The notes beneath the pieces are model-generated. The model worked only from the letters and a program-made list of their open reading frames with translations, did no database searches and was not told the DNA's origin. A stretch of 64,000 nt of DNA from Terrimicrobiaceae bacterium (GTDB lineage: Bacteria; Verrucomicrobiota; Verrucomicrobiia; Chthoniobacterales; Terrimicrobiaceae), in contig JBIIPZ010000008.1 in assembly GCA_044342325.1 (NCBI GenBank), forward strand, positions 1 through 64,000. Reading direction: 5' to 3'. The number at the start of each line of letters is the position of its first letter. Within the stretch, counting starts at the first letter, position 1. The position numbers and the translations under genes are program-made. Shown here piece by piece: positions 1 to 64,000 of this stretch.

Positions 1-126
1 GCGGGAAAAATCGGGAGCTGGATTTGCGGCATACCCCACTATCAGCACACGAGAGGAAGTCCTTCAATTCGGTTCATTGCGCTTCCTCGAAAGCGGTGCA
101 CGCCTCCCGAAGGTCAGGATGTCTGA
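1..126 (-). mobile_element. End of a probable insertion sequence running off the window edge; first ORF starts at 32 (MPQIQLPIFPA...)
   Basis: The metallophosphoesterase frame stops prematurely inside TCAGACATCCTGACC (minus strand, 126-112). A TTGAAG-N18-GATAGT promoter-like motif and ATG at 32 follow, encoding MPQIQLPIFP, an N-terminus I recall from HTH ORFs that precede putative transposases. Confidence 0.6.
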
Positions 127-914
127 ACATGCCGTCCACCCGGCAGGCAAATTTGACCTCCGTGCGTGTGGCCGCTCAGTTGCAGCGCAAAACCGTGGGC
201 AGCGGCTTCGGCATATGTTTCTGGACTGTGTGCAAGGAGGATCACAAAAGCATCCGCCGGAGCTTTTTTTCGCGTCCCGGCGAGATCGTGTGTTTGAAAA
301 TAATGCGGGTCGTCCACTCCGGCGATCCACAGAGAATCCCCGCCGCGCCGGATTTCTGCTGTTTCGTTCAGTAGGATCGGAAGCCCGTCCCGCTCGAGGT
401 CCAGCACCATTTCCAAGGGATCGTGATTTCCAAGGATTCCCCAGCAATCGGGTGCCAATGCCCTCCGTAGCTCTGCCATCGCCTGCGTGGCGGCCCCATG
501 GTCGCCTTCCATACCATTCCGGTAGTCGCCCGTGAGAACCGCCGCGTCGTGAGGGATTTGTTTGACCAAATCAATCACGATAGGCATGAGGGCGGGCTCT
601 AGGTCGCAGTGCAGGTCGGTGAGATGCAGGAGGCGAAATCCCTCGAAGGACGGCGGGAGATTCGGAAAAAACCATTCCTTTTCCTCGAGACGAACATCCA
701 AAAAATCCGCCCGCATCCGCTTTTTGAGGCCCGTGAGGTGCAGGATTCGTGAAAGCCACCAATCGAATGGCAGGATGCGTTCGATGCGAAAAATACCGCG
801 TCCCTGATGCAGGAACTTCGTGAGCTTGTCGTGCTGGCGCTTCAGCTTCTTGGCGTGAAGCTCATCGCCCAAGCGGCTCTGGAGTGCGGACACTCCCTGG
901 GCCGAATGGATCAA
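114..914 (-). pseudogene. Calcineurin-like metallophosphoesterase (YkuE/YaeI-like), C-terminally truncated
   Basis: Motifs DLH, TGD, GNHD, LAHSP and SGHTHGGQ are present. The frame ends 12 aa after GHTHGGQ and lacks the usual SRG.G...R..CPPEI tail. Start (TTG 914 or GTG 893) is uncertain. Confidence 0.75.
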
Positions 915-1495
915 GGCTTCTTGACCGGCGGCGGCGTGGCGTAGCGCAGGGGCTTGAAAAGACCGGTCTCGCCTTCCTTTGTCCAATAAATCTCAGCCAC
1001 GCGTTTCCAGTCCTTCGCGTTGTCCTCTGCATAGAGTGTTCCATCTTTGAGGCGTGAACGGATTTCCTTGCGGAGTTCGAGTCCGGTGGCGTTCTCAGGC
1101 GAGTCGAGTTGGAGCGGACGCAGGCGCACGGTGACCTGATCAATCATCTGAGCGTGCAGAAAAACATGGGCGCCTTCGGGGAGGTTTGCGGAATTTTTCA
1201 AACTGCGCAGCGTGAAGAAGAGCGAATTCCCAACACGCGATGACCAGGCTTCGAAATCATACTCGCGTCTGCCGTTTCCGCCTTTGGGAGCGAGCGAGAC
1301 ATGCACGCTGTAGCGGTCTTGCGAAAGGGGGGCCACGACTGCAGTGGATGTGCCGCCTTTTTCATTCAGTTCCCATTCGCCGAGAAGCCAGGTGTTCAAG
1401 TCCTCCGATGGCTTAGTCGTCAGCGGGTTCTCAAAGCGACATCCTACCAGCAAAAGCGGCAGGAGAATCAGGGCCAGTCGTGCAAAAATCCTCAT
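911..1495 (-). CDS. Hypothetical lipoprotein
   Basis: MRIFARLALILLPLLLVGC signal with lipobox LVGC; ATG lies 8 bp after the glgC stop. Confidence 0.75.
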   Translation of the reverse strand: MRIFARLALILLPLLLVGCRFENPLTTKPSEDLNTWLLGEWELNEKGGTSTAVVAPLSQDRYSVHVSLAPKGGNGRREYDFEAWSSRVGNSLFFTLRSLKNSANLPEGAHVFLHAQMIDQVTVRLRPLQLDSPENATGLELRKEIRSRLKDGTLYAEDNAKDWKRVAEIYWTKEGETGLFKPLRYATPPPVKKP

Positions 1496-1502
1496 CCCAG
1501 CG

Positions 1503-2798
1503 CTATATCCGAGTTCCGTCGGGAATGACACTGTTTTTCGGGACGACCACAATGCCGTCACGGATGTAATACCCGTCGCCGTCGAAGTTTTCCGATTCCG
1601 ATTTGGAAGTAATCACTACGCCGGTGCCGATTCGGGCGTTCTTGTCGATGATGGCTCCCTCGATCGAGCAGTTCGCTCCCACGCCGATCGGAGGCACTCC
1701 CTCAGGGCGCTCGTCTTTGGGCGACTCGTAGAGGTCGGCTCCCATCATGACCGTGTTTTTCATGGTTGTGCCGGATCCGACAATACTGCGAATACCGAGC
1801 ACACAGCGCTCGAGTGTGGCGTCGCCCAGCACGCATCCATCGGAAATCATGGCCCGTTTCAAATGGGCACCCTCAATCACACTGGCTGGTAGGCATAGAG
1901 GTTGCGAGTAAACCGGCGCTCCCGCGACATAGAAGCTGAATTTCGGGTTCCGGTCCGCCATCTCCAGGTTGGCGTCGAAGAACGAGCGGATGGTGCCGAT
2001 GTCCTCCCAGTAGCCTTCGAAAATGTGCGCCATGACCTTGCGATGCTCGATCGCGGCGGGAATGATGTTTTTTCCAAAGTCCACGAGATCGTTGTCGAGG
2101 CTCGAAATGAGCGCCTCACGGTTGAAAACATAAATACCCATCGAGGCTTGGAAGAGTTCCTCCTCTGGGGAATGCCCGATCTGCCCAAGAAGCTCGCCGG
2201 GAATCCGGAGCGAGTCGATCACGGCCGGATCCTTGGGTTTTTCCACGAAGCGCGTGATGCGCCGCTCGCTGTCCGTGGCCATGATGCCGAATCCGGGCAC
2301 AGCCTTGCGCTCGACCGGAATCGTTCCAATCGTCAGGTCTGCTCCGGAGTCGATGTGCTGGCGGATCATCTCGCGATAATCCATCCGGTAAAGCTGGTCT
2401 CCGCTTAGAATGATAAAATATTTGCAACGGTGCTCGAGAAAGTATCGCAGGTTTTGCCTCACCGCATCGGCTGTGCCCTGATACCAACGCGCCCCCTCGG
2501 GGGTTTGCTGGGCGGCGAGAATCTCGACGAAGCTGGGAGTGAAGTTGTCGAATTTGTAGCTCTCGTTGATGTGGCTGTGGAGCGAAGCGCTATTGAACTG
2601 GGTGAGGATGTAAATGCCGCGCAGTCCCGAGTTCAGGCAGTTGCTAATTGGGATATCCACCAGTCGATACTTGCCACCAAGTGGAACGGCAGGCTTCGAG
2701 CGCTCCTTGGTAAGAGGGAAGAGTCGTGTGCCGGCACCGCCGCCCATGATGATGGCCAGCGTGTCGGACTTAAAAGAGGAGGAGGGTTGGACGGTCAT
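1503..2798 (-). CDS. glgC: Glucose-1-phosphate adenylyltransferase
   Basis: GGGAGTRLFPLTKERSKPAVP, GTADAV, LSGDQLYRMDY, FVEKP, YWEDIGT and C-terminal hexapeptide repeats; true start is ATG 2798. Confidence 0.97.
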   Translation of the reverse strand: MTVQPSSSFKSDTLAIIMGGGAGTRLFPLTKERSKPAVPLGGKYRLVDIPISNCLNSGLRGIYILTQFNSASLHSHINESYKFDNFTPSFVEILAAQQTPEGARWYQGTADAVRQNLRYFLEHRCKYFIILSGDQLYRMDYREMIRQHIDSGADLTIGTIPVERKAVPGFGIMATDSERRITRFVEKPKDPAVIDSLRIPGELLGQIGHSPEEELFQASMGIYVFNREALISSLDNDLVDFGKNIIPAAIEHRKVMAHIFEGYWEDIGTIRSFFDANLEMADRNPKFSFYVAGAPVYSQPLCLPASVIEGAHLKRAMISDGCVLGDATLERCVLGIRSIVGSGTTMKNTVMMGADLYESPKDERPEGVPPIGVGANCSIEGAIIDKNARIGTGVVITSKSESENFDGDGYYIRDGIVVVPKNSVIPDGTRI

Positions 2799-2846
2799 AG
2801 CGTTGGGAAGCTTGCGCGAGAGGCAAACTGTTGTCACGTTGCTTTT

Positions 2847-4694
2847 ATGTGCGGAATTGTTGCTTACATAGGATCCTCCAATGCCCTTCCTGTCCTCCTC
2901 GATGGCCTGCGCCGCTTGGAATACCGAGGATATGATTCCGCAGGAGTAGCGTTGCTTCAGTCTGGGCATATTGATGTCAGAAAAGCCGTTGGACGCATTG
3001 CCAATCTGGCTGAGGAGATCGAAAAAAATCCCGTTTCGGGTCAAATCGGCATCAGCCATACCCGGTGGGCGACTCATGGCGCGGTGACACGCGAAAACGC
3101 GCACCCCCACTCGGACCGCTCGGGCCGTCTTTACCTCGTGCACAATGGCGTCATTGAAAACTACCAGACTCTTCGCGAGCAACTCATCGAACGGGGGCAT
3201 GAATTTCACTCTCAAACGGACACAGAGGTTCTGGCGCATCTCGTCGGCGAAGCATTTGACCAGTCCGCTACTCGCGACAAGGGGTCGCTGGTTGAGGCCC
3301 TTCGCAGCGCCCTGCGTCAGGTCATCGGGACCTATGGCATCTCGGTCGTGCATGCGGATGTCCCTGGCCTCATCGTCGGCGCGCGGCGCGGAAGCCCCCT
3401 CGTGCTGGGCATAGGCAAGGATGAGCATTTTTTGGCCAGCGATGTCAGCGCGATCGTGGCTCACACCCGCGATGTGGTTTACCTGAACGACTACGAGATC
3501 GTCGCTCTCCAGGCCGAGGGATTTGAGATTTCCACCGTCTCAGGTGGCGGAGTGGGCTTTCAGATCAGCCGGGTTGAGTTCGATGCCTCGTCGGTGGACA
3601 AGGGGAAATACTCGCACTACATGCTCAAGGAAATCCACGAGCAACCGAACACCGTTCGTGATGCCATGCGCGGGCGCCTTTCCCTCGAAGAAGCCACGGC
3701 GAAGCTCGGCGGGCTCAACATGACGAACTCCGAGCTGCGCGCCGTGGATCGCATCGTGCTCGCAGGCTGTGGAACGGCTTTCCATTCAGCCATGACGGGT
3801 GAATACATCATCGAGTCGCTCTCACACATTCCCGTGGAGTGTGAGTTTGCCAGCGAGTTCCGCTACCGCAATATCCCTCTCCAGCGCGACACACTCGCTT
3901 TTGTCATCAGCCAAAGCGGGGAGACGGCCGACACTCTTGCCGCACTGCGCGAGAGCCAGCGCAAAGGGCATCGCACGCTTGGCATCTGCAATAATGTCGC
4001 CAGCACGATCGCCCGTGAAAGCGATGGCGGCGTCTACATGCACGCAGGACCGGAGATCGGCGTCGCCGCAACGAAGTCCTTCACCTCGCAGCTCACGATT
4101 TTCACCCTCCTCGGACTTCTTTTGGGCCGCATTCGCCATCTCTCGCACAGCGAGGGACGCGATATGATCGCTCAGATGGAAAAACTGACCGACCTCGTGG
4201 CGCGCACGCTTGAGTTGGAGACGCAGGTCGCCGCTATCGCCAAAAAATACGCTCAGGCGAACAACTTCCTCTTTATGGGCCGCCAGGCGCACTATCCGAT
4301 TGCTCTCGAGGGGGCGCTGAAGCTTAAGGAAATCAGCTACATCTCCGCCTCGGGCTATCCCAGTGCCGAACTTAAGCATGGCGTGATTGCACTCATCACC
4401 GAGAATACTCCCTCTCTCTTCATCGCTCCTCAGGATGCGGTTTTTGAGAAGAACATCAGCAACATCGAAGAGGTTAAGGCCCGCAAAGGTCCGGTCATCG
4501 CGATTGGCACGGAGGGCGACACCGCCCTGAAAAAAATCTGCGACGATGTGATTCTGATACCCGACGCTCCGCACTATCTGTCGCCGATTCTCAGCGTCAT
4601 TCCTTTGCAACTGCTGTCCTACTACATAGCGGTGGAACTTGGCTGCGATGTCGACAAGCCTCGCAACCTTGCGAAGAGCGTGACGGTCGAATAA
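2847..4694 (+). CDS. glmS: Glutamine--fructose-6-phosphate aminotransferase (isomerizing)
   Basis: MCGIV N-terminus, LEYRGYDSAG, HTRWATHG, SQSGETADT, DKPRNLAKSVTVE C-terminus. Confidence 0.98.
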   Translation: MCGIVAYIGSSNALPVLLDGLRRLEYRGYDSAGVALLQSGHIDVRKAVGRIANLAEEIEKNPVSGQIGISHTRWATHGAVTRENAHPHSDRSGRLYLVHNGVIENYQTLREQLIERGHEFHSQTDTEVLAHLVGEAFDQSATRDKGSLVEALRSALRQVIGTYGISVVHADVPGLIVGARRGSPLVLGIGKDEHFLASDVSAIVAHTRDVVYLNDYEIVALQAEGFEISTVSGGGVGFQISRVEFDASSVDKGKYSHYMLKEIHEQPNTVRDAMRGRLSLEEATAKLGGLNMTNSELRAVDRIVLAGCGTAFHSAMTGEYIIESLSHIPVECEFASEFRYRNIPLQRDTLAFVISQSGETADTLAALRESQRKGHRTLGICNNVASTIARESDGGVYMHAGPEIGVAATKSFTSQLTIFTLLGLLLGRIRHLSHSEGRDMIAQMEKLTDLVARTLELETQVAAIAKKYAQANNFLFMGRQAHYPIALEGALKLKEISYISASGYPSAELKHGVIALITENTPSLFIAPQDAVFEKNISNIEEVKARKGPVIAIGTEGDTALKKICDDVILIPDAPHYLSPILSVIPLQLLSYYIAVELGCDVDKPRNLAKSVTVE

Positions 4695-4707
4695 AGGCCG
4701 CCGGAGA

Positions 4708-5943
4708 CTATTTTTTGAGTTTCCGGCGCAGGAAGGTCGGGACATCCAGGTCCTCACCTTCCACGATCGTCGGTTCGACCTTTTCAAACCGTCCGCGCGC
4801 GATGGGTTCGAGTGGAAGGTCCTCCTGCTTCACTTTCGGAGCGCCTGTTTTCGGTTCGGCGTGTGTCGACGGAGGTGGGGTTGATTGAATGGCATCCTCC
4901 TGAAACAAGGCGGGAGGGGTCGTGCGCACGGGCTCCACTGTGGGAATTGGTGCCGCTGCTTCGATCTTTACAGCCGTGCCGCAGTGCCCGATGAGCGTGA
5001 CAATGAGAGGCGCGGAATCATCACGCGCCACACTCACTCCCAGGTGCAGAAGGGATGTGGGAGCGGTATTTTTCGAAATCTCCTGCATGATGGCGGCCAC
5101 TTCCGCAAAGGTGAGCGTGCGTGGTCCTGAAAGGTGGACCAGCACCTTCTTGGCATCGTGGAGGAGGCGTCCCCGGTCGAGAAGAGGGCTTCGGAGCGCC
5201 TGCTCGAGAGCCTCGTGGGCGCGGTTCGCGCCATCCGCCTCTCCGCTGCCGAACAAAAATGCGCCGCCTCCGCTGCGGAGGATACCGAGCAGGTCGGGCA
5301 CAGCCACCGCCATAGGACCGGGACAGGAAATCAGCCGTGTGAGGGATGCCACCGATTGGAAGAGAATATTGTCGCACGCCGCGAATGTCTCCTCCGCCTC
5401 GGTGCGCGGAGCGGTGATTTCCGCCATGCGATCGTTTTCAAAATGCACGATGGCGTCTGCATGGCGGGCGATGCCTTGCATGGCCTCCTGCGCCTGCTGG
5501 GATCGGCGGCGTCCTTCGAACTGAAACGGAGTTGTTACCACTGCGATCACAAGCGACCCGTTGGCACGCGCCAATTCGGCGAGTTGAGGGGTCGTGGCGC
5601 TACCTGTTCCTCCACCGAGACCCGCGCAAAGAAAAACAACATCGGCACCCTGGACCGACTGGCGAAGTTCGCTCATGGATTCACGGGCGGCCTCAAGCGC
5701 CATTTCGGGATCGCCCCCGGCTCCGAGGCCGTGAGTTGTCATCGGGCCAAGCGCCGTTTTTCGGGATGCCACCGAAGCGTTCAGCGATTGCTGGTCCGAG
5801 TTCAGCGCAACCGTTTCAAGGGGCAGGGAAGCTCGGACGGCGATGCGGTCCGCGATGTTCACACCGGCATTGCCGATGCCGAGAAGTCTGAGAACCGGTT
5901 CCTTACCGGTGCCACGATCAAGCCAACGGGGATAGGTAATCAT
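4708..5943 (-). CDS. ftsZ: Cell division protein FtsZ (divergent)
   Basis: GLGAGGDPE, GLGGGTGS, PFQFEGRRR, ALRSPLL and C-terminal DLDVPTFLRRK; last gene of the dcw cluster, after ftsA. Confidence 0.93.
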   Translation of the reverse strand: MITYPRWLDRGTGKEPVLRLLGIGNAGVNIADRIAVRASLPLETVALNSDQQSLNASVASRKTALGPMTTHGLGAGGDPEMALEAARESMSELRQSVQGADVVFLCAGLGGGTGSATTPQLAELARANGSLVIAVVTTPFQFEGRRRSQQAQEAMQGIARHADAIVHFENDRMAEITAPRTEAEETFAACDNILFQSVASLTRLISCPGPMAVAVPDLLGILRSGGGAFLFGSGEADGANRAHEALEQALRSPLLDRGRLLHDAKKVLVHLSGPRTLTFAEVAAIMQEISKNTAPTSLLHLGVSVARDDSAPLIVTLIGHCGTAVKIEAAAPIPTVEPVRTTPPALFQEDAIQSTPPPSTHAEPKTGAPKVKQEDLPLEPIARGRFEKVEPTIVEGEDLDVPTFLRRKLKK

Positions 5944-5950
5944 AGAAAAT

Positions 5951-7159
5951 TCACATTCTGCCGCTGAAAAAGCCCTTCAGTCGCTCCAGGATCGACGCGT
6001 CTGGCATCTCGGCATGCACGGCCTGCGCGTATTTCGCCGCGCCGATGCATGTGGAGAGCTGGGGGTTTTCAAAGGCTGACATCGGGCCCGAAACAGATTG
6101 CGCATGGGCGAGATAGACCGGTGTTCCGGGAAAGACCGATTCCGCCGCTTCGCGGATTCCCCGGAGGAGGCTGCAGCCGCCTGTGAGAAGGATGCCTGCT
6201 CCGAGGAGGTGTTCCGGAACGACCTCTTGAATGCGCTTGCGGAGAATACCGAAGAGTTCCTCAAGGCGGGCCTGGATGATCATGTTCAGCATGAGGCGCT
6301 CGATGTCCCGGCCCGAAAATCCCGTGTCGTTCTTGAGCGTGATTTTGTCGCTGGCAGAAATGTTGTCGGTGATGGCCGAGCCCTCCTCGATTTTGAGTTT
6401 CTCAGCGCGGGCGATCGGAATCCGGAGGCCGATGCAGAGATCGTTAGTGATATGGTCGCCGCCGATCGCGATGACTCCGCTGTGGCAAACCGCCCCGTCT
6501 TTGTAAACGATGTAGTCGGTCACACCGCCGCCGATGTCGATGAGCACGGCGCCGGCCTGTTTCTGTTGCTCGTCCAAGACGACCTGTGCGGAGGCCACTG
6601 AATTCACCACGATGTCCTCGACATCGATATCAAATTCACGGACACAGCGAATCGCGTTCTGAATGCGGTTCGTCACGCCGTGGATGATGTGAAAATCTGC
6701 ATCCAGCTTGGTTCCCATCATGCCGTGAGGGTCGATGACACCCTCCTGTCCATCGACATAGTAGCGTTGGATGACGGAGTGGATGATTACATCCTCCTTC
6801 GGAATGCCGGCCTCCTTGGCTTTAAATTCCACGCTTTCTATTTCCTTGGCCGTGATGGTGGATTCCTCCGGCAGGGTCACGGAACTGCGGTTGTTGAAGC
6901 TCTTGATGTGGCTGCCCGAAATGGCCAGCCAGACACCTTTGATCTCATGGTCGCTGCGGTCTTCAGCATCAGCCAAGGCGTCGTGAACGCACTGGGTCGC
7001 GTTTTTGAAATCAACAATCTCGCCCTTTCGGACTCCGCGCGATGGACTTTCTCCCACACCCAAAATCCGCATTTCCCCGTCGCGGTGGCATTCCGCCACG
7101 ACAGCGCATACCTTGGTGGTTCCGATTTCCAGTCCGACGTGAATTTTTTCGCGGGCCAT
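5951..7159 (-). CDS. ftsA: Cell division protein FtsA
   Basis: GLEIGTTKV, DIGGGVTD, GGDHITNDL, LTGGCS; position in dcw cluster. Confidence 0.96.
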   Translation of the reverse strand: MAREKIHVGLEIGTTKVCAVVAECHRDGEMRILGVGESPSRGVRKGEIVDFKNATQCVHDALADAEDRSDHEIKGVWLAISGSHIKSFNNRSSVTLPEESTITAKEIESVEFKAKEAGIPKEDVIIHSVIQRYYVDGQEGVIDPHGMMGTKLDADFHIIHGVTNRIQNAIRCVREFDIDVEDIVVNSVASAQVVLDEQQKQAGAVLIDIGGGVTDYIVYKDGAVCHSGVIAIGGDHITNDLCIGLRIPIARAEKLKIEEGSAITDNISASDKITLKNDTGFSGRDIERLMLNMIIQARLEELFGILRKRIQEVVPEHLLGAGILLTGGCSLLRGIREAAESVFPGTPVYLAHAQSVSGPMSAFENPQLSTCIGAAKYAQAVHAEMPDASILERLKGFFSGRM

Positions 7160-8097
7160 CAGTTTTTCTTGGGTTTGGATTTTTGAGGGATCGACTTTTG
7201 CTTGTCCGAAATGGGTTCCGGCGGTGCAGCCATGACAAATTTGACGGGGGTGTTTTTTGCTACCATGAGGTTCACAGATTCGATCTCGCGTCCGGTGTCG
7301 CGGCAGTGCTCAAGCAAGCGCTGGAGCTTCATCAACTGGGTGGGGAAGTCGCCAGAAGCAAATTTCACCCGCGCGTTTTGGTCGGTGAGGGCATCGATGC
7401 AATAGCCCTTGCTGATATTCAGCGAGCGTATGACCAGCAGGGATTTCTCTTGGTCCCGGGCCTCGCGCAGAAGGGTCAGGGCATTTTTCAAATCATCCCC
7501 TTCGAGAAGGCTGCCCTCTTGGATTTTCTCCACCTTCACGCCGTAGATGATCGGGAGTTGGTGGTATTCCTGTTGAAGGAGCCTCGGCTTCATGAGGAAG
7601 CCGGAGTCGTCCACAAGCAGCATGGAGCTTGGATCGTAATCCACCGATGAGTCGGAGGACTTGGAAACCCAAGCCACGGGAATGCGGCGGGTGAGCGCGA
7701 TTTCAATGCGGTCGGGCATGATGCGTTCGATGGAAACATCCGCAACCATCGGGATCTCGCGAAGTTTGTGGTCGATGCCTGCAATATCGATGCGAAAGAT
7801 GTTGTCGCCGGATTGGATTCCGGTTTCCGCAAGCAGGTCCTCCTGCGTCATGACGCCGTCCAGTTCGATTTCGAGTTCGCAGAGGTTGTAGGCGGGATTG
7901 GAGAAAAAGAATTTATCCAGGGCTTTGTTGAGGCCGAACCAAATTAGCCCGCAAGCCACGGCCACGATGAGCGTAACCGCGCAGAGTTGTCCAATCAGGC
8001 GCTGGCGTTTTCTCTGCGCCGTGCGGGCGCGCATCTTCACATTCAGGTAGTGCACCCCGTTCGGCGTTCGTTTCTTTGTGGCGGAGGCTGATTTCAT
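7159..8097 (-). CDS. ftsQ: Cell division protein FtsQ/DivIB (POTRA domain)
   Basis: Basic N-terminus, one TM helix, POTRA-like NIFRIDI...VSIERIMPDRIEI...R.PVA; lies between ddl and ftsA. Confidence 0.88.
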   Translation of the reverse strand: MKSASATKKRTPNGVHYLNVKMRARTAQRKRQRLIGQLCAVTLIVAVACGLIWFGLNKALDKFFFSNPAYNLCELEIELDGVMTQEDLLAETGIQSGDNIFRIDIAGIDHKLREIPMVADVSIERIMPDRIEIALTRRIPVAWVSKSSDSSVDYDPSSMLLVDDSGFLMKPRLLQQEYHQLPIIYGVKVEKIQEGSLLEGDDLKNALTLLREARDQEKSLLVIRSLNISKGYCIDALTDQNARVKFASGDFPTQLMKLQRLLEHCRDTGREIESVNLMVAKNTPVKFVMAAPPEPISDKQKSIPQKSKPKKN

Positions 8098-9017
8098 CAC
8101 GGCTTCTTCTTCGCAAGCGATAGTCCGGCGATTTCCTCGCAGAGGGATGGGAAGTCGAGTCCAGCCACGGCTGCCGCCTTGGGTAGAAGGCTCAACTCGG
8201 TCATGCCCGGGATGGTGTTAATTTCCAAAACACTCATCGAGCCGTCCGGCGCGAGCAGGATGTCCACGCGGGAGTAAACTTCGAGCCCGAGAGCGAGGTG
8301 CGCTGCGCAGGCGGTGGACTGGACACTGGCTGCTTGGGCCTCTGTCAGAGGAGCAGGAACGAAATATTCGGATGCCCCACTGGTGTATTTGTGGTCGTAA
8401 TCGTAGAAACCATCGTGGGGAACGATCTCGACAACCGGCAGAGCCTCGCCGCCGAGGATTCCCACGGTCAGTTCCCTGCCTACAAAGAAACTTTCGATAA
8501 GCACTTCCTCGCCATATTGGAAGCAGTCCTCCAGCGCGGCGGGAAGTGCTGAGGCCTCACGGATGATGTGCACGCCCACGCTGGAGCCTTGGCGTGGTGC
8601 TTTTACGACATAAGGCAACGGGAGGCTCGGGGACTCTCCTTGACGGATTTTTTGCCATGTCGATGTCGGCACTCCCGCGCGGTCGAAGGCTTCTTTCGAA
8701 AGGATTTTGTCGAACGCCGTGTGGCTGCCCGCAATTCCCTCGCCTGTGTAGGGTATGCCCCGGTCATGGAGGATCGATTGCAGTTGGCCGTCCTCACCGA
8801 ATGTGCCGTGGATGATGTTGAATGCCAGATCCACCGATTCGGGCAGGTTTATTTCCGTGGTGGTGACATCGATTTCAACGACCTGGGCCCCGGCGGCGCG
8901 GACGGCTTTCGCAACGGCAGTTCCTGAGCGGAGTGACACATCGCGCTCTTTGCCTGGGCCGCCCTTGAGAAGCGCCACGGTTTTGTTTTTCAGAATTCCG
9001 GAATGCTGTTGCTTCAT
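8097..9017 (-). CDS. ddl: D-alanine--D-alanine ligase
   Basis: HGTFGEDG, GSSVGV, FYDYDHKY, LEINTIPGMTELSLLP. Confidence 0.96.
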   Translation of the reverse strand: MKQQHSGILKNKTVALLKGGPGKERDVSLRSGTAVAKAVRAAGAQVVEIDVTTTEINLPESVDLAFNIIHGTFGEDGQLQSILHDRGIPYTGEGIAGSHTAFDKILSKEAFDRAGVPTSTWQKIRQGESPSLPLPYVVKAPRQGSSVGVHIIREASALPAALEDCFQYGEEVLIESFFVGRELTVGILGGEALPVVEIVPHDGFYDYDHKYTSGASEYFVPAPLTEAQAASVQSTACAAHLALGLEVYSRVDILLAPDGSMSVLEINTIPGMTELSLLPKAAAVAGLDFPSLCEEIAGLSLAKKKP

Positions 9018-11302
9018 AAATCTACCCCTGCAATTTGAACCTCGGTTTCAAGATGGATGCCGCGTGTTCGCTCAGCGGCAGTCTGGATTTCTTTGATCAG
9101 GGTCAGGACATCCGAAGAGGTTGCTCCTCCGTCGTTCACGATGAAATTCCCGTGAATTTCGGAAACGCGGGCGCCGCCGACGGAGAAATTTTTAAGTCCA
9201 AGTTCCTCGATGAGTTTGCCTGCAGGAATCGCGGATGGGTTTTTGAAAATGCATCCTGCGCTGGCCGCTACGGGTTGGCTGGAGCGGCGCTTGGCGACGG
9301 ACTCTGCGATCGTGGCATCGATTTCGCTCTGTGTGCCGGGTGTTCCAGCAATAACGGCTGAGAGCGCGTAGTTTGTCCGCAGCATGGGAACACTACGGTA
9401 GTGAATTTCCATTTCGTCAGGGGTCCGGGTGAAGATGTTTCCATCCTGATCGCAGAAGCGAACCTTCACGACTTGATCGAATGTTTGGATGCCCATGGCT
9501 CCGGCATTCATTCGCAAGCCGCCACCGAGGTTGCCCGGTATTCCTTCCATCCACTCAAATCCCGCAATATTTGCCGTTCGCGCCAGTGCGCTGAGTTGCT
9601 TGAATTTTACGCCCACACCCGCGGTGATCTCTGTTCCATTCACTTCGTGCCGTTGGAAGTCGCCGCGCGCGAGGTGCGCCACCACGCCGGGGATGCCGCC
9701 ATCGCGCACAAGAAGGTTCGAGCCGCGACCCATGACCATGAGAGGGATGTTTTCGTCAAAGCAGTGCCTAACGAGGTCTGCGAAGCCCTCTTCACTGTCG
9801 GGCTCAACCCAGAACTGGGCCGGTCCACCGATGCGCATCGTGGTGTGTTTGGAAAGGGGCTCGTAAAGTTTGATTCGGCCCTGCCCCATCACGCTCTGGA
9901 GGGTGTCGCGCATTTTCAGATCTTGCGCGAGGCGCTGGCCCGCCTCGTGGATATTTCCGGCGCCGAGGCTGAGGATCAGGTCGCCATCCTCCGTCACGGA
10001 GGCGGCTGCTTCATGAATTCGGGAAATCTCGGGCACATGGGTGGCGGATGCATGCCCGGCGGCGACCATGGCATCGACAATCGTCTGTCCGGAAATGCCG
10101 GGGATCGGTTTCTCGCTCGCGGGGTAGATGTCGGAAACAAAAACATGGTCCGCCAGCGCAAAAGCTTTGCCAAATTCGTCCTTCAGAACCTGGGTGCGCG
10201 TGTAGCGGTGGGGTTGAAACATCGCAATCACCCGTCCGTGTCCGCCGGTTCGAGCGGTGGCGAGTGTGGCAGCGATTTCCGTGGGGTGGTGCCCGTAGTC
10301 GTCAACTATGGTCTGGCGGGGCGATTCATGAATGATTTCGAAGCGGCGCTTGGCCCCACGGAAGCTCTCGAGTGCGCTGACGATGGAGTCGAAGGGCTGT
10401 CCGATTTCGCTGGCCAGCGCAATTGTGGCGAGGGCGTTTACCGCATTGTGGGCACCCGGGATGTTCAGCACGACTTCGCCGAGTGTCTTTCCGTCCTTGC
10501 TGACGCTGAAGCGAGATTTGAAGTTTTCTGTAGTGAGGTTTGTGATGCGATAGCGAGACTCGGCCCCGAGTCCGTAGGAAATGGCATGGGCGTGTGATGC
10601 GCAGACGCGTCGCGCTCCGTCGTCATCCGCGCAGTAGAAAACCTTGCCGGATGTTTGGTTGATGAGGCGTTTGTAAACGGCATCGATTGCAGCGAGATCC
10701 TTGTAAAAATCGAGATGCTCCGGCTCGATGTTGAGCACGATGGCGTGCTCGGGGTGGTAGTTAATGAGTGTTCCGTCGCTCTCATCGCCCTCGGCGACAA
10801 ACCACTCGCCTTCGGAGTCCCAACGTGCGTTTGTTCCCAGAATCGGAATTTCCGCGCCCACATAGTGACAAGGCTTGAAGCCCCCGGCGCGGAGGACATG
10901 GGCCGTCATGGCGGAAGTGGTCGTTTTGCCGTGCATGCCGCAGACCACGATGCCTTTCTTCGAGTCCATGATCGCAGCCAGTGCGTCGGCGCGGCGTGCG
11001 AGGGGCAGCCCCAAGCGCACGGCTTCATCGTATGCGGGATTCCCTGCTTTAATCGCGGAGGAGTAAATCACCACATCCGCGCCGCTCACGCACTCCGAGG
11101 AGTGTGGGCAATGAAATACGAGGCCTTTTTTAATCAAGCGTTCGACCTCGGTTGTGTGAACCTTGTCGGACCCGCTCACTTTGTGTCCGAGTCCAAGCAG
11201 CAGCGCGGCGATACCGCTCATGCCGGAGCCCGCGACTCCGATCAGGTGGATATGCTTTGGCGTTGGCGCAGTGAGTGACTGGCGTAGCTCGGCGGCTGTC
11301 AT
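9014..11302 (-). CDS. murC/murB: Bifunctional MurC-MurB fusion (UDP-MurNAc--L-Ala ligase plus UDP-N-acetylenolpyruvoylglucosamine reductase)
   Basis: N-terminal GVAGSGMS, GMHGKTTTS, EGDESD, DDYGHHPTEI (MurC); C-terminal HTTMRIGGPA, GRGSNLL, GIPG.LGG...MNAGA, SAGCIFKNP, HGNFIVN (MurB); one 762-aa frame. Confidence 0.95.
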   Translation of the reverse strand: MTAAELRQSLTAPTPKHIHLIGVAGSGMSGIAALLLGLGHKVSGSDKVHTTEVERLIKKGLVFHCPHSSECVSGADVVIYSSAIKAGNPAYDEAVRLGLPLARRADALAAIMDSKKGIVVCGMHGKTTTSAMTAHVLRAGGFKPCHYVGAEIPILGTNARWDSEGEWFVAEGDESDGTLINYHPEHAIVLNIEPEHLDFYKDLAAIDAVYKRLINQTSGKVFYCADDDGARRVCASHAHAISYGLGAESRYRITNLTTENFKSRFSVSKDGKTLGEVVLNIPGAHNAVNALATIALASEIGQPFDSIVSALESFRGAKRRFEIIHESPRQTIVDDYGHHPTEIAATLATARTGGHGRVIAMFQPHRYTRTQVLKDEFGKAFALADHVFVSDIYPASEKPIPGISGQTIVDAMVAAGHASATHVPEISRIHEAAASVTEDGDLILSLGAGNIHEAGQRLAQDLKMRDTLQSVMGQGRIKLYEPLSKHTTMRIGGPAQFWVEPDSEEGFADLVRHCFDENIPLMVMGRGSNLLVRDGGIPGVVAHLARGDFQRHEVNGTEITAGVGVKFKQLSALARTANIAGFEWMEGIPGNLGGGLRMNAGAMGIQTFDQVVKVRFCDQDGNIFTRTPDEMEIHYRSVPMLRTNYALSAVIAGTPGTQSEIDATIAESVAKRRSSQPVAASAGCIFKNPSAIPAGKLIEELGLKNFSVGGARVSEIHGNFIVNDGGATSSDVLTLIKEIQTAAERTRGIHLETEVQIAGVDL

Positions 11303-12417
11303 TTCACGCCCTCCCTCACGGCGCGTTCCATGACATCGGCCACATTTTTTGCGGCTGATTCCGGCGTGAGTTTTTTCGCTGCTGCGGCCATCGTGGCACG
11401 GCGCTTTGGATCGTTTAAAAGATTTGAAATCTTGGCGGCGAAGACTTCTGGAACGATTTCCTTTTCTTCTACCATCACGGATGCCCCTGCTCTTACATAA
11501 ATTTCCCCGTTTGCCTTCTGGTGATCATCCGTCGCGTGAGGGTAGGGGATCAGGATGGCGGGCAGGCCGAATTTGGACAGCTCGCTGAGGCTTGATGCTC
11601 CGGCTCGTGAAATGACCAGATCCGCTGCCGAGTAGGCCTCCTCCATGCGGTGATGGAATGGGGCGACATAGTGAGGAATTTCATCGCGCTGGTAGTTCGC
11701 GGCGGCCAGTCGATCGTCGTTTTTGCCCGTGAGGTGAATGATCTGGATGCCGGACTGCGCGAGGAGTGGTGCTGTGCGGAAGAGAACCTGGTTGATGCCT
11801 GTTGCGCCCTGGCTGCCGCCAGTCACGAGTAGCGTGGGGCGTGCGGGATCGAGGCCGAAAACTTTCATGGCTTCGCTTCTATCCATCGGTTGCCCCAGAT
11901 TTTTTCGCACTGGCGTGCCGGTGACAATGCAGTCCGCTCCAGGGAACCGCTGCCGGCAATCTTCGAAGCCAAGAAGAACGCGGGATGCAAACCTCGCCGC
12001 CAAGCGGTTGGCACGGCCGGGAATTGCATTGGACTCGTGGATAAAGCAGGGCAAGCCTTGCATGCGCGCGGCGAGGATCGGCGCGGTGGATGTGAAGCCA
12101 CCCATGCCCAGAACCACGGCCGGACGGTATTTCCGATAAATCGCACGACATTGGCGGTAGCTATCCCAGCAGCGGCGCAGGAATCCTACGAATGCGGGCG
12201 ACAGAAGCATCGCAGGCATCCCGACCGAGGGGAGTTTTTCAGCCCGGAACTGCGGATGCGCTTTGAGTGCGATGGCATCGATTTCCTTTTCCGATACAAA
12301 AAGCAGAACCTCATGACCGCGTTCGTGAAGGGACTCCGCGACCGCAAGACCGGGGAAGAGGTGCCCACCTGTGCCGCCACAGGCAATGATGGCTCGAAAT
12401 GGTTTTTGGTCGGTCAT
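11299..12417 (-). CDS. murG: Undecaprenyldiphospho-muramoylpentapeptide beta-N-acetylglucosaminyltransferase
   Basis: GGTGGHLFPG, HESNAIPGRAN, GGSQGA, RAGASS, DDHQKAN. Confidence 0.97.
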   Translation of the reverse strand: MTDQKPFRAIIACGGTGGHLFPGLAVAESLHERGHEVLLFVSEKEIDAIALKAHPQFRAEKLPSVGMPAMLLSPAFVGFLRRCWDSYRQCRAIYRKYRPAVVLGMGGFTSTAPILAARMQGLPCFIHESNAIPGRANRLAARFASRVLLGFEDCRQRFPGADCIVTGTPVRKNLGQPMDRSEAMKVFGLDPARPTLLVTGGSQGATGINQVLFRTAPLLAQSGIQIIHLTGKNDDRLAAANYQRDEIPHYVAPFHHRMEEAYSAADLVISRAGASSLSELSKFGLPAILIPYPHATDDHQKANGEIYVRAGASVMVEEKEIVPEVFAAKISNLLNDPKRRATMAAAAKKLTPESAAKNVADVMERAVREGVK

Positions 12418-13556
12418 ATGCGTGGCTCGAAATGTGGACGCGTGAGGGCGGGAGCGAAATGCGAGACGAGGGGTCGTCCCTGGCGGTGGATGTTTACAAG
12501 CAGGCCGATGAGAAACAGGCAGACGACCATGTTGGAGCCGCCATAGCTGATGAACGGGAGCGGCATGCCCTTGTTTGGCAGAAGCGAAGTGGTCACTCCG
12601 ATATTCACGCAGGCCTGAAGGGTGATCATGATCACGGCTCCGATTCCGAGGAGTCGGCCGACATCATCTTTTGCATTTGATGCGACCAGAGAGCCGCAGA
12701 GGCAGATGAGCAGATAGGCGAGCACGGTCAGGAGGGTCGCATAAAGGCCGAGCTCCTCGCCGATCATCGGGAAAATGAAATCGGTATGCGCGTAGGGCAG
12801 ATAGAGCATTTTTTGGCGTCCCTCGCCGAGCCCGAGGCCATCCACTCCACCGGATCCGAATGCGATGAGTGCCTGCCATTGCTGGAGTCCCTCGCCGAGG
12901 CTGTATTTTTCAGGATGTAGGAATGCCAGTAGTCGTCCTTGGCGTTCCGACACATTCATTGCCACGACAAAGATGCCGCCGAGTCCGCAGCATATCAGTG
13001 TTCCAAGCCAGCGCAGTGCAGCTCCGGCGATGAAAAGGACGGCTACAGCGGTTCCTCCGATGAGTGCTGTGTTGCCGATATCCACTTCAAGAACGATCAG
13101 TCCCATGAGGATGCTGAGGATTCCGATGGGGTAGGCGAGTCCGGTGGTGAAGGCGGAGAAACTGATGTCCTTCCGAGAGAACCACCAGGCCAGGAAGAAA
13201 ATCGAGGCGATCTTGGCGAGTTCGCTGGGCTGCACAACACCAAAGCCGAGATTGATCCAGCGTGAGGATCCATTAATTCGCAGACCAATAGGCGGGATGA
13301 AGCAGAGGACCAGAAGAAGTGCGGCGGCAGCAAAGAAAGCCCACCAGTATTTGATCCAGAAATGGTAGTCCACAAAGGATGCCACCATCGCGACAACAAG
13401 TCCGACGCAGAGCCACATGCCTTGGCGTTTTACGAAGAAATACATGTCTGATTTGCTTTCCTCCGCAAACGCGCTTGTGCTGAAAAGCATCACCAACCCG
13501 AGGGCGATGAGACCTGCTACGGACAAGGTCAGGACATAGATGGCGTTTCTGTGCAT
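12414..13556 (-). CDS. ftsW: Peptidoglycan glycosyltransferase FtsW (SEDS family)
   Basis: Multi-TM protein with NGSSRWI, QPSELAK, LPYAHTDFIF, PFISYGGS. Confidence 0.95.
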   Translation of the reverse strand: MHRNAIYVLTLSVAGLIALGLVMLFSTSAFAEESKSDMYFFVKRQGMWLCVGLVVAMVASFVDYHFWIKYWWAFFAAAALLLVLCFIPPIGLRINGSSRWINLGFGVVQPSELAKIASIFFLAWWFSRKDISFSAFTTGLAYPIGILSILMGLIVLEVDIGNTALIGGTAVAVLFIAGAALRWLGTLICCGLGGIFVVAMNVSERQGRLLAFLHPEKYSLGEGLQQWQALIAFGSGGVDGLGLGEGRQKMLYLPYAHTDFIFPMIGEELGLYATLLTVLAYLLICLCGSLVASNAKDDVGRLLGIGAVIMITLQACVNIGVTTSLLPNKGMPLPFISYGGSNMVVCLFLIGLLVNIHRQGRPLVSHFAPALTRPHFEPRI

Positions 13557-13593
13557 TTGGTGGACTTGGTGACCGCTTCGAACTTTTCTGGAA

Positions 13594-14385
13594 TTATGGG
13601 ATGAGCAATTTTTGGCCGATTTTCAGCTTCTTTGGGTCGTCGATGTTGTTTGCCTTCATCAAGGCCGCTTGGGTGATGTTGAATTTTTTAGCCAGTGAGT
13701 AGGGATTATCTCCTTTGGCGACGACATAGCTTTTCTCTTCGGTGGTTTGTGGTTTTTCCAATGGCTGTGCTTCGGCTTTTTCCTGCACGGCCGCAGGCTT
13801 GACCGGCGGGGCTTTTGCAACAACTGCGGGCGTCGACGCAGCCTTGGCTGTGGACTCCACGGCTTGTGCCGGCGGGGCGGCGGCTTTGGCGGAAGATCCA
13901 ATGACCAGCGTTTGTCCAACTTTGATAATGGATGTGCTGGTGAGGTTGTTCGCCTTTTCGAGTGACTCGATGCTGGTTTTGAATTTCGAAGCGATGCGTT
14001 TCAGCGTATCACCTGCCACCACGGTGTAGGTGGTCTGCGACTCCTGCGATTTTGCAGGCGTTGGAGTTTCCGCTTTTGCAACGGTCTCGGCTTTCTTTTC
14101 AGTCACAGCAGCGGGCGCTGCGGCTTCGGGGGTCTCTGCTTTCGCGGCGGCCGGGCGTGCCGGTTTCTCCTTCAGTTGGTTGAACCCATAGATGCCCGCG
14201 ACAGCAACGACATGGAGAACAAGGACAACAATAAAAGCCTGAGAGAGCTTCATGCTTGGCTCCGACTCGCTTTCATATTCCTCCACCTCCTCACGGCTCG
14301 AAGCCGCCCGGGCGTGCATTGTTTTTCTTGGAACCAATCGCCGTGCGGGACGGCGCGGTGCAGTGGTGTTTTTTTTGAACATCAT
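13594..14385 (-). CDS. Membrane-anchored protein with two LysM domains
   Basis: One TM helix (AFIVVLVLHVVAVAGIYGF) and two LysM repeats (YTVVAGDTL..., YVVAKGDNP...) separated by Ala/Pro/Lys linkers; ATGA overlap with the murD stop. Confidence 0.88.
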   Translation of the reverse strand: MMFKKNTTAPRRPARRLVPRKTMHARAASSREEVEEYESESEPSMKLSQAFIVVLVLHVVAVAGIYGFNQLKEKPARPAAAKAETPEAAAPAAVTEKKAETVAKAETPTPAKSQESQTTYTVVAGDTLKRIASKFKTSIESLEKANNLTSTSIIKVGQTLVIGSSAKAAAPPAQAVESTAKAASTPAVVAKAPPVKPAAVQEKAEAQPLEKPQTTEEKSYVVAKGDNPYSLAKKFNITQAALMKANNIDDPKKLKIGQKLLIP

Positions 14386-15719
14386 GGTGTGTTGGATGGA
14401 TTGTTTTTGAGGTTTTGAACGAGAGTTTTGAAAATGTTTCCACGCTCCCCGTAGTTGCGGAACATGTCGTAGGACGAAGTGCCGGGGGAAAAGAGGACGA
14501 CATCCCCGGCCTGTGCAAGCGATTGGGCCTTGTTCACGGCCTCTTCCAAGCTTCCTGTCGTGTGGCAATCCGTGTCTTTCCAGGATGAGGCAATGCGGTC
14601 TTTCATCTCTCCAATGAGCACGGCGGCGCGGACTTTTTCGCGGACGAGAGCGGCATTGTCGTCGAATTCCACTCCTTTGTCCTTTCCTCCTGCGATGAGG
14701 ATGATTGGCCGATCCTGCGAGAGGATCGCCTTTTCCATGGCATCGAGGTTCGTGGCCTTGGAATCGTTGATCCAGCGAACTCCCTCCAGATCGCGCACGA
14801 ATTCGCAGCGATGAACGGGCGGGGTGTGGTCTGCTATCGCCTGAACAAGATCGTCGAGATCGAGATTCAACCCGAGCCCCATCCCAAGTGCGGCCATGAT
14901 GTTTTCCGCATTGTGAACGCCGGGCAGGAGTGTGTCTGATTGATCAAGTAGATGCCTGCCTTGGAAGAAAATCTTACGGCCCCGGAGTGTGAAGTCTGCT
15001 TCGGGCAGTGTCGCGCTGAAGGTGATTTTCTTCGCCGGAAGTGGCGGTAGATCGGCCAATGCGTTCACCACGATCATGTCATCGGCCGTTTGGTTCTCGA
15101 AAATCCTGAGCTTTGCCGCGCGGTATTCCTCCACGCCCGGGTAGCGGTCCAAGTGGTTCGGACTGAGGTTTAGCCAAGCGGCTACTTTCGGACGAAAGGT
15201 GCGGATTGTTTCGAGTTGGAAGGAACTCACCTCAAGAATCATCACATCGAGCTCGTGGCTGTGGCGGACGGCTCGAGCAAAAGGAAGACCGATATTCCCG
15301 CTGGCCATGGTTCGGACTCCGCAGCCTGTAAGAATCTTTTCCGTGAGTTCGGTTGTGGTGGTTTTCCCGTTTGTCCCTGTGATCGCTACCACCGGGCAGG
15401 TGCATTCTTGAAAGGCGAGTTCGAGTTCCCCGATGAGCGGGATGTTTTTTTTGACCACATTCCGCACGAGCGGGACTCCGGGATCGATCCCTGGGCTTAG
15501 CACGGCGAGGTCGTAGAGCCAGGGATCTTCATCAGCCGCGCGGCCGAGGAGAATGCGGATGCCTTTGGTCTCCATTTGAGCGGCTTTTTCACGAGCGGTC
15601 GGAGTATCCGAGGATTCGCAAATGGTCACTTCGGCACCCTCTTCCAGCAGCAAAGCAGCTGCGGCCTCGCCACTGTGGCCGAGACCGAGAACAACTGATT
15701 TTTTGCCGCTGTAGATCAT
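14382..15719 (-). CDS. murD: UDP-N-acetylmuramoyl-L-alanine--D-glutamate ligase
   Basis: GLGHSG, SPGI, ITGTNGKTTTT, EVSSFQLE, NDSKATN, SPGTSSYDMFRNY. Confidence 0.97.
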   Translation of the reverse strand: MIYSGKKSVVLGLGHSGEAAAALLLEEGAEVTICESSDTPTAREKAAQMETKGIRILLGRAADEDPWLYDLAVLSPGIDPGVPLVRNVVKKNIPLIGELELAFQECTCPVVAITGTNGKTTTTELTEKILTGCGVRTMASGNIGLPFARAVRHSHELDVMILEVSSFQLETIRTFRPKVAAWLNLSPNHLDRYPGVEEYRAAKLRIFENQTADDMIVVNALADLPPLPAKKITFSATLPEADFTLRGRKIFFQGRHLLDQSDTLLPGVHNAENIMAALGMGLGLNLDLDDLVQAIADHTPPVHRCEFVRDLEGVRWINDSKATNLDAMEKAILSQDRPIILIAGGKDKGVEFDDNAALVREKVRAAVLIGEMKDRIASSWKDTDCHTTGSLEEAVNKAQSLAQAGDVVLFSPGTSSYDMFRNYGERGNIFKTLVQNLKNNPSNTP

Positions 15720-15720
15720 T

Positions 15721-16851
15721 TCAACGCAGTTTCAATGTGGCGAGACCCAGGAGGGCAAAGAGCACCGAGAGAATCCAAAAACGGACGATGACGGTGTTTT
15801 CCTTCCACCCGCTGAGTTCGAAGTGGTGGTGAATGGGGGACATTTTGAAAATCCGGCGGCCAGTCGTTTTGAAGCTCGCGACCTGAAGAATCACGGACAT
15901 CGCTTCCATCACAAAAACCCCGCCGACAATTACAAGCAGGAGTTCCTGTTTGCAGCAGATCGCCACGGCTCCCAGCATTCCGCCGATCGCCAATGAGCCT
16001 GTATCTCCCATGAAGACGCGCGCCGGATGGGCATTCCACCAGAGAAAACCGAGGCAGGCGCCGAGCAGTGCGACGCAGAGGACTGCCAACTCCCCGGCAT
16101 AGGGGACGAATGGGACCTGAAGGTAGGTTGCAGTTTTGATGTTGCCAGCCACGTAGACCAGCACTGCGTAGGTTGCCGCCACGGTCGCGGTGCACCCGGT
16201 TGCGAGTCCGTCGAGCCCGTCCGTGAGGTTCACGGCGTTGGATGTGCCCACGATGACGAGGAGGTAGAAAATAAAAGTGAGAACCCCCATGCCGAGGAGG
16301 AGCGGTTCCTTGAGGAACGGTATGAAGAGCTGTTGTGCAGTTGCTGACAGTTTTGGATTTGTGAGGAAAAAGAGGGTGAAAATGCCGGCCAAGAGGCATT
16401 GAAGCGTAAACTTGAGGCGGCTGCTGATGCCGTCCGAGCTTTTCTTCGTAACCTTCAGCCAATCGTCGTAAAAACCGATGCCACCGAGGAAAACCGCGCT
16501 GAATAGCACCAGCCACACGAAAGGGTTCTCGGGTTTTGCCCAGAGCAGGGTTGAAATCACAATCGAACCAATCAGCAGGATGCCGCCCATGGTCGGGGTT
16601 CCTTTTTTCGATCCGTGGAGTTCGTGGAGTTTGTGGACCTCTGCTGCGGTGCGGATCGGTTGGCCAAACTTCAGGGAGATAAGTTTGCGAATCACGAAAT
16701 TTCCAAAAATCACACTGATGAGAAACGCCGTGATGCCCGCGCAGATGGCCCGGAATGTGATATAGGAAAAAACATTCAGTGCCTTGAGGAGGTCATTGCT
16801 GATGCCTTGTTTGGCGGCCCAGTCACTCAGTTCGGATAGGTAGTAGAGCAT
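15721..16851 (-). CDS. mraY: Phospho-N-acetylmuramoyl-pentapeptide transferase
   Basis: KKGTPTMGG, NAVNLTDGLDGLA, FMGDTGS, PIHHHFE. Confidence 0.98.
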   Translation of the reverse strand: MLYYLSELSDWAAKQGISNDLLKALNVFSYITFRAICAGITAFLISVIFGNFVIRKLISLKFGQPIRTAAEVHKLHELHGSKKGTPTMGGILLIGSIVISTLLWAKPENPFVWLVLFSAVFLGGIGFYDDWLKVTKKSSDGISSRLKFTLQCLLAGIFTLFFLTNPKLSATAQQLFIPFLKEPLLLGMGVLTFIFYLLVIVGTSNAVNLTDGLDGLATGCTATVAATYAVLVYVAGNIKTATYLQVPFVPYAGELAVLCVALLGACLGFLWWNAHPARVFMGDTGSLAIGGMLGAVAICCKQELLLVIVGGVFVMEAMSVILQVASFKTTGRRIFKMSPIHHHFELSGWKENTVIVRFWILSVLFALLGLATLKLR

Positions 16852-18230
16852 CAGTTTTGGAGTTTTTGAAAAAGGGTTTCCATTCGTGCGGAGCGACTGC
16901 CTTTGACGAGGACGAGATCCCCTGGGCGGGCGAGTTGATCGAGAATTCTGGCAGCGGCAGAGGTGTCTTCGACCTCATGGATGCGGCTAAATCCAAGTTC
17001 CCGTGATGTTGCCGAGATGTGACGGGCTTCCTGGCCCACGGTCACCAGGATGTCGGCATACTTCACGGTGGCGCAGCCGACGCGCGAATATCCCTCGGCG
17101 GCATAGTCGCCGAGTTCCCCCATTTTACCGAGGACGGCAATGCGGCGACCCATGCAGGGAGTGAAGCGCAACGTGCTCAACGCGGCTTCCATGGAATCGG
17201 GGTTCGCGTTGTAGGTGTCATCGAGGAATGTGACTCCTTTGTGCACGCGTTGCTCCAGTCGGCCACCAGCCAGTTCTGTGCGGGCAAGTCCTTTCACGGC
17301 GGCTTCCAGCGGGATGCCCAATTCCAGTCCGGCTGCAATGGCCATGAGCGCATTCTGGACCATGTGCAGTCCTTGAACGGGAATGGATGCTGTGGCGGTG
17401 AGTGTTTGCTCTGCGGAGTGGAGGACCACTGTGAAGGTGCTCCCTGTGGAGGTCGGGATGATTTCCGTGGCTGTCAGGTTGCCGTTTTTCAGGCCTGTGC
17501 GGATGACCTTTCCCCGGCAGCTTGCGGCGATTGAATCGGTTTTGTCGTCGTCCGAAGAGAGAATCACGCTTCCAGTTGCTGGAACAGCCTCTGCCAGCAT
17601 GCCTTTTTCCAGGGCAATGGCATCACGGGTCTTCATGTATTCGATATGCGCTGTGCCGATATTCGTGATGATCGCGCAGTCTGGCTTGATCAGTGCCGCT
17701 AGCGGGGCGATTTCCCCCGGATGGTTCATGCCGACCTCCCAGACCGCCGCCTTGTCGCTCGCACTTGCGGCAAGAATGGAAAGTGGAACGCCGATGTGGT
17801 TGTTTAGGTTGCCTTGGGTTTTGACCACTTTGAATTTGCTACCCAGCACGGCGGCAGCGAATTCCTTGGTGCTGGTTTTGCCGCTGCTGCCGGTGATGCC
17901 CAGAACCTTCAGATGGAGCTTTGCGCGCCATGCGACAGCCAGATTCGTAAGGGCGGTGAGGCTGTTTTCGGCAAGAAGGACGGGAGCCGATGCGGAAAGT
18001 TTTTGAGCTTCATCGGGGGAATCCAACAGCACGGCGGCTGCTCCCTTTTCGATTGCCTCCGAGGCGAAGGCATTGCCATCGAAGTTCTCTCCGTGCAGGC
18101 CGATGTAGAGGTCTCCCGGACGGATTGTGCGGGTGTCCTTGTTGATATTCGAAATCGTGATGCCGGTCGCATCGCCCAGCAACTTGGCGCCGGCCATGGA
18201 CGCAATTTCGAGGAGCGGAGTTTTGTCCAT
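16851..18230 (-). CDS. murF: UDP-N-acetylmuramoyl-tripeptide--D-alanyl-D-alanine ligase
   Basis: ITGSSGKTSTKE, NLNNHIGVP, DDTYNANPDSM, VKGSR. Confidence 0.96.
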   Translation of the reverse strand: MDKTPLLEIASMAGAKLLGDATGITISNINKDTRTIRPGDLYIGLHGENFDGNAFASEAIEKGAAAVLLDSPDEAQKLSASAPVLLAENSLTALTNLAVAWRAKLHLKVLGITGSSGKTSTKEFAAAVLGSKFKVVKTQGNLNNHIGVPLSILAASASDKAAVWEVGMNHPGEIAPLAALIKPDCAIITNIGTAHIEYMKTRDAIALEKGMLAEAVPATGSVILSSDDDKTDSIAASCRGKVIRTGLKNGNLTATEIIPTSTGSTFTVVLHSAEQTLTATASIPVQGLHMVQNALMAIAAGLELGIPLEAAVKGLARTELAGGRLEQRVHKGVTFLDDTYNANPDSMEAALSTLRFTPCMGRRIAVLGKMGELGDYAAEGYSRVGCATVKYADILVTVGQEARHISATSRELGFSRIHEVEDTSAAARILDQLARPGDLVLVKGSRSARMETLFQKLQN

Positions 18231-18232
18231 TT

Positions 18233-19705
18233 TTAAGACTCTGCTCCTTTCTTGTCCGTGATTGCCCTGTCCGCGACGGCTACATCGTCGAAGGGGATTT
18301 TGCTGTCAGCGAATTCTTGGAATTTTTCGTGTCCCTTGCCTGCTATGAGGACGATCCCGCCCGGACCCACGAGTTCAATGGCGCGGCGGATTGCTGCTTC
18401 GCGGTCGGTGATCTTCTCATGGGCGCGACCCCGCAGACCGGCCTGCATGTCCTTGAGGATGTCCTCGGGATTTTCGCTGCGCGGGTTGTCCGATGTGATG
18501 ATGACATGGTCCGAGAGTTCCGCAGCGGCTGCGGCCATGAGCGGGCGTTTGGCGCGATCGCGGTCTCCGCCGCATCCGCAAACGGTGATAAGGTGGGAGG
18601 GATTCAGCTCGCGCAAGGTGCGTAGGACATTTTTCAGCGCATCGTCGGTGTGCGCGTAATCCACAAAAACCTGGAAATTGCGCTTAGATGGAACGCGCTC
18701 AAGGCGTCCGGGGACTTGAGGAGCGGCTGCGAGCGCATTGATCGCGGCCCGCATTTCCACGCCGCATGTCACGGTCGCCGCAATAGCGGCAAGGGCGTTG
18801 TAAACATTGAACAAGCCGATGAGCGGCAGCCTGACGAGGTAGCTTTTGCCTCTGGCCTCCAAAGTGAATGTGGTGCCATTCATCTCCTGACGGACTGCAG
18901 ACGCCCGGAATTCCGCATGAACGCTGCGGCCGAAGGTGAGAATTTTCAGCCGCTTTGAAAATTGATCGACCAGCCTCTGTCCGTAGCGGTCGTCCAGATT
19001 CACAATCGCCCGGCCCTTCTTGTTTTTCTGGCCTGCGAGAGCTTCGAAAAGCCCTGCTTTTGCCTCAAAGTAGGCATCCATCGACCCATGGTAATCGAGG
19101 TGGTCCTGAGTGAGGTTGGTAAAGGCTGCAGCATCAAATTCGATGTTTCGCACGCGGTTCTGCACGATCGCATGGCTGGAAACTTCCATGGCCACGGCGC
19201 GTCCTCCCGTCTCCCGGATTTCGGAGAGGATTTTTTGGATATCAATCGACTCGGGCGTTGTATGCGGGGCGGGGCGCTCCTCATCCGCGACGATGTATTT
19301 GATTGTTCCAATCAGTCCGCAGCGTTGTGAGGCGTGCTCAAAAATATGGCGGATGAGGTAGGTCGTGGTTGTTTTGCCATTCGTGCCTGTGACTCCCACG
19401 CACTTGAGCGCGCGGTCGGGGTGTCCAAAAAACGCGCCGCCAATATCGGCCATGGCCGCCCGGGCGTTTGGAACAACCACAATCGGGCAGGGGCTGTCCG
19501 GTATTTCCTTCTCCGCAATAGCAACGGTAGCTCCCCTCTCGGCGGCTTGTTTTATGTATGCGGCACCATCCGAGTTTTTTCCTGGGAGTGCGAAGAAAAG
19601 CGAGCCCGGAACGGCCTGTCGGGAGTCGAAGCAAAGTGTCGTGATCTCCGGGTCAGCCAGACCCGGTGCGATTCCCGATGATTGAAGAAGGTTTCTCAGA
19701 TTCAT
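18233..19705 (-). CDS. murE: UDP-N-acetylmuramoyl-L-alanyl-D-glutamate--2,6-diaminopimelate ligase
   Basis: GTNGKTTT, MEVSSH, DYAHT, DNPR (meso-DAP specificity motif), AGKGHE. Confidence 0.97.
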   Translation of the reverse strand: MNLRNLLQSSGIAPGLADPEITTLCFDSRQAVPGSLFFALPGKNSDGAAYIKQAAERGATVAIAEKEIPDSPCPIVVVPNARAAMADIGGAFFGHPDRALKCVGVTGTNGKTTTTYLIRHIFEHASQRCGLIGTIKYIVADEERPAPHTTPESIDIQKILSEIRETGGRAVAMEVSSHAIVQNRVRNIEFDAAAFTNLTQDHLDYHGSMDAYFEAKAGLFEALAGQKNKKGRAIVNLDDRYGQRLVDQFSKRLKILTFGRSVHAEFRASAVRQEMNGTTFTLEARGKSYLVRLPLIGLFNVYNALAAIAATVTCGVEMRAAINALAAAPQVPGRLERVPSKRNFQVFVDYAHTDDALKNVLRTLRELNPSHLITVCGCGGDRDRAKRPLMAAAAAELSDHVIITSDNPRSENPEDILKDMQAGLRGRAHEKITDREAAIRRAIELVGPGGIVLIAGKGHEKFQEFADSKIPFDDVAVADRAITDKKGAES

Positions 19706-19709
19706 CGGA

Positions 19710-21476
19710 TCAGTTGCTGCGCTCCTCCGTCGTTGATGTGCTGGCTATCGGGGCGGGTTGAAGAGGAATTGGCGGCATGGTCGGCGTGAGATCCAGATGG
19801 CGTGCAGCGCGCTCCGCGATGCGGGAAAAAATCGGTGCGGCCACCAAGCCGCCGTAGTTCAGGTTCGAAGCGATCTTCGCGTCGTCCACCATGACGAGGA
19901 GCACGAATTTAGGATCCTCTGCCGGCATGTATCCCACAAAAGAAACAACATACTTTCCGGCGGCATACCCACCGTGCGGGCTCACTTTTTGCGCGGTGCC
20001 TGTCTTTCCAGCGACTTGAAAGCCGTTGACCCTTGCAAAGGCGGCGGTGCCTCCGGGTTCGGTGACTCCGATGAGTGCCTGGGACACATAGTGGGCTGTT
20101 TTTTCTGGAACAACCTCCCTCATGACGGTGGGTTCTTTTTTCATCACGACTTCGCCATTTTCCTTCTCCACGGATTGGACGATGCGCGGAGCCATGAGGT
20201 CTCCGCCATTTGCGATCACAGCCATGCCCATCGTGATTTGCAATGGAGTCACAGCAATCGAGTGGCCCATCGGCATGCGTGTGATGGTAAGTTTGTCCCA
20301 GCGGGTCGGGGGATGCACGAGTCCTGGGATTTCTCCTGGTAGCTCGATTCCGAGGCGTTCTCCGAATCCGAAGCGGCGGACATACTCATAGAATTTGTCT
20401 CCTCCCATCATGAGAGCCAGCTTGGCGGAACCGATGTTCGAGGATTTCACGAGAATTTCATGGACATCCATATGTCCGTAGCCGTGGTGGTCCTTGAGAA
20501 TCCGGCCTCCGTAGGCGAAGCGTCCGTTTTCGCAGAAGATGGTTGTCTTTTCATCGACCTTTCCTTCATTGAGCGCGCCTGCGGCCACCACGATTTTGAA
20601 TGTCGATCCCGGCTCGACCATGTCGATGATGGCCCGGTTTTTCATTTGCTCCGGCTGGGCTTTGCCCGGCTCGTTCGGGTTGAAACAGGGGCGGCAGGCC
20701 ATCGCGAGAACGGCCCCGGTTTTTGGATCCACGAGGACGGCGTTGGCGGTTTCGGGCTTTAGGTCTTTGTAGGCCGCATCGAGTTCCTCCTCCAAGATCG
20801 ATTGGAGGCCCATATCGATGGTGAGGCGGACATTTTTGCCATGCTCCGCTTCCTCTTCGAGGCCGCGATAAAGCACGATTTCACGGCCCATGCGGTCGCG
20901 TTCGATGAATCGATACCCATCCTTGCCGACGAGCTGGCTTTCCATGGAAAGTTCGACGCCCTGCACGCCTTTGCCCTCGTGGTTGAGGAATCCCAGAATA
21001 TGTCCAAGAACCTCGCCATTCGGGTAGATGCGAACGGCGTCTTGCTCTGAAAAAACACCTCGCAGGTTTTGTTTCTGCATCTCGTTCAAGAGGGCCATGG
21101 CGGATTCCTCTGGAACCTCGCGTTTCAGAACGATGTATTTTTTTCCGGTGGAAAACTTCTCAAGGACCTCCTTCTCGTCCAGGCTCAGGTGTTTTGAGGC
21201 GAGCGCGGCGAGCGCTTCCGGCTTTTTCATCCGGGATGCATCCGCAACCAAGGTGCGAACAGGAAGGTTTGCAGCAAGAATCTCCCCGTTGCGGTCGAGG
21301 ATCATACCCCGCTTGGCGTGGATAACTTGTCGGATGTTGTGTTTTTTTGCTGCAAGGAGGGCGTATTCCTCATGCTTCGCAACATGCAGATGAATCAATC
21401 GAGCCGAAAAGACGGTAAAGACACTGGCGGCGATGCCACAGGCTATTCCTATGCGTGTGTTCGCCGTAAACTTCAT
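19710..21476 (-). CDS. ftsI: Class B penicillin-binding protein FtsI/PBP3
   Basis: RGMILDRNG, EPGSTFK (SxxK), KSSN (SxN), KTGT. Confidence 0.94.
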   Translation of the reverse strand: MKFTANTRIGIACGIAASVFTVFSARLIHLHVAKHEEYALLAAKKHNIRQVIHAKRGMILDRNGEILAANLPVRTLVADASRMKKPEALAALASKHLSLDEKEVLEKFSTGKKYIVLKREVPEESAMALLNEMQKQNLRGVFSEQDAVRIYPNGEVLGHILGFLNHEGKGVQGVELSMESQLVGKDGYRFIERDRMGREIVLYRGLEEEAEHGKNVRLTIDMGLQSILEEELDAAYKDLKPETANAVLVDPKTGAVLAMACRPCFNPNEPGKAQPEQMKNRAIIDMVEPGSTFKIVVAAGALNEGKVDEKTTIFCENGRFAYGGRILKDHHGYGHMDVHEILVKSSNIGSAKLALMMGGDKFYEYVRRFGFGERLGIELPGEIPGLVHPPTRWDKLTITRMPMGHSIAVTPLQITMGMAVIANGGDLMAPRIVQSVEKENGEVVMKKEPTVMREVVPEKTAHYVSQALIGVTEPGGTAAFARVNGFQVAGKTGTAQKVSPHGGYAAGKYVVSFVGYMPAEDPKFVLLVMVDDAKIASNLNYGGLVAAPIFSRIAERAARHLDLTPTMPPIPLQPAPIASTSTTEERSN

Positions 21477-21847
21477 TGCCGGCCGACTTCGTTGAATGCT
21501 GTGCGCAGGGTTCCAACCTCTGTGGCTTGCACGGGAGGCGTGAGGCGCGCGATTTTGTCTCCTGTGATGTTCACGACGGCGATGTAGCCGGATTTTACGC
21601 GCGCCTGCAGCGCTGGGCGGGATGTGAGTTCGGTCACCTTGGCGAGGAGGACATCATTCTCAGCACGAACCTGGTGGATTTTGCGCTCGGTCTGGCGGAT
21701 TTGTTCTCCGATCGCGAATTGCTGGTTTTTGATATTCACGAAGCTAAGGCCCACGCCGAGCAGGACGGCTAATATGGCCGAGACGCAGAGAATTTTCCCG
21801 AGTTGGATGGGGTTGGAATTAGTGGGTGTCGTCAGTTCGGTGTTCAT
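21473..21847 (-). CDS. ftsL: Cell division protein FtsL-like
   Basis: Short N-terminus, one TM helix and a coiled coil; lies between rsmH and ftsI. Confidence 0.7.
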   Translation of the reverse strand: MNTELTTPTNSNPIQLGKILCVSAILAVLLGVGLSFVNIKNQQFAIGEQIRQTERKIHQVRAENDVLLAKVTELTSRPALQARVKSGYIAVVNITGDKIARLTPPVQATEVGTLRTAFNEVGRQ

Positions 21848-21857
21848 GGTTGGACTC

Positions 21858-22784
21858 CTATATTTTTTCGACAACACGCAGCTTGGCGCTGCGCGATCTT
21901 GGGTTTCGCTGCATTTCTCCTTCGCTTGGGGCGATCGGATGGGGGGTGAGAAGCTTGAAAAGGCGGTCGGGGTTGCGGCGTGGCTTGGGCCACTCGGGGC
22001 GGTCAATCCACTCGCGGCTGTGCTCGCGGAAGAACACCTTCACGATGCGGTCCTCGAGAGAGTGGAAGGTGATGACCGCCAGACGGGCACCTGGTGCGAG
22101 ACGCTCAGGAAGGGTGTGGAGGGCGTGGCGTAGCGCGTCGAGCTCATCATTCACATGAATGCGCAGGGCCTGAAAAATCTTTGTCGCTGGGTGTTTCGCG
22201 CTACGGCGAGGGGACACGCTCTCCACCGCTTTGACGAGGTCGAATGTTGTCTTGAAGGAGTGAGTGGCGCGAACCTCGACGATTTTCGCTGCGATGCGCC
22301 GTGCATTTTGCTCTTCGCCGTATTGTTGAAAAATCCGAGTGAGTTCTGCTGCTGGAAGCGTATTTACAACATCTGCGGCGGATTGTGCCGCACGAGGACT
22401 CATCCGCATGTCGAGTGGGCCTTCGCGCATGAGCGAGAATCCGCGCTCGGCTTCATCGAGTTGATGTGAGGAGACGCCAATGTCCAGCAGCGCGCCGTTC
22501 AGGAGGCGTTCTTCTCCGATGTTGTCGAGTGCGTCACAGGCATCGCGAAAATTCGATTCTACAAAGCGTGCGCTCGATTCGAAAGTTTTCAGCCTTTCGC
22601 GGCATTCGGCAAGGGCTTGGGGGTCCTGATCGAGCCCGATAACCTCCGCGCCGGCTTGCAAAAGCAAAGCTGAGTGTCCACCGCCACCTGCCGTCCCGTC
22701 CAAAAACAACATTCCAGGCTCGGGTTGCAGATAGGCTTTGATCTGCTTTGCCATCACCGGCACATGGTAGGTGCTGCCTTGCAT
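21858..22784 (-). CDS. rsmH: 16S rRNA m4C1402 methyltransferase RsmH
   Basis: HVPVM, DGTAGGGGHS, DIGVSSHQLD, FHSLEDRIVK, NPRSRSAKLR; AGGAGG Shine-Dalgarno upstream of ATG 22784. Confidence 0.96.
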   Translation of the reverse strand: MQGSTYHVPVMAKQIKAYLQPEPGMLFLDGTAGGGGHSALLLQAGAEVIGLDQDPQALAECRERLKTFESSARFVESNFRDACDALDNIGEERLLNGALLDIGVSSHQLDEAERGFSLMREGPLDMRMSPRAAQSAADVVNTLPAAELTRIFQQYGEEQNARRIAAKIVEVRATHSFKTTFDLVKAVESVSPRRSAKHPATKIFQALRIHVNDELDALRHALHTLPERLAPGARLAVITFHSLEDRIVKVFFREHSREWIDRPEWPKPRRNPDRLFKLLTPHPIAPSEGEMQRNPRSRSAKLRVVEKI

Positions 22785-22978
22785 ATCAAGGCCTCCTGAA
22801 AAAACTCCCAAATGAATGTCGGAATCGAGATCTCGCATAGGAATGGATGCTGGAAAATTTCATTGGGTATCCACATGGTAGATCCTGGTTTCACCCTCTT
22901 CCGAAAAGGGCCTCCGGGATTCATCTGTGGATTTTTAGTTTTGTTTCATCAGGTGTTTGTTGTTGGGAATTCGGAAAA

Positions 22979-23431
22979 TTAGAGGCCGATATCGACGGCC
23001 ACGCGTTTGTAGATCTCATCGTTCGCTGACGAGGCGGCAGCGTGGCGTTCCTTCGACCACAACTCGAAACGGCGTCCCGCGCCGATAAACACAATCTCAC
23101 CGGAAAGGTCTGCAGCGGCGGCGTGTGAGTCAGGGATCAGAATGCGGCCTTGCTTGTCGGTGGCGACTTTGTGCGCGGCGCTGAAAAATTGACGGATCGC
23201 TTGGCGTTTTTCCTGGGCTGTTGCGCCGGAATTCTGAATCCGCTGCTCGGTGGAGTGAAATTCCTCCTGCGGCATGACCATGAGGTATCCCTCCTGAGGG
23301 TGGGGGATTACGAAAAATTCCGCCCCCTCGCTTTTGACCCATGCCGATGGCACCGCCGCGCGATTTTTGGCATCAATCGCGCGCTCGTATGTCCCCGAGT
23401 AAAAGGGCGGTGCTGTAGGCTCTTGCGGCAT
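22979..23431 (-). CDS. mraZ: Division/cell wall cluster transcriptional repressor MraZ
   Basis: Duplicated IDAKNR.AVP / DKQGRILIP motifs, G.G.RFELW; first gene of the dcw cluster. Confidence 0.93.
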   Translation of the reverse strand: MPQEPTAPPFYSGTYERAIDAKNRAAVPSAWVKSEGAEFFVIPHPQEGYLMVMPQEEFHSTEQRIQNSGATAQEKRQAIRQFFSAAHKVATDKQGRILIPDSHAAAADLSGEIVFIGAGRRFELWSKERHAAASSANDEIYKRVAVDIGL

Positions 23432-23462
23432 TTATGGGTTTTGGGATATTTGGACAGAATTC

Positions 23463-23505
23463 GCCACTGCTCCCCACAATTACCCATTTTTACCCACCAA
23501 TGCAA
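23463..23505 (-). promoter_or_regulatory. MraZ operator (four phased repeats) overlapping the probable dcw promoter
   Basis: Minus strand GTGGG-N5-ATGGG-N5-GTGGG-N5-GTGGC at exact 10-bp spacing, overlapping TTGCAT-N17-TAATTG. Confidence 0.85.
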
Positions 23506-23585
23506 TAAAAACTTTAGAAATTTTTTGATCTCTTGGGTCGTTTTCCCGATTGACCAATGTGATGGGCGGGCGAAAGATGTCGGAC

Positions 23586-25728
<2,143 letters not shown>

Positions 25729-25735
25729 TCTCAAG

Positions 25736-26305
25736 ATGACCCCCGCGCTCGCAAAGGCACTCCCGTCGCAGCCGTGCAGCGATTTTCTTGAGGTATTGAA
25801 AACGCGCTTTGAGTCGAACATGCGGCGGCATGCCGACTCAGCCTGGCCTCAAGTCCAAGCGAGGTTGGAGGCGAACGCTGGAAAGCTTTGGTCCCTTCAT
25901 GAAATGGAGCGCACCGGAGGAGAGCCCGATGTGGTTGGCCAAGATCGAGTGACTGGAGAGCTCATTTTCGTGGATTGCTCCGAACAAACTCCGAAGGGAC
26001 GAACCTCCGTCTGCTACGACAGGGAAGCCCTCGAGTCGCGCAAGGTCGCTAGGCCAGAGAACAGCGCGATCGATATGGCGGCGGAGATGGGGATTCAGAT
26101 TTTGACCGAGGAGGAATACCGAGAACTGCAAATGCTCGGTGAGCTTGATACAAAGACATCGAGTTGGGTTAGAACGCCCGAAAGTGTTCGAAGCTTCGGG
26201 GGAGCGATATTTTGTGATCGCCGGTTCGGTCGCGTCTTTACCTATCACAATGGTCCGCAGTCTTACTTTGGAGTCCGAGCGTTTCGAGGATCTCTCAGGA
26301 TTTAA
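25736..26305 (+). CDS. DUF4256-like protein
   Basis: LKTRFE.NM.RH, MERTGGEPDVV, D.KTSSW, YHNG..SY...RAFRGSL pattern. Confidence 0.8.
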   Translation: MTPALAKALPSQPCSDFLEVLKTRFESNMRRHADSAWPQVQARLEANAGKLWSLHEMERTGGEPDVVGQDRVTGELIFVDCSEQTPKGRTSVCYDREALESRKVARPENSAIDMAAEMGIQILTEEEYRELQMLGELDTKTSSWVRTPESVRSFGGAIFCDRRFGRVFTYHNGPQSYFGVRAFRGSLRI

Positions 26306-26380
26306 AATCGCGCAGAGGTTTTGTTTTCGCCTTCTGAGTTCCTCCTTGTCGGAGCCTCGCGGTCGGTGGGAGATTGCTTT

Positions 26381-27628
26381 ATGGATTCATTTTTTCAAAA
26401 GCTCGGGAATGCTGTTCTGACGCGCTGGAAGCAGGAGAATTTCTCACTGGAAAAATTTTCCGGCATCGCGGTGGACGAGTTGCAGAACAACCCGCCGGCC
26501 GCGCATGTGGATCTGGAGAAGTTTCTTCGAGGCTTTCTGCTTGATGATGCTCAGCCTTCGCAGACGGAGTCTGGATTTGGTGAGCCTGAGATCATTGTTT
26601 ATGAGAACCCTCGTTTTTACATCCAGTTGCTTTTTTGGATGGATGGCACGACGGCGATTCATCAGCACGAATTCTCCGGTGCGTTCCATGTGATGTCGGG
26701 ATCGAGCATTCATGCACAATTCGAGTTTGAAAACGAAACCGCGATCACGCCGCATTTCCGTGTGGGTGATTTGCAGATGAGGGACATTTCCCTACTCGAG
26801 ACGGGGTGCACGGTGCCTATTGTTTCGGGTCGGTCCTGTATCCACTCCCTTTTTCATTTGGATACGCCATCGATCACGGCGGTCGTGCGCACGCAGCATG
26901 ATCCGGGCACTGGCCCGCAATTCAACTATCTCCCTCCGCATGTCGCATATGATCCCGTTTTCAGCGACCCACTCACGCTGAGGCGTCGCCAGGTGCTTGA
27001 TGTGCTCGAGCAAATTCAGGATCCTGCCTATTTGGATCTGGTGCTGGAGATGATCCAGGAGTTGGACTTCGAGCGAGGTTTTCACACCCTCCAAAACTGC
27101 ATGGGACACCTGCAGGATTCGGGGGCGTGGGAGCAAGTGTATGCGGCTTTTCAGAAAAAACACGGTGCTCTCTCGCTGGGTATCGAAGCCACTTTGGACG
27201 AGTGCGGGCGGCGGGATCGCATCAAGGCCATGCGGGCCCGCATTTCAGACCCCGAGCATCGCTTTTTTCTGGCGCTGCTGCTGAATGTCCGCACGCGGTG
27301 CGATCTTTTCTCGCTCGTTGCCCAGCGCTTCCCGGAGGCGTCTGTGGTTGATGTCATCATCCGCTGGAGTGAAGAACTTCTGGAGGAGACGGATTGCGGT
27401 GTCGCCATTTTGGATGCGGTTTTTCCACAGGAGTTAGATGTCGATTTTGCCGAACAACCCAGTGTGTTTCTTGCCGCGTTGAGGAAAATTTTGGATGCCG
27501 ATTTCAAAGTGCCTAAGGGGTTCCCAAAAGACGCACTGGAGCCACTCAGGAGCGCTTTGGCCGAATCAAGTTTGGGGCTTTTGGTCGGGGAAAATGACGC
27601 CTGTTTTTCGCAAGTCCGTGCAGGTTGA
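26381..27628 (+). CDS. Hypothetical protein with an N-terminal cupin-like (HxH...H) domain
   Basis: 415-aa ORF with TTAIHQHEFSGAFHVMSG and IHSLFH. Confidence 0.65.
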   Translation: MDSFFQKLGNAVLTRWKQENFSLEKFSGIAVDELQNNPPAAHVDLEKFLRGFLLDDAQPSQTESGFGEPEIIVYENPRFYIQLLFWMDGTTAIHQHEFSGAFHVMSGSSIHAQFEFENETAITPHFRVGDLQMRDISLLETGCTVPIVSGRSCIHSLFHLDTPSITAVVRTQHDPGTGPQFNYLPPHVAYDPVFSDPLTLRRRQVLDVLEQIQDPAYLDLVLEMIQELDFERGFHTLQNCMGHLQDSGAWEQVYAAFQKKHGALSLGIEATLDECGRRDRIKAMRARISDPEHRFFLALLLNVRTRCDLFSLVAQRFPEASVVDVIIRWSEELLEETDCGVAILDAVFPQELDVDFAEQPSVFLAALRKILDADFKVPKGFPKDALEPLRSALAESSLGLLVGENDACFSQVRAG

Positions 27629-27891
27629 GTCTGAGTGCGCGGAGTTTGCAAATGCGACAAATTAAAAAAGTTTCGAAATTCCCCTTGCCGAGAAGCGCAG
27701 TTTGCTATCTACCTACTTGCACAAATGATGCCTCGTAAAGAGATCTGCCATTTTTCTGTTTTTGTTTCGTCTGCATGCGGCGCTTGATTTCTCTTTTTTC
27801 AACGCGCGGCATGCGCTCGTTTTTCACCCACGCTGCGGCACGATGAATTTGATTCGTGCGCTGAATTCACACCCCTCACAGAGGAGCTTCT

Positions 27892-28518
27892 ATTAATATC
27901 AAGGACATCCGTATCAATGAACGAATCCGCGCCCGCGAGGTGCGCGTGATTCTTGCCGCAACCAATGAACAGCTCGGCGTCATGCGCCTGGACGAAGCGA
28001 TCCGGCGAGCCCGTGCTCTCGGACTGGATCTCGTCGAGATCGCTCCCAATGCCCAACCGCCCGTCTGCCGTATCGTGGATTTCGGGAAATTCCGCTACGA
28101 CCTGGCGAAGCAGGAGAAGGAAAAGAAACACGCGGTCAGCAAGGTGAAGGAAATCAAGTTCCGGGTGAATATCGACGCCCATGACTACCTCACCAAGATT
28201 CGGCATGCGGAGGACTTTCTCGACAAGGGCAACAAGGTGAAAATCCAGCTCCAGTTCCGTGGCCGCGAAATGGCCCACCAGAATCTTGGGTTGCTCGTTG
28301 TTCAGCGTGTGCGGGATGACTTGGCGGGAATGGCCCATGTGGACATGGAGCCCAAACTTGTGGGACGCGCTGTAGGCATGACGCTCAGTCCGCTTCCTGC
28401 AAACAAGCGTCACCGCAAATTCACCAAACACGGCGAAATCCTCGAACCTGAGCCCGAAGAGGCTCCACATGAGGACGACGACCACGAGGACGATGCACCT
28501 GCCGGTGATGCAAACTGA
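27892..28518 (+). CDS. infC: Translation initiation factor IF-3 (ATT start)
   Basis: INIKDIRINERIRAREVRVI, LDLVEIAPNAQPPVC, KVKEIKFR, FRGRE. An in-frame TGA lies at 27862; GAGGAG at 27881-27886 precedes ATT 27892. Confidence 0.95.
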   Translation: MNIKDIRINERIRAREVRVILAATNEQLGVMRLDEAIRRARALGLDLVEIAPNAQPPVCRIVDFGKFRYDLAKQEKEKKHAVSKVKEIKFRVNIDAHDYLTKIRHAEDFLDKGNKVKIQLQFRGREMAHQNLGLLVVQRVRDDLAGMAHVDMEPKLVGRAVGMTLSPLPANKRHRKFTKHGEILEPEPEEAPHEDDDHEDDAPAGDAN

Positions 28519-29197
28519 GCGGCGTCTCCTGCTGTTTGACATCGACGGCACGCTGATCACATCCGGCGGCGCAGGCGAGGGGGCTTTGAAGGATGCGATG
28601 AAGGTGCGTTTCGGTGTGGAAGAGGATTTACAGGGGATTCTTTTAGCTGGTGCCACGGATGCAAAAATCGCACGCGAGCTTTTGGCCAAGCACGGTATCG
28701 AAGTGAGTGCTGAAAATGTGGCGGCTCTTTTGGATGAATATTTGCAGCATCTGGCGGGGCGGATGTCCCGGCACGATGGCAGGTTGTTGCCCGGCATTGT
28801 TCCTGTCCTGCAGGCTCTGGAAAATCACCCGGAAGCCGTCTTGGCCTTGCTTACGGGAAATCTCACTCGCGGCGCGGAGATCAAGCTTACACACTATGGG
28901 GTGTGGAATTTTTTCGAGTTCGGAGCCTTTGCGGATGATCACCATGACCGCAATGAGTTGGGGAAATTCGCTCGCTCCCGGGCGCATGAGCGGCACGGCA
29001 TCGAGTTCCCGCCCGAGCGGGTTTATGTCATCGGCGACACGCCTCGGGATATCGAGTGTGGGCGTGCCATCGGAGCCAAGACCGTGGCCATAGCGACCGG
29101 GCATTACTCAATGCCCGAATTGGCGGAGCATGCGCCGGATTTTCTTTTTGAGGATTTCTCGGACACACAGCGTGTGCTCGGGTGCCTGCTCGGATAG
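28508..29197 (+). CDS. HAD-family hydrolase (phosphoglycolate phosphatase-like)
   Basis: FDIDGTL, LTGN, IGDTPRD. Confidence 0.88.
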   Translation: MQTERRLLLFDIDGTLITSGGAGEGALKDAMKVRFGVEEDLQGILLAGATDAKIARELLAKHGIEVSAENVAALLDEYLQHLAGRMSRHDGRLLPGIVPVLQALENHPEAVLALLTGNLTRGAEIKLTHYGVWNFFEFGAFADDHHDRNELGKFARSRAHERHGIEFPPERVYVIGDTPRDIECGRAIGAKTVAIATGHYSMPELAEHAPDFLFEDFSDTQRVLGCLLG

Positions 29198-29202
29198 CGA
29201 CC

Positions 29203-30039
29203 TCAGGGAGTGCCGCTTTGTTCGGCAGGTTTTTTCTTCGCTTTTGCGAAAGGTAGGCGCAGAGGCACCTCCCCGAGGCGTTTGGGTTTGAGGTGCGGTT
29301 TGTTGCCGAGTGCGTCTCGCTGATAAAGATACTCCGAGAGTGTTGCCGATATTTCGTGCGCTGTGCGCCTTGTGTCGAAGCTCACGCCGCTGCGAATGCC
29401 ATCCACCGCGTTGAATAGCGAGGTCAGAGCCATGGGGCCGCTCACTGGCAGTGTGACAATTCCGCCTATGCCTTGGGAAATGTTCGATCCTCCTGTGGTT
29501 TCGAAGGCGAGAAATTTGTTTGGAACCGGCCCTGATAATTCCTGAACGACGACGATCGTTTCCATTTTGGTTCCTCCGGCACCCAGCCCCAGTGTGCTGC
29601 GGAGGAGGCGGCTACCTTGGTTGATTCGTGCGAATCGGCCCGTGAGCACCCAGTAGTTTCCGCGTGGCAGGCCGTCCTCTGGGGAAATGACGCGGGCCGG
29701 AGCGACATGAGTGCCGAGTTTTTTGACCAGATGCCGGTTCAGGCGGGCTTGGAGCTCCGCTCGGAAGGTTTCGAAGTCCTTGCCCGTTCTATCCACGCGC
29801 AGCCCGTCCTCGTTCAGGGCAAAGGGAAGGATGAGGATTTCTTCGGGCGCGACGCTCGGAGGATTGGCGCTCGTTTGGCGGATATTGTCCACGCTCACCG
29901 AGGCACATGATGCGAGGCAGAAGGACAATCCTGCGAAGATCAGCCGGGCAGCCCGACAGAGTGAGGTTTTTAGGCGGATTGGAATGGCGTCGAAATTCAA
30001 CAGGCGGGAGAGGGAATCAGATGAGGCCGCCGTCCTCAA
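29203..30039 (-). CDS. DUF4410-like lipoprotein (start uncertain)
   Basis: Lipobox LASC; NQGSRLLR...GLGAGGTKM motif. Confidence 0.65.
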   Translation of the reverse strand: MRTAASSDSLSRLLNFDAIPIRLKTSLCRAARLIFAGLSFCLASCASVSVDNIRQTSANPPSVAPEEILILPFALNEDGLRVDRTGKDFETFRAELQARLNRHLVKKLGTHVAPARVISPEDGLPRGNYWVLTGRFARINQGSRLLRSTLGLGAGGTKMETIVVVQELSGPVPNKFLAFETTGGSNISQGIGGIVTLPVSGPMALTSLFNAVDGIRSGVSFDTRRTAHEISATLSEYLYQRDALGNKPHLKPKRLGEVPLRLPFAKAKKKPAEQSGTP

Positions 30040-30092
30040 GACTCAAAAGCCAGGAGTTGAACCGCAGGCCATCATCACGCATCGTGGCGCGT

Positions 30093-31349
30093 ATGAAATT
30101 TTCAGCACTCGGTCAGAATCTCTCCGGCGGTAGCGGCATCGAGAGCCTCATGGACGATTTGGGCAAAGCGCTTTCAGGAGTCGGTCCCGCCCCGCTTATG
30201 CTGGGAGGGGGAAATCCCGCGCACATCCCGGAAATGGAGGCTGTCTGGAAAGCGCGCATGGAACAAATCACAGCCGACCCTGCCGTGCTGCGGCGCACGC
30301 TGGCGATCTACGATCCGCCTTGTGGCAATGCGGGTGTGCTGGAGTCCCTCGCCGGTTTGCTTCGCAACGAATTCGGGTGGCCGGTAGGCCCGGAGAATAT
30401 TGCGGTGACGCCCGGTGGGCAGACGGCATTTTACTTTCTTTTCAATCTTTTCGGTGGCCGCCGTGCCGATGGAACGCCCGGTCGCATTCTTTTCCCGCTC
30501 ATGCCGGAATACATCGGCTACGCAAATCAGGCCCTCGAGCCGGGAATGTTCGCCGGAGTCCAGCCCGGCATTTCGCGCACCAGTCCGCATCGCTTCAAAT
30601 ACCATGTGGATTTTAAAAATCTGAATCCGGGTTCTGATATTGCCGCGATGTGTGTCTCGAGGCCCACGAATCCCAGCGGGAACCTGATCTCGGATGCCGA
30701 GCTTCGGCATCTCGCAGATATTGCCGCTCAGCGTGAGATCCCGCTCATCATCGACAATGCATACGGCTGGCCATTTCCTGGAATCGTTTTTGGCGAGGTC
30801 AAGCCGCTCTGGAGCGGTCAAACCGTGCATGTGATGAGCCTGTCGAAATTCGGCCTGCCCGGCACGCGAACCGCTTTTGTGGTGGCTCCGCCCGAGGTAG
30901 CTGCCGCCGTTTCGTCCATGATGGCGGTGAGTGGTCTCGCGAATGGAAACTTCGGTCAGGCGATCGCGGGTCCGCTCATTGCCAGTGGCGAAATCGTTCG
31001 CCTCAGCCGCGAGATCATTCGGCCCTTCTATCTTCGAAAACGAGACGCCGCACTCGAGGCGATCGCGGAATTTTTCCCGGTGGATGCCCCATATGCCCTC
31101 CATGAAAGTGAAGGCGCCCTCTTCCTTTGGCTCTGGCTGGATGGAGCAAAAAAGACCTCCCGCGAGCTGTATGAAATCCTCAAGAAACGCGGAGTTCTCG
31201 TCGTGCCGGGGGATTATTTCTTTTTCGGCTTGCCGGACGAGGATTGGCGCCACCGCCGGGAATGCCTCCGCATCTCATTCGCCATGAGCGATGCGGAGGT
31301 GCGTGCGGGGCTCAAAATCATCGGCGAGGAAGTCGCGCAAGCCTTCTGA
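30093..31349 (+). CDS. avtA: Valine--pyruvate transaminase
   Basis: SGIESLMDDL, MLGGGNPA, PEYIGY, SRPTNPSGN, IDNAYG.PFP, SLSK.GLPG.R. Confidence 0.9.
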   Translation: MKFSALGQNLSGGSGIESLMDDLGKALSGVGPAPLMLGGGNPAHIPEMEAVWKARMEQITADPAVLRRTLAIYDPPCGNAGVLESLAGLLRNEFGWPVGPENIAVTPGGQTAFYFLFNLFGGRRADGTPGRILFPLMPEYIGYANQALEPGMFAGVQPGISRTSPHRFKYHVDFKNLNPGSDIAAMCVSRPTNPSGNLISDAELRHLADIAAQREIPLIIDNAYGWPFPGIVFGEVKPLWSGQTVHVMSLSKFGLPGTRTAFVVAPPEVAAAVSSMMAVSGLANGNFGQAIAGPLIASGEIVRLSREIIRPFYLRKRDAALEAIAEFFPVDAPYALHESEGALFLWLWLDGAKKTSRELYEILKKRGVLVVPGDYFFFGLPDEDWRHRRECLRISFAMSDAEVRAGLKIIGEEVAQAF

Positions 31350-31355
31350 GTCCCC

Positions 31356-31393
31356 AAAAAAAGGCGTTTCGCATGTGCTGCGAAACGCCTTTT
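31356..31393. terminator. Bidirectional intrinsic terminator
   Basis: AAAAGGCGTTTCGCA-tgtgc-TGCGAAACGCCTTTT hairpin with A and T tracts, between convergent genes. Confidence 0.85.
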
Positions 31394-31411
31394 CGTTAAG
31401 TTGATTATGTA

Positions 31412-31831
31412 TTATCCTTGGTGGTTCGTGCCGGAGAGAATCCGCCAGTTGCCGCTTTCCAGTTTTTGGAACTGGCCAAGCTTTTTGCCTGTGGTGCTGA
31501 ACCATACATGAACTTGTGCAACCGGTTTCTCAACTTTTTCAGCAAGTTCCTTGACCCCTGCGCCCACTTCACCGGCGGCTTGCAGGAGTTTAATGATTTG
31601 CTCTTGCATAAAGCCTTTTGGCGAGCGTGGTTTCTTTGGGCCCTTGGCTACTCCACGGCGTTTTTTGATGGATTTTGCGCGGAGGATGCGGGTTGCCGCA
31701 AGGACTTCTCCAGAGGCGAGTCCCGCGATTTCTTTTTCCACTTGTGCCACCTTGGCCAGCAGGGTTTCTTTTTTCTTGGTAAGAGAAAGAAGTGCCGTCA
31801 AAGTTTGTGTATTGATATCTGTTACTTTCAT
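31412..31831 (-). CDS. Small basic protein: coiled coil, K/R-rich linker and probable winged-HTH
   Basis: KKKETLLAKVAQVEKEI heptads, KSIKKRRGVAKGPKKPRSPK linker, IIKLLQAAG..G.GVKELAEKV...VHVWFSTTGKK. Confidence 0.75.
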   Translation of the reverse strand: MKVTDINTQTLTALLSLTKKKETLLAKVAQVEKEIAGLASGEVLAATRILRAKSIKKRRGVAKGPKKPRSPKGFMQEQIIKLLQAAGEVGAGVKELAEKVEKPVAQVHVWFSTTGKKLGQFQKLESGNWRILSGTNHQG

Positions 31832-31878
31832 CAGGATTCTAAAAAACAAGGAATGTGAGTGTGCTGCAAGAAAAAAAT

Positions 31879-32550
31879 ATGCCAGCGGAAATTTTTAAAA
31901 TAGAACCCAAAATACTTGATTATGGGCAGTTTGATGTATGGCTGCCTAAGGGAAATCCTGATAGCAATCTCTTAAGTCCGGAGGAACTGGACCGACTTCA
32001 TGCGATCTCCAGTCAAAATGCGCGTCAAACATTTCTTTTAAGTAGATGTGCAATTAAATCTATTGTAAAATATTATACAAAAAATAGCGATTTTATCTCC
32101 GAGGTTCATACGCATCCCGGAGGTAAGCCGTTTTTAATTAATTTGCAGGACTTGCACTTCAGTTTAAGCCATACGGGAAGTGAAGTGGCGATTGTCTTTT
32201 CGCGGTCGCCGGTTGGATTTGATATGGAAAAATCCGACCGTCGCACCGACTTCCTTGCTCTGGCCAAGCGATTTTTTACGGCGGCCGAATTGGCTGGTAT
32301 GGTGGCTGCCGGAATGGATTCCGGTAAAAGCTTTTTGGAGCTTTGGACAGCTAAGGAAGCGATTTTAAAGTTGGAAGGAACAGGGATTTCCGGCGGTCTT
32401 GATCGCGCGCTTATTCTGAGTGAATCGGAAGGCGACTTGGACGGACGGCGCGTTCACCTGCACCGCATCGAGTGGCCTGGCTTGATTGCCAAACTGGCGT
32501 CATTTGAAAAACCAGTCGCAGTAAGAATGAGGGAGTTAATTCTCCAATAA
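31879..32550 (+). CDS. Sfp-type 4'-phosphopantetheinyl transferase
   Basis: GKP, FSLSHT, VGFDME, WTAKEAILK..G.G. Confidence 0.9.
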   Translation: MPAEIFKIEPKILDYGQFDVWLPKGNPDSNLLSPEELDRLHAISSQNARQTFLLSRCAIKSIVKYYTKNSDFISEVHTHPGGKPFLINLQDLHFSLSHTGSEVAIVFSRSPVGFDMEKSDRRTDFLALAKRFFTAAELAGMVAAGMDSGKSFLELWTAKEAILKLEGTGISGGLDRALILSESEGDLDGRRVHLHRIEWPGLIAKLASFEKPVAVRMRELILQ

Positions 32551-34260
32551 TCTCTTACGCGCTGCTTCGAGATTTATTTTGGCGTCTTGCAGGTCAGGGG
32601 TGATCTGGAGAGCCCTCTCAAAGCACTTCACGGATTCTGGAATTCGGTTTTCTTGGAAAAGGCTCACGCCGAGATTGCAAAGAAAAGTAGGATTTTCGGG
32701 AAATCTCCTAACCAAATCGGCATAAATCTCCGATGCCTCCCGGTATTGTCCATCCAGCCAAAGCGCTCGGGCGAGGTTGGCTTGAATGGCTATGATTCTT
32801 GGCGACAAGCGCATGGCTTCCCGAAATTCCTCGATGGCCGCCTTCGTGTCTTTGGTTGCCAGCACGCCGGAGCCGAGGTTGTTGCGGGTTTCCGCGAGGT
32901 CCGGCCGTAGCCTCACCGCCTCGCGGAAATGCGGTAGCGCGACATCGATTTTTCCTCGATTGAATTCCCGTGCGCCGAGCCGGTTGTGCGCCTGCCAGCA
33001 GTCCCAGTTGTGCCGGAGCGTGTAGCTCCACAGTTTATCCTCGTTTTCCCATATAGCTGCATAATTGTGGCTTAAAAGGGTGAGCCCTCCTGCGACAAGA
33101 ATGCCGCCGCTAAAGAGAATTTGTTTTCCCGTATCACTCGCCCTCGCAAATGCCGAGCCGGTTGCCGCCGCCGCCAACGCGATGATTCCAATCATCGGGA
33201 TGTAGAGGAAATGATCCGCCACCCAGCCGACTCGCATGTAGGACATCGCCACGAAACCCAGCACCGGCAGGATGGTGATGAAATAAAATCCAAAAGCCAT
33301 CAGTGCGTGGCGGCCCCAGGTTTTGCGCCGCATCCAGAAAAAAACGAACGCTCCAATGATGAGCAGCCAAGGGAGAAACTGGTAGGCTTCAGGCGGGTTC
33401 GCCTTCCATTGCGGGTAGATCGGCAGCAGCGTGAGAGGCCAAAAAATCTTCGTCAGGTAAAACAGCAGCGCCATCCCGGCTATAGCCAGTCGAGAGTCAA
33501 ACCCGCCGATCGGAATCGGTTCATCGCCGATGGCGCGGTTCAATTGGAAGTGAAGAGTGATCAAACCCAGCAAGAGCGAAATGAGGAAAAACGGCGCGCT
33601 GCGCAGTATGTCGCGCCAAGCAATTCCGCCCCGCAGCCACCAAGCGTGCAGGAGCATCACGCACGGAAACATGACGACCGAGCTTTTCCCCAGCATGGCG
33701 GCGAGGAACAGCCCCAGCGCAGCGAAGTAAAAGCGGCGCCCGGATCCCTGCTCAAAGCGGACGACGCACCAGGCCGCAGCCAAAAAAAACGGGAGTGAAA
33801 GCGTGTTTTTCAACTCCGAGATCCAAGCCACAGACTCCACACCCAGCGGATGCACAGCAAAGATCAGGCCTGCGAACCAGGCCGCCCGGAGGCGCATTTG
33901 TCGCAAGAGTCCCCAAAGCAGGCAGGAGGCAAGCGCGTGGAGGATGATGGAGACGATGTGGTAGCCCGTGGAATCAAGTCCAAAGAACCTCCACTGCAGC
34001 CAGAGCGCGCTCATGGTGAGTGGCAGATAATCCGCCGTCGCGGGTGCGAACCACAACCTGCCAAGTCCATCGGCAGCCTGCACATCCGCGTTGTTGGTCA
34101 GCAGGTAGTCGTCGTCCCAGAGCCATTCGCCATCGTAAACGGGCGAGTAAATCCAAAAGCAGGCCATGAAAATGACAGCCACTTTCAGAAGCGGGAGCAT
34201 CCACTGAGGGGTTGTTGCAGGCCGAGGCACCCGCAAGCACTCCCAAAAACGGAGTGTCAT
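32536..34260 (-). CDS. Polytopic membrane protein with C-terminal TPRs, TMTC-like putative GT-C glycosyltransferase
   Basis: WDD in the first loop, Y.PLT, FAVHP..VESVAWISE.K, ADHFLYIP, about 10 TM segments and 4-5 TPR repeats. Confidence 0.8.
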   Translation of the reverse strand: MTLRFWECLRVPRPATTPQWMLPLLKVAVIFMACFWIYSPVYDGEWLWDDDYLLTNNADVQAADGLGRLWFAPATADYLPLTMSALWLQWRFFGLDSTGYHIVSIILHALASCLLWGLLRQMRLRAAWFAGLIFAVHPLGVESVAWISELKNTLSLPFFLAAAWCVVRFEQGSGRRFYFAALGLFLAAMLGKSSVVMFPCVMLLHAWWLRGGIAWRDILRSAPFFLISLLLGLITLHFQLNRAIGDEPIPIGGFDSRLAIAGMALLFYLTKIFWPLTLLPIYPQWKANPPEAYQFLPWLLIIGAFVFFWMRRKTWGRHALMAFGFYFITILPVLGFVAMSYMRVGWVADHFLYIPMIGIIALAAAATGSAFARASDTGKQILFSGGILVAGGLTLLSHNYAAIWENEDKLWSYTLRHNWDCWQAHNRLGAREFNRGKIDVALPHFREAVRLRPDLAETRNNLGSGVLATKDTKAAIEEFREAMRLSPRIIAIQANLARALWLDGQYREASEIYADLVRRFPENPTFLCNLGVSLFQENRIPESVKCFERALQITPDLQDAKINLEAARKRLLEN

Positions 34261-34334
34261 GTCATGGAAAAACCTGATGGCCCGTAGCGCGGGAATCGCT
34301 TGCGAAACCCGCTTGGAGGCAGGATATTTTTTTC

Positions 34335-34553
34335 ATGAATGAAAACCAAGGATCGGCGGGTAATGTAATCGCGGCTGTTTGCAGCTTCTTTTTTCCAGGC
34401 CTTGGGCAATTGGTGCAAGGTCGTGTGCTTGCGGCCTTGCTCTTCTTTGTTGGCGCGGGCGTCGTTTGGTTCATCAGCTTTGGCATGCTTGGCTGGATTA
34501 TCCACATTTGGTCCTGCATCAACGCCGCACTCTGGAAACCAGGGAGGATGTGA
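34335..34553 (+). CDS. Small membrane protein (PGLGQ motif)
   Basis: 72 aa, SFFFPGLGQLVQGR plus hydrophobic helices; stop overlaps the next ATG. Confidence 0.75.
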   Translation: MNENQGSAGNVIAAVCSFFFPGLGQLVQGRVLAALLFFVGAGVVWFISFGMLGWIIHIWSCINAALWKPGRM

Positions 34554-36028
34554 TGACTCTGAAAAACTATGTGAACGGCGCATTCGTTCCCGCGTGGAAC
34601 GGAAATGTGCGTTCGTTTCACAATCCCGCCGACAATTCGCAACTCGGCGAGGTGGCGGACTCCTCGATTGAGGATGTGGACAAAGCGGTGAGAGCCGCCC
34701 GCGAGGCCTTTGACAATGGTCCGTGGCCCCGGACTCCGGCTACAGAGCGGGCCAGTCGCCTTTTTAAGCTCGCCGATCTCATCGAGTCGCGTGCTGTGGA
34801 GTTTGCAGAAATGGAGACGCGCAACTGCGGCAAGCCCCTCCGTGAGTCCCGCTTCGACGTCGCGGATGCCGCCGCCTGCTTCCGCTACTACGCCGGGCTT
34901 GCCTCGAAGCCTCACGGGCAGACCTTTGAAGTCGGTGATGCGAATATCGTCTGCCAGACCGTGCGCGAGCCGATCGGAGTCTGCGGCCAGATCGTTCCTT
35001 GGAACTACCCGCTTCTCATGGCCGCCTGGAAGCTGGCTCCCGGCCTTGCGGCGGGAAATTGCTGCATCTTGAAGCCTTCCGAGTTCACACCGCTCTCCGC
35101 CTCGTTGCTTTTCGAGCTGATTGATGAGGTGGGGTTCCCCCCAGGCGTCGTGCAGTTGCTTTACGGGCTGGGTAACCCCGTGGGCGCGCGACTCGCCGAG
35201 AGTCCGCTGGTCGATAAAATCGCCTTCACTGGCGGAGGCGACACCGGTCGCAAAATCCTTGCCGCCGCCGCCTCGAATTTCAAAAAAGTCTCGCTCGAAC
35301 TCGGCGGCAAGAGCCCGAACATCGTGTTTGCGGATTCCGACCACGACCACGCTCTCGAGTATGCGCTTTTCGCTATTTTTGCGGGTCAAGGCGAGGTCTG
35401 TAGCGCTGGTTCCCGCCTGCTCCTTGAGCGCAGTCTCGCCGATTCTTTCCTGCCGAGACTCGCCGCCGCTGCCGAAAAAATCGTCGTCGGCCCCGGCATG
35501 GACGAGGCCACTGAAATGGGGCCGCTCATCTCCCGCGCGCACCAGAAAAAAGTCCTCGAGCACATCCAGAGCGCCTGCTGTGAGGGCGCCCAACTCCTCG
35601 TCGGAGGCTCCGCCTACAATGACCAGCGCAGCGCCGGAAACTTCGTGCAGCCCACGATTTTTACCGCTGTGAAACCCGCTATGCGCATCGTGCGGGAGGA
35701 AATCTTCGGGCCGGTCCTAGCCGTTCAGCTTTTCGACACCGAGGACGAAGCTGTCCACATCGCAAACGACACCACCTACGGCCTCGCTGCCGGAGTTTTC
35801 ACGAGGGATGCCTCGAAGGCCCAGCGCGTCGTCCGCCGCCTCCGCGCTGGCATCACTTGGATCAATACCTACCACCCCACCTTCAACGAAGCCCCCTGGG
35901 GCGGCTACAAACAAAGCGGCATGGGACGCGAACTCGGCACCTACGGCTACGAGGCCTACACCGAGGTCAAACAGATCACCCAGTGCATCAATCCCCAGCC
36001 TCTCGGCTGGTTCCGCTCGGCACCCTGA
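34553..36028 (+). CDS. NAD(P)-dependent aldehyde dehydrogenase (betaine aldehyde dehydrogenase-like)
   Basis: PWNYPL, KPSE, FTGG, LELGGKSP, GEVCSAG, EEIFGPV, GGYKQSG.GRELG. Confidence 0.93.
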   Translation: MTLKNYVNGAFVPAWNGNVRSFHNPADNSQLGEVADSSIEDVDKAVRAAREAFDNGPWPRTPATERASRLFKLADLIESRAVEFAEMETRNCGKPLRESRFDVADAAACFRYYAGLASKPHGQTFEVGDANIVCQTVREPIGVCGQIVPWNYPLLMAAWKLAPGLAAGNCCILKPSEFTPLSASLLFELIDEVGFPPGVVQLLYGLGNPVGARLAESPLVDKIAFTGGGDTGRKILAAAASNFKKVSLELGGKSPNIVFADSDHDHALEYALFAIFAGQGEVCSAGSRLLLERSLADSFLPRLAAAAEKIVVGPGMDEATEMGPLISRAHQKKVLEHIQSACCEGAQLLVGGSAYNDQRSAGNFVQPTIFTAVKPAMRIVREEIFGPVLAVQLFDTEDEAVHIANDTTYGLAAGVFTRDASKAQRVVRRLRAGITWINTYHPTFNEAPWGGYKQSGMGRELGTYGYEAYTEVKQITQCINPQPLGWFRSAP

Positions 36029-36033
36029 TTTCT

Positions 36034-36834
36034 GTGCCCGTCTTCCTCGTCGCTTTTTTCCTCGCGCTTCCGATCGCTTGCGCGTGGCAGTCCACGGTTG
36101 CGCCGAATACTCCCGGGCCGTTCCCCGCCATTCGCCCATTCCAAGCCGAATACCGCCTCGGCTGGGCAGAGATCGAGGCTGCCAAAGCCCGCGCTGCCAT
36201 TTCTTATGATGGAGGCCATACCCTGTTCGCTGGATCCGGTGGCACGACCGGCTTTGCCCGCACCCTTTATCAACTCGACGCCACACTCAATGCCGCCGCC
36301 GCCAGTTCCAGCCTCGAGACGATTCGTTCCGAGCAACTCGAAAAATACGCCACCCGCACCTTATCCACGCGCATCGAGGGCAAAAGCGGCAATCTGACCA
36401 GCCTGCGCGAGTGGATTTCGCCCGGATCCAAGCCTGGCCGTTGGAAGCCAGTCAAAATCTCTCCCGTCCGCGATCTCTTCGCTGCCTCCCTCTTCATCCG
36501 TAGCCAATCCCTCGCAAAAGGCGAAAAAGTCCGCACCCTCGTCTTCCCGGGCGGCTCTCCCTTTCTCGTCGATATCGAATCCCTCGGACCCGAGAAAATC
36601 TCCATCGCTGGATCACTCCGCGACGCCCTCCGCCTCGACATCAAAATCCAAAGCGTGAACACAAAAAAAGGCAACGCCCTTGAGCCCCACCGCAAATTCC
36701 GCTCCGGCACCCTCTGGCTCAGCAACGACGCCGACCGCATCCTCCTCAGAGCCGAGGTCCAAGTCTTCGTCGGCTATGTCTTCGCGGAGTTGTCTTCGTT
36801 CGCACCAAGCGGCGGAGTTTTCGAATCACGCTGA
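36034..36834 (+). CDS. DUF3108-like exported protein (start uncertain)
   Basis: Signal-like N-terminus, YRLGW, LWLSNDADRILLR.EV.VFVG C-terminal pattern. Confidence 0.65.
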   Translation: MPVFLVAFFLALPIACAWQSTVAPNTPGPFPAIRPFQAEYRLGWAEIEAAKARAAISYDGGHTLFAGSGGTTGFARTLYQLDATLNAAAASSSLETIRSEQLEKYATRTLSTRIEGKSGNLTSLREWISPGSKPGRWKPVKISPVRDLFAASLFIRSQSLAKGEKVRTLVFPGGSPFLVDIESLGPEKISIAGSLRDALRLDIKIQSVNTKKGNALEPHRKFRSGTLWLSNDADRILLRAEVQVFVGYVFAELSSFAPSGGVFESR

Positions 36835-36847
36835 CGCTACGGTGTTG

Positions 36848-37468
36848 TCAGGATTCAGTGGTATCCGAGTCCGTGCTCTTGCCGCGCTTTTTACGAGGTT
36901 TTCTTTTGGAGGCTTTGGGCGCGCGCGGCGTTGGGGTTTCCGCCGATGCAGGTTCGCTTTCCGTGTCTTGGGTATTTAAATCCAGTTCCGCGAGAAAGAC
37001 GGCATCCTCCGGAGTATCGCCGCCGAAGAGGACCCGCATGTAGGCCGGAAAATAGCGGTCTGCCGTGGAAAGCGCCGACCCGATGATGCGGCGGATGACT
37101 TCATCCTCCAAGCGCCCGTCTCCGATGATGTGGCTGATGTGGTAGCGCGCCTCGCCATCGCGCAAGTCCACCTCGAATGCCCCAAGGACGAGACCGTAGT
37201 TCACTCGGGTGAAGAACTCCGTCACGCTCGGCCGCATTTTTTCATCCTTCGCCAGCACCGGGTAGTTAAGATGGATTTGAAAAATCTCGTCGTCATTGGA
37301 AATGCGCAAATGGCATGTATAAAGCGCGTGTCTGCGGCAGATGTTCAGTCGAATGCGCTTTTCCTCGCGGAAGATCGCAAAGCTGAGTTCATTCGCCTCG
37401 CAATGGTCTACGAGCGATTGAAAAGGCGTGCCGAAGCTGGATGAATCAAGATTATCGTTGTTGGACAT
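36848..37468 (-). CDS. YbjN-like domain protein
   Basis: EFFTRVNYGLVLGAFEVDLRDGEARY; basic low-complexity tail. Confidence 0.75.
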   Translation of the reverse strand: MSNNDNLDSSSFGTPFQSLVDHCEANELSFAIFREEKRIRLNICRRHALYTCHLRISNDDEIFQIHLNYPVLAKDEKMRPSVTEFFTRVNYGLVLGAFEVDLRDGEARYHISHIIGDGRLEDEVIRRIIGSALSTADRYFPAYMRVLFGGDTPEDAVFLAELDLNTQDTESEPASAETPTPRAPKASKRKPRKKRGKSTDSDTTES

Positions 37469-37689
37469 AAAAATGGGTGTGCTGGAGTTCGGGTTCCAAT
37501 AATTGGCCGCTACTCATACTTTCTCCATTGTCGCACGAGGTGCAACATGTGTTCTGAATCTGCGTGTCGGGTAGGGGGGCGGGGTGTGAATGAATCGCCA
37601 CCGCACAACAGTGCGCAGTATTTGAAAGTGGAAACAATTATTGCCGGTTGATGCTTTAACTGGTAGTAATATTTTCCAGTTTACCTAAA

Positions 37690-39003
37690 ATGCTTGAGAC
37701 GCTGAAAGAATTGATCCTCGATTTTCAGGAAATGCACTTGAAAACGGGTGTGCCGAGAAGGGTTTCTGTTTCAACAATTCCCGGTAAGGCCACTGTTTGT
37801 ATCGGTGTGCGCCGATGCGGCAAATCCACCTTCATGTTTCAAATCATGAAGCAGATGTTGGATTCCGGTGTCTCGCGGAACAACATTCTATACCTCAATT
37901 TCTTCGATGACCGTCTTCATCGCTTGCAGCAGGAAAATCCGGGGCTGATCCTCGAGGCTTACTTTTCGCTGTATCCGGAAAAAAAGAACACCGAGAAGGT
38001 TTATTGCTTCTTTGATGAAATCCAGATGCTTCCCGGTTGGGAGCGTTTTGTTGATCGTTTGATGCGCACCGAGGAGTGCGAAGTCTATCTCACGGGATCA
38101 TCCGCCCGAATGCTCTCGAAGGAAATTGCCACCGAAATGAGAGGCCGGGCTCTGTCATGGGAAATGTTTCCGTTTTCGTTTCGGGAATTTCTGGATTTCA
38201 AGGGCATCGACAGCAGCGGAGTTTTATCAAGTAAAAGGCGTTTCACCATCCAGCATGCATTCGGTGAATTTTGGGAATGCGGAGGGTTCCCGGAAGTTCT
38301 CGGCCTCGATCGCTGGACTCGGGTTAAAGTCCATCAGGAATATTTCCAGACAATGCTCTTTCGCGATCTCGTGGAGCGGCATGATATCGCCCACCCCAAA
38401 GCGGTGACGGACCTGGCTCACTGGCTGGCGGACAACGCTGGTTCACTTTACTCGGTCAACAATCTCACGGGTTACCTGAAATCCCTCGGCCACAAAGCTC
38501 CGAAATCCGCCGTGGCCGATTATCTCGAATGGTTTCAGGACGCCTATGTCTTCTTCACAGTCCGACTCTTCGACGCCTCGCTGGCAAGATCCAACACCAA
38601 TCCCAAAAAGATTTATTGCATCGATCACGCTCTGGTGAGGTCCGTCAGCTCCGGGGTGCTTATCAATTCCGGCCACTTGCTCGAAAATCTCGTTTTTGCA
38701 GCCTTGCGCCGAGTGGAGCCGGAGATTTTTTATTACAAAACCAAGTCGGGCCGCGAGGTCGACTTCTTGACCTCACGGCGTGGCGACTCGCGCAGGCTCG
38801 TCCAAGTCTGTGAGTCACTGGCGATGCCGGAAACGCGCCAACGGGAAATCACCGCTCTGGGCGAGGCCATGGTCGAGCTGAAATTGACGCAAAGCTGCAT
38901 CGTCACGCGGAGCGAGGAGGATCGTATCGAGTTGGACTCTGGAGTCATCGAGTTGGTTCCTGCCTGGCGTTTCCTTTTGAATTTGCCCGACGGCTCAGGA
39001 TGA
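37690..39003 (+). CDS. AAA_14 ATPase with DUF4143 C-terminal region
   Basis: GVRRCGKS (Walker A), FFDEIQ (Walker B), TGSS, GGFPE, KKIYCID, ENLV, EVDF. Confidence 0.9.
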   Translation: MLETLKELILDFQEMHLKTGVPRRVSVSTIPGKATVCIGVRRCGKSTFMFQIMKQMLDSGVSRNNILYLNFFDDRLHRLQQENPGLILEAYFSLYPEKKNTEKVYCFFDEIQMLPGWERFVDRLMRTEECEVYLTGSSARMLSKEIATEMRGRALSWEMFPFSFREFLDFKGIDSSGVLSSKRRFTIQHAFGEFWECGGFPEVLGLDRWTRVKVHQEYFQTMLFRDLVERHDIAHPKAVTDLAHWLADNAGSLYSVNNLTGYLKSLGHKAPKSAVADYLEWFQDAYVFFTVRLFDASLARSNTNPKKIYCIDHALVRSVSSGVLINSGHLLENLVFAALRRVEPEIFYYKTKSGREVDFLTSRRGDSRRLVQVCESLAMPETRQREITALGEAMVELKLTQSCIVTRSEEDRIELDSGVIELVPAWRFLLNLPDGSG

Positions 39004-39057
39004 GAACACTTGGGTTCGAAAGAACGAGTTCAACTCTCGGCAAGCGCTGGAGGGGGG

Positions 39058-39129
39058 AGCCGACAGTCGGATTCGAACCGACGACCAGCGGTTTACAAAA
39101 CCGCTGCTCTACCACTGAGCTATGTCGGC
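39058..39129 (-). tRNA. tRNA-Thr (anticodon UGU)
   Basis: GCCGACATAGCTCAGTGGTAGAGCAGCGGTTTTGTAAACCGCTGGTCGTCGGTTCGAATCCGACTGTCGGCT folds as a cloverleaf; CCA is not encoded (CCC follows). Confidence 0.97.
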
Positions 39130-39260
39130 GTGGAAGAATGAAGAAGTTTCCACACTTTCGCATTGGATGCAAGAGCCGTTTCAAATGGTTTCAAAGCGCG
39201 AGCGGTGGCGTGTTCTGTCTTTACAGTCCAATGCGGGGACGCTGATATTCCCCGCTCTCA

Positions 39261-40559
39261 ATGACACAAAGAATCGGCATAGGATTGGCAGGGTTTGGAA
39301 CGGTTGGCGCCGGGGTTTATAAAAACCTCCTCCGCAATGCCGCTCTTTTGGAGCAGCGGATCGGTGTCCAGTTCGAGGTGCGCAAGATTGCTGTGCGTGA
39401 TTTGAAGAAGGCACGCGATGTCCAGGCACCTGCGGAGCTTTTTACAGCGTCACCCGATGACCTGCTGGCCGATCCTTCGATCGATGTGGTAGTGGAGCTC
39501 ATGGGTGGCATCGATCTCCCGCTGGCCTTCGTGAAAAAAGCCATCGCCGCTGGCAAGATTGTCATCACCGGCAACAAGGCGCTCTTGGCGGAGCACGGGC
39601 GTGAGATTTTTCAACTGGCTGCCGAGAAGCGGGTGCCGGTTTTCTATGAGGCAGCCGTGGCGGGTGGAATTCCCATCATCAAATCCGTGCGCGAGGCTTT
39701 TGTTGGAAACCGCTTTGAGGCGATCCATGGAATCCTGAATGGCACGAGCAATTATATTTTGAGCCGGATGACGGATGAGGGCTTGGATTTTGCTCCTGTC
39801 CTCGCGGAAGCCCAGAAACTCGGCTACGCGGAGGCGGATCCCGCGCTGGATGTGAATGGCTGGGACGCTGCTCACAAGGCGATCATTCTCGCCTCGCTGG
39901 CCTATGGCTTCTGGATTGATCCGAACGATGTCCTCGTGGAAGGTATCGAAAAAGTCACCGCAGCTGATATTCAATTTGCGAACGAACTCGGCTATCGCAT
40001 CAAGTTGCTCGCCTCCATCAAGGCTGACGAGAAGAACTTCATCGAGGTGCGAGTGGTGCCGACGCTCATTCCAAAAACCCATGTTCTTGCTTCGGTGAAT
40101 GGCGTCTTTAACGCCGTGGCCGTGAAAGGCGATGTCGTGGGAGAGGCTCTTTTCTACGGACGCGGCGCTGGCCAGGATCCGACATCGAGTTCCGTGCTCG
40201 GCGACCTCGCGGAGGCGGCGGCTTTCATGCAGTCGCCCCGTCGTTGTGTTGGTTTCACCTCGCATGATCTCTACGGGCGTTGCAAGCCGGTGGACGAAAC
40301 CATTTCAAAATACTACTTGCGTCTTGGTGTGGAGGATCGTCCGGGCGTGCTGGCGCAGATCGCCGGCACTTTGGCCAAAGCCGATATCGGCATCCTCTCG
40401 GTGATCCAACCGGAGGGTCTTGTGGATGGTTCCGTGCCTCTCATCCTCACGCTCCATGACGCGCCTTACGGATCGATGAAAAAAACCGCCAACGAGTTGG
40501 CATCCCTTCCTTGCGTGAAGGGAACGCCGCTCCTGCTTCACATGGAGGCCTTCTCGTGA
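39261..40559 (+). CDS. hom: Homoserine dehydrogenase with ACT domain
   Basis: GFGTVG, EAAVAGGIP, GILNGTSNYIL, GYAEADP, DRPGVLA. Confidence 0.96.
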   Translation: MTQRIGIGLAGFGTVGAGVYKNLLRNAALLEQRIGVQFEVRKIAVRDLKKARDVQAPAELFTASPDDLLADPSIDVVVELMGGIDLPLAFVKKAIAAGKIVITGNKALLAEHGREIFQLAAEKRVPVFYEAAVAGGIPIIKSVREAFVGNRFEAIHGILNGTSNYILSRMTDEGLDFAPVLAEAQKLGYAEADPALDVNGWDAAHKAIILASLAYGFWIDPNDVLVEGIEKVTAADIQFANELGYRIKLLASIKADEKNFIEVRVVPTLIPKTHVLASVNGVFNAVAVKGDVVGEALFYGRGAGQDPTSSSVLGDLAEAAAFMQSPRRCVGFTSHDLYGRCKPVDETISKYYLRLGVEDRPGVLAQIAGTLAKADIGILSVIQPEGLVDGSVPLILTLHDAPYGSMKKTANELASLPCVKGTPLLLHMEAFS

Positions 40560-41650
40560 ACGAGCCGCTCAACGACAAAGGCGTGATCCACCGCTACCGG
40601 CAGTTCCTGCCCGTGAGCGATTCTACGCCCGTGATCTCTCTCAGCGAGGGCTCCACGCCGCTCATCTACTCGCCGCGTCTCAGCGAAAAAGCGGGTGCCG
40701 AGGTTTATTTGAAGTATGAGGGACTCAATCCAACGGGCTCCTTCAAAGATCGGGGCATGACGGTCGCTATTTCCAAGGCGGTGGAGGACGGCGCCAAGAC
40801 GGTCATCTGCGCATCCACAGGAAACACCAGCGCAGCCGCTGCGGCTTACGCTGCCCGTGCGGGAGTCCAATGTGCCGTGATTTTGCCTGCCGGTAAAATT
40901 GCCATTGGCAAGCTGGCGCAGGCTTTTGTTTACGGGGCGAAGGTCGTGGCGATTCGTGGAAATTTCGACGACGCCTTGCGCATCGTGCGCGAGTTCGGCG
41001 GCATCGATGGTGTGGCGATCGTGAATTCAATCAACCCGCATCGCATCGAGGGCCAGAAGACGGCGTCTTTTGAAATCATCGAGGACCTCGGCGACGCGCC
41101 GGATATCCACATTCTGCCAGTTGGAAATGCGGGAAACATCACCGCCTACTGGAAGGGCTATCGCGAATTTCATGCCGCCGGACGCTCGACGCGCCTGCCG
41201 AAAATGGTCGGTTTCCAAGCCGCCGGCTCGGCTCCTATTTTTTTCAATCAACCCATCGAAAAACCTGACACCGTCGCCACAGCCATCCGCATCGGCAATC
41301 CTGCAAGTTGGCAGGGGGCGAACAACGCCGTGAGCGAATCCGGCGGGTGCATCGATATCGTGACGGACGAAGAAATCCTCGCCGCGCAAGCTTGGTTGGC
41401 TGCCAACGAAGGCATCTTCGTCGAACCCGCCAGCGCAGCCAGCGTGGCTGGATTATTGAAATGCCACTCGAATGCCCGCTGCAGCGGATGTCCTTTCGCA
41501 TCGGCCGTGCGCCCCGGCGCTAAAGTCGTTCTCACCGTTACCGGTCATGGACTCAAGGATACCGAGACCCCTGTGAAGTTCGGAGGATTCACTCCGGCAG
41601 AGGCGGATGCCAATCTCGCCGCCGTGCGGGCGGTTCTTGATAAAAGCTGA
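40556..41650 (+). CDS. thrC: Threonine synthase
   Basis: EGLNPTGSFKDRG, ASTGNTS, PVGNAGN, EPASA, TGHGLKD; GTGA overlap with hom. Confidence 0.95.
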   Translation: MNEPLNDKGVIHRYRQFLPVSDSTPVISLSEGSTPLIYSPRLSEKAGAEVYLKYEGLNPTGSFKDRGMTVAISKAVEDGAKTVICASTGNTSAAAAAYAARAGVQCAVILPAGKIAIGKLAQAFVYGAKVVAIRGNFDDALRIVREFGGIDGVAIVNSINPHRIEGQKTASFEIIEDLGDAPDIHILPVGNAGNITAYWKGYREFHAAGRSTRLPKMVGFQAAGSAPIFFNQPIEKPDTVATAIRIGNPASWQGANNAVSESGGCIDIVTDEEILAAQAWLAANEGIFVEPASAASVAGLLKCHSNARCSGCPFASAVRPGAKVVLTVTGHGLKDTETPVKFGGFTPAEADANLAAVRAVLDKS

Positions 41651-41659
41651 TTTTTTACC

Positions 41660-42874
41660 ATGGCACTGATTGTTCAAAAATACGGCGGCACTTCGGTTGG
41701 AAACCCCGAGCGGATTCAAAATGTCGCAAGGCGCGTTCTGGCAACCCAGCAAGCAGGCAACTCGGTCGTTGTTGTGGTTTCTGCCATGTCCGGAGTCACC
41801 GACGGTCTCATCAAACTCGCCAAGGAAGTCTCGCCAGCACCTGCCGAACGGGAAATGGATGTTCTCCTCGCCACCGGCGAGCAGACGACAATCGCCCTCA
41901 CCGCCATGGCCATTAATGCTCTCGGTGGTAAGGCGGTCTCACTCACTGGTGCCCAGGCGGGAATCATTACAAGCGGTGTTCACACAAAAGCGAAAATTGC
42001 CAATATCGCACCTCGGCAGGTCAGAAAATTTCTCAATGAGGGCAATGTCTGCATCGTCGCCGGATTCCAAGGCCAGACGCTCGAGGGGCAGATTACCACA
42101 CTCGGGCGCGGAGGTTCCGACCTCACAGCCATCGCCATCGCAGCGGCTCTCAAGGCTGATATGTGCGAGATCTACACGGATGTGGATGGCGTTTACACCT
42201 GCGATCCGCGCGTGGTGCCGGATGCCAAGAAAATCGATGCGATCGCTTATGACGAGCTTCTGGAAATGGCCAGCAGCGGATCCAAGGTCATGCAATCCCG
42301 CTCGGTCGAATTCGCCAAAAAATTTAAAGTGCCTTTCGAGGTGCGCAGCAGTTTCAACAACAACAGGGGAACCATCGTGAAAGAAGAATCCATCGGACTC
42401 GAAAATGTCGTCGTGCGCGGCATCAGCCTCGAACGCAAACAAGCCAAGGTCACCATCACCCAAGTGCCCGACAAACCCGGCACCGCCTCCCGCATTTTTA
42501 CCGCCCTCTCTGAGGCGAATGTGATCATCGATGTCATCGTTCAAAATGTCTCCGTAAGCGGATCGACCGACATTTCCTTCACGATGAGCGCCGATGAACT
42601 CGAAAAGCTTGGAGCCGTCATCGACCGCGTGGCCAAGGAAGTCGGCGCCGGCGAGGTGATCAAAAAAAGCGGCATCGCTAAGCTCAGCGTTGTCGGTATC
42701 GGGATGCGCTCCCACTCGGGAGTCGCCGCCACACTCTTCGAATGCCTCGGCAACGGCGGGGTGAACATCCAAATGATCTCTACCTCCGAAATCAAAATTG
42801 CCGTCATCATCGACGAAGCCCAGATCGAGCATGCCGCCAAACTCGCCCACGCTGCGTTCGGGTTGGCGAATTAG
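41660..42874 (+). CDS. lysC: Aspartate kinase
   Basis: VQKYGGTSV, TTLGRGGSD, YTDVDG and two ACT domains. Confidence 0.96.
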   Translation: MALIVQKYGGTSVGNPERIQNVARRVLATQQAGNSVVVVVSAMSGVTDGLIKLAKEVSPAPAEREMDVLLATGEQTTIALTAMAINALGGKAVSLTGAQAGIITSGVHTKAKIANIAPRQVRKFLNEGNVCIVAGFQGQTLEGQITTLGRGGSDLTAIAIAAALKADMCEIYTDVDGVYTCDPRVVPDAKKIDAIAYDELLEMASSGSKVMQSRSVEFAKKFKVPFEVRSSFNNNRGTIVKEESIGLENVVVRGISLERKQAKVTITQVPDKPGTASRIFTALSEANVIIDVIVQNVSVSGSTDISFTMSADELEKLGAVIDRVAKEVGAGEVIKKSGIAKLSVVGIGMRSHSGVAATLFECLGNGGVNIQMISTSEIKIAVIIDEAQIEHAAKLAHAAFGLAN

Positions 42875-42898
42875 TCTGGAGATTTCGCAGCGCCCACC

Positions 42899-43429
42899 AT
42901 GGATATCTTCGAAAGTGTCGGGAATCTCAGCGAGCAGTTGGGACTCCCCGTTCTTTTGATTGGTGGCCATGCGGTGAATTTTTACGGCTACAACCGGACA
43001 ACGCTTGATGTGGATTTCCTGATCGCGGTGGATAGCTTCCCCGCTTGGCGCTCTGGCTTCGAGTCCATCGGCTATAAGTGGGTCGGGCAGACAGAGAATT
43101 TTGTCAGGTTGGAGCCTGTGGCCCCTGCATTGTTTCCGATGGATGTCATGCTGGTCGCGCCGGAGACATTTCAAAAACTTTACGCCGAACGGGTGGAGTG
43201 TCCCATAGGAACTGCGCGGATGAACTTGCCCAAGCCAATTCACCTGATCGCCCTGAAACTGCATGCCATGAAGAATCCCGTGCGCTTGAGGCAAGGCAAG
43301 GACTTGCTCGACATTTTAAATCTCGTTTCCCTTTGCAAGATCGATATCGAGGGGCAAGATTTCCAAGGCGTCCTCGACCGCTATGCCAACGAAGAAATCA
43401 GAAACCTCGTCCTCCGCTCCATCCGCTGA
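42899..43429 (+). CDS. Pol-beta-superfamily nucleotidyltransferase (AbiEii/DUF6036-like)
   Basis: IGGHAV..YG..RTTLDVDF, LIALKLHA, R..KD..DI. Confidence 0.8.
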   Translation: MDIFESVGNLSEQLGLPVLLIGGHAVNFYGYNRTTLDVDFLIAVDSFPAWRSGFESIGYKWVGQTENFVRLEPVAPALFPMDVMLVAPETFQKLYAERVECPIGTARMNLPKPIHLIALKLHAMKNPVRLRQGKDLLDILNLVSLCKIDIEGQDFQGVLDRYANEEIRNLVLRSIR

Positions 43430-43616
43430 GCAATCAGGCGCGGATTTTTTTGATCTGCCCGAGATAACCGCTGCCGATGAGGCGTTTTTGAAAAGCCATC
43501 CCACGCCGACTTTCGCGCAGCAGATCGCCCATTCCCTTTGGTTGCTTGCTTGGCGGAGGAGCAGGGGCATTCCGGATGACCACCCGCCCCGTCAGCACGA
43601 GCGGTTTGAGATGTAG
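43383..43616 (+). CDS. Small hypothetical protein overlapping the nucleotidyltransferase
   Basis: 77-aa ORF with 47-bp overlap; it fills the gap before the next gene. Confidence 0.55.
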   Translation: MPTKKSETSSSAPSAEQSGADFFDLPEITAADEAFLKSHPTPTFAQQIAHSLWLLAWRRSRGIPDDHPPRQHERFEM

Positions 43617-43682
43617 TGGGCAAACTGTCACCAGTTTCTCGTCGCCAACTCTCCGGCTATCTGTTTGAAGCATCCTAAATTT

Positions 43683-44564
43683 ATGAGCGTTCCGCAGAAC
43701 ACGATTGCGATTGTTTACGACTACGACCAAACCCTCTCGCCGATCTATATGCAGGAGGAGGCGATTTTTCCTGTTTTTGGCATTGATCCCTCCCACTTCT
43801 GGAAGCGGTGCGCCGAGTTGGTGCAAAAGCAGGGTTACGACCACGAGTTGGCCTACATGAAGGTGCTTCTAGACTGCCTCGAGATTGACCGCCCAACGAA
43901 TGCCCGCCTGCGCGAATTGGGGGCTCGGCTTACCTTTTATCCCGGCTTGCCGGAAATGTTCGAGGATTTGAAAAACACGCTCATCACTCCGGAGCATGCG
44001 GCGCACGGGATTCGGGTGGAGCATTACATTGTATCCTCAGGAATGAAGGAGCTCATCCAGGGCAGCCGCCTCGCGCCGTATGTGCGCAAGATTTTCGGCT
44101 GCGAATTCGCCACCGATGAGCATGACCGCATCTCATTTCCCAAACGCGCAATCAGCCACACCCAGAAAACCCAATTTCTCTTCCGCATCAACAAAGGCAT
44201 GCTGGAACTTGATCAGGATGTGAACGACCACATGGATCCCGCACTGCGTCCGGTTCCTTTTCAGAATATGATTTATGTCGGTGACGGGCCTACCGATGTG
44301 CCGTGCTTCACGGTCATGCGTCGCAATGGCGGCCAGGCGATTGCCGTTTACAATCCCGAAGATCCCACGCGCACAAGTTTCAAAAAATGCTACCAACTCT
44401 GCACCCATGCGGACCGGGTGAAAAATATCGCTCCTTCAGATTTTCGTGCGGGGAGCCATCTGCGGCTTCTCCTCGAGGAAATGGTTCTCGAGATCGGTAA
44501 TCGCATCATCCAGCGCCGAAGCGATGATCTCGAGGCCGGCACGGTGAAGGCGCCGAAGCACTGA
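43683..44564 (+). CDS. HAD-like hydrolase
   Basis: YDYDQTLSP, IVSSG, KTQFLFRINKG, YVGDGPTDVPC. Confidence 0.87.
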   Translation: MSVPQNTIAIVYDYDQTLSPIYMQEEAIFPVFGIDPSHFWKRCAELVQKQGYDHELAYMKVLLDCLEIDRPTNARLRELGARLTFYPGLPEMFEDLKNTLITPEHAAHGIRVEHYIVSSGMKELIQGSRLAPYVRKIFGCEFATDEHDRISFPKRAISHTQKTQFLFRINKGMLELDQDVNDHMDPALRPVPFQNMIYVGDGPTDVPCFTVMRRNGGQAIAVYNPEDPTRTSFKKCYQLCTHADRVKNIAPSDFRAGSHLRLLLEEMVLEIGNRIIQRRSDDLEAGTVKAPKH

Positions 44565-44568
44565 GACT

Positions 44569-45115
44569 TCAGAGCAGCAGAAGAAAAACCGCCACGCAGA
44601 TCGCAGTTGGAATGAGAGCTGCGAGGAAAAGCTTCAGCGCGCTCACACCGTTCTCGCCAAAGTAGGATTGCAGAATCGACTGGCCGGCCGGATTCGGGGC
44701 ATTGGCGATCACGGTAAGCCCGCCGCCCGCGACGGCACCCGCCACGACAGCGAGTTTAGCCTGATCAGAAAATCCGGGCACGAGCGATGCCAGATATGTG
44801 ATCGCCGCATTGTCGTTGAATGCCGTGAGCACGGTTGATCCGAGAAGGAGTTGGGTCGGGTTCAGACTTGTCAGCACCGGCTCGATCCACCACTGCTGGC
44901 AGCCTCCGTGAATGACAAGCCCGGCCAGGAAAAAGCCCACGAGCACAGGGCCTCGTAGACTGATCGCATCTTGGTTCCTCTCCGTGGCGGCCACAAAAGC
45001 CAGGAAGAACATGAAGGTTAAAACAACCATCGCCGCATAGAGGGCTGTGTAAACGACAAACCCAATGAAGAGGACATGACAAAGTATGAACTGGACAGGA
45101 ACTTGAGGGGCTTTA
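44569..45115 (-). pseudogene. C-terminal remnant of a DUF1504-type putative Na+/H+ antiporter
   Basis: VGFFLAGLVIHGG.Q.WWI.PVL, LTAFNDNAAITYL, GGGLTVIANAPNPAG; only about 180 aa remain and the N-terminal half is replaced by an IS fragment. Confidence 0.75.
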
Positions 45116-45122
45116 TCCGTAG

Positions 45123-45290
45123 CGTGCGCAGGGTTCGCAGGGCATACCCGCACGATGGGAGTTGATCGACTTCTTGCCGCTCGAATGCCGTCCGCATGCG
45201 ATACGAGCAGATTGTAACTACGGCAATGAATCCAAGATGATCGAATATGAAAAATGTGGCATCCCCTATCTCTTCAACCTCAGACATCCG
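45123..45290 (+). mobile_element. Internal fragment of an IS1380-like transposase
   Basis: Start-less frame reads ...WELIDFLPLECRPHAIRADCNYGNESKMIEYEKCGIPYLFNLR, matching the R(G/A)D..(F/Y)GNE...E..G.PYLF.LR pattern. Confidence 0.65.
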
Positions 45291-45439
45291 TTTTCCCTCA
45301 GCTCATGATGTCTGAGGTTAATCCAATCCCATCGCCCTACTAAAAACCGGTATAAACTTGAAGTTTTTCCTTTTGGATTGGCGTTGAATTATTCCCCTTG
45401 TGCAGAGCTTTTGATAATGTCTTCTGCGCGAGGGGATAA

Positions 45440-45647
45440 ATTCGAACAAATCCACGCGAAGTCCTGCAGGCAAACGGGAGCGAATCCATTCCGGATTGAT
45501 TGGCCAATGCAGGAAAAGAAGCCGACTCCACCGCTGACGCATCACTGCCCGAGAAGGCGGAGTCTCCCTCATCGAGAGACCCTGATGGTGCGTTGGTGTC
45601 CTTGGCGATGAGTTTGCTCGAACTCCCGAGCTTGGGTCTTGTTTCAT
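45440..45647 (-). pseudogene. N-terminal remnant of a YqjF/DUF2071 family gene
   Basis: VMRQRWSRLLFLHWPINPEWIRSRLPAGLRVDLF, then similarity ends abruptly. Confidence 0.75.
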
Positions 45648-45827
45648 CACATATTGGTTATGCTGCAGGCATACGAACGCGACTTCCAAAAACCAACAAT
45701 CGGGGCCAAGGGATCACTCGCACAAAGCGTGCTGCCAGCCCGAAAATTTAAAACCTAACCTATCCTGTATCGCCAGCACGCGCGAGATAGCCAAGCCTCC
45801 TTGGCCTTCGCGTCTCACACGCTTTCC

Positions 45828-46241
45828 TTACCCATCAGAATTTCTGAATTTGTGTGGGGCAACCGAGGCCCCGCCCTTTTGAGATGAGTCGCCGTTGTCG
45901 GCGACCGGATTGACTGGCACATCAATACGATTTCTTCCCTCGTCGAGGACTGAGCGATCCCCAAGAGGGATTTTGCGCGCATAGGCGGCACGACCCAGCA
46001 AGCTCGCCGCGACCGGCGCGGTTAGAAAAATAAACAAGAGCGTGACCACCGCCTTTGTCACTACCCCCGTCTCCCTGAAGTAAAGCGCGGCGGCGATAAG
46101 CAGAAGAGCCACTCCCAAAGAGGCTCCCTTGGTTGCCGCGTGCATACGGCAGAAGACGTCCGGCATTCGAATCAAACCCAGTCCGGTGAGGAAGAAAAGA
46201 AAGGTTCCAGCCAACAAAAGGAGACAAATTACATAGGTCAT
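45828..46241 (-). CDS. mnhG: Mrp Na+/H+ antiporter subunit G
   Basis: GLIRMPDVFCRMHAATK, FLTAPVA. Confidence 0.93.
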   Translation of the reverse strand: MTYVICLLLLAGTFLFFLTGLGLIRMPDVFCRMHAATKGASLGVALLLIAAALYFRETGVVTKAVVTLLFIFLTAPVAASLLGRAAYARKIPLGDRSVLDEGRNRIDVPVNPVADNGDSSQKGGASVAPHKFRNSDG

Positions 46242-46522
46242 TTAAAAAATCCCCGTTCAATTGCGATTGCCAAAGCGATCGTGCCCAGAAAAACAACGAG
46301 AGCGATAGCCAGTGCGATATCCAGCAAGAAGGACTCGGCTGTTGTCAAAGATGTGAGCACCAGCAAGCCGATCATCATTGTGGCAAGGACATCCGCTGCC
46401 ACAACGCGATCGGGTAAACTGGGCCCAAGAAGAAGACGGATGAACGCAAGCACCATGCCAACCCCAAGAATCACGCCAGAGGCCCAGATCGACATCATGA
46501 GAATAGGATGGCCTTCAGGCAT
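46238..46522 (-). CDS. mnhF: Mrp Na+/H+ antiporter subunit F
   Basis: RLLLGPSLPDRVVAAD; three TM helices. Confidence 0.93.
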   Translation of the reverse strand: MPEGHPILMMSIWASGVILGVGMVLAFIRLLLGPSLPDRVVAADVLATMMIGLLVLTSLTTAESFLLDIALAIALVVFLGTIALAIAIERGFFK

Positions 46523-46525
46523 GGA

Positions 46526-46999
46526 TCACCTCAGGAGTTCAAGAACGCGCCGTTCGAGATTGTTTTTGATATCGGCCCGTAGCGCATCGGGGTCACGGAT
46601 ATACATGGCATGAATGTAGAGTGTTTTACGATCTGGCGAAATGTCGAGGCTCAGTGTGCCTGGAGTCATCGTGATGAGATTTGCGAGCACCGTGATTTCC
46701 AGGTTGGTCCGCGCATCCAAAGGAATCCCTATCACGCCCGGAGTCATTTGAAAGTTGGGTGTCAAAATGTCATAGGCAATCACGCCATTCGAAACGATGA
46801 GTTCTTTAAGGTAATAAAGGAGAAATGAGAGGAGCTTCTTGACCTTGCCAAAATACCGTTCGTGCTCAGGTTGGTCGCGTGTCAGAAAGGACAGGACAAG
46901 ATAGCTCAGAACAAATCCCGAGACCAGATTAGCCAGCGACAATCCGCCCAGCAGACCAGACCAGACAAGCGCGAGGACAATATTCCAAAAGGGATACAC
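46526..46999 (-). CDS. mnhE: Mrp Na+/H+ antiporter subunit E
   Basis: LANLITMTPGTLSLD, LYIHAM. Confidence 0.93.
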   Translation of the reverse strand: MYPFWNIVLALVWSGLLGGLSLANLVSGFVLSYLVLSFLTRDQPEHERYFGKVKKLLSFLLYYLKELIVSNGVIAYDILTPNFQMTPGVIGIPLDARTNLEITVLANLITMTPGTLSLDISPDRKTLYIHAMYIRDPDALRADIKNNLERRVLELLR

Positions 47000-47002
47000 G
47001 GC

Positions 47003-48523
47003 TTAATTCCTCCCTCCGATCACAGCTTCAATGTAACGCTCCGGGGCAAGCAGCTGAGCCGCTGCCCGCTCCGCAAAGTCGAAGTAAAACTGCGGAAAAA
47101 ATCCGATCGAGAGTGTCAAGAGGGTAAGCACAACAACCGGCGCAAACAAGCAGGCCTTATCACAAAAAGGCAAAGCATTGACATCAATTGCTTGCCCCCC
47201 CTCGGGCACTGCCTTCCAAAAGACCTCAGACCATATTTTTGTCATCGAAAAAAGAGTGAGCAGGCCCACGGCCAAGGCCACCACGCCAAGCACCACGGCC
47301 CATGGCCCGAACATTGTATCCCCCGCAAGAGAGGCTTTGACGACCGCGAATTTGGCAAAAAAACCGGAAAGCGGGGGAATTCCGCCCAGCGACATGGCCG
47401 GAATAAAAAACAGGATCGCAAGCCAAGGCATAGCCGCATAGAAACCGCCGAGTTTTTTCAACTGGAACGTGCCGCTATAACGCTGTGTTATGCCACTGAT
47501 CAAGAACAAATTCGATTTCACCACGATGTGGTGGAAGAGGTAAAATACACACCCTGCAAGAGCCAGCGGCGTAAAGAGCGCAAGCCCCATGACCATATAA
47601 CCGATCTGACTGACGATATGAAAGGAGAGGAGCCTGCGAAAATCAAACTGCACTACCGCTCCGAGCACTCCAGTTATCATTGTGAAGCCAGCAATCGCCA
47701 GCAGAAGACCATGTGTGAACAACAAGTCGCCGGTAAACACGAGTGTGAAGACGCGCATCAAGGCATACACTCCGACTTTTGTCAGCAAGCCAGCGAATAC
47801 CGCCGACACTGCCACAGGAGGAGTGTGGTAGGACGCTGGAAGCCAGAAAAACAAGGGAAAGACGGCGGCTTTAAGACCAAATGCAACCAGGAAGAGCATC
47901 GCCGTCATGGTCAGCATGCTTGGGTGCATCAATTCACGCGACTTCCCAGCCAAATCAGCGAGATTTAGCGTGCCGGTCTGCCCGTAGAGGATGCCGCAAG
48001 CCGCAAGGAAAAGGCTTGAGGAGAGGAGGTTCAACACCACGTATTTCACTGCCCCTTCCATCTGTTGCTTCTCTCCTCCGAGACACATGAGCACGAAGGA
48101 GCTTATCAGCATGACCTCGAACCAGACAAACATGTTAAAAATGTCGCCAGTGAGGAAGGCCCCACAAACGCCCATCATCATAAAATGAAGAAAAGCAAAA
48201 AATCCGTGGCGCACTCGACTGGCATCGACATCCGCAAGGGAATACACGGCGACAGCTAAGCCTGTGATTGCCGACACCAGCACCATGATCGCTGACAGAA
48301 GATCGGCCACAAAAACAATTCCAAATGGAGCCGCCCAATTGCCAAACTCGACGACATGGATTGTGCCGTCCGAAACCTCGGCCATCAGCCAGAGCGAAAC
48401 CAGCAGCAACGCAACCATACCCGTGACACCGAATAACTTCTGCGCTGCAGTCGAGCGCACGGCCAATAGGCAGGCCACTGCTGTGATCAGTGGCACCAGG
48501 ATGCACAAAGTCAGAGGATTCAT
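47003..48523 (-). CDS. mnhD: Mrp Na+/H+ antiporter subunit D
   Basis: [43 protein letters not shown]. Confidence 0.95.
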
Positions 48524-48870
48524 TACGAGTCCGACCTCCTGAGGTCATCGACATCGTCGGTGCCGGTGCTTTGGTCGGCGCGGTGAACCATGGCGAGGGT
48601 GAAAGCGAGAACTCCAAAACTGATGACGATGGCTGTAAGAATCAGAGCCTGCGGAAGCGGATCAGCGCTCGTGGGGGCGAGAGTCTCCGCAGTTGCGGAA
48701 ACAAATGGAGAACCAGCCTCGGTGATCCCTCCGACAGTAAAAATCAGGAGATTCACTGCCTGGCTGAGTAAGGATACGCCGAGAATCACACGCACCACGC
48801 CACGGCGCATTAGGAGATAGACCGAAGCGGCGTAGAGAACTCCTATCGTCAGCGCGAGCACGATTTGCAT
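48523..48870 (-). CDS. mnhC: Mrp Na+/H+ antiporter subunit C
   Basis: [17 protein letters not shown]. Confidence 0.94.
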
Positions 48871-48871
48871 A

Positions 48872-49297
48872 TTAGTCCTTCCCCTCCCCCTCATCCTCGC
48901 CAAGCGAAAACACAATCAGACTGGCGACTCCAAGAACTACGATGTAAACGCCGACGTCGAACAAGAGCGGCGTGCCGACCTTGCCCAGAACCGGCCAAAC
49001 CGTCTTGTCCCAAAACCCAGTGAAGAAAGGCATGCCTGCAACGACGGATGGAATACCGCTTGCCACCGCCACCGAGAGTCCGATGCCGAGGATTTTGATC
49101 GGATCAATTCCAAGCAGGCGCTTCGCAGTCCTCACACCTTCCGAGAGCATGACCAGGACGAATGCTCCGGCGGCAACAAGCCCACCGGAGAAGCCTCCTC
49201 CGGGCAGGTTATGGCCACGCAGCAAGAGAAAAAAAGAAAAGATTAGAAGCAGCGCAGCGACGGGGCGGCCGACAGTCGTTAGAATCACACTGTTCAT
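48872..49297 (-). CDS. mnhB: Mrp Na+/H+ antiporter subunit B
   Basis: RGHNLPGGGFSGGL, FDVGVY. Confidence 0.94.
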   Translation of the reverse strand: MNSVILTTVGRPVAALLLIFSFFLLLRGHNLPGGGFSGGLVAAGAFVLVMLSEGVRTAKRLLGIDPIKILGIGLSVAVASGIPSVVAGMPFFTGFWDKTVWPVLGKVGTPLLFDVGVYIVVLGVASLIVFSLGEDEGEGKD

Positions 49298-51627
49298 TTG
49301 TCGCCCCCCTTTTCGGGATTTTTTGGCCGCAGGCGCATGATTGCCCAGACGCCGAGAGCTGCGATAGCCAGCACCGTGATTTCTCCGAAGGTATCCAGCG
49401 CTCGGAAATCCACGAGAATGACATTCACCACGTTCCGCCCAAAGGCATGCGGCAGGCTGGACTCACCCATGAAAGCCGAGACGCTTTTGTCGGCCGTGCC
49501 AGCACCGAGTGCAAAAAGAATAACGAGTGTCATCACCGTTCCAAACCCCGTCGCGATGAGTGCATCCCTCAATTTGTTGGCTGGCTTTGATAGGTTCGCA
49601 AAGACGGGAAGCCTATAGAAAGCCAGCACGAAAAGCACCATGGCAAGCGTTTCAACAAGCACTTGTGTCATGGCAAGATCCGGTGCACTGAAGAGAAAAT
49701 AAAGCATGCCGACACCGAAGCCAACGACACCCAGTGCAAGAATCGCGTAGAAGCGCGACAAGGTGAGACATGCGGCGATTGCCGCAACAACAATCATCAG
49801 GCACACAACAACCGGAAGAAAGCGAATCGGTAGCAAATCACCAGTGGAGGGCATTTGGACATCCGTAGGCAGAGTCCAAAGCAAAAGCGCCGAGGTGAAA
49901 AACAAAACCGTAATGAGATAATTCCGCAGGTAGCCATTTTGAAGAAACGAGGTGAGGCGTCCTGCAAATTCGAGGGTGCCGGATAGGATCAACTCATATC
50001 CGCGCTCAGGACCGAGCCTCCCAAGGATAGCAAATCTTCCGGAGGCTGCGCGGATACGGGGGGCGGCGAGATAAAGTGCAACACCGAGCGCCATAGTCAA
50101 AGCACTCAATCCCAGTGCGACAGTCCACCCGTGCCAGAATTTATAAACGATCTCTTGCTCGTTGGAGCCAAGCACCGCATGCACCGAAGGGGCAATAAGC
50201 ATGCCCCCTGCAAAGCCTGGAAAAAGCCCGGCCGCGAGCCCCGCAAGGCTGAGCAAGATCGGACCGATCCACATCGTCCAGGGGGCCTCGTGCGGATGCT
50301 TGGGAGTAGGTCGCATCGGACCTGCAAAGGGCTTCCACGCAGCTGTGGAAGCAAGCGCAAACATCACCACACTCGCGGATACGCCGAGCACTTCCCAAAG
50401 AATTCCCAAGCCCTGAGTGTCGAGAAGCGCTTTGTAGAAATACTCCTTTCCGACAAATCCCAAAAGCGCTGGGAATCCTGCCATGGAGAGCCCGGCAAGG
50501 AGCGCAGCGGCTGCGGTGAAGGGCATTGCCCTCCTTAACCCGCCGACAGCATCCGGATCGCGCGTGCCAGTTTCGTGATCTATCGAGCCCGCGCACATAA
50601 ACAGGGCAGCTTTGTATAAGGCGTGAGCAAGAAGATAGACCATCGCTGCCTTCACAGCGGCCTCGGTGCCGATTCCCAGAAGCATGGTCAATGTTCCGAG
50701 AACCGCGAGGGTGCTGTAAGCGAGGATTTTTTTCAGATCCCGCTGGCCGAGTCCCATCACCACACCAATCATCATCGTCACCGCACCCACGGGAGCGACG
50801 ATCGGGATCCAAAGCGGGCTCGCAGAAAGCAACGGATGCAGGCGGGCGAGCAAAAAGACGCCAGCCTTCACCATTGTCGCGGAATGCAGATAGGAACTAA
50901 CCGGTGCCGGAGCCTCCATGGCGTTTGGCAACCAGAAGTGGAACGGAAATTGCGCGGATTTGGTGAAGGCACCCAGGAGGATGAGCACGAGCACGACAGG
51001 AAATCCGGGTTCGGAGACCAACCGCACAGCATCAAGGGCATTAAGCTCAGAGATGCGAAACGTTCCCGCCATGCGCCCGAGCAAAAGCATGCCCGCAAGC
51101 ATGGCGAGGCCACCGGTGCCGGTCACAAGGAGAGCTTGGAGAGCTGAAGCCCGCGAGCGCGGAGCTGTGTGGTAGTAACCAATGAGCAAATACGAGGAGA
51201 TACTGGTTAACTCCCAGAACACAAACATGGCAACCAAGTGGTCGGAGCTGACCACACCCAGCATCGAGCCCATGAATCCAAAGAGGTAGAGATAAAATCT
51301 CCCGAGATCTTTTTTTCCGTGAAGGTATCCCGCCGCATACCATGTCACGAATACCCCGATGCCGCTGATGAGAAGAAGGAACAGCAACGAGAGTCCATCG
51401 ATACGAAGATCAAGGGCGAGGCCAAGTGAGGGAACCCACTCCCTGCGAAATTCCACGACCCCGCCGGCCGAAACCAGGGGAATCATCGAGGCGTAGAGAA
51501 AGGCTGCGGCGAGTGGGATGAGACCCAGCAAAATGCCGCACCGGTCACCGAGTCGACGATGCAACCACGGAGCGGCAAATGCCGCGCCGAAAACAGCTGC
51601 TACTGCGATGGCGGAAAGTTGTCCCAT
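49294..51627 (-). CDS. mnhA: Mrp Na+/H+ antiporter subunit A
   Basis: FWELTSISSYLLIG, TKSAQFPFHFWLP.AM.AP.PVS.YLHSATMVKAG, NVVNVILVDFRALDT.GE. Confidence 0.96.
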   Translation of the reverse strand: MGQLSAIAVAAVFGAAFAAPWLHRRLGDRCGILLGLIPLAAAFLYASMIPLVSAGGVVEFRREWVPSLGLALDLRIDGLSLLFLLLISGIGVFVTWYAAGYLHGKKDLGRFYLYLFGFMGSMLGVVSSDHLVAMFVFWELTSISSYLLIGYYHTAPRSRASALQALLVTGTGGLAMLAGMLLLGRMAGTFRISELNALDAVRLVSEPGFPVVLVLILLGAFTKSAQFPFHFWLPNAMEAPAPVSSYLHSATMVKAGVFLLARLHPLLSASPLWIPIVAPVGAVTMMIGVVMGLGQRDLKKILAYSTLAVLGTLTMLLGIGTEAAVKAAMVYLLAHALYKAALFMCAGSIDHETGTRDPDAVGGLRRAMPFTAAAALLAGLSMAGFPALLGFVGKEYFYKALLDTQGLGILWEVLGVSASVVMFALASTAAWKPFAGPMRPTPKHPHEAPWTMWIGPILLSLAGLAAGLFPGFAGGMLIAPSVHAVLGSNEQEIVYKFWHGWTVALGLSALTMALGVALYLAAPRIRAASGRFAILGRLGPERGYELILSGTLEFAGRLTSFLQNGYLRNYLITVLFFTSALLLWTLPTDVQMPSTGDLLPIRFLPVVVCLMIVVAAIAACLTLSRFYAILALGVVGFGVGMLYFLFSAPDLAMTQVLVETLAMVLFVLAFYRLPVFANLSKPANKLRDALIATGFGTVMTLVILFALGAGTADKSVSAFMGESSLPHAFGRNVVNVILVDFRALDTFGEITVLAIAALGVWAIMRLRPKNPEKGGDK

Positions 51628-51889
51628 GAATATGCAAAAAGCCCCGGAATGGCCTCCAAGAGGCTGGCGACAAAGCACGATCCCGCCACCCAAGTCAAGT
51701 GCAACAGGTGCGATGGGAATCCAAGAAAACCATCCCGCCTACAACCTCACCACAACGGCTATTGCCCAATCAGCAAGAATATCTAAGAGGACCGCTCCAC
51801 AATTTCAAACCCGATGGAGAGTGGATCATTCTCGAAGCTCTGCGTGGAGGATGCGATCATCCGCAGCAGGACTCCGCCAGAAGGCGCGG

Positions 51890-52180
51890 GTGTGGCTCTT
51901 GTGGGTTTGAGGGGCTTTTTTTCAAACCAGTCGCGCTGCACGGTAATGGTGCAACGGGCTCCGGGTAGTCCGGCCGTTACCGGCGAGATGGGCTCGAGGG
52001 CGGCTTTGCGGGTGTCAATGCGCCCGTGATCCTCTTCGCAACTCAGCTCAAAAAGGGGAGCCCTTTAGTGCCTCGCCAACTCCCTTAAGGCGCCTGAAGG
52101 TATTTACTTTTGTGCAGCAAGGTAGTCGCCACCCTTCTCCAAGATGACCCGCGCGGTGGCCTCTTTGTTGTGGGGAGGAG
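51890..52180 (-). mobile_element. Degenerate ISAs1-like transposase remnant
   Basis: Frameshifted minus-strand pieces HNKEATARVILEKGGDYL / NTFRRLKG..EALKGSPF / EEDHGRIDTR...AGLPGAR..ITVQR..FEKK match the GGDY...K.N and HGRI(E/D)TR motifs. Confidence 0.7.
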
Positions 52181-52473
52181 TTTTTTTCTTCTGCCCTGAG
52201 TTCATAGGTTGCTTGGCTTTCAAACCAAACGCCATGTTCATGGCCTGCTCGCCTGCCACCACCGCCTGCAGCCCGTCATCAAAATCTATGTCATCAGGAA
52301 TGCGGAAAAAACTCGGCGCGCGGAGCGTGTTAGCTGTGACATGGCGCAATTGGATTAACACAAAACAGCCAACGGGCAAACGGCATCAATCTCCGCATCG
52401 CCCGTAGTGGCTCTCGTTCGGCGGGGGGGAATTGATTTGCATGGGGTGCGTCGCGGGATTGATAGTCGCGGGC

Positions 52474-53070
52474 ATGTTTACTGGACTTGTTGAGGAAGCG
52501 GGGCGCTGCGAGTGGCTGAGAATCGGGGAGTCGGGCGCTCAATTAGCGATTCGCGCTCCGCACATTTCCGATACGGTGCGCATTGGCGACAGCGTGGCGG
52601 TCAATGGTTGCTGCCTCACGGTGACGCGGACTGCGGATTCGGTGATGGAATTCGATCTCCTTGTTGAAACCCTGCGCCGCACGAATCTGGAATCTCTCGT
52701 TTCCGGTGCGGGGGTGAATCTCGAGCGCTCGCTGGCGGCGGATGGGCGCCTGGGCGGGCATTTCGTGCAGGGGCATGTGGATACCACCACAAAGGTTCGC
52801 TCCGCTGCGCGGCATGGTGCGGACATTCGTTTGGATTTTGAAATGCCTTCTGAATTCGCCTGCTACCTTGCTTACAAAGGTTCGGTGGCCATCAACGGGG
52901 TGAGCCTCACTGTTGCGGAAGTCGGGACCGACACTTTCACCGTTTGGATCATTCCCCACACGGCCTCAGCCACAAATCTCGGCGCTCTTGCAGCGGGGCA
53001 CACCGTCAATCTCGAGTGCGACATGCTGGCGAAATACACCGCCCGCATCCTCGAGTGTCGGCGCGGTTGA
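52474..53070 (+). CDS. ribE: Riboflavin synthase (alpha chain; ribC in E. coli nomenclature)
   Basis: MFTGLVEE, GDSVAVNGCCLTV, GGHFVQGHVD, GVSLTV, VNLE.D. Confidence 0.96.
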   Translation: MFTGLVEEAGRCEWLRIGESGAQLAIRAPHISDTVRIGDSVAVNGCCLTVTRTADSVMEFDLLVETLRRTNLESLVSGAGVNLERSLAADGRLGGHFVQGHVDTTTKVRSAARHGADIRLDFEMPSEFACYLAYKGSVAINGVSLTVAEVGTDTFTVWIIPHTASATNLGALAAGHTVNLECDMLAKYTARILECRRG

Positions 53071-53081
53071 CCGGCCCGGCT

Positions 53082-53468
53082 TTATTCCAAACCACGCTCG
53101 GAGAGGTCACCCTCGTCGAGCCCGAGGTAGTGGCCGAGTTCATGGAGGAATGTGATGCGCACCTCCTCGCGATAGGCGTCCTCCTCGGCCTCACACATAT
53201 CCCAGAGATTTCCCAGCCACAGCACGATCCTCGGCATTTGAGGGCTTGCTGGATCCGTGGCATCCGCGCCTTCGAAGAGGCCGAGTTGGTCGCTATCCAC
53301 GCCATCCGCCTCATGTGCCGTCGAGGGGAATTCCTCCAGCACCATGGCCACCTCGCTCAGAGCGTCGCGAAGTGGTGCAGGTAGCTCCGAGCGGGTTTTT
53401 TCGATTTCCTCGGTGGCCACTTCCATCAGGTAGGCAAATGGCGCGTCGGGATTGTTTTCAAAGTTCAT
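53082..53468 (-). CDS. Minimal zincin-like metallopeptidase (DUF1025/Zincin_1-like)
   Basis: LGLFEG, EEVRITFLHELGHYLGLDE. Confidence 0.87.
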   Translation of the reverse strand: MNFENNPDAPFAYLMEVATEEIEKTRSELPAPLRDALSEVAMVLEEFPSTAHEADGVDSDQLGLFEGADATDPASPQMPRIVLWLGNLWDMCEAEEDAYREEVRITFLHELGHYLGLDEGDLSERGLE

Positions 53469-53588
53469 GGCCTTTTTTCGGAGCCATCGGCTCAGACGCA
53501 GCACACATTCAGTGGCTCATCGAAAAAAGCCAGTAATTCTGTTTTCAAAAGCGGATGCCTTAAACTAACGTGCGCACTTGATTTCGTT

Positions 53589-54248
53589 ATGGGCCCCGAA
53601 CACGAGTTTATTGAAAAAAGCCTCGAACTTTGCCAGAGCGGAGACATGGAAGAACTTGCTCGCGTCTATTTAGAGCTTCTTCCATTGCTTCAAGGATACC
53701 TCCAAAACCTTGGCGCCTCTTCGCTCGAGGCGGAAACGCTGGCGGTCGAAGTTCTGAGTGATTGTTTGGTTGGAACTCTGAGTCGCCCGCCTCTGATCAA
53801 TAAATGCCAGGGGCGCAGTTCTCTCGCCACCTGGATGAGTGCTGTGGCCAGAAACCGATACTATGATTTTATGCGTGGACAAAAAATGGATCGCGCCATC
53901 GCCTCGGATCTTCAAGAGGCCTTGGTCGCAGGGGATCAGTGGGTTGAAACCCGCGTTCAAGATGAACACCTTTTCGAGGCTTTGCGCTCGGCGTTGGTTC
54001 GGGCTTTTCAAGCCTTATCAGCCACTGATGCCGTTCTCCTCCACTTGGTGCATGGCCACAAGGTGGATCAACGCATTCTCGCGAGATCACTTGGTTGGTC
54101 GGATACCAAGATGAGCCGCCATCTCGCATCCCTCCGATGTAATCTGAAGCTCCATGTCCAATCCTTGCTCCGCGATGTGGAGAGAGGCGATCCGCCAAGC
54201 TGGGAGGACCTGATTCAGGTTTGCGGTCAAATGGTTGAACCACTCTGA
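53589..54248 (+). CDS. ECF-type sigma-70 factor
   Basis: Region 2 SSLATWMSAVARNRYYDFMR; region 4 HTH ALSATDAVLLHL...QRILARSLGWSDTKMSRHL; short C-terminal extension. Confidence 0.82.
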   Translation: MGPEHEFIEKSLELCQSGDMEELARVYLELLPLLQGYLQNLGASSLEAETLAVEVLSDCLVGTLSRPPLINKCQGRSSLATWMSAVARNRYYDFMRGQKMDRAIASDLQEALVAGDQWVETRVQDEHLFEALRSALVRAFQALSATDAVLLHLVHGHKVDQRILARSLGWSDTKMSRHLASLRCNLKLHVQSLLRDVERGDPPSWEDLIQVCGQMVEPL

Positions 54249-54254
54249 AAAACA

Positions 54255-54527
54255 ATGGCTACTCTTTCCTTTGATTCCACCCCAGACGATGCGCCGTTCC
54301 AGTTTCTTCTCGATATGTTTCTGCGCGCCGAGTCATTGGCTTGTTTTGCTGGTCACTCTGACGAAGAAGAAATCAACGGAACTATGCAGGAAATGGCGGC
54401 GGGTCGCCTCGCCCCGGTCGATGTGCAGGAGCTTTTCGGTAAGCTCAGGTCGGATCCCTCCGCCGTGGCCCGCCTCGCCTCACTGCTCCAAGAATCCAGG
54501 GGTGGCGATCGGGAGGCTGAGGAATGA
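54255..54527 (+). CDS. Small acidic helical hypothetical protein (90 aa)
   Basis: Starts 6 bp after the sigma stop; ATGA overlap with the next gene; no TM segment. Confidence 0.65.
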   Translation: MATLSFDSTPDDAPFQFLLDMFLRAESLACFAGHSDEEEINGTMQEMAAGRLAPVDVQELFGKLRSDPSAVARLASLLQESRGGDREAEE

Positions 54528-55159
54528 AGGGCGATAACTCGCGTTACATCATTCCGGCAGCCGCATTGCCCGATGGCATCCAACTCCCGCAGGGAACCGG
54601 CCTGGTGATGGATGCTTGGATGGACGCGCAAGCTGGTGCGATCTGCCGGGGCGAGTGGAGTGGATGGCCCTGCGCCGGGGGATTTGATTTGCTGCGCGAT
54701 GCGGTGACTGCCACCGATGCGGATGACGGAGTGCTCTGGTTGGTGGACGATGTGAAACGCGAGCTGCGTCCCTGCTTCAGCATCGGGCAGCATTGTGAAA
54801 TCTTTCTCAAAGAGATTCGTCAACCGCTCACCTCGGGCTTGATCAGCATGGTTTTTTTCACCGAGGACTCGATCTGCGAAGCTGAAGTTAGACGCCGGAG
54901 CGAGTATTGCCCGGATGTCGATTCGCGTCTCGGCGCGAAGACAAAAGCCATGATTGCGGTCCCGATCTTTTTTGCACAGCGGTGCAGGGGAGTTTTTTCG
55001 GCCGTTCTCTTCGAGGTTAGTTCCCAAGTGACGCATAAGGAGGCCTTCCTACACTCGGATTTTGAAACGCTCTCTCAGGCGGCCACGCTCTGGGGCGAGT
55101 TGATGGATTCGCAACTCGCTGGAGTCGGAATACAAGGCGGCGCAAACTCGGGTTTATGA
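54524..55159 (+). CDS. Stand-alone GAF-domain protein
   Basis: ADDGVLWLVD, GLISMVF.T, VDSRLG.KTKAMIAVPI....CRGVFSAV, F..SD.E.L pattern; no output domain. Confidence 0.8.
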   Translation: MKGDNSRYIIPAAALPDGIQLPQGTGLVMDAWMDAQAGAICRGEWSGWPCAGGFDLLRDAVTATDADDGVLWLVDDVKRELRPCFSIGQHCEIFLKEIRQPLTSGLISMVFFTEDSICEAEVRRRSEYCPDVDSRLGAKTKAMIAVPIFFAQRCRGVFSAVLFEVSSQVTHKEAFLHSDFETLSQAATLWGELMDSQLAGVGIQGGANSGL

Positions 55160-55920
55160 GTGGAGTCATTCGCTGGGAGGACTTCCCGGATGCCGTGCGG
55201 CGTGGTGACGGGCGAGGGGTGAGGATTGCGGTGCTTGATTCCGGCATCGAAAGGCTTCATCCGGGATTTGAAGGGGCTCACTTTGATGACGATCTTTGCT
55301 TTGCGACTACGGAAAATGGCGAGGCTCCAAATGATGCCGGCGGGATGGATTTCTTTGGTCATGGAACGGCTGTGGCATCGGTGCTTCTTCAGACCGCCCC
55401 CGCTGTCACGATCGGCAGCTTCCGCGTTCTTGGCGGCGAGGCTTACGGTCGGGATGAAATCATTCGCCGGGCCGCATTGGAGGCCATAGCGCGTGGATAC
55501 CACATCATCCACTGCAGCTTTGGCGCGAGCGGGTCGCCATTCACCGTGATGTCGTTCAAATCGTGGATCGATGCCGCGTATCTAGCCGGCGTTCATATTG
55601 TCGCGGCCTGCAATAATGGCGGATCATCTGTGCGTGTTTGGCCAGCGCATTTTTCAAGCGTGGTCGCGGTGGATTCCGCCGCTGGGGTTTCCAGCGGGCA
55701 AATCCAGAGGCGTGCTGGATCGCTTGTGGAGTTCGCTACTCTGGGAGGCGTTCGGGCGCGTTTGCCTTGGAAGGATAAAACGATGCGCAACATTGCGGGA
55801 ACGAGCTTTTCCGCCCCAGTGGCCACGGGCCTCATGGCCAGGATTCTCTCCATCCATCCCGACATTCATCCCGACCAGATGAAGATGATTCTGCGGGAAA
55901 TCGCCGAGCCTGCGGAGTAG
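55156..55920 (+). CDS. Minimal subtilisin-family (S8) serine peptidase without signal peptide or prodomain
   Basis: GRGVRIAVLDSG (Asp), GHGTAVA (His), AACNN (oxyanion Asn), GTSFSAP (Ser); 254 aa. Confidence 0.9.
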   Translation: MSGVIRWEDFPDAVRRGDGRGVRIAVLDSGIERLHPGFEGAHFDDDLCFATTENGEAPNDAGGMDFFGHGTAVASVLLQTAPAVTIGSFRVLGGEAYGRDEIIRRAALEAIARGYHIIHCSFGASGSPFTVMSFKSWIDAAYLAGVHIVAACNNGGSSVRVWPAHFSSVVAVDSAAGVSSGQIQRRAGSLVEFATLGGVRARLPWKDKTMRNIAGTSFSAPVATGLMARILSIHPDIHPDQMKMILREIAEPAE

Positions 55921-55950
55921 CAGGCTGATGGTGAGTGGTTGGCCGCTTCC

Positions 55951-57528
55951 CTACTGGATCGAGGGAGGAACGGGGCCGGTTTTGGGAACGAGGCGGAGAA
56001 TGACCGTGCGGTTGCGCGCAGCGGCATTTGGGACATCGCTCGAGAAAGGCTGGGTCATGCCGCCGGTCGAACTCACAAGCAGGCGCTCTGCGGGAAAGTT
56101 GCTATCCTCGCGCAAGACTTCCGTGGCGGCCACAGCACGGCGAAGTCCGAGCGTGTAGTTATCGCGGAATGGTGACTGCTGGCGCATGGCAGTGCCGTCC
56201 GTCTGGCCTTCGATGATAAGCCAGAAGTCCGGAGCGTTCTTGGCGATCAATGCTCCTGTGAGAGCAAGTTGCTCGCGGCCTTTTTTATCCACTTTCAAGC
56301 CTGAAGCGAAGATGCCTTCTTCAAACTTGATGCGTATCTCGTTTTTGTTGCTGGTGATCACGCAGCCGGGGAGTTCCATGAGGCTTGGGAGCAGGCGGTT
56401 GATTGCTTCCAGATTCTGGTCGGGAGCAGGCGCTGCCGCAACAGGGGCAATCGGTGCGGTGCGGGCGGGCACTTCCGGCGTCAGGGTCACAGGCTTCGGT
56501 GTCGGAGCCTCTACAAGTGCGACTGGCGCAGGCGTAGGTGCAGGTGTGGAAATCGTCTCGGTCACAGCGGCAGGCATCGGCGCGGAGGCGGAGATGTTTG
56601 CCTGAGATGCGATCGGCTCATCGTTGTCGTTATGTTTATAAACAACCTGAAATTCCGGCAACACGGGCATGGTGGGTTGCGGCTTAGGCTGGGCGAGCGG
56701 CGAGGGGGCCGGTTCGCCGGGATTGAGGAGTTCTTTGATGCCGAATCCTGCGGCGCCAAGAACGACCAGAATCACAACCCAGTAAGCGAGTTTCCGAAAG
56801 GCGTTCATGCCTCCACCGGAGCGGTCGCCATTGCGAGAGGGAGGAAGCGGAACGGCTCCGGGCTTGTTGTAGGGACGCGATATCTCCACGGCATCGGTGT
56901 CGTGTGAGGTCTCGCGGTTTGTTTCGCGGAATGCCGGGAGGGCAGATGCTGAGGGCTGAACAGCTTTACGAATCTTCGGTTCTCTCGGTGCAGGAGCCGC
57001 TTTGGAAGATTTTTTGCCCTGCGATTTTTCAGAGATTTGGGCCATGAGCTCTAGGGCGGAGGTAGAGCGAGCCGGTGCCTTGCGGGCGGCTTTAGCTGCG
57101 GGTTTGGCAGGAGCCTCTTCTTCGTCTGGTTGCTCGATCACTTCGCTGACACCGCTGAATTCGTCAATCTCACGCACTTCGCCGACGGAATCGAAATCGT
57201 CATCACCGACCGAGCCAACCATTTCCTCGACCACTGGCTTGATTTGCCGAGCCACGGTGGACTCGGCTTTTTGAAGCTTGGCGGGAAAATCGACCTCGGC
57301 TGGTTCGCCCACTGATTCTTCAGGCAGATTGGTGGCTTCGCCATCGCGTTCGCGCATCCAATTTTCCAGTGCGAACCGGTTGAACCGCCACTGGCGTCCG
57401 ACTTTCACTCCGGGCAATTGCCCCTCGCTGCAGAGTTTCAAGAGTGTGGACTTGGGCATTTTGAGGAAGACTGCCGCCTCGTCGCCGTTCATCACTTCAT
57501 TTTGGGGAGTTGTTTGATCGTTTGCCAT
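55951..57528 (-). CDS. Fusion protein: excisionase-type HTH, disordered linker, TM helix, Pro-rich linker and OmpA/MotB-like domain
   Basis: VMNGDEAAVFLKMPKSTLLKL...GQLPGVKVGRQWRF; RKLAYWVVILVVLGAAGFGI; IEGQTD...NYTLGLRRA...NRTV. Confidence 0.85.
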   Translation of the reverse strand: MANDQTTPQNEVMNGDEAAVFLKMPKSTLLKLCSEGQLPGVKVGRQWRFNRFALENWMRERDGEATNLPEESVGEPAEVDFPAKLQKAESTVARQIKPVVEEMVGSVGDDDFDSVGEVREIDEFSGVSEVIEQPDEEEAPAKPAAKAARKAPARSTSALELMAQISEKSQGKKSSKAAPAPREPKIRKAVQPSASALPAFRETNRETSHDTDAVEISRPYNKPGAVPLPPSRNGDRSGGGMNAFRKLAYWVVILVVLGAAGFGIKELLNPGEPAPSPLAQPKPQPTMPVLPEFQVVYKHNDNDEPIASQANISASAPMPAAVTETISTPAPTPAPVALVEAPTPKPVTLTPEVPARTAPIAPVAAAPAPDQNLEAINRLLPSLMELPGCVITSNKNEIRIKFEEGIFASGLKVDKKGREQLALTGALIAKNAPDFWLIIEGQTDGTAMRQQSPFRDNYTLGLRRAVAATEVLREDSNFPAERLLVSSTGGMTQPFSSDVPNAAARNRTVILRLVPKTGPVPPSIQ

Positions 57529-57635
57529 GCCAGATTTGTGGGGAGCGAACCTGCAATAAAAAGCAGGCGGATGCAAACATTGCTTTTCGGGTTTGTCGTT
57601 GCCGGATGCGGATTTTTTCGAGAATGCTTGAGGAA

Positions 57636-58475
57636 ATGAAAAGCGTTCGAGTGCGAGTGCCGGCTACTACGGCAAATCTGGGGCCTGGTTTTGATGCGAT
57701 GGGAATCGCCCTGCGTATTTACAATACAACCACCGTCGCGCGCGGGAGAGGAACCGATCCCGGCGACATGGCCCAAGCTGCGGCGGATCTGTTTTTTCAG
57801 ACCTCGGGGCTGAAGAAATTTGATTTCCACTGGAGTGTGGAAGGCGATGTGCCGAGGTCGCGCGGTCTTGGCAGCAGCGTCACCGTGCGACTTGGTGTGT
57901 TGCATGGACTCAACGCGCTGGCTGGCAAGCCGCTGGATCGACAAGCGGTCTTCAAGCTCTGCGCGGAATTGGAGGGCCACCCCGACAACGCCGCGCCTGG
58001 GGCCTTCGGGGGCTTCTGCATCGCTCCCAAAGCCGGTCCATTGCAGCGTTATCCAGTCGGTGAGGAACTGGCCTTTGTTCTGCTGATTCCTGACATGGAG
58101 CTAGAGACATCCAAGGCTCGTGGCGTTCTTCCATCAAAAATCCCACTCTCCGATGCCGCTCTCTCGGTGGGTAACGCAGCGGCCATCGCCGGGGCGTTTG
58201 CCAGCGGCGACTACCGTAAGTTGGCAGGTTGCTTCGAGGATCGCCTGCACCAACCTTACCGCGCCAAACTCATGCCGTTTCTGGATGATGTCATCGCCGC
58301 CGGATGCGCAGCAGGCGCCCTCGGGGGCTGGCTGAGTGGAGCTGGATCGACTGTAGCCTGCGTAGCGCTTCGCCGTCCGGACAAGGTGGCAAATGCCATG
58401 ATCTCGGCCTGCGGACTCGAATCCGCCTGCGCCGTCGTGGTGCGCGCTGACAATGCCGGGGTGAAAATCGCATGA
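57636..58475 (+). CDS. thrB: Homoserine kinase
   Basis: VPATTANLGPGFD, PRSRGLGSS, EGHPDN, DRLHQPYR, LSGAGST. Confidence 0.96.
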   Translation: MKSVRVRVPATTANLGPGFDAMGIALRIYNTTTVARGRGTDPGDMAQAAADLFFQTSGLKKFDFHWSVEGDVPRSRGLGSSVTVRLGVLHGLNALAGKPLDRQAVFKLCAELEGHPDNAAPGAFGGFCIAPKAGPLQRYPVGEELAFVLLIPDMELETSKARGVLPSKIPLSDAALSVGNAAAIAGAFASGDYRKLAGCFEDRLHQPYRAKLMPFLDDVIAAGCAAGALGGWLSGAGSTVACVALRRPDKVANAMISACGLESACAVVVRADNAGVKIA

Positions 58476-59662
58476 GGCGTTGGATCGAGGGGCTCGAGTC
58501 CTTCGCGATGGATGTCATTCTGGACCGTCGCTACGGGCGGCGGGCAGGGGCATTGCGCTGGGTTCTCTCCGGGTTGTCAAAAATCTACCTCGCCATTGTG
58601 CAAATGCGCTTGGCGCTTTACCGGGGTCGCATTTTCCGCAGCCACTCGCACGGTTGCCTCGTCATCAGTGTTGGGAATCTCACTGTGGGCGGAACCGGCA
58701 AGACCCCTGTGGTGGAAATGCTCGCGAGGGCGCTTCAAGATGGCGGCCGGCGGGTCGCTATTTTAAGCCGGGGCTACAAGAGCGTGCCGCGACCGTTTTT
58801 TTTGAGGCTCGCGGATAAACTCACGCGCCGAAAATCGCTGTTCGTGCCCCGCGTGGTTTCGGACGGGGTTTCCTTGCTGCTGGATTCCCGCACGGCGGGT
58901 GATGAGCCCTTCATGCTCGCAAACAACCTGCGTGGTGTCGTGGTGCTGGTGGACCGCGACCGCGTGAAGAGCGGAATCTACGCGATCAAGGAATTCGGCT
59001 CGGATGTGCTCATTTTGGACGATGGTTTCCAGTATGTAAAAATGCGGCACGGTCTCGAGGTGGTTCTGATTGATCGTCAGGCTCCCTTTGGCAACGAATA
59101 CATGCTGCCACGCGGAACTCTGCGCGAGCCCCCGGAGAACCTCCGCCGGGCCACCCACATTTTTCTCACCAAGTGCGACGGGAGCGACAACTCGGAGATC
59201 ATTGCAAGAATTCGCCGCTACAACCGCACGGCTGAAATCATCGAGTGCACGCACCGTCCGAAGCATCTGCGCAATTTCTCTACCGGCGAGGTCAAGCCGC
59301 TTGAGTTTTTGCAAGGGTTGAAAATCGGCTCCCTGAGCGGCATCGCCGTGCCCGAGAGCTTCGAGTCCGCCCTGCGTGGGTTGGGCGCCGAGCTGGAGCT
59401 CACGCAGAGCTACGCCGACCACCACCGCTATTCCACAAAGGAAATCGATCGCTTCATCCGCCGCTGCGCTCGCAGGAATCTTGATGCCGTTCTCACCACT
59501 GAGAAAGATGCTGTGCGCATTCCCCGCATCATGAATCCCGAGGTGCCGGTTTATTACATGCGCGTCGAAATTGAAATTCTGGCGGGCCAGGAGACCTGGG
59601 AGCGTTTTGTCGGCAGGCTCACGCAGTTGCGCGGCGGGCTGATTCCCGAGCGCTGCTATTGA
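58472..59662 (+). CDS. lpxK: Tetraacyldisaccharide 4'-kinase
   Basis: [47 protein letters not shown]. Confidence 0.95.
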
Positions 59663-60111
59663 TTTGAGAAATGCCGCCGCGTCGCCTCGTGGCGGGAGCG
59701 AAACATCTCGGCGAAGACCAACGGCAGAATCCAACGCGATACAAGTCGCCCGGGCAGGCCGCCCTTCAGCAGATACTCCACACAGTCGGTCAGCAGGGCT
59801 CCCTCGGGATGTGGACTGAAGATGTGGCTGTGCCGCCAGATGGCGAATGGCGAGCTGAGCGCTGTGTCCACAAGCAGGCTCGGCGCTTCGGCTTTTTCCC
59901 ATTGCCCGGTCCACCGGATCGGAAGGCCGAACTGCGTGGCGCGGATGCGGAAGGTTTCTCCGGCCCTCGCCTGCTTCTGGCAGATGATTTCCTGCACGGC
60001 CAGTGAACTGGGCGCAATAAGCGTCATGTTTCCTGGATTCTCGTGAAATTCATAGAGAGCTTCAGGACTTGTTGCGACCGGTGTGGAGCTTTCGAAAACG
60101 TATGGCTTCAT
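59656..60111 (-). CDS. SRPBCC-family protein
   Basis: FHENP.N...I.P, PF..WRHSH.F, F..RH. Confidence 0.82.
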   Translation of the reverse strand: MKPYVFESSTPVATSPEALYEFHENPGNMTLIAPSSLAVQEIICQKQARAGETFRIRATQFGLPIRWTGQWEKAEAPSLLVDTALSSPFAIWRHSHIFSPHPEGALLTDCVEYLLKGGLPGRLVSRWILPLVFAEMFRSRHEATRRHFSNQ

Positions 60112-60238
60112 GGAAAAATGCGCTTGACCTATTTGCGGCATCAGCAAGTTTGGCGCGCGCCTTCCGAGTTGCTTCAAATTTCTTGTTGCAAAATGAAAGG
60201 CCGCTCATTACTCACAACCCGCAATCCAATCTAATCAC

Positions 60239-60484
60239 ATGTCTGAAAAATCCATCGAAGAAAAAGTAAAAGATATCATTGTCGAGCAACTCGGAGTGAA
60301 CGCCGAACAAGTGACGCCCACAGCCTCCTTCATTGAGGACCTCGGAGCCGACTCGCTCGATACTGTTGAACTCGTCATGGCCTTCGAGGAAGAATTCTCG
60401 GTTGAAGTTCCCGATGAGGACGCCGAAAAGCTCCAGTCCGTCGGCGATGTGATCAAATACATCGAAGAAAAAGCCGGCAAGTAA
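60239..60484 (+). CDS. acpP: Acyl carrier protein
   Basis: [20 protein letters not shown]. Confidence 0.98.
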
Positions 60485-60506
60485 TCGCTCGGTTTTAGTT
60501 TTTAGG

Positions 60507-60537
60507 AAAACCCCGCTTCGGCGGGGTTTTTTGTTTT
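60507..60537 (+). terminator. Intrinsic terminator after acpP
   Basis: AAAACCCCGC-TTCG-GCGGGGTTTTTTGTTTT. Confidence 0.92.
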
Positions 60538-60576
60538 CCATCGACTTCCGGGTCCGGGGTTTTGCAGGATGCACTC

Positions 60577-61977
60577 ATGAAGATTCTCATTGCGGCCAGC
60601 GAAATGTCTCCCATTTCAAATTCTGGGGGGCTTGCGGATTTTGTTGAGGGATTGTCCGCCCACCTTGGTGCTGCTGGTCACGAGGTCACCGTCGTTCTCC
60701 CGTTCTTCCGCTGCGTCAGGGAAAACAAGGCTCTCGGGGCGAAACGCTCCAAGATGAGGTTCTCGGTCGCGGTCGGTTCGGAAAATTTGTCCTGCGAGGT
60801 CTGGGAGGCCGCCGGTCCCCGGGGCGTGAAGTTGCGCTTCATCCAGCGGGAGGAGTATTTCGACCGCACAGGCCTCTATGGCGTTGATGGCCGTGACTAC
60901 CAAGACAATGCGGCGAGGTTCATTTTCTTTTCCAAATGCGTGACAGAACTCGCCCGTCTCAACCTGCCGGATGCCGTTCACCTCGTCGGTTGGCAGGTCG
61001 CGATGGCGGCGGTGTTCATTCGGGATCAAAAACTGCCCGTCCCCACGGTGCTCTCACCGTTATCGCTCGATTACCAAGGCAATTTCTGGAGCCATGACTT
61101 TGCATTCACCAATCTGCCGGGCTCCTATTTTTCAGCGGATGGGTTGGAGTTCTACGGCAGCATGAATTTTCTCAAGGCGGGGATCGTTTTTGCCGACGCC
61201 GTTGCGCTTCCAGGTGGGCGTTTCCTTGCGGAGGCCCAAACGCCGGTGCATGGATGCGGTCTCGAAAATGTGCTTCGCGAGCATTCGGCAAAGCTGGAGG
61301 CCATCGCGTTTGGATTCGATGAAAAGGATCTGCCTGTTGTGAAGGCTGACGCCAAATTGCGAGTTGCTGCGCGTCGCGAATTCTTCCCCTCCGCCGATCC
61401 CAAGTCGGCCCGTATTTTTGTGGTGGATACGATTTCCTCAGGCGGTGAGGGCATCGATCTGCTCTTGCAGGCTCTGGATTTGATTCCATCGCCGGACTTT
61501 TGCGTGGCCTTGCTGGGGCCGGTGGCCAATGACTCCATCGAGGTTCTTGATATCGCCCTGCGGCGTCATTCCAAGCGCCTTGTGCATTTGCCGGAAGTCG
61601 ATGGGGGGCTCCTCGCCCGCGTCTTGGCGGCGGGGGATTTTGTCCTGGTTCCAGGTCCATTGGAGCCGCGAAGCGCCTTTGTGGCTGCTGCGATGAGGAA
61701 CAGTCTAGTTCCCGTCTTGGAGTATTGCCCCGGCCTTCTGGATTTGGTGAGGGACTTTGATCCCGTGACCGGTTCCGGGAACGTCCTTGTCTTTCATCGT
61801 CACTCGGTCGCCGCACTCGCCGATGCCGTGAAGCGCGCCCTCTTCCTGCCGGCGGGAGAATGGGAAATTCTTTCGCAGCGCGTGCGCGAGACGGATTTTT
61901 CGTGGGGACCGGCTGTCGCTCGCCTCGAAGAACTTCAGCGTCGTCTTCTACGCAAAACAGGCCGGACTTTAGTCTAA
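60577..61977 (+). CDS. Glycogen synthase-like GT5 protein with degenerate catalytic motifs
   Basis: ASEM.P...GGLAD, YFDR.GLYG, DY.DN..RF.FF, YQG.F, EFYG.MNFLKAGI, FSW; several catalytic motifs are altered. Confidence 0.85.
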   Translation: MKILIAASEMSPISNSGGLADFVEGLSAHLGAAGHEVTVVLPFFRCVRENKALGAKRSKMRFSVAVGSENLSCEVWEAAGPRGVKLRFIQREEYFDRTGLYGVDGRDYQDNAARFIFFSKCVTELARLNLPDAVHLVGWQVAMAAVFIRDQKLPVPTVLSPLSLDYQGNFWSHDFAFTNLPGSYFSADGLEFYGSMNFLKAGIVFADAVALPGGRFLAEAQTPVHGCGLENVLREHSAKLEAIAFGFDEKDLPVVKADAKLRVAARREFFPSADPKSARIFVVDTISSGGEGIDLLLQALDLIPSPDFCVALLGPVANDSIEVLDIALRRHSKRLVHLPEVDGGLLARVLAAGDFVLVPGPLEPRSAFVAAAMRNSLVPVLEYCPGLLDLVRDFDPVTGSGNVLVFHRHSVAALADAVKRALFLPAGEWEILSQRVRETDFSWGPAVARLEELQRRLLRKTGRTLV

Positions 61978-61980
61978 GAG

Positions 61981-63675
61981 GTGGCGATGCAAAGGCGTTG
62001 GATCTTTCCTGCGGCATCGGATGCCTCGTTGCTCTCGCGGGTCAGGCGCGAAGCAGATGTGCCGGACTTCCTCGCCGAGTTGCTATTGAAACGCGGGGTT
62101 GCCGATGGAATCTCCGCCGAGGCCTATCTCAAACCACGCCTGCGTTCCTTGAGCGCTCCCGAGCAGTTGCCAGAGATGGAGGCGGCCGTGGCAAGGATTC
62201 TGGCTGCGATGGATCGCCGCGAGAAGGTCGTTCTTTACGGGGACTACGATGTGGATGGCATCACTTCACTGGCGATTCTGGCGCGTTTTTTTAAAGCCTG
62301 TGGAATCACGGTTCCATGCTTCCTGCCTCTGCGCGCCGAGGAGGGGTATGGTCTCAGCGAGGCCGGGGTTGAGCGTTGCTTGGAAATGCACGCGCCGCAA
62401 TTGCTGCTGGCGGTGGATTGCGGAACGACTTCGGTGAGGGAAATTGCCGCACTTCGTCGGCGCGGGGTGGATGTCATTGTCCTCGACCACCACGAACCGG
62501 GTGCCGAACGCCCTGACTGCGTGGCGCTCGTGAATCCCAAGTGCGGCACAGGCTTTCATTATCTCTGCAGCGCCGGCGTGGTTTTCAAACTCGCCCACGC
62601 CATTTTAAAGACCCGCCCGGTTGAGGGTCTCGATTTGAAGGAATATCTCGATCTGGTGGCGCTGGCCACGGTCGCCGACATCGTTCCTCTCGTGGACGAG
62701 AACAGGATTTTTGTGAGCCACGGCCTCCGGCAAATGGAGCACACCCGCTGGGCGGGATTGGCCGCCCTCCAGCGTGTGGCGGATGTCCCCACGCCTGTAA
62801 AAGCAGGAGATATCAGCTTCCGCATGGGGCCGAGGATCAATGCCGCAGGGCGTCTCGGGCCTGCCATGGAGGCGCTCCAGCTTCTGCTCGCGGACGACCC
62901 CGCCGAGGCCTCGCGTCTCGCGGAGGGGTTGGATGCCCATAACCGCGAGCGTCAAGGAGTCGAGCGCCATGTCGTTCGCGATGCCGAGGAATGGGTTGCC
63001 AAAAATTTCAATCCCGACACCCAGGCTTCGATCGTCGCTGGCAGCCGGGATTGGCACATCGGCGTTCTCGGTGTGGTCGCCTCACGCATCATGAGGCAAT
63101 ACCACCGCCCGACCTTTATTATAGGTTTCGACGATTCGGGGGCGGGTAAAGGCAGTGGACGCAGCATCGAGGGGCTTCCCTTGGTGGCGATGCTCCGCGA
63201 TTGCGCCGGGCATTTGGAGAAATTTGGCGGTCATGACATGGCGGCAGGTATTTCCTTGAGCGAGTCGAGTCTGCCCGCATTTCGAGAAGCTTTTGAGACC
63301 GCAGCCCAAGCGATTGCCAACGAGGAAATGCTGGCACCGCGCCTGCGCTTGGATTGCGAGTTGGGGCTGGGAGATATCGACGCCTCGGTGCTGGAGTCGC
63401 AGGATTTATTGGAGCCTTTTGGAAATTCGAATCCCCAGCCCGTCATGTTCTCGCGCGCCGTGGCTCCAGCGGGCGAGCCTCGTGTCATGAAGGAAAAACA
63501 CCTGCGGATCGAGTTTCTGTGCGGTCGCCGCCGCGTTTCCGCTATCTTTTTTAATGCCCCGGTAAATGCCATGCCGCGACCGCCGTGGGATATTGCCTAC
63601 ACGCTGGACTGGAATGTCTGGCAGGGTCGGGCCGAGCCTCAGTTGAGGATCGTCGAGGTGCGCCACTCGGAATGA
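61981..63675 (+). CDS. recJ: Single-stranded-DNA-specific exonuclease RecJ
   Basis: YGDYDVDG, EGYG, VDCG, DHH, PRINAAGR, GSGRS, FGGH.MAAG, LEPFG. Confidence 0.96.
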   Translation: MAMQRRWIFPAASDASLLSRVRREADVPDFLAELLLKRGVADGISAEAYLKPRLRSLSAPEQLPEMEAAVARILAAMDRREKVVLYGDYDVDGITSLAILARFFKACGITVPCFLPLRAEEGYGLSEAGVERCLEMHAPQLLLAVDCGTTSVREIAALRRRGVDVIVLDHHEPGAERPDCVALVNPKCGTGFHYLCSAGVVFKLAHAILKTRPVEGLDLKEYLDLVALATVADIVPLVDENRIFVSHGLRQMEHTRWAGLAALQRVADVPTPVKAGDISFRMGPRINAAGRLGPAMEALQLLLADDPAEASRLAEGLDAHNRERQGVERHVVRDAEEWVAKNFNPDTQASIVAGSRDWHIGVLGVVASRIMRQYHRPTFIIGFDDSGAGKGSGRSIEGLPLVAMLRDCAGHLEKFGGHDMAAGISLSESSLPAFREAFETAAQAIANEEMLAPRLRLDCELGLGDIDASVLESQDLLEPFGNSNPQPVMFSRAVAPAGEPRVMKEKHLRIEFLCGRRRVSAIFFNAPVNAMPRPPWDIAYTLDWNVWQGRAEPQLRIVEVRHSE

Positions 63676-64000
63676 CTCGGCTTTCTCCCACAACGGCGCT
63701 GGAAGGGTTGCCTTGGGTTCCATCCAGTCGCGTCGCGGCTTTGCGGCGCTTGGGGTTGCTTACGCTTGAGGATTTGCTGCGCCATTTTCCACGGCGCTAC
63801 GAGGACCGCCGTAAGTTCGACCGCTTTCCGGACAGTCCCTCCGAGACGGCTGTCTGTCTCTATGGCGTGGTCAAAAAGACGAGCTACAAACGCTTCGGCC
63901 CGCGCCGGATTTTTGAGACGATTCTCGAGGATGACAATGGAGGCATCCTGAGTAATCCCATCACCCTGCGTTGGTATAACATGCCCTGGGTGCAAAAAAT
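63672..64000 (+). CDS. recG: ATP-dependent DNA helicase RecG, 5' part (runs off the window; absent from the ORF track)
   Basis: ATG 63672 overlaps the recJ stop; the frame reads MTRLSPTT...ALRRLGLLTLEDLLRHFPRRYEDR...ITLRWYNMPWVQK. Confidence 0.9.
   Translation, partial: MTRLSPTTALEGLPWVPSSRVAALRRLGLLTLEDLLRHFPRRYEDRRKFDRFPDSPSETAVCLYGVVKKTSYKRFGPRRIFETILEDDNGGILSNPITLRWYNMPWVQK

Follow-up and report, generated by a model that had tools for sequence, protein, structure and literature searches.

A candidate proteolytic switch for an ECF-like sigma factor, with a minimal subtilase and a stand-alone GAF protein, in a Terrimicrobiaceae bacterium

Introduction

What does a cytoplasmic subtilase without a propeptide do in the same gene cluster as a sigma factor, and what keeps it in check? 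The question is raised by four consecutive genes in a 64,000-nucleotide stretch of DNA from a Terrimicrobiaceae bacterium (the whole stretch is called the window below), which encode an ECF-like sigma factor, a 90-aa protein, a stand-alone GAF protein and a minimal peptidase of family S8. An earlier note, made from the sequence alone, proposed a soluble switch in which the GAF protein gates the subtilase and the subtilase cleaves either the 90-aa protein, taken as a putative anti-sigma, or the C-terminal extension of the sigma factor, and its author did not recognise this as a characterised system. Our literature search likewise found no description of a GAF and S8 module or of its link to a sigma factor, and PADLOC made no system-level assignment for the locus.

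Results

All four ORFs lie on the + strand between 53589 and 55920, exactly where the earlier note had placed them. The sigma gene (53589..54248, 219 aa) is followed after a 6-bp gap (TGA aaaaca ATG) by the gene for the 90-aa protein (54255..54527, +), whose stop overlaps the start of the GAF gene (54524..55159, +, 211 aa) in an ATGA at 54524-54527; the GAF stop in turn overlaps the start of the S8 gene (55156..55920, +, 254 aa) in a second ATGA at 55156-55159. The ORF listing and the sequence thus agree with the earlier description of four co-oriented genes with one short gap and two overlaps, and the arrangement goes beyond chance, since the same genes recur together in other species. A sigma-70 promoter scan of the region gave 0 sites, the terminator-like sites in it (4, against a shuffled expectation of 4.6) are within expectation, and no shared promoter motif was evident by eye upstream of 16 sigma genes, the ORF starts of which are uncertain. 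None of the four proteins has a 19-residue Kyte-Doolittle window above 1.39, so that neither a transmembrane segment nor a signal-peptide core is seen in them, again as described earlier.

The last protein matches Pfam PF00082 with 84.5 bits against a cutoff of 21.8, which places it among the S8 peptidases. Its catalytic residues, assigned from the sequence and an alignment of relatives, are Asp28 (codon gat, 55237..55239, +), His69 (cat, 55360..55362, +) and Ser217 (agc, 55804..55806, +); all three are invariant in 30 of 30 relatives, and the oxyanion residue N154 is nearly so. The triad is intact as well in the S8 proteins of all 80 loci described below, 61 of them GAF-linked, and the oxyanion Asn is present in 56 of these 61. 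Since the profile alignment opens at residue 19, facing residue 21 of mature subtilisin BPN', and since the protein has no Pfam match to the I9 propeptide (PF05922), the prodomain is absent, and the earlier reading of an S8 peptidase with an intact Asp/His/Ser triad and no prodomain holds. The N-terminus is short and variable across the relatives and is not hydrophobic; with neither a signal peptide nor an I9 propeptide, this is not a classical secreted subtilisin.

The GAF protein consists of a GAF core at about residues 51-165, an N-terminal helix (26-41) and a long C-terminal helix (177-209). Taken singly it scores 22.1 bits against GAF_2, below the Pfam cutoff of 28.6, and its identity as a GAF domain comes from the family profile and the AF2 fold. 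Searched against the PDB, a profile of the Verrucomicrobial GAFs finds CyaB2 (1ykd, 5e-20) and Lcd1 (5w10, 6.5e-12), then the GAFs of PDE5/6, PDE2A and PDE10A; Foldseek finds GAF structures for the AF2 model (pLDDT 87.8) at 2.5e-9, with PDE2A, cAMP-bound Lcd1 and PDE6C/10A first, and free-Met-sulfoxide-reductase GAFs rank lower than the cNMP-binding ones. By sequence and fold the family is therefore closest to the cAMP/cGMP-binding GAFs, which is its predicted kind. The NKFDE motif, a feature of PDE GAFs, is not evident in the Verrucomicrobial GAFs, and we count this neither for nor against the assignment. Whereas the nearest solved relatives by profile and fold (CyaB2, Lcd1 and PDE2A/5/6/10) have a cyclase, diguanylate cyclase or phosphodiesterase output attached, the GAF protein of the window stands alone and, as had been proposed, carries no output domain.

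The sigma factor, with sigma-2 at about residues 27-99 and sigma-4 at about 133-190, reaches 22 bits against Sigma70_r2 (cutoff 24) and 38.2 bits against TIGR02937 (cutoff 42.9); with both scores falling short, it is sigma-like, yet below the curated cutoffs. Its relatives at other loci match Sigma70_r2, Sigma70_r4 and Sigma70_ECF; part of these matches equal or narrowly exceed the Pfam gathering score, and the rest fall short of it. The size of the window's sigma factor and its sigma-2/sigma-4 layout in a 16-member alignment fit the ECF type. The C-terminal extension singled out by the earlier note exists as a conserved, family-specific tail (residues 201-212, 54189..54224, +) with the motif DPxLxLxWEDFxxLC, in which D201, P202, W205 and C212 are nearly invariant among the 16 members. 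In the available part of the ECF supplement (PMC7826278), subtilases are named only beside ECF26, ECF33, ECF54 and ECF221 and GAF only beside ECF35s2, and no group there has both.

For the 90-aa protein, no Pfam or NCBIfam family was found at E up to 0.1, zf-HC2 and the anti-sigma families included, and the HxxxCxxC motif is absent from its sequence, which sets it outside the class I anti-sigma/zf-HC2 group as defined by profile and zinc motif. An exhaustive phmmer search of 1.84 billion representatives returned 4 matches. One of them, P0176, is a repeat protein and was judged spurious, and another, P0175, aligns to the N-terminal half only. A separate sequence, P0031, which looks like a fusion of the 90-aa protein with the GAF protein, was read as a probable frameshift and left out of the counts. 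AF2 predicts four helices (10-27, 37-48, 54-66 and 68-87) in a monomer model of low confidence, for which Foldseek found 0 matches in the PDB at E up to 0.001. Weak, non-significant fold leads are RslA (3hug_F) and the N-terminal domain of DdvA (8rlz), and an Atlas lead is a cluster with zf-HC2 in 41% of its members (score 0.79).

Modelled together, the sigma factor and the 90-aa protein reach a score of 0.61 (runs 0.59, 0.61 and 0.69), against 0.00 for the best of three controls. Of 157 solved complexes 116 attain this score, as do 2 of 215 mismatched pairs. The benchmark is approximate here, own alignments having been used; and because sigma/anti-sigma complexes are solved, the pass may partly reflect likeness to known complexes. 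Contacts agree between runs to at least 65%, with a partner pLDDT of at least 65, and fall on sigma residues 18-63 and 133-212. In the model the four-helix protein places helix 1 on sigma-4 and the sigma tail, where the lowest-error contacts join sigma residues 205, 208, 209 and 212 to residues 14-18 of the small protein, and helices 3-4 on sigma-2. It is thus predicted to bind sigma as a clamp on sigma-2 and sigma-4, leaving a conserved linker exposed. This multimer model, one of those that had been suggested as a check, passed its controls, and with the adjacency of the two genes in 15 of 15 loci (see below) it favours the earlier idea that the 90-aa protein is a sigma partner. The sigma tail, as the modelled docking site for helix 1, becomes the less obvious of the two proposed cleavage targets.

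The exposed linker (residues 28-36, 54336..54362, +; CFAGHS here) is of low confidence, with pLDDT below 50 at residues 30-34, and residues 28-46 lie outside the confident interface. It aligns with a family motif, [ED]VxG[RHKQ], present in 23 of 25 family members, and we propose it as the putative cleavage site; G[RHKQ] is missing in two of the three closest small-protein relatives of the window. In subtilisin engineering, an acidic residue at position 166 of the S1 pocket floor favours a basic P1 residue. In 35 of the 36 closest loci Glu occupies the position equivalent to BPN' 166, and the linkers there include a basic residue; the clade of the window has Val instead (here Val161, codon 55636..55638, +), together with a degenerate linker motif. 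Locus L024 is an exception to this covariation.

To place the locus among its relatives, we examined 80 species-level loci from other species, fetched with the S8 profile (36 closest and 44 distant), a set that leaves out the closest metagenomic relatives (60-100% identity, P0001-P0092). The GAF gene lies directly upstream of a minimal S8 gene, often overlapping it, in 61 of the 80 loci and in about 10 phyla (33 of the 36 closest loci, 28 of the 44 others). All four families co-occur in 15 of the 80, six of them in the order of the window, so that the neighbourhood search proposed in the earlier note bears out the association. A profile seeded with the 90-aa protein collects 27 small ORFs in 24 loci, and the 90-aa protein is, judged by sequence, the founding member of a small-protein family previously without a name. 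Wherever a sigma factor of the window's family occurs, a small-family gene stands beside it (15 of 15 loci). The arrangement differs from locus to locus: six are co-linear like the window, and others have the genes divergent downstream of S8, convergent or triplicated; and the loci with both sigma and small gene fall in at least six clades of the S8 tree. The small gene lies beside sigma and not beside S8 in nine loci. One clade of five loci keeps the small gene directly upstream of GAF-S8 and has no sigma gene within 6 kb, which makes the small protein the element common to protease and sigma.

The earlier note overlooked that GAF-S8 is a far wider module, mostly without sigma, and that nucleotide cyclases are recurrent neighbours. 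GAF-S8 occurs without small protein and sigma in 27 of the 28 distant GAF-linked loci and also in 10 of the 33 close ones (two of these 10 are truncated where the contig stops); since the pair so often stands without them, sigma control cannot be its general function. Of the 36 closest loci, 13 encode a class III cyclase within 6 kb, as do 17 of the whole set of 80; several of these cyclases carry TPR-S or STAND modules, and in L002, L011 and L016 the cyclase gene belongs to the same operon as the GAF-S8 pair. In Actinomycetota, cNMP-binding transporters or Crp adjoin the GAF-S8 pair. Among the 59 window ORFs of at least 90 aa no cyclase domain was found. Some loci have neighbours of the conflict-system type (TIR, caspase, patatin, trypsin and STAND NTPases), and MbnB-like and radical SAM genes lie near one distant locus, L037.

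Discussion

We tentatively prefer, at a little short of an even chance, a switch in which a ligand-gated GAF-S8 protease would cleave a soluble anti-sigma. It would be made of two coupled cytoplasmic pairs. In the first, the ECF-like sigma factor would be kept inactive by the 90-aa four-helix protein, as the complex model suggests. In the second, the prodomain-less subtilase would be translated together with a GAF protein of the cAMP/cGMP-binding kind, which would bind it and set its activity according to a small ligand. That ligand would most likely be a cyclic mononucleotide, the product of a class III cyclase whose gene is a close neighbour in many relatives and here presumably lies elsewhere in the genome. 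The active subtilase would cut the anti-sigma, probably within the linker; the two half-sites would then lose their avidity, and the freed sigma factor would turn to transcription of a putative regulon. Several observations weigh against this reading: the window ORFs show no cyclase domain, many GAF-S8 pairs stand without small protein and sigma, the 90-aa protein matches no anti-sigma family, the linker motif is incomplete in two of the three closest small-protein relatives, and L024 departs from the covariation. Nor was a natural GAF-S8 fusion seen; the eight longer relatives that were found all lack a GAF domain, which is weak evidence.

The strongest challenge to this is that sigma and the 90-aa protein may be an ordinary pair that controls GAF-S8 or is co-regulated with it, while S8 acts as an effector on other cellular or foreign proteins when the GAF protein senses its ligand and leaves the anti-sigma untouched. 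We consider this unlikely, though it accounts for much of the distribution: 37 of the 61 GAF-linked loci have neither sigma nor small protein, so GAF-S8 must have other substrates there, and TIR, caspase, patatin, trypsin and STAND NTPase genes lie near some loci. The S8 protein also matches the PADLOC 'subtilase' model (PDLC03014) at 1.2e-21, but only over positions 169-374 of 391, the catalytic half of the profile. An effector role would moreover leave two features unexplained, the conservation of the linker in its exposed position and the covariation of this linker with the S1 pocket residue, and it sits poorly with the five-locus clade that has retained the small gene immediately ahead of GAF-S8 although no sigma gene is close by.

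That same clade, with its small-GAF-S8 order, would suit a different arrangement, in which the small protein, the GAF protein or both serve in trans as a foldase or inhibitor of S8 in place of an I9 propeptide, ligand sensing and sigma control being secondary or absent. The missing prodomain and the overlap of the GAF and S8 genes, which fits a stoichiometric complex, point in this direction, but the small protein consists of helices and does not resemble I9, it accompanies sigma rather than S8 in nine loci and its complex model with sigma passes, and the GAF protein is closest to ligand-binding cNMP GAFs. The intracellular subtilisin proteases of Bacillus, cytoplasmic S8 enzymes that a short N-terminal extension holds in check, need no classical prodomain for folding, which further weakens the case for such a helper, and we regard this arrangement as quite improbable. 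The S8 protein of the window resembles these Bacillus enzymes in being cytoplasmic and without an I9 prodomain and differs from them in its GAF partner, which they lack. Another subtilase, SprA of Corynebacterium, degrades the cAMP regulator GlxR; with its signal peptide, its mycosin-like character and its length of 414 aa it falls outside this clade and was set aside.

It is highly improbable that the 90-aa protein is a precursor from which S8 removes a leader, as QhpE does on QhpC, to give a bioactive peptide: QhpE (NF049966, 1.2e-24) is the best NCBIfam match of S8, a site within the small protein is conserved and the genes near the distant L037 would fit, but the score of 86.9 bits is far under the cutoff of 165, qhp genes are absent near the S8 gene, the window holds no modification enzyme, exporter or signal peptide, and the small protein is conserved over its full length as helices that contact sigma in the model.

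The preferred switch, protease release of a soluble anti-sigma, would by analogy parallel the CalpL/CalpT/CalpS system with different parts. As outlined in the available part of its description (PMC11417357), a cytoplasmic serine protease that senses a nucleotide messenger there cleaves a soluble anti-sigma holding an ECF sigma factor, with a transcriptional output; the protease is a Lon fused to SAVED, the messenger is cA4 from Cas10, CalpT is 33 kDa and the system is linked to type III CRISPR. Here, by contrast, a subtilase with a separate GAF sensor would cleave a candidate anti-sigma of 10 kDa, and neither the four proteins nor the window as a whole gave a Pfam match to Lon, SAVED or a cas gene, so that this is not a Calp system. 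Craspase (gRAMP with TPR-CHAT/Csx29), with Csx30 and RpoE, offers a second case of a defence-linked protease that cleaves the controller of an ECF sigma factor (PMC10028731; PMC12642450); in the available portions of these sources it is RNA-guided and caspase-like, without a small-molecule sensor, and none of its families occurs at our locus. In IrrE/DdrO and CapP/CapH, a GAF-bearing protease cleaves a transcription regulator and so switches a response on; according to the available text (bioRxiv 10.1101/2022.04.27.489752), IrrE and CapP are Zn metallopeptidases that carry GAF in cis and act on an HTH repressor, and ssDNA is the activator of CapP. The present case differs in its S8 serine peptidase, its GAF in trans and its proposed anti-sigma target. 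The 90-aa protein itself would resemble the class I anti-sigma domains of RslA-SigL and DdvA-DdvS, small four-helix proteins on sigma-2 and sigma-4, in the modelled complex, and is unlike them in lacking a zf-HC2 match, HxxxCxxC and a transmembrane segment and in placing helix 1 on a family-specific sigma tail.

A broader picture is possible, if rather doubtful. GAF-S8 pairs may be widespread and hitherto undescribed second-messenger-gated cytoplasmic proteases, in which a GAF of the cNMP type switches S8 in trans (about 10 phyla), wired in Verrucomicrobiota and at least one other phylum to a new family of minimal soluble anti-sigmas and their sigma factors, with TPR-S or STAND class III cyclases as sensors upstream; together these would form a pathway of stress response or immunity that signals by cyclic mononucleotides, ends in transcription and depends on neither CRISPR nor CBASS.

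If the switch that we propose is real, it would be a third, mechanistically distinct protease release of an ECF sigma factor from a soluble anti-sigma, after CalpL and Craspase, and one that joins a subtilase to a GAF sensor acting in trans and has its genes in ordinary chromosomal surroundings. The GAF-S8 pair, conserved in at least 61 species of many phyla, would gain a function, and a new anti-sigma family would be defined whose small size and divergence put it beyond the reach of current profiles. The switch would also offer synthetic biology a compact, possibly ligand-controlled protease/sigma switch, and would show how a cytoplasmic subtilase stays safe without a propeptide.

The four-gene locus and its surroundings

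The earlier note had singled out four co-oriented genes as a candidate proteolytic signalling system, and all four ORFs proved to lie on the + strand exactly where it had placed them: a sigma-like ORF (53589-54248, 219 aa), a small-protein ORF (54255-54527, 90 aa), a GAF ORF (54524-55159, 211 aa) and an S8 subtilase ORF (55156-55920, 254 aa). Inspection of the sequence bore out the 6-bp gap between the sigma stop and the 90-aa gene as well as the ATGA start/stop overlaps at 54524-54527 and 55156-55159; the arrangement is real and non-random. The S8 protein is a clear subtilase (PF00082, 84.5 bits vs. a cutoff of 21.8), the GAF protein as a single sequence is GAF-like but below the cutoff (22.1 bits vs. 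the Pfam value of 28.6), and the sigma-like protein falls barely short (Sigma70_r2, 22 vs. 24; TIGR02937, 38.2 vs. 42.9); the 90-aa protein had no match in the family profile searches. No 19-residue hydrophobicity window exceeded 1.39 in any of the four proteins, in keeping with the claim that none carries a TM or signal segment.

The flanking genes are ordinary chromosomal ones, encoding riboflavin synthase, a Zincin_1 protein, a protein with HTH_17 and OmpA-like domains, GHMP kinase, LpxK and an Mrp antiporter, with the dcw cluster further away in the window. The Zincin_1 metallopeptidase-like gene (53082-53504, - strand, 140 aa), divergent from the sigma gene, was not among the module neighbours scanned in related loci L001-L045, and its position beside sigma is probably incidental. 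Convergent with the S8 gene, a 541-aa protein (55951-57576, - strand) combines, unusually, an excisionase-type HTH_17 at its N-terminus with a C-terminal OmpA/MotB-like peptidoglycan-binding part, a long Pro/Ala-rich stretch lying between them. Elsewhere, a 762-aa ORF of the dcw cluster (9014-11302, - strand) joins MurC-type ligase and MurB domains in one protein, and an AAA_14 plus DUF4143 ATPase gene (37690-39003, + strand) adjoins a tRNA-Thr (39056-39129). Each of two short ORFs (44569-45689, - strand) covers just a fraction of its family profile (Na_H_antiport_3, positions 236-419 of 419; DUF2071, 1-33 of 212); they may be truncated or decayed genes.

A widespread GAF-subtilase pair

The intact triad and missing prodomain ascribed to the subtilase both held: in an alignment of 30 relatives (42-87% identity), D28, H69 and S217 never vary and N154 hardly does. 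In the S8 family profile, residue 19 pairs with residue 21 of mature BPN' subtilisin, and a profile search gave no I9 propeptide match in the window S8, leaving no space for a propeptide. Its best curated matches, to QhpE and mycosin, both score far under the respective cutoffs, and the PADLOC "subtilase" model matches over its catalytic half only.

Scanning one genome per species with the S8 profile gave 80 loci, the best only 48% identical and the closest mostly from Verrucomicrobiota. Among the closest 36, all but L013, L014 and L035 (33/36) have S8 directly preceded, and often overlapped, by a GAF ORF. Among the other 44, Pfam detects a GAF domain in the ORF just before S8 in 28, which come from Actinomycetota, Chloroflexota, Pseudomonadota, Acidobacteriota, Myxococcota, Lentisphaeria, Methylomirabilota, Dormibacterota and a Baltobacteraceae lineage. 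The 16 left over comprise classical I9 subtilases (L074, L079), long Opitutales enzymes (L050, L058, L066, L077) or loci with unclear ORF calling at high GC. The triad is kept in 61/61 GAF-linked S8s. Given this pairing, GAF-S8 is a conserved two-gene module far wider than the four-gene set; the two proteins very probably act together, and GAF probably regulates S8 activity.

For a profile built from 31 GAF proteins, Verrucomicrobial or from Gemmatimonadaceae, the best matches are cNMP-binding GAFs (CyaB2, 5.1e-20; 5w10, 6.5e-12), followed by those of PDE5/6, PDE2A and PDE10A. A broader alignment puts nearly the same entries at the top (1ykd, then 5w10 and 4mcw), with methionine-sulfoxide-reductase GAFs at about 2e-3. 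The AF2 model of the GAF protein, which is confident (pLDDT 87.8, pTM 0.83), includes a GAF core and, at the C-terminus, a helix of 33 residues, and has its best structural matches in PDE2A, cAMP-bound Lcd1 (5w10), an HD-GYP GAF, PDE6C, PDE10A, PDE5A and CyaB2. At the C-terminus (55054-55159 in the window; GAF alignment A2) the long helix is followed by a short conserved hydrophobic-Gly-hydrophobic tail, which could be an S8-contacting element.

A profile search places class III cyclase domains within 17 of all 80 loci, 13 of them among the closest 36. TPR-S cyclases occur in five (L009, L010, L015, L021, L025), cyclase-STAND-TPR proteins share the operon in L011 and L016, and L002 has cyclase, GAF and S8 in a row; some loci have conflict-type neighbours (TIR, caspase, patatin, trypsin, nSTAND1). 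In Actinomycetota, the pair adjoins cNMP-binding ABC or MFS transporters, or Crp. Against such a context, several clades sit in stable housekeeping settings, near lpxC-fabZ and lpxA in Chthoniobacteraceae and near ribE, GHMP kinase and lpxK in the window, where none of the 59 ORFs of at least 90 aa has a cyclase domain. The S8 tree, too, mostly tracks taxonomy. We consider the chances about even that the ligand is a cyclic mononucleotide. In seven loci (L038, L040, L042, L043, L059, L065, L068), all Actinomycetota except the alphaproteobacterial L043, the minimal S8 adjoins either a Crp-type regulator or ABC/MFS transporters that have a cNMP-binding domain and in some cases FHA; in L038, L042 and L043 it is paired with a GAF gene. 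The module seems to be wired here in a second way that dispenses with sigma.

The small protein and its probable sigma partner

An exhaustive phmmer search with the 90-aa protein found only four representatives: two full-length (P0173 and P0174), one matching in its N-terminal half only and one probable false match. Small ORFs upstream of GAF share a common pattern on inspection, and a profile built from them recovered 27 small ORFs in 24 loci (alignment A4), of true length about 67-90 aa, in which a linker joins an amphipathic N-terminal helix to a C-terminal half that is helical as well; the linker motif [ED]VxG[RHKQ] is present in 23/25 members. In one database relative, P0031 (306 aa), a p90-like N-terminus runs directly into a GAF protein 66% identical to that of the window; since the sequence diverges after the p90-like half, a frameshift or read-through is likelier than a true fusion.

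The earlier note's four genes do co-occur elsewhere. Strong matches to an iterated sigma profile (E <1e-60) come from L061 and from 14 of the closest 36 loci, with three weaker ones (L014, L035, L038; 4-5 kb from S8 and without a small ORF) left out; the family has a common C-terminal tail, DPxLxLxWEDFxxLC. In 15/15 loci with this sigma, a small-family gene adjoins it: in the window's order in six (L009, L010, L015, L024, L025, L061); divergent, just downstream of S8, in L005, L008, L011, L026, L029 and L030; downstream in L007, with a second small gene upstream of GAF; convergent in L034; and as sigma followed by three tandem small paralogues, divergent from GAF-S8, in L021 (3215-5085, - strand). 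The small gene lies at a contig end in another four loci (L003, L016, L027, L031), and the five loci of one Verrucomicrobiales/Akkermansia clade have small-GAF-S8 with no sigma within 6 kb. Sigma-linked loci are spread over at least six clades of the S8 tree, with four changes for the co-linear label and eight for "sigma and small gene elsewhere in the locus," so the association has outlived repeated rearrangement. On this comparative evidence, the small protein is the component common to the protease pair and sigma. A trypsin-like peptidase and the TPR-S cyclase lie downstream in L021, and a tRNA-Arg (tcg) lies directly upstream of sigma in the related loci L010 (4146-4219) and L025 (4137-4211), which may mark an integration site or simple synteny.

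The AF2 monomer of the 90-aa protein is weak (pLDDT 66, pTM 0.38), with four helices and its least-confident stretch at 30-34. Foldseek gave no significant PDB match to this model; weak fold matches to the RslA and DdvA anti-sigma domains are leads only, as is an Atlas cluster (score 0.79) with zf-HC2 in 41% of members, unnamed small Verrucomicrobial proteins ranking first there. When sigma (alignment A5) and small protein (A4) were modelled together, as the earlier note had proposed, the complex passed at 0.61 (runs 0.59, 0.61 and 0.69) vs. 0.00 for the best of three controls. The mark is reached by 116/157 solved complexes and 2/215 mismatched pairs, a calibration that is only rough because sigma/anti-sigma complexes are already solved and our own alignments were used. 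Runs share at least 65% of contacts, with partner pLDDT of at least 65; in the best, small-protein residues 11-27 touch sigma 133-187 and the conserved tail 204-212, residues 47-81 touch sigma 18-63, and the linker lies outside the confident interface. The model supports binding of the small protein to sigma, which we regard as likely.

Acidic residues at subtilisin position 166 favor a basic P1. On the S1-pocket floor, the S8 residue aligned with BPN' 166 is Glu in 35/36 of the closest loci, and the small-protein linker in Glu-bearing loci carries Gly and then Arg, His or Lys. The window S8 and its relatives of at least 55% identity have Val at this position, and a degenerate linker goes with it in the window's clade (window, AGH; P0173 and P0174, no basic residue). 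This covariation, which rests on essentially one clade split with L024 as an exception, is a lead to a possible enzyme-substrate match. That S8 cuts the small protein is a serious possibility, a little short of even.

Known systems and a proposed mechanism

CalpL/CalpT/CalpS (PMC11417357) and Craspase-Csx30 (PMC10028731) follow the logic proposed here, and IrrE/DdrO and CapP/CapH, where a GAF-bearing protease cuts a transcription regulator, embody the same idea (bioRxiv 10.1101/2022.04.27.489752); the four-gene set belongs to none of these, since their defining domains are all absent. The relevant parts of the Aravind-group surveys place GAF and S8 only in other contexts (PMC7159879, PMC8195603), and S8 proteases have been linked to MBL effectors rather than GAF or sigma in the sections considered of PMC12642450. 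The ECF re-classification lists subtilases beside ECF26, ECF33, ECF54 and ECF221 and GAF beside ECF35s2, and no group with both among those in the examined part of its supplement, from which later groups may be missing (PMC7826278). Full-text literature searches returned no description of the GAF-S8 module or its sigma link.

The many GAF-S8 pairs without sigma speak for the main rival, in which the protease is itself the output and has other substrates; we judge this rival unlikely, though ahead of the rest. A reading in which a surrogate serves for the absent prodomain fits more poorly and is improbable; peptide maturation, also a poorer fit, is very improbable indeed. The earlier note's mechanism, with GAF gating the subtilase in trans and the subtilase cleaving the 90-aa putative anti-sigma or the sigma C-terminal extension, is plausible and draws comparative and modelling support. 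In the form that we tentatively favor, at somewhat under even chances, a GAF-gated subtilase would cleave a soluble anti-sigma, bound to sigma at two sites, in its exposed linker and thereby release sigma.
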